The notes beneath the pieces are model-generated. The model was not told the DNA's origin. It made no database searches and was given only the letters and a program-made list of their open reading frames with translations. Positions 1 to 20,000 of a stretch of 20,000 nucleotides of DNA are shown here, piece by piece. The stretch is taken from contig UYFQ01000417.1 of assembly GCA_900617105.1 (NCBI GenBank), positions 44,182 through 64,181 on the forward strand, given 5' to 3'. Numbering within the stretch: the stretch's first letter is position 1; each line of letters opens with the position of its first letter. The stretch comes from Hydrurus foetidus (lineage: Eukaryota). The translations under genes were made by a program, and so were the position numbers.

Positions 1-94
1 GAAAAAACGTATTTATGGAACTCGCATCATTTACATTTCATACATCACCCTTGTACACAAAACGATATTATTTCAGAATTAATAAACAATGCAT

Positions 95-798
95 GAGTCG
101 AATCGCTGCCTATTTCGGCGCACCAGACTTGGAATTTTACATCGCGCCTATTTACACATCTGTCGGATTCAACAAATGTAGAAGTCGGATCGCTGTCGAG
201 TTCTGCGCACCGGACTTTGAATTTTACATCGCGCCTACAGCAACAACTGCGGAGTCAACACATGTAGGAGTCGGATCGGTTGGGGTTCTGCGCACCAGAC
301 TTTAAGTCGTACATCGCGCCCGTCGGAGTCACACATGTAGGAGTCAGATCACTGTCGAGTTCTGCGCACCGGACTTTGAATTTTAAATCACGCCTACAGC
401 AACAACTGTCGGAGTCAACACATGTAGGAGTCGGATCAGTTAAGGTTCTGCGCACCAGACTTTGAGTTCTACATTGCGCCCATTATTGCGGTTGTCTGTG
501 CCATCTCGCAGCTGCTGCTGATCAATCGCCAGTTTTCCGTTGTGTGTCGCAACAAGAAGGAGTCGAATCGCTGCATCGTTGTGCACACCAGACTTTGAGT
601 TTTACAAGTGGCCCTTCCATGAAGCTCCATGAGCCATCATATATACGAGTCAAATCGCTGCTCAGTTCTGCGCACCAGACTTTGAAAACGACTGACCAAG
701 GCATCTCGGAGCTGAGGCTGATCAATTCCTACAAATTGAAGTGGGTCGCAACAAGTAGCAGTCGAATCGCTGCCCAGTTCTATACACCAGACTTATGC
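95..798. repeat. Degenerate array of 8 copies of a ~39-nt motif (GAGTCGGATCGCTGTCGAGTTCTGCGCACCAGACTTTGA) with variable spacers
   Basis: Copies start near 95, 182, 268, 341, 428, 560, 647 and 760. Periods are about 87, 86, 73, 87, 132, 87 and 113 nt. Early spacers resemble each other; later ones are largely unique. Confidence 0.85.
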
Positions 799-1056
799 GT
801 TCTATGCAACCCCCTCTCAAATGGGCTTCACGCAATTTGTCGTGGCTCTTCCAGCAATTTGAGTTCCGTCGTGAATGCAGTTCAGAAAATTTCTCTATTT
901 CCCAGAAGAAAGCATGAACTGCAGAACTGCTCAATGTCCAACATGAAATTTCCGGCACCTGAGCGAAAATTAGTGGCATCACAGAATCCACTGACGCCTA
1001 AGTCCATCTTCTGTGATCATGACCTGCCCTTCGGCAATGGAATGATATGCAGAAGT

Positions 1057-1104
1057 TAGTAGTGGGTAGTGGGTAGTGGTGTAGGGTGTAGGTGTAGGTG
1101 TAGA
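1057..1104. repeat. Short G-rich microsatellite (TAGTGGG)n/(GTAGGT)n
   Basis: Read directly: tagtagtgggtagtgggtagtggtgtagggtgtaggtgtaggtgtag. Confidence 0.7.
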
Positions 1105-1111
1105 GTTGACG

Positions 1112-1358
1112 TAGTTGACTGAGTACTTTGGCCGAGCTGGCCGAGCTGGCCGAGCTGGCTGAGTTGGCCGAGCTGGCCGAGCTGGCTGAGTTGGCCGAGC
1201 TGGCCGAGCTGGCCGAGCTGGCCGAGCAGGCCGAGTACTGGCCGAGTTGGCCGAGTTGGCCGAGATGGCCGAGAAAATGAAATTCAGCTCGACCAAGACC
1301 TCGGCCAGTGGCCGAGGCCGAGCTGGCCGAGCTGAACTCGGCCCGGCCACCAGCCCTA
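1112..1358. mobile_element. hAT right-hand end (9-nt TGGCCGAGC subterminal repeats plus TIR) of an element extending leftwards
   Basis: Direct repeat of 14522-14759, differing by one 9-nt unit. It ends in CGGCCACCAGCCCTA, whose reverse complement TAGGGCTGGTGGCCG resembles Ac/hAT termini. Confidence 0.75.
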
Positions 1359-1420
1359 AGTTTCAGCCCACAAGAAGGAGATGCGAAACGACAAACGATG
1401 TTCTATGCTCCGTAGGGGTG

Positions 1421-3018
1421 GTGGCCGAGCTTACCGACCCTCCTCGGCCAGGCCGAGCTTAGTTCATGATCAGCTCGGCCACGGCCGAGGCGCCACTCGG
1501 CCACATTTCTTGGCCGAAGCTGGCCGAGCCATTTCGGCCTGGCCGAGCCATTTCTGTCTGGTCGAGCCATTTCCGCCTGGCCGAGCTAGTTCGGTCTGGC
1601 CGAGCTAGTTCGGTCTGGCCGAGCCATTTCGGCCTGGCCGAGCCATTTCGGCCTGGCCGAGCCATTTCGGTCTGGCCGAGTCATTTCGGTCTGGCCGAGT
1701 CATTCGGGTCTGGCCGAGTCATTTGGGTCTGGCCGAGCTAGTTCGGTCTGGCCGAGCCAGTTCAGTCTGGCCGAGCCAGTTCAGTCTGGCCGAGCTATTT
1801 CGGTCTGGCCGAGCCATTTCGGTCTGGCCGAAATGGCTCTGGCCAGTCAAATTTAGCTCGGCCAGACGAGCTGGCTCAGCTGCCATTTCGGTCTGGCCGA
1901 GCCATTTCGGTCTGGCCGAGCCAGTTCGGTCTGGCCGAGCTAGTTCGGTCTGGCCGAGCTATTTCGGTCTGGCCGAGCCATTTCGGTCTGGCCGAGCCAT
2001 TTGGGTCTGGCCGAGTCATTTTGGTCTGGCCGAGCATTCGGTCTGGCCGAGCCATTTCGGTCTGGCCGAGCATTTCGGTCTGGCCGAGCTAGTTCAGTCT
2101 GGCCGAGCATTTGGGTCTGGCCGAGTCATTTTGGTCTGGCCGAGTCATTCGGGTCTGGCTGAGTCATTTGGGTCTGGCCGAGTCATTTTGGTCTGGCCGA
2201 GTCATTTCGGGTCTGGCTGAGTCATTTGGGTCTGGCCGAGCCATTTCGGTCTGGCCGAGCTCATTCGGTCTGGCCGAGCATTTGGGTCTGGCCGAGCATT
2301 TCGGTCTGGCCGAGCCATTTCGGTCTGGCCGAGCCATTTCGGTCTGGCCGAGCCATTTCGGTCTGGCCGAGCCATTTCGGTCTGGCCGAGCCATTTCGGT
2401 CTGGCCGAGCCATTTCGGTCTGGCCGAGCATTCGGTCTGGCCGAGCTCATTTCGGTCTGGCCGAGTCATTTCGGTCTGGCCGAGCTATTTCGGTCTGGCC
2501 GAGCCATTTCGGTCTGGCCGAGCCATTTCGGTCTGGCCGAGCCATTTCGGTCTGGCCGAGCCATTTCGGTCTGGCCGAGCCATTTCGGCCTGGCCGAGCC
2601 AGTTCGGTCTGGCCGAGCTAGTTCAGTCTGGCCGAGCTAGTTCGGTCTGGCCGAGCCATTTCGGTCTGGCCGAGCCATTTCGGTCTGGCCGAGCTAGTTC
2701 GGTCTGGCCGAGCCATTTCGGCCAGACTGGCTCGAGCCGAACTAGGTCTGGCCGAGCCATACTCGGCTTCTCGGCCGACCCAAATGGCTCAGCCTGCCGA
2801 GCTAGTTCGGTCTGGCCGAGCCATTTCGGTCTGGCCGAGCCATTTCGGTCTGGCCGAGCCATTTCGGCCTGGCCGAGCCATTTCGGTCTGGCCGAGCCAT
2901 TTCGCTCTGGCCGAGCTAGTTCGGCCTGGCCGAGCTAGTTCGGTCTGGCCAAGCCATTTGGGTCTGGCCGAGCCATTTCGGTCTGGCCGAGTCATTTGGG
3001 TCTGGCCGAGCCATTTCG
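1421..3018. repeat. Subterminal minisatellite, ~19-nt unit TGGCCGAGCCATTTCGGTC (18-20 nt variants, roughly 80 units)
   Basis: Read directly. It shares the TGGCCGAG core with the right-end 9-mer array. There are locally inverted patches near 1825-1880 and 2720-2795. Confidence 0.95.
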
Positions 3019-3155
3019 TTCTGCATAGCCTGGGCATGACGGTACAATGTATGACCGAAAGATGTTTTTTGAGATCACACCAAGGTCTTCCCACTGAGAC
3101 AAGAAGTGTATCTTCTTCATCGAAATAACAAAAAATGTTAGTATTAATATAAATT

Positions 3156-3820
3156 CTAAAACAATCTCTTTTCATCATGTTTTACGACCCCTTTTGCTGT
3201 GCGTTCTGCTCTTTTATTTTGATAGATTTCAGCAGTATTCCAAGCGTCATGGAGAAAAATCAGGGCGCTTGCATCATCTGAGGTAAGTGACGATCGAAGT
3301 TTTGTGATAGTTAGACCTGCCATTGAGAAAACTCTCTCTGACGGGGCCGAAGTCGCAGGAATACACAAGACACGTCTAGCTAAGCTGCTTAATAGAGGCA
3401 AAGTTTTTTCTTTTTTCTTCCACCAAATTAGTGGATTATTCAATACCCTTACACCGTCCACTTTACAGGATAGAGCTATTGACTCCATATTGTCTCTATA
3501 GTTCTGAATCTCTGCATCTACCTTACTTTGAAGGATAGCCTCGGAATGGACACGAACAGTTGGTCTGCGGATAGAGTTCCTCAAGTTAGAAAAGAGACCC
3601 CCATAGAGTTCATTATCACTATTCGTTTCATTAGCTTCATCCTCTGGGATCTCATCTACGGAAGTGTCACTTTCTTTTGCTATCCTCAGCACCTCTCCTC
3701 GAATGTGATTGACTATTTGATCCACATCCGCCTGTGGAATACATGACATATCTTTCGTTCTAGGATCTAGGAAGGAAGCCATTAAAGTCTTCTTGGGAAT
3801 CCCCTTCTGCCTCTGTTTGG
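3156..3820 (-). pseudogene. hAT transposase C-terminal fragment (dimerisation domain), 5'-truncated at the Tc1-like TIR
   Basis: Motifs ASFLDPRTK and NPLIWWK..LPLLSSLARRVLCIPATSAPSERVFSMAG. The ORF-track start (3890) lies inside the inserted TIR and is an artefact. Confidence 0.9.
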
Positions 3821-4101
3821 CAGTGGACACACACCCCCGAACAGTACATTCCGACATTCCGAACATCGACACACTCAACCCAATCTTCAAACATCACAAT
3901 CCTAAAGGTAGACATTCTTTCACACAGCATAGAATTCACTCCTGAGCAGCTGATAACCTCGACAACGTCAGGACAATCAAGGTGCTGCTGTTCAATTCTG
4001 AAATCGGACAAAAATTGACTTCAAAATCGATTTGACAATATCGAATTTTGAAAATTTTATCATCTCATCATCGTTTTTCACATTACAATCGAATGCAGTC
4101 A
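3821..4101 (+). repeat. Left long TIR of the Tc1-like element
   Basis: Reverse complement of 14228-14499. The inner ~230 bp look identical; the outer ~50 bp are diverged. Confidence 0.93.
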
Positions 4102-4121
4102 TAAAAGGAGAGAGCTCGTAG

Positions 4122-6699
4122 ATGGATCTTAGACGTGAGAGGAAATCAAAGTCACGTGCTTCCGATGTTGACGAAGAGGATGATGATCGTGACTATTTCA
4201 CAGTATCGCACCAGTCAACGAAGAAAAAGCAAAGCAAAGCTAAGAAAGCGTACGTCAAACTGTATCTTACGCGAGAAGCAGAGTTTCACCACTAATCGTA
4301 TTTTCTTTGATACTTAATCCCGTCAGCAAAGTCTTGTCAGCTGCTAAAGATGCATCTCGCACACCTGCTTTAACTCAGCCACGTAGCCCTTACGAGAAGC
4401 AAGTATCGCCACTCGCCAACAACGTGTACGTCACAAATTCCTTCGCTTCTACGAGCACACTATCAGCTTCTCCATCTTGATTCCTATCTAATGCTTGCGT
4501 TTTCTTTTCTCAGTGAGGCTTTTGCAAGTCACACTGTTGTTACAGCTGACCGTCACCGTTCGAGTCCTCCGAGACGAGATCCAGAGGAAGAAGAGGACAG
4601 ATTTGAGGCGTACTTATCTGAGAGCACTAAATGTCCTTCCCCATGCGTTCTGTGAGTGTCAAGTTCATGATGTATTCATCGTTGAGCTCTCAATATTTTA
4701 CTAAAAAGCTGACCTTATTTTTCATTATCTATTATCAGGGTTGAGAAGGCTACGTCATCAGCGAAGGATAATTCTCAAAATGTAGTTACAACAAATATAG
4801 CAAATGTGAATAAGCATACTAAAATTTATCCTGTTCCAGAGAGAGAAAAGTTTGAATTTGAGATAACAATAAAAATTTTACAAACTAGTAGATCGAACAG
4901 AAATAAGCTGACACTTTCACGTGATGTGTTAGAAACAATAATTGGCAGAGTAACCAGTTTGGAATATTTAGAAGACAATACTAATGTAACGTCGACAGAG
5001 GAAGAAAATTGCGAAAATGGATACTACATACGTGCTATCGGTTTAATAAATGTCCTATGTTATCATGTACTAAGTATGTACGACAAAGTGAACAGCACTA
5101 ACACAAGTGGAATATGGGATGTAAGTAAAAATAACATTTAAAAATGCCTAGAATTATCTTGCTCTATTGTTAACATTTTCGAAAACACATATTGTACTCT
5201 TCCTAGATAAACATTGCAGCTGGTTTCGTTTACAGCACGAAAGAAAAAAATGGTACAAGTACATTTTTAGTTCCAGATCCAACCGACAATATTCCGCTAC
5301 AATCAACTTGTTATCCCCAAGGCCGCGGGAAAGCTTCCTTGTACGGATCTCCTTACTCGGTGTGTCTTGGGTTTCCATTGAATTCCTCAAAGATGACAAC
5401 GAAACTCAAAATTGAGCAACAGAAGCTCTTCCTATCGACAGTTGCAGAAGAAAAAGAAATTATTTACGATGATGTATTTGGTTCTTCCGAGTTTTTGATT
5501 ACAATGCTCAATGGTGGTGTTCGAGCCGCAAAACTAGCTTACACACGAGCGCATTTGAAAGTTATGAAAATGCAGAATAAGAATACACAGGTACTCCCAT
5601 CATACAATTTAAATCAAAACGTTTAAATCTACAAATCATTTTAATCTCACATCTTTTCCTAATTTCCCACATTCAAACAGTTTTTCTTAGTGAATGATTC
5701 AGACTATGGTAAAGCAACTGAAATTGCAGGTGGTAACATTGAGAATGATTTAAATAGAGGAATACTCGAAAATGGTGCTGCAAAAGCAGCATCAATAATG
5801 AGAAAAAAGACCGCTCTTAATGATGTAATATATACGATGGTTACATCTAAATATTTTCAAGACAATTACAGGTACACAATCTCTAATGATGCCTGCCTAT
5901 AGAGCTTTATATAATCAATTGTATCAAACTTATTGATACTGTTACATGCTTACCAATATACAGTTTTGAAGGCTCAGTTCATAACTACTACGGAGTACGC
6001 GATGCACGTTACTTTTCGAATGTTGCTGCTGACTTGTTTCTCGGGTCCTCTTCAGGCAACATTATTCTTGAAGGCAACCCATGGAAATGGGATGCAAACG
6101 TCTGGAATTTGAAATATAATTTTGAGGTCAATAGTGATTTTCCTAGTAATATGACATGGGAATCCAATTTAAGAGCAGCGTCACATAATTTGTGTTTCTG
6201 TCATAGAGGGGAAAGACAATCAAATATTATGTTAGAATCTCAAAATAACATACTAAGCTTACCTCTCAATAAGGATGACTTCTCGAAATTAAGAAATGAC
6301 TTCCCTAATACACCACATCTTGTATTCATTGCTGAAGCATTAAGAAGCGTAATGAAATCATTAAAAAAACAAATATATGTGAGACATCCCCACTTCAAAG
6401 GAAGTTTGAATTATATTAACAACGGGATATCATTCCGTTATATAATCAATCAATTAGCTAACAATACAGGGGAATTTCATGATTTGACCGTCTTACTGCT
6501 GTACTCTTTACCGTCTAAGTGCAATGATTTACTTGAGCAGATTTCAAATATCAATGATGTCATTCGCAGCATTCGCGAAAGAATGCCATTGATAAAGAGA
6601 ACAATCCATTATATAAAAATGTATGATTCTGAATTTGATGCATCACAAGAGTCTTACATTTCTTCACAAGAGTCAATCAGCAATTTTGATTCAAATTGA
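4122..6699 (+). CDS. Uncharacterised 7-exon gene (~685 aa) carried inside the Tc1-like element
   Basis: Hand-built exons 4122-4249, 4327-4425, 4514-4651, 4739-5120, 5207-5590, 5681-5871 and 5964-6699 sum to 2058 nt with consistent phases. The six GT-AG introns are 77-92 nt. The model links ORF-track pieces at 4806, 5339, 5690 and 6034. N-terminus MDLRRERKSKSRASDVDEEDDD..STKKKQSKAKK. I recognise no domain. Confidence 0.75.
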
Positions 6700-6765
6700 T
6701 TTTCGCAGAAAATTGTGTTTTACTAAGATATTTTATCACACTGTACATAATCTTAACTCTAACTA

Positions 6766-7999
6766 TCATCTCCCACTTGCACGGTATCTTTCCTCTGCTG
6801 TGACGTTTATATGACAGTGAACAAATAAGTTGCAAGCCACATCACCAGTAATACAATTATACAACGCATGTTCAAAGTTCTTAGATACAGGAAACTTGGG
6901 ATCATCAGACGGCCACTTACTGCGACAAAAGTCTTTGGCCCGATGGAATACAAGCTCAATAGGGTTATAGTCATAACTGTAAGGTTCGAAAAAAACAGCA
7001 ATAACACCATACTCTTCACACAGAGTCACAATAGCTGCCTTATTATGTACAGGGGCATTATCATTGAACAGCACACTCTTCTCCTGAGGATAGGGGTTCA
7101 TCAATGGGAGTATCTTTTCCTCGAGAATCTTTAAGTAAGTTTCTCCATCAATAATATCCTCATGTATCGACACCATCTCTATTCCTTTTAAAGACATAGC
7201 AGCAAGGGCTGAGCAACCACCTGAAGAATATATGTATACGACACTCGGTTACAATAACACTTGTGGAGATACTGTTCTTATCGCTAAAATTACTTGTGTA
7301 GTTGATGTACCTCTATGTCCAAGTCTGTTGTACAGGTAGATAAAAGCTCTCACGTTCCTCGGCGATCTACCGTAGCGACGACGTATGGCTTTCTCAGTTA
7401 TATGACTGGAGCAATACATAGTATACGGAATTGTTAACACGAGCAATTAGAAATTGATCCTCTTGACTTTTACATTACCTCTCGTCAACGTAAAAACGCT
7501 GCTCAGCTGTGTAGATACTGGTGACTTGGAGAAAATACTGTCGTTTTATTTCATTTTGCTCTTTGGCGTGGACTTCTAATACTTTGCGAGTGACGTTTTT
7601 GCTTCTTAATCCCTGCCAAATCTGACTAACTGTAAATGTTCCAAATTCAGACGTTTGCAAGAAGTCCGCCATTTCGTGCACATAAAGGGTTGGATTAACT
7701 TTCAACTTGGAGAGTAATGCGTCCAGTGCTTGAGTTGGAATCCCAATCCAGTGCTTTTTCCCTTGACCTCTGTACTTGGGATCTGATGTATTCAATATGA
7801 AATTGACCGAAGTTACTTTTTGTTTGCTGCAAAACATCGCGAGAAATTTCTCACCAATCGATTCCCCATGTTTCCGATGTCTTATAAGCCTCCAGACTGT
7901 CCGAGAAGAACATCCAAAATGAACTGACGCTTCCATAGCATGAACCTCGTGATGGCCATGAGAGTCCATGTAATTCAGGATTAACTCACGGACTTGCTT
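6766..7999 (-). CDS. IS630/Tc1-type DD34E transposase (~363 aa reconstructed), disrupted by the LTR insertion; first 7 codons lie at 14236-14216
   Basis: Exons (14236-14216 + 7999-7479), 7405-7311 and 7220-6766 sum to 1092 nt. Motifs FYVDES, RRYGRS, LFNDNAPVH and PYSYDYNPIE, with 34 residues between the second D and the E. Removing the LTR element and one TSD restores MQSMTICKQVRELILNYMDSH in frame. Confidence 0.9.
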
Positions 8000-8003
8000 G
8001 CAG

Positions 8004-8209
8004 TGTGGTCGGACCGGCTATACCGGGCCTACGGGCCGTACCGGACCTAGTCCCGATCCATCCGATCCTACCGCCTACTGTACACATACATCTCTAGCGC
8101 AGCTGCTAGCTAGCTCTAGCCTACTCGTAGAAGTTACCCTAGCTTCTAGCTTAGACTTGTAACTAACTAACACCTCCTCTCTATCGACCTACTTCCTATC
8201 CGGACTACA
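8004..8209 (+). repeat. 5' LTR (206 bp)
   Basis: TGTGGTC...GACTACA. One mismatch seen against the 3' LTR (TCTAGC vs TCAAGC). Confidence 0.97.
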
Positions 8210-9151
8210 ATAGCGCTATTAGTCCAATCTTTTCTCTGCTACCTCTCCTTCCATCTACTCGTCCCAACCTGTAGATAAGACTTCTGAGCACCAGCTCAAC
8301 GACTTTCGAGTCGTTTTCTTCTGCAGCCATTGGCTCAGAAGACCCTAGTCTAAGTTAGAGAAAGTCAGATTACCTGCTTTCTTGGAATCCCCGTGCATTG
8401 GGCTCTTCCAAACTTGACATTTTGGTCGAAGTTGATTTATCCTTCCCAGAAGTCATTTAAGACTTGCTCCGCTGGTCGATCGAATCACAGATTCATCACC
8501 AGAGACACAAAGTTAGTCTATAGACTTCTTTTCGTCGACGTTGAGCAACGTCTTCTACCTTAAAGGTACTCCATATTTTCTACCACTCTAAATTTGGCTT
8601 TCACGCCATAGAACTTTTCAGTTCAAGAGTTGGTTAGAATCTCTTTATTCGTTGTTACTGACGTTACAGTACCCGTTCGTGAACGAGGCGAAGCTCTGGA
8701 AAAATTTTCCTGAGCAGGGCTAACCTCTTCACAGAGATACAGCCATTTTTCTTCGGAGAAATATCTCGAGCGAATAAACGATTTCTGCTCATCTTTTGAC
8801 AAGAGATACATAGAGAATTCGCATGCGGACATCATTGTCCCTTCGGATAATGATCTCTAGTATCCTATAGAATCGTTTACACCGAGTTCTGGTTGAATTC
8901 GAGATCATCCTGCTGAGTTATGAACTTAGCGCGACATCGTCGTTCTCGACTAATTTTTATCAGGTTTTGACCTAGAAAAGGTCAGAACCTCTAGAAAGAT
9001 GCCTAACAGTCATATAAACATGATCTGAAGCTTCTAATCTCTCGAATCGCTCTCAGTAGAGAGATATCGACGATTAAAGAAAATATCCTCCAAGGATTAC
9101 TGACCATCCTGAGTTCGGGGTTCGAGCCCCAGTAGGGGTGGGTCACCTTTT
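8210..9151 (+). ncRNA. Putative large structured RNA domain (chain of 20 or more hairpins) in the position normally occupied by gag
   Basis: No plus-strand ORF of 60 aa or more. Dense stem-loops, including UUCG-type loops (8298-8315, 8751-8756). Compensatory substitutions relative to the copy at 19498-20000. Confidence 0.75.
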
Positions 9152-9412
9152 CGTACATTTGAAAATGTCGTATTTTTTTTTTTTAGTTTTCAATATGTGG
9201 GTACACATTTTGTAACAATTTAACAACAGATTTCAAGTCTTTACAAGATTTTGAGACTGTAAACATTTCAAAAAAAAAAAAAAAAACATTTCACGCTTTC
9301 ACGCTTCTTACACAGCTCTATGCTAAGTAAATATATTGCAATGCAATATTACGCATTGATTGAAAAAGTGATCGTAAGTGAAATCAACCTCTTGCCTGCA
9401 CACAACACCGGT

Positions 9413-10172
9413 TAGCCATCAGAGAGGCACTGATCAATCTGTGTGGGGTACAGCGAATTCATAAAGGGTTTTATTTCATTTTACATGATATAAATTCTTA
9501 ACGTTATACACCTTTGTTAACCTGCCCGAAGGGCCATAACGGTGTGTAGCGGTCGCAAGGATCAATATAACTTGCGATTTAACAATCCTCTTTCATTCGA
9601 TGGTGAATGCAATAGCATCAGCCTGCCCATAAGGGTATACCGAAAAACAAATATCGACATATTATTTAGCCGAAACAACACTCAGCCGGGACAAATCCAA
9701 GGTACATCCTTGCCCAGGACTGCGTGGCTGTCACTTTCGATAATGATGTCTTTAATCTGACTGATGATCATGTCGAAGTGCAGCCACATGTACCTATTCG
9801 AAAACGAATATCAACATATTATTCAGCCGAGACAACACTCAGCCGGGACAAAACCAAGGTACATCCTTGCCCAGGACTGCGTGGCTGTCACTTTCGATAA
9901 TGATGTCTTTAATCTGACTGATGATCATGTCGAAGTGCAGCCACATGTACCTATTCGAAAACGAATATCAACATATTATTCAGCCGAGACAACACTCAGC
10001 CGGGACAAAACCAAGGTACATCCTTGCCCAGGACTGCGTGGCTGTCACTTTCGATAATGATGTCTTTAATCTGACTGATAATCATGTCGAAGTGCAGCCA
10101 CATGTACCTATTCGGAAGACGGAAATTGGCATATTATTTAGCCGTGATACGGTAAATAAGTATGACATTTAA
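9413..10172 (+). pseudogene. Possible decayed aspartic protease remnant
   Basis: Frameshifted fragments in retropepsin-like order: EALIN (9424-9438; N where the D of D-T/S-G is expected), GFIS, VCSG (9542), and IDILFSR / EIGILFSRDTVNKY (compare the DxILGRD motif). Broken by stops and a 157-bp tandem repeat. Recognised by eye only. Confidence 0.45.
9638..10144. repeat. 157-bp tandem repeat, ~3.2 copies
   Basis: AACACTCAGCCGGGACAAA occurs at 9677, 9834 and 9991. The central copies are nearly identical. Confidence 0.95.
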
Positions 10173-10236
10173 ACGTTAACTCCATTTGCTTTCGGCATTT
10201 CTCCTGAGCTTAGCGCTGAGAATATGAGAAAGAGTG

Positions 10237-13200
10237 ATGCTCGCATGCGAATTCGATAAGAAATACGCATCGGATAAACTCGACCCATTGTTTCAACACA
10301 GATATACGCGTCGTATGATAGCGTTGGGTGCCGAACCTGATACAGCCGTAGTCGAGTCTTTTACACCTCATTACGACAAGCTGAAATATCCAGGCGGCAA
10401 ACCATCCTCTGATAAGAGAGAAACATATGGATTGTACGAGTATCCAAACAAGAAGAGCATATTGCATGGTCAATCTTCTTCGAAGAGCAACGTCTCTTGT
10501 GTCCATACAATGTCGACATGTAACGATACTCAGATGGAAATCGAGGGAGTCATGACCCAAGATCCCTGTGGTGTTGTAGGTTGTGAGCGACTGAATAGTG
10601 TCACTACTATTCTCGCAAAACGTACGGGTGATACACCGCACCTAGGTGGCGACCAGATTCCCACCCCTACAAACACTTCTGAGGACTCTGATACCTTAGA
10701 CTATGTCACTGAGCCTTTATGGCCCAGTGGTGTCGCACTCTCAGTTGACGAGATTGACGATGGCAAGATAGATACGTTTGCCCCCTTCTTGGCGGAGAAA
10801 CCTAGTCAAGATGACTTGCCCAAAGGGCCAGAGGATTTCCTCAAAGAGATTACCTTTGAAGGAGATGAAAGCTTTCAAAGGAAGCTCCGAGAGCTCTGTT
10901 CTGAATATTCAGACATCTTCAGTGATCAATTAGCTGAGAAACCAGCGTCACTTAAACCCTTTGAGATTAACATCCCACTTGAGTTGTGGGAAAAAGACGA
11001 AAACCGTACGCCGGTACGTCCCCAGTCATCAACGAAAGAGGTTGCTCTCAAAGAAAACCTTGACGAGATGCTTGCATCAGGGGTTATAGAGCGATCAGAT
11101 GCCGCTTATTACAGTCATCCTGTAATAGTAACTAAGTCACCCGGTAAATTTCGAACCTGCATCGATTACCGGCCACTTAATAGGTGTCTTAAGCCGGCCT
11201 CATTCCCGTTACCAAATATCAAACACCTCTTTGAGAGGATCGGTAATAAAAAACCGGATATTTTTGGTGTGATGGATTTAACCGCTGGTTACCATCAAGC
11301 ACCGTTACACCCCGCACACCGCATTTTTACGGCATTCATATGCTTTGCGGGGGTATTTCAGTTTACGAGACTGCCCTTTGGTCCGTGTCGAGCCCCCTCT
11401 TACTTTCAAGAGCAGATGGTAACGGCGGTCCTCTATGGCCTTATCTATCATTGTTGCGAGATGTATCTCGACGATTGTATAGTATATGGCAAGGGTGAAG
11501 CAGAGTTTCTTACTAACTTGAAAAAAGTTTTTGCAAGATTTAGACTTAAGGGTCTAAGACTCAAAGCTAAAAAATGCCGTTTCGGCCTTCCACGTATTGA
11601 ATACGTTGGCAGAGTCGTTGACAAAGATGGTCTATCCATGTCAAAAGAGAAGATAGAAACAGTTTTAAACTTTTCTATACCTAAAAATTTAACCTTACTC
11701 AGGTCATTTTTGGGTTTAGCGAACTATTTTCGACAGTTTGTACCAATGCATTCCACTTTGGTTAAGCCAATGCAGGATATGATTGATCACTCTGCTCCGA
11801 GACGTTCTGCTGTAGTTTGGACTCAAAAGAGCACCAACTCATTTGTTGACACAAAGATTGCTATATCTCGTTGTCCATTAATGTACTTCATTGATGACAA
11901 TAAGTTAGACATCCGCTTGTATACAGACGCATCCGACTTTGGTATCGGTGGGGTCTTATTCCAAGTTGTTGGTGCCATTTGGCAACCAATTGCTTTCATT
12001 AGCAAATCGTTGACACCCACACAAATAAGGTGGTCTACGATACAAAAAGAGGCTTATGCCATCTTCTTTTGTTGTACACAACTCGATTATCTAATCAGAG
12101 ATCGTACGTTCACTATCCATACGGATCATTTGAACATAACATATATGAAACAAAATCCTACCTCAATGGTGGCGAGATGGTTCATTGCTATGCAAGAACT
12201 AGATTTTACCGTGGTATTCGTACCCGGTACTTCGAATGTTTTGGCAGACGCACTGTCAAGGCTTTGTCCTAATCTGACAGAAATTGCTCTGCCATTACGA
12301 ACAGAAGAATTGGAATTACTTCCTACTTCATCATCGTCTTTCACTGTATCAGCTCTGACGGTCATAGAACCAGCTTCAGACGATCAGTTAGAATACATTC
12401 AAATGTGCCACAATGCAATTGTCGGTCACAACGGCGTAGACCGTACCCTTACTCGGTTGTTTAGTTTACAACAAGTATGGAAACACATGAAACAACATGT
12501 ACGTACGTTCATACAGAACTGTCCGTGTTGTCAAAAGTTGAGTGCAAAAGATCCTAAGATCAATGCGTCTCATTTTGCAACTTCAAATTATGCTATCTTC
12601 GATACGCTAAATGTTGACTATATTGGTCCATTTCCTGACAAAGGTTATATCCTTGTCATCATCGATACATTCACACGATGGACAGAATTGTTCTGGTGTG
12701 CAGACGCAGATGCTAAATCAGCAGCTGACTGTTTGCTTGCGCATTTTGGTCGATTTGGATCACCAAATATGATTAGATCTGATCGAGGATCACATTTCGC
12801 AAATGAATTGATCAAAGAATTCTTAGATCTTTGTGGAACACCACATAATCTCACCCTTGCTTACTCGAAACAAGAGAATGCAATTGTTGAAAGAGTCAAC
12901 AAAGAGGTGAATAGACACTTAAGAGGTTTAGTTTTTGATAAACAAACCCTTGAGGGATATGCTAAGTCAATCCCATTCGTGCAACGTATCATTAACGGTT
13001 CAGTTAATAGACGCACAGGTGTCTGCCCCGCTCATTTATTGTTCGGGAACAAACTTGATTTGAATCGTGGTATTCTCACTCCACACTTAAGTGTCGGAAC
13101 ACATTCAAGATCAACGTACATATCAGATTTGATAAGTGTACAAGACAAAGTACTTGAAACTGCGGTTCAAACTTTGTTAAAAGCGGATGCTAAAAATGCC

Positions 13201-13662
13201 GCGTCAGCTGAATCAGCGACTGTGTTCCCCGTGGGGTCATATGTCTTATGCCGATACACTGATCGACCTCCAACTCGATTACATACTAAGTGGCATGGCC
13301 CTTACTGTATTGTCTCCTTTAAGGGGTCCGAGTATGTTATCGCTAATCTTGTAAACCACAAGACACGAAGTGTTCACGTCAAGAATTTGAAAATATTCAA
13401 TTATGACCCAGAGGTAGATATACCTGCTGACACTGCTCGTCGCGATTACATGGAGTTCGTGGTTGAGAAAGTTCTGGGTCACGCTGGTGACACCAAGAAA
13501 CCGACTACAATGTCGTTCCATGTTAAATGGCTCAACTACGATGACTCTCATAATACATGGGAGCCGTGGAAATCACTACGGCTCTGTGAAGCACTCCATG
13601 ATTATTTACGGGATAATAAAATGAAACATTTCATTCCCAGGAACATTGAGACATCAGCCTAA
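10237..13662 (+). CDS. pol: Pol polyprotein: reverse transcriptase - RNase H - integrase - chromodomain (no protease domain)
   Basis: RT: CIDYRPLN, DLTAGYHQ, LPFG, YLDD. RNase H: LYTDASDFGIG, HTDH, ADALSR. Integrase: HNAIVGH..CPCC, VDYIGP, SDRGSHF, VERVN, WHGPY. Chromodomain: VEKVLGH..VKWLNYDDSHNTWEP. An in-frame stop at 10225 lies upstream. Confidence 0.96.
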   Translation: MLACEFDKKYASDKLDPLFQHRYTRRMIALGAEPDTAVVESFTPHYDKLKYPGGKPSSDKRETYGLYEYPNKKSILHGQSSSKSNVSCVHTMSTCNDTQMEIEGVMTQDPCGVVGCERLNSVTTILAKRTGDTPHLGGDQIPTPTNTSEDSDTLDYVTEPLWPSGVALSVDEIDDGKIDTFAPFLAEKPSQDDLPKGPEDFLKEITFEGDESFQRKLRELCSEYSDIFSDQLAEKPASLKPFEINIPLELWEKDENRTPVRPQSSTKEVALKENLDEMLASGVIERSDAAYYSHPVIVTKSPGKFRTCIDYRPLNRCLKPASFPLPNIKHLFERIGNKKPDIFGVMDLTAGYHQAPLHPAHRIFTAFICFAGVFQFTRLPFGPCRAPSYFQEQMVTAVLYGLIYHCCEMYLDDCIVYGKGEAEFLTNLKKVFARFRLKGLRLKAKKCRFGLPRIEYVGRVVDKDGLSMSKEKIETVLNFSIPKNLTLLRSFLGLANYFRQFVPMHSTLVKPMQDMIDHSAPRRSAVVWTQKSTNSFVDTKIAISRCPLMYFIDDNKLDIRLYTDASDFGIGGVLFQVVGAIWQPIAFISKSLTPTQIRWSTIQKEAYAIFFCCTQLDYLIRDRTFTIHTDHLNITYMKQNPTSMVARWFIAMQELDFTVVFVPGTSNVLADALSRLCPNLTEIALPLRTEELELLPTSSSSFTVSALTVIEPASDDQLEYIQMCHNAIVGHNGVDRTLTRLFSLQQVWKHMKQHVRTFIQNCPCCQKLSAKDPKINASHFATSNYAIFDTLNVDYIGPFPDKGYILVIIDTFTRWTELFWCADADAKSAADCLLAHFGRFGSPNMIRSDRGSHFANELIKEFLDLCGTPHNLTLAYSKQENAIVERVNKEVNRHLRGLVFDKQTLEGYAKSIPFVQRIINGSVNRRTGVCPAHLLFGNKLDLNRGILTPHLSVGTHSRSTYISDLISVQDKVLETAVQTLLKADAKNAASAESATVFPVGSYVLCRYTDRPPTRLHTKWHGPYCIVSFKGSEYVIANLVNHKTRSVHVKNLKIFNYDPEVDIPADTARRDYMEFVVEKVLGHAGDTKKPTTMSFHVKWLNYDDSHNTWEPWKSLRLCEALHDYLRDNKMKHFIPRNIETSA

Positions 13663-13986
13663 GTTGCTGATCTCGAACGTATTATCTTTTGAAGATTTTT
13701 CCTAATTTTTTTCCTCTATGAGGTTTTTATGGTTTTAGTCAGTAAAAATCTGACATAATTACGTATCGAGGTCTCGTGCGCAAGTACATGGTACTAGGCA
13801 CCCACCTTATCGCCTTGACCGACCCACCACCAAGTCTATTTGTATAGATTTTTATTTTTATACATTTCAATGTATTATTAGATTTACATATTTGTAATCT
13901 TTTTCTTTATTATTCCTTTAGTTAGTTTTAGTTGTATTAGATTTTTGTACAAAACGTGGTGGTCGCGTCATAGGTTCTTTTTCTTC

Positions 13987-14009
13987 AGAAAAAAGATAAG
14001 TGGGGGTGA
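13987..14009 (+). other. Polypurine tract
   Basis: AGAAAAAAGATAAGTGGGGGTGA directly before the 3' LTR. Confidence 0.85.
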
Positions 14010-14215
14010 TGTGGTCGGACCGGCTATACCGGGCCTACGGGCCGTACCGGACCTAGTCCCGATCCATCCGATCCTACCGCCTACTGTACACATACATCTC
14101 TAGCGCAGCTGCTAGCTAGCTCTAGCCTACTCGTAGAAGTTACCCTAGCTTCAAGCTTAGACTTGTAACTAACTAACACCTCCTCTCTATCGACCTACTT
14201 CCTATCCGGACTACA
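14010..14215 (+). repeat. 3' LTR (206 bp)
   Basis: Direct repeat of 8004-8209. Confidence 0.97.
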
Positions 14216-14227
14216 GCAGATTGTCAT

Positions 14228-14499
14228 TGACTGCATTCGATTGTAATGTGAAAAACGATGATGAGATGATAAAATTTTCAAAATTCGATATTGTCAAATC
14301 GATTTTGAAGTCAATTTTTGTCCGATTTCAGAATTGAACAGCAGCACCTTGATTGTCCTGACGTTGTCGAGGTTATCAGCTGCTCAGGAGTGAATTCTAT
14401 GCTGTGTGAAAGAATGTCTACCTTTAGGATTGTGATGTTTGAAGATTGGGTTGAGTGTGTCAATGTTGGAAAAGTACCGTTCGGGGTGTGTGTTCACTG
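14228..14499 (-). repeat. Right long TIR of the Tc1-like element (contains the transposase ATG)
   Basis: Inverted copy of 3821-4101. Confidence 0.93.
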
Positions 14500-14521
14500 A
14501 CAGGCAGAAGTGAAACCACAA

Positions 14522-14759
14522 TAGTTGACTGAGTACTTTGGCCGAGCTGGCCGAGCTGGCCGAGCTGGCTGAGTTGGCCGAGCTGGCCGAGCTGGCTGAG
14601 TTGGCCGAGCTGGCCGAGCTGGCCGAGCAGGCCGAGTACTGGCCGAGTTGGCCGAGTTGGCCGAGATGGCCGAGAAAATGAAATTCAGCTCGACCAAGAC
14701 CTCGGCCAGTGGCCGAGGCCGAGCTGGCCGAGCTGAACTCGGCCCGGCCACCAGCCCTA
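14522..14759. repeat. hAT right end: 9-nt TGGCCGAGC subterminal array plus TIR
   Basis: Direct repeat of 1112-1358; ends in CCAGCCCTA. Confidence 0.85.
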
Positions 14760-15010
14760 TAATATATGCTAGTATACAGTAATCAACCGGTATCCACGGT
14801 TGATTTCGGTACCCTACATTCAAACTTTCAAACTAGTGGCTGATTGATTATCCACACACACGGATTGATTCGATGTGTGAGGGTTCCATTCCACTCGGTG
14901 AGCAATAGAATACACCAGCAGCAGGATATTGTCGGAGATCTCAGTGGCGTCTCGCCGCCTCAAAGGCAACACACGCGCGTCTGGTTTCCTCACGTCTACC
15001 CGCAAACAAA

Positions 15011-16764
15011 ATGAAGCGGACATCTGATGAGGCGCTCAAAGACTCGAAGCAATGCAGTGTCTTCCCTTATTCAATTCTTTATAGGGAACTCACGGAGATA
15101 CTCACCTCTAGCACAGAAATCATATTTTCCCTGATGCAAGATCGATCGAAAAAACATTCGGCAGCATCACATGATGACGCCATGGGCCCATGGATTAAGG
15201 ACGGCTTACTGCACTCAAAACTTGTAGAGCTGAAAGGATGTGCCGAGGTCGTGTCAAAGTCGTGCACGAAGTTGACGCTTATAGTAACAAAAGCCCCATC
15301 TGCTAATTCTCTCACAAGCATTTTACGTGAGATGTCTGATTATGTCAGATCATTCGTTGGAAGCTACATGTAAGTTACTGGATTCTGGACTTTCACAGCA
15401 ACTACACGCATTATTGTGTCAGGTTGAGTACTGATTTACCTAGAAATTGAGGGGATTTTCGATTTTATTCTTGTCGAGATGGCTGCTATGCATTAATCCA
15501 CATTACTGAGCACATTTTTAGTATCAGTGCTCCACTGAATGCAACGGAAGCTGATGCTCATATGATTTTATTCAGGTCATTGACAGAGTGCTCTCTTGGG
15601 AATCCTTTTTTTGTTCTGGTTTCCACGAAAGTTAGGTGAGCTCGTTTTTGGCAGATTGATCCGCCTTTTTCTGGACGCCTTTTAAAGACGTTGTTGTTCA
15701 TTGTGTTGAGCAGGAGCGAACTAATGCAAGTGATTGATCTTGTTTCAGTGCTGTCGAAAGGGGCACTTACCAACGCTACCAGGTGAGCAACTCTTCTTCA
15801 TCTTGTTTGATTTCAAACTCTGACTAGCTATGAAAACATGGATACCCTACAGCGCAACTGGAATGGTCTGGAAAACTTGCGAAAATGTTCAAGCTCTCCC
15901 GCTATCGAATAAAGCGGCATATCGAAGACACATAATGGAGGTATACTATGCCACGCATCTAACGCCAACTCCCCCGACGTAAAATAACTCTTACTATTTA
16001 CCTATCTGTATCTTACCAATGACCAGAAAATGTCAATTATCAAAGACACTATCCGTGAGTTTGAGGAATACCTTCAGTCGGCGAAATCGAAAATGGACAA
16101 TATGATGGAAAATTTGACAGTGCAGGATGAAAACTGTAATGGAAGAATGGCTATTGATGAAAGAACTAGTGATGATGATGAAGAGGAGGGAGAAGAAGGA
16201 GAAGAGTTCGATGGTGATGGGGATGAGGGATACGAGTGCGCGGACTTCGAGCAGATTGAAGAAAGCATTCTACTCATGCAGATGTCTCATGAAGCGCTGA
16301 AGACAGGGCTGGAGGTCATGACTGTGACAGCGGACAGAATTTCAAGAGTCCAAGAACCACCGAATATTATTAGTTCCGAAGTAGAAAGCAGCACTGTCGA
16401 TTCCGATGCAGAATCTAAACCTGTCATGAATTCATTGAAATCGGGTTTATTAATCTCAGATGATGTGTTAAAGGGATACAGCTGCGATCAGTGGGTAGCG
16501 GATATATCCCATCAGTCAGAGGCCATTGAAGGTGATGTTACTGATTTTGGTGCACTGCTATATCCTCCTCTAGACGCCTCTGTTGTCACAGATATTGAAG
16601 TCAGTGGGAAGGCACTTAGAGATGCTATCTCTACATATCTCACTCTGCTGCGAAAAATTGATAACACTTCTACAGAACCGCTAGTTATTATGGAAACTTT
16701 TTTTGCTAAATTTCAGTTATTTAGACGTAACTCAAAATGCTTCAGTGACTCATCTGTCAAATAG
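15011..16764 (+). CDS. GCIP / cyclin-D1-binding protein 1 (CCNDBP1)-like protein, 5 exons, ~437 aa
   Basis: Exons 15011-15369, 15576-15635, 15714-15782, 15853-15940 and 16027-16764 sum to 1314 nt in frame. Motifs SCTKLTL, ATGMVWKTCENVQALPLSNKAA, IIKDTIREFEE, an acidic tract and VTDFGALLYPP resemble the GCIP family. Confidence 0.8.
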
Positions 16765-17500
16765 TGACAAAGAGGATGCCTCCAATTTATTGTCCAATTA
16801 TGTAAACAACTATTTCTTATATCGTAAAGCTCTGGAATTTGCAAAAAGAATTCTCCTCAGCGCAAAACATATCTACTCGATTTGTGAGGTCACATTAAAT
16901 GTTTCCATTGAAACTTCGGAGTTATGCGCTGTGACAGGTGCAGAAGGCTCTATTCACTGTTCAGCACTGATTTGAGTGAAGTGCGTAGCACACACACTGA
17001 CCGGCACACTGTTAACACTCGCTGAAGAAATTGTTTGTCATCGTAATTCCAGATTGACGACGAGCGAGATCGTACCTCATACGACATTCATTATTTGGTG
17101 TAAGATAGACTGACGACTTCTGATGACCTTACCAAGGATATGGTTGGTGAGAAGACGCACTGTTTGAGGTAGATATGGCTGACTGTAAAGCTGCCGCGAG
17201 TAAGCGCAAAGATAAGATATGTTGTGACGATTATAGGCCGATTCCGTGGCTTAAATTATGATTTATGAAGGACATAAATAAATTCTGATCTAAATTGAAA
17301 AACATACTTACAACGACATAGAAAAAAACAGCAATACCTATTGCCTGAAAGTGGCTTAGCAAAACATGCTTGAAGAAGGATGAGACTCCAAAGACAACTG
17401 ACACAGCTGACTGCAACGCACTAATATCCTATTCTCACGAGGGAATGGGAATAAACAAAGTCTAATGATTGAACATAAGGTTCGATGGGGCTCCAATGAT

Positions 17501-18301
17501 TTACTTGTAGCGAGGAGAGTCGTCCTTGAGGAGGCCATAATAAGTCCAGATAGGATCCATCTCCCACACAGGGAGGGTGAACAAACTGTTCTTCTTTGTC
17601 AGGAGACCAGCATAGGCGGCATACCAGGCGATAATGGCCGCAATGATGCCGCAGATACCTCCTGCGCGTTGCACGTACAGATCGCCTCCTCTGAACTGAG
17701 CGATCGAGAGGAACAGGAAAGTAAGGAACACCATGAAGAACAGCACAAACAGAACCATTGTGGTTCTGTGAGATGCGATGCACATGAACAGAGAGAACAT
17801 GCCCCAGGCCAGCAGGTAGATGCCAAGGCAGTCGTGGAGATCTTGAATTGGCGCACCGGCCTGGAAGTAAGGCTTCAGGAAACCGAACGCATCGATGAAC
17901 AAGGCGCCGAAGGACATCCAGAAGCCACCATATGATGAGAAAGCCAAGGCACCGAAAGTGTTGCCGGTTTTGAACTCCCACATGCCGGCTAGAAGCTGGC
18001 AAAGTCCACCGTAGAACAGTGCGAGGCCCATGACGACACCGTGGGATTTGGCGTTGAGAGAGACAATTGCTCCAGTGTTATACATCGACAGCACGAAAGT
18101 AGTAAGCGCGAAGCCGCAAAGACCAAGAGGAGCGGGATTCGCAATTGTTGGGAACTGCTGGGAGAGGAAGCCATGTAGCTTCTCTTCTTTCTCGAAGTAC
18201 CGGTAGGTTGGGTTGGCAATTGGTTGGACATCGGTGAAGGCTTTTCCCTCGACTCCGATCTCGATGTCAGCGACTTGGTTGGAAATCATTTGGACCGACA
18301 T
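17501..18301 (-). CDS. GPR1/FUN34/YaaH (Ady2/SatP, AceTr) acetate uptake transporter
   Basis: Signature ANPAPLGLCGFALTTF, plus FYGGLCQLLAGMWEF and GNTFGALAFSSYGGFW. About six hydrophobic segments; intronless, 266 aa. Confidence 0.95.
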   Translation of the reverse strand: MSVQMISNQVADIEIGVEGKAFTDVQPIANPTYRYFEKEEKLHGFLSQQFPTIANPAPLGLCGFALTTFVLSMYNTGAIVSLNAKSHGVVMGLALFYGGLCQLLAGMWEFKTGNTFGALAFSSYGGFWMSFGALFIDAFGFLKPYFQAGAPIQDLHDCLGIYLLAWGMFSLFMCIASHRTTMVLFVLFFMVFLTFLFLSIAQFRGGDLYVQRAGGICGIIAAIIAWYAAYAGLLTKKNSLFTLPVWEMDPIWTYYGLLKDDSPRYK

Positions 18302-18470
18302 ACTTCGATGTTGGAAATGTTGGATAATATGAATCTATCCCCAAAGTGTCGAGTGATTGTATAGGCTGATGACGGCGTGACATCACGCCACGAGCTGTTC
18401 GCTTGAAGTTGACGTTAGCAAATATTTGGTGATGACCGTTTGATTTCCTTTGGTTGAGAGGTGCCCTCGA

Positions 18471-18619
18471 TTGAACGTAGGGAAATGGGGTGTACTCGGA
18501 AGGCGTGCCTCATTCTTCAGCAGCTCTCTATTGAACGTAGAGAAATGGGGTGCATTTAGAAGGCATGGCCTCAAATTTTAGCGTCTGTTTATAAAGGTTG
18601 AACGTAGAGAAATGGGGTG
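18471..18619. repeat. Three copies of TTGAACGTAGRGAAATGGGGTG upstream of the acetate transporter
   Basis: Copies at 18471, 18531 and 18598. The first two extend further (GAAGGC..GCCTCA). Confidence 0.85.
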
Positions 18620-19291
18620 TACGTAACGTACTATACGTGTCACAGTACGTTACGGTATATCCGGTATAAATATACCGGATTAGTGACAAAGTCTTATATC
18701 TTAGGCTGCAATTCGTGGCAACGGAATACCCTTACTTTAATGGATTGCTCAATATTATGGACACTTTGCCTCCCTCCATTTGTTACAACATCATTCCACC
18801 CGAGAAAAAGGAGTAGCGTGTATGACTCTCCCATTCCTCTTGAAACTCTTCCCATTCGAGTTGCCGCTTCTTCAGCCATTCCGATGATGTGTTCTGCTTT
18901 CGAAGTGATTTCGAAAGCGCAACGTCGACTTTAATTCCTTTCTCGATTGCTACAAATAGTCCACGGAATAAACTCGTTTTACACGTGGAGGATTTGAAGA
19001 AGCGAAGTCGGAAAGCGTAGGAATTTTCAGGAATCCCCCATGAATCAACTTTTTACGGAAGAAAGTTCACGGCTTTCTGAAATGTATGGCCGTATTCTGT
19101 TGCCATAAATTGCAGCCTTATACTTTATATTACTATGGCACCCTAATAACAGGAAACTATAAGAAAGGAAGAAAAAACTATTTTGAGAGAAAAAAAAACT
19201 ATTTCAGATAATCTAGAACTTGAAAAGTAGGACAAGAACTATTAGAGAAGTTGCGACTACTTTCGACGAACTCGCCACCGTTTCCAACAAT

Positions 19292-20000
19292 TGTGGTCGT
19301 ACCGGGTATACCGGGCCTACGGGCCGTACCGGACCTTGTCACGATCCACCCGATCCTTCCGCCTACAGTACACATACAGCCCTACCACGACTAGCTAGCT
19401 AGCTGCAGCCTACTCGTAGAAGTTACCTAGCTTCTAGCTTAGTTGTAATCTAACTACTACCTACTCGTCTTTAGCTCTTCCCTCCATCCGGACTACAATA
19501 GCGCTATTCGTCCAATCTTTCTTCTACTACTTCTCAGTCCATCTATCTGTCCCCAACTTTTAGATAAGACCTCTGAGCTATCTATAGTCCGCCACGGCCG
19601 ACTTCTCTTGCAGCTTTGAGCTCAGAGAACCTTAGTTTAAGTTAGAGAAAGCCAGCATACCTGCTTTGAATCCCTAAGTTTGGGCTCTTCCATTCTTTAA
19701 GTTTCCGGTCGAAGTCGAAAGATCCTTCCCGAGATTCATTAAATATCTGCTCTGACGGTCGATTGAATAACGGATTCATCACCGCTGACATAAGATTAGT
19801 CAAGAGACGTCTTTTTGTCGCTGGAAAGCAGCAGCATATACCTTAAAAGGTACCCAGATTTTATACCACTCAAAATTTGGCTCTTAAGCCATTGGACTTT
19901 TCAGTCCAAGTGTTGGTTAGAATCTTCTAACGCATTGTTACTGACGAAACAGTACCCGTTAGCGAATAAGGCAAACCCCTTGCAAATTTTTTGACAAGAG
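19292..20000 (+). mobile_element. 5' part of a second, diverged element of the same LTR family (LTR 19292-19497 plus structured internal region), running off the window
   Basis: 206-bp TGTGGTC...GGACTACA LTR homologous to 8004-8209, followed by the same AATAGCGCTATT palindrome and sequence collinear with 8210-~8718. Confidence 0.93.
19498..20000 (+). ncRNA. Second copy (partial) of the structured RNA domain
   Basis: Same hairpin order as 8210-8718, with stems maintained by different sequences. Confidence 0.7.

Follow-up and report, generated by a model that had tools for sequence, protein, structure and literature searches.

The question raised by this locus is how a Ty3/Gypsy retrotransposon with neither gag nor a working protease could have moved recently with its pol intact. 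The element lies in a 20,000-nucleotide stretch of Hydrurus foetidus DNA, here called the window, and its features are collected in Table 1. It descends from one gag-PR-pol element, its gag body has been lost and its protease has decayed, the same form recurs in other samples, and the copy in the window was integrated recently. We consider it probable that this is a recent copy of a non-autonomous subfamily with broken protease and intact pol, which uses the Gag and the protease of sister elements.

Table 1. Features of the element and of its second family member in the window.
Feature	Positions	Strand	Remarks
Left target site duplication	8000..8003	+	4 bp; empty-site joint shares 4 letters in runs X1 and X5
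5' LTR	8004..8209	+	206 bp, TG...CA ends, AUG-free
12-nt perfect palindrome occupying the position of the primer-binding site	8209..8220	+	same letters in the second element (19292)
Family-wide structured 5' leader, AUG-free	8210..8719	+	77% identity to the second element; z -6.0
Subfamily-specific non-coding insert in place of gag	8720..9165	+	window-type contigs in X10, X15, X8
AT-rich linker containing T runs and A runs	9166..9365	+	candidate splice acceptor at 9186
Protease N-half relic	9366..9673	+	left edge approximate; catalytic Asp codon changed to Gly (9447-9449); stops, deletions, frameshift
Three tandem 157-bp units	9644..10114	+	each a protease snippet and the last ~45 gag codons
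Protease C-half	10113..10250	+	one stop; frameshift at ~10249 separates it from pol; 83% to P0001 610-655, frame unlike that of pol
Intact ORF, 1141 aa	10237..13662	+	spacer, RT, RNase H, integrase (HHCC, DDE, GPY), chromodomain
Polypurine tract	13987..14006	+	from sequence
3' LTR	14010..14215	+
Right target site duplication	14216..14219	+
Second family member, 5' LTR and leader	19292..20000	+	LTR 87%, leader 77% identical

The insertion and its pol

The direct LTRs with TG...CA ends, the target site duplication, the polypurine tract and the order RT-RNase H-integrase (Pfam) are those of a Ty3/Gypsy LTR retrotransposon. As an earlier note on this DNA had reported from the letters alone, the LTR pair (8004-8209 and 14010-14215) is nearly identical, with one difference in 206 sites (at 8147), and the 4-bp duplication, GCAG, is perfect. 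The empty site, in which 7999 is joined to 14216, was found in contigs of runs X1 and X5, and when the element is removed in silico, the Tc1-like transposase frame that it interrupts regains its start.

The RT-RH-IN-chromodomain ORF of ~1141 aa described in that note is indeed unbroken. The open frame extends over 10228-13662 with its AUG at 10237, RVT_1, RNase H, H2C2, rve and Chromo were all recognized by Pfam, and the catalytic motifs are present at the expected places. The chromodomain lies at the C-terminus of the integrase (PF00385, E 1.6e-10), as in chromoviruses. The ORF is 98% identical to proteins P0366 and P0367 and 78% identical to the full gag-pol protein P0001; with 1141 aa of coding sequence, the element is neither a LARD nor a TRIM, which have no coding capacity.

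Loss of gag and recurrence of the layout

That the element has no gag, as previously claimed, was borne out by two types of search: tblastn of 8210-9365 finds no gag relic, and a frameshift-aware gag profile scored 12.7-16.2 over the same interval, with null means of 13.6-15.3. All that survives of gag in cis is the tail of ~45 codons. A gag hidden by stop-codon read-through or recoding was rejected, with mixed stops in all six frames and the profile at background. The protease relic, which had been given as a possible one, is real: the frameshift-aware profile scored 90 against a null of 13, and tblastn matched 9452-9673 to residues 541-620 of P0001 at 51%. A working aspartic protease is absent in cis, considering the Gly at the catalytic codon, the stops, the tandem insert and the frameshift. 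The frames of the 157-bp unit match gag P0430 at its C-terminal tail and the protease-bearing P0302 at its N-terminus; the end of P0430 and the start of P0302 are the same DNA, which is this unit.

The absence of Pfam or motif matches alone cannot show loss in this clade, because standard searches also miss the proteases of the relatives (no Pfam protease match in 15 of 15 scanned). The named look-alikes of the protease region were all retropepsin families (0.90-0.91), which we take as a lead; PDB sequence searches were empty, and the predicted protease model (pLDDT 39.7) was unusable.

The earlier proposal that the element moved in its gag-less form and belongs to a lineage is supported by the same layout in other copies, by the N-terminus created by the frameshift, with which one other assembled protein also begins (P0216, among 120 matches listed), and by a relic that has diverged far more than the LTRs. 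Contigs of the window type, with the insert (8720-9259) and the still-frameshifted protease relic, were found in three of four runs, which come from separate studies. Between the window element and the copies in X10, X15 and X8, the relic has diverged 5.8-6.8%, against 0.5% between the LTRs, whereas the insert differs by only 1.3-2.5% (Fisher p 0.001, 0.0001 and 0.009); pol, too, has drifted by about 2%. The gag-less layout is therefore a lineage and not a one-off, and this is the unusual feature that remains after the follow-up.

Helpers in the family and the retention of pol

The sequences of the family indicate that potential helpers exist in it. The full-length proteins closest to it, the best three of 120 listed, each have gag, PR and pol in a single ORF (1788-1823 aa, 65-78% identity), and in the tree the window element nests among gag-PR-pol relatives with full support. 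The chromodomain Ty3/Gypsy proteins P0001-P0003, 65-78% identical in pol, resemble it in the spacer, the domain order and the position of the DTA-type motif, but unlike the window element they carry gag (zinc knuckle of P0001 at 327-342) and protease in one frame. Short matches to the N-terminus of the ORF reach at least 75% identity in 86 of the 120 listed; 27 of these fragments continue without a change of frame into the C-half of the protease, and seven (78-87% identity) keep the catalytic DTA-type motif. None of the 86 leads from a gag body into the protease in one frame, the earliest start being at P0001 residue 476, and a length-matched search for an intact gag-PR-pol of the same family showed no representative above 81% identity. 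The P0430-type gag is predicted to fold like a retrotransposon capsid, with Copia CA as the best match (Z 8.6, rmsd 9.3, 154 aligned), followed by Ty1 Gag CA-CTD (Z 6.5) and PEG10 (Z 6.4); Foldseek with this model gave no E under 0.001. Indirectly, gag and family protease fragments coincide three times on contigs of exactly equal size of at least 3 kb, where the null has a mean of 0.28 and a maximum of 2 over 120 offsets. In the search for a partner with shared LTR or primer site, fragments of the family's gag and protease turned up, as did a second type with the leader, but no intact partner and no leader-to-gag contig. Viral contigs scanned for the DNA loci of the element gave nothing relevant; the LTR-PBS motif had 0 matches in metagenome contigs, the gag motif had three loci there, genome contigs gave one locus, and none of these four loci matches the element.

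A specialised parasite of a helper's Gag, one of the options put forward earlier, is then the best reading, with Gag and protease carried by the family. As in the gag-borrowing type represented by Tos17 and BARE-2, Gag is absent, the pol ORF is long, the cis signals are intact and movement was recent. Since the element RNA retains the family LTRs, the palindromic primer site, the AUG-free leader and the polypurine tract, helper Gag would package it, and helper RT and IN would copy it and then insert it. Co-packaging with helper RNA would lead to template switching that refreshes LTR, leader and pol while the protease relic drifts, and the 8720-9165 insert could be a cis-acting RNA passenger or a spacer replacing gag. 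However, helper recombination fails to explain why this subfamily-specific insert has changed less than the relic.

BARE-2 of barley retains Pol and relies on the Gag of a sister family, and most of its gag sequence is kept but untranslatable. The window element is like BARE-2 in Pol retention and, probably, in dependence on a sister's Gag; it differs in having no gag body and a broken protease. The helper-dependent, Pol-retaining lifestyle of the best reading is already known from Tos17 and BARE-2. The earlier note, which divided non-autonomous types into those that lose coding capacity (LARD, TRIM) and those that borrow Gag (BARE-2), overlooked the gag-less, pol-retaining Tos17 and RN304 (PMC3977881). 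These rice Copia elements (Sabot 2014) lack gag, have a long pol ORF and intact LTRs, PBS and PPT, are mobile, and are thought to borrow Gag from the complete relative Lullaby, whose PBS is near-identical (PMC3977881). Tos17 and the window element share the absence of gag, the long pol ORF, the intact cis signals and mobility. On the other hand, Tos17 is a Copia element with a clean gag loss without remnants, while the window element belongs to Ty3/Gypsy and has a chromodomain, an insert without coding capacity at the place of gag, a gag tail in tandem repeats and a dead protease. A literature search of partial coverage found no gag-less, protease-dead, pol-intact Gypsy element from a protist. 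What is added to the gag borrowing known in cereals is a Gypsy lineage that has lost its protease as well, yet retains 3.4 kb of pol, along with an RNA insert that is new and conserved.

This raises the question of whether pol has been kept through helper recombination or through use in cis. In the first case the lineage would be a clean natural record of parasite-helper template switching; in the second, it would show packaging of Pol without fusion to Gag. A reading that we regard as rather unlikely, but ahead of the other alternatives, makes the element a Pol donor within a two-part family: the frameshift would have put a stand-alone Pol in frame from AUG 10237, and the insert RNA might aid its translation or, by analogy with foamy virus, carry it into the helper capsid. 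We give no more weight to the corresponding idea of a split retrotransposon, a Pol-only partner in which the insert that replaced gag would drive the translation of Pol or tether it to its own RNA, the complex then depending on a sister's capsid and protease cleavage; if true, RNA-bridged, foamy-like Pol packaging would have arisen in Ty3/Gypsy.

In favor of a Pol donor, pol is much better kept than the adjoining relic: it differs by 2.0-2.3% in amino acids, a value against database proteins and so unlike in comparator to that of the relic, which is against run contigs. Simulated 6% neutral drift of pol gave ~13% change and 7.5 stops, with no stop-free case in 300. Furthermore, the insert is conserved across samples, and the N-terminus created by the frameshift recurs in P0216, one among the 120 matches listed. 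Precedents could be found in foamy virus, whose Pol is synthesized independently of Gag and enters the particle by way of RNA (PMC3705302; PMC3196705), and in Fatima of wheat (Ty3/Gypsy), which has two subfamilies with 91% LTR identity and dissimilar internal regions, one with pol and weak gag similarity and the other with gag and AP (PMC3129301). The likeness to foamy virus is an analogy confined to the packaging of a Pol made without Gag; foamy Pol contains its own protease and comes from a spliced mRNA of an autonomous genome (PMC3705302). The pol subfamily of Fatima retains the protease; in our family the window element has lost it and the protease fragments continue into pol. Against a Pol donor, 28 AUGs in 8720-10240 (10237 included) mean that scanning cannot reach 10237, and no splice joint was present among the contig joints listed (15 of 58 in one listing). 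In addition, the broken copies P0444, P0295 and P0276 use the same AUG after other indels, and gene callers yield such starts near any frameshift. Run X17, RNA by record or by guess, had only three contigs, none in the insert, and is uninformative on expression.

A further alternative is a single old defective locus or dead-end deletion copy, the other samples merely containing the same host species. Many family fragments are broken, as it would predict, yet we find it improbable: the LTRs are 0.5% apart while the relic is ~6% from the copies of other samples, and X1 and X5 have the empty site while sequence of the window type reaches high depth in them (as a rough hint, 2304 for one insert contig in X5 and 136 for the empty-site joint).

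The leader, the insert and RNA folding

The domain of 940 nt of hairpins proposed earlier does fold strongly, since 8195-9190 reaches z -8.2, below all shuffles, but it is not special. It consists of two parts with different distribution, separated at 8719. In all four runs, other copies carry the same leader followed by a different continuation, and the summed contig depth of the leader is ~10 times that of the next segment; in X15 the other leader-bearing type has depth 52.5 and the window type 15.7, bearing in mind that contig depth is not copy number. Only 30 letters past the split were read in the other leader-bearing copies, so that their leader would be linked to gag by presumption. The relative at 19292, said to share the RNA domain, shares only the leader part of it (8210-8719); it ends at the window edge, ~5 nt short of the split, and is thus uninformative on gag loss.

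The leader has no AUG where 7.3 are expected (0 against ~7 in each of the two elements), and it probably holds packaging and priming signals. Its folding is shared by the rest of the element: the two halves of the leader region gave z -6.0 and -3.8, 500-nt pieces of pol -2.8 to -5.8, and the leader of the second element just -1.7. Strong folding is then element-wide, with pol about equal to the leader. Doubly changed pairs are still paired between the two elements in 8/10 and 5/7 cases, but all changed pairs together are kept in only 16/41 and 10/29.

In Ty3/Gypsy elements the protease frees RT and IN inside the particle. A capsid-free autonomous retrotransposon, in which folded RNA would replace Gag as the scaffold of an unprocessed Pol, would accord with the lack of gag and protease in cis, with a leader that folds below all shuffles and with the doubly changed pairs, but it is extremely unlikely: the RNA half common to the 19292 relative behaves as an ordinary AUG-free family leader, pol folds as strongly, few changed pairs are kept overall, and kin at 78-87% identity bear Gag and protease. 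The need for a capsid is not overturned by this element.

A tRNA encoded by the element was rejected, with no tRNA gene found by ARAGORN, and self-priming of the Tf1/Sushi type (pairing of the PBS with ~11 nt within the LTR) is unsupported, the longest complementary run being 6 nt and absent from the second element. Rfam covariance models gave no match to E 5 anywhere in the element. The insert (8720-9165) folds at z -3.8 with five AUGs and no gag score, and it is closed by a T-arm-like hairpin (9114-9165) that is also present in another sequence type.

Recent insertion of an element without gag or protease

The element is a precise and recent insertion, since its LTRs are nearly identical, a 4-bp duplication lies on either side of it (8004-14215), the empty-site joint 7999 -> 14216 is present in contigs of the sequencing runs X1 and X5, and the Tc1-like transposase frame on its left regains its start once the element is excised in silico. 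It was found in 20 of the 24 runs listed (in 16 of them with at least half of its words), which come from one organism and from freshwater biofilm, sediment and other metagenomes. Together with the GPR1/FUN34 gene close by, this would point to a freshwater microbial eukaryote as the host. In the surroundings, the 19-bp array and the duplicated 9-bp-period block are probably the ends of a DNA transposon, and the acetate-transporter gene is the sole clear host gene within the window.

Features of the element and its surroundings (window positions)
Feature	Position	Strand	Remarks
9-bp-period repeat block	1129-1367 and 14530-14768		two copies, 96% identity
Tandem array	1416-2950		long, GC-rich, 19-bp period
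hAT transposase, C-terminal piece	3156-4101		
248 bp of the hAT piece, inverted	14228-14475		98% identity; right of the element
Tc1/IS630-like DDE_3 transposase with HTH	6766-8003 and 14220-14236	-	first codons hold the retrotransposon
LTRs	8004-8209 and 14010-14215		1 differing site between the pair
Leader	8210-8719		
Insert	8720-9165		at the gag position
Protease relic	9366-10250		
Three 157-bp units	9644-10114		between the protease halves; each a protease snippet joined to gag tail
pol ORF	10228-13662		RT, RNase H, integrase, chromodomain; catalytic motifs intact
GPR1/FUN34/YaaH acetate-transporter gene	17501-18334	-	E 3e-68; seemingly intronless

At the primer-binding position, the element and its diverged family member (the second element, from 19292) carry an identical, perfect 12-nt palindrome (8209-8220 and 19497-19508), which begins without TGG and sits within a hairpin formed with the LTR end. 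The palindrome does not match Tf1-type self-priming; it could also be a dimerisation signal. Both 4-bp TSDs and elements in which no PBS can be detected are a recognised minority (PMC6317226).

Each of the three best relatives encodes gag, PR and pol as one ORF of ~1800 aa (78, 67 and 65% identity). Against one of them, P0001, window 9452-9673 aligns to residues 541-620 (51% identity) and 10113-10250 to residues 610-655 (83%), with a frame shift into pol at ~10249; the protease catalytic codon of the relic is Gly. The earlier note saw no gag-sized ORF between the 5' LTR and pol. The gag body is missing, since a frameshift-aware profile reached no more than background over 8210-9365; on the protease relic such a profile scored 90 vs 13 for background. 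The note also saw no D-T/S-G protease: the loss holds by alignment, but that criterion is uninformative, since the nearest relatives carry a DTA-type motif and none of 15 relatives scanned matched a Pfam protease domain, so intact relatives would fail it as well. As a lead, the named look-alikes of the intact protease region are retropepsins.

In some runs, contig depth over the 157-bp unit far exceeds that of the remaining subfamily sequence (470 in one X15 contig vs 15.7 for the insert; 75,000-93,000 in X1), and there are X5 contigs that omit the array. The unit may belong to an array that varies, or may be a satellite that arose from the element.

Leader, insert and folding

The supposed RNA domain is two separate things, divided at 8719. 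Summed contig depth drops about tenfold around 8720-8760 in four of four runs, and in all four of a second run set a contig matches the window up to 8719 and then departs, the non-window sequence extending >200 letters in three of them; past the split, no more than 30 letters of this other type are known. Depth in X15 is 52.5 for the diverging contig and 15.7 for window-type sequence. The second element, whose LTR is 87% and whose leader is 77% identical, stops at the window edge, just short of the equivalent of this split. Neither leader contains an AUG (7.3 expected up to 8719, 7.6 in the second), as would befit a translated 5' leader. A candidate splice acceptor (8717-8719) is the exact point where the two leader types part, possibly by chance.

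Of the large structured RNA proposed earlier, the folding is real (z -8.2 for the 996-nt region), but it is element-wide: z was -2.8 to -5.8 in six pol pieces, -6.0 and -3.8 in the two halves of the leader and -1.7 in the leader of the second element, and ran from -2.7 to +1.5 in four stretches of host DNA close by. The element RNA as a whole, with the pol stretch 10601-13660, lies well below shuffles in its folding and neighbouring host DNA mostly does not, which suggests genome-scale ordered structure in this RNA. Base pairs are partly conserved from one leader to the other, with 8/10 and 5/7 doubly changed pairs still paired but only 16/41 and 10/29 of all changed pairs. Rfam and tRNA searches of the RNA domain gave no match. 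At 9114-9165 there is a T-arm-like hairpin whose core resembles a Pol III B-box; this 52-nt piece also occurs, with differing flanks, in another sequence type (X8, X10, X15), whose left flank appears by eye to retain the enclosing stem.

A lineage with uneven divergence

In X10, X15 and X8, which stem from separate studies, the insert is spanned by contigs with the window's layout (insert and dead protease), and none was found in the shallow run X17. Divergence of these contigs from the window is 1.3-2.5% in the insert (4.0% in one X8 piece, half of which is shared leader), compared with 5.8-6.8% in the relic (Fisher p 0.001, 0.0001 and 0.009). Two of the window's stops are missing from these relics, and the frameshift 3' of the catalytic motif stays in them, judging from the indels listed; the same frameshift-made N-terminus opens both the window ORF and the database fragment P0216. 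The pol product differs from P0366 at 17/733 residues and from P0367 at 12/593, whereas 6% neutral drift would yield ~13% amino-acid change and 7.5 stops. Judged by these comparisons, this is a lineage under apparently uneven constraint across insert, relic and pol. They therefore place the decay before the insertion, as the earlier note had claimed.

Possible helpers and mode of movement

Among the 120 listed of 125 short matches to the first 230 residues of the ORF, 86 have at least 75% identity; 27 of these continue in frame into the protease and seven have the catalytic motif. The window falls inside this fragment group in the tree. A large set of gag fragments (50-63% identical to P0001) belongs with them, because the DNA at the end of gag P0430, that opening the protease-bearing P0302 and the window's 157-bp repeat are the same. 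Moreover, three gag fragments lie on contigs matching exactly in size (at least 3 kb) those of fragments 81-87% identical to the window (null mean 0.28; 31 by 34 hand-entered fragments, short contigs excluded). The model of the family gag (pLDDT 72) best matched a Copia capsid (Z 8.6, rmsd 9.3, 154 aligned), followed closely by Ty1 Gag, PEG10, MOAP1, dArc and Ty3 capsid domains. Three points speak against such helpers: the representatives listed include no intact full-length member with more than 81% identity, no family fragment reads a gag body in frame into the protease, and the other leader type is covered by only the 30 letters past 8719 noted above.

The family, in contrast to single-ORF P0001, may express pol via frameshift. 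All five family proteins passing the protease start (P0302, P0304, P0199, P0209, P0278) begin within the gag tail, and the end of P0430 is out of frame, in the same spot as in the window's 157-bp repeat; some loose contig ends look in frame.

It is established that gag and protease are lost, that pol and the cis signals are intact, that the layout recurs, that movement was recent and that there are kin with Gag and protease. Probably, the Gag of a helper, a sister element of the family, would package the element RNA via the family leader, helper enzymes would do the processing and copying, and template switching in mixed particles would renew pol. That the RNA brings the element's own Pol into the particle is unlikely, yet viable because the insert is conserved and helpers cannot refresh it; against it are 28 AUGs within 8720-10240 and the lack of a splice joint among the joints listed. 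A single dead locus fits worse and is somewhat less probable still, and the capsid-free replication once suggested, also a worse fit, is very improbable.

BARE-2, which relies on the Gag of a sister family, is one precedent. Gag-less, pol-keeping elements are already known, and this element extends that type: like it, the published Tos17 and RN304 are without gag and keep pol, and Lullaby's Gag is thought to be used (PMC3977881). Other sources describe separate gag and pol subfamilies in Fatima (PMC3129301), non-autonomous Athila families with ORFs retained under purifying selection and with recombination (PMC2410132), seven sugar beet families with pol remnants but without GAG/PROT (PMC13570524), and a foamy Pol made without Gag (PMC3705302).
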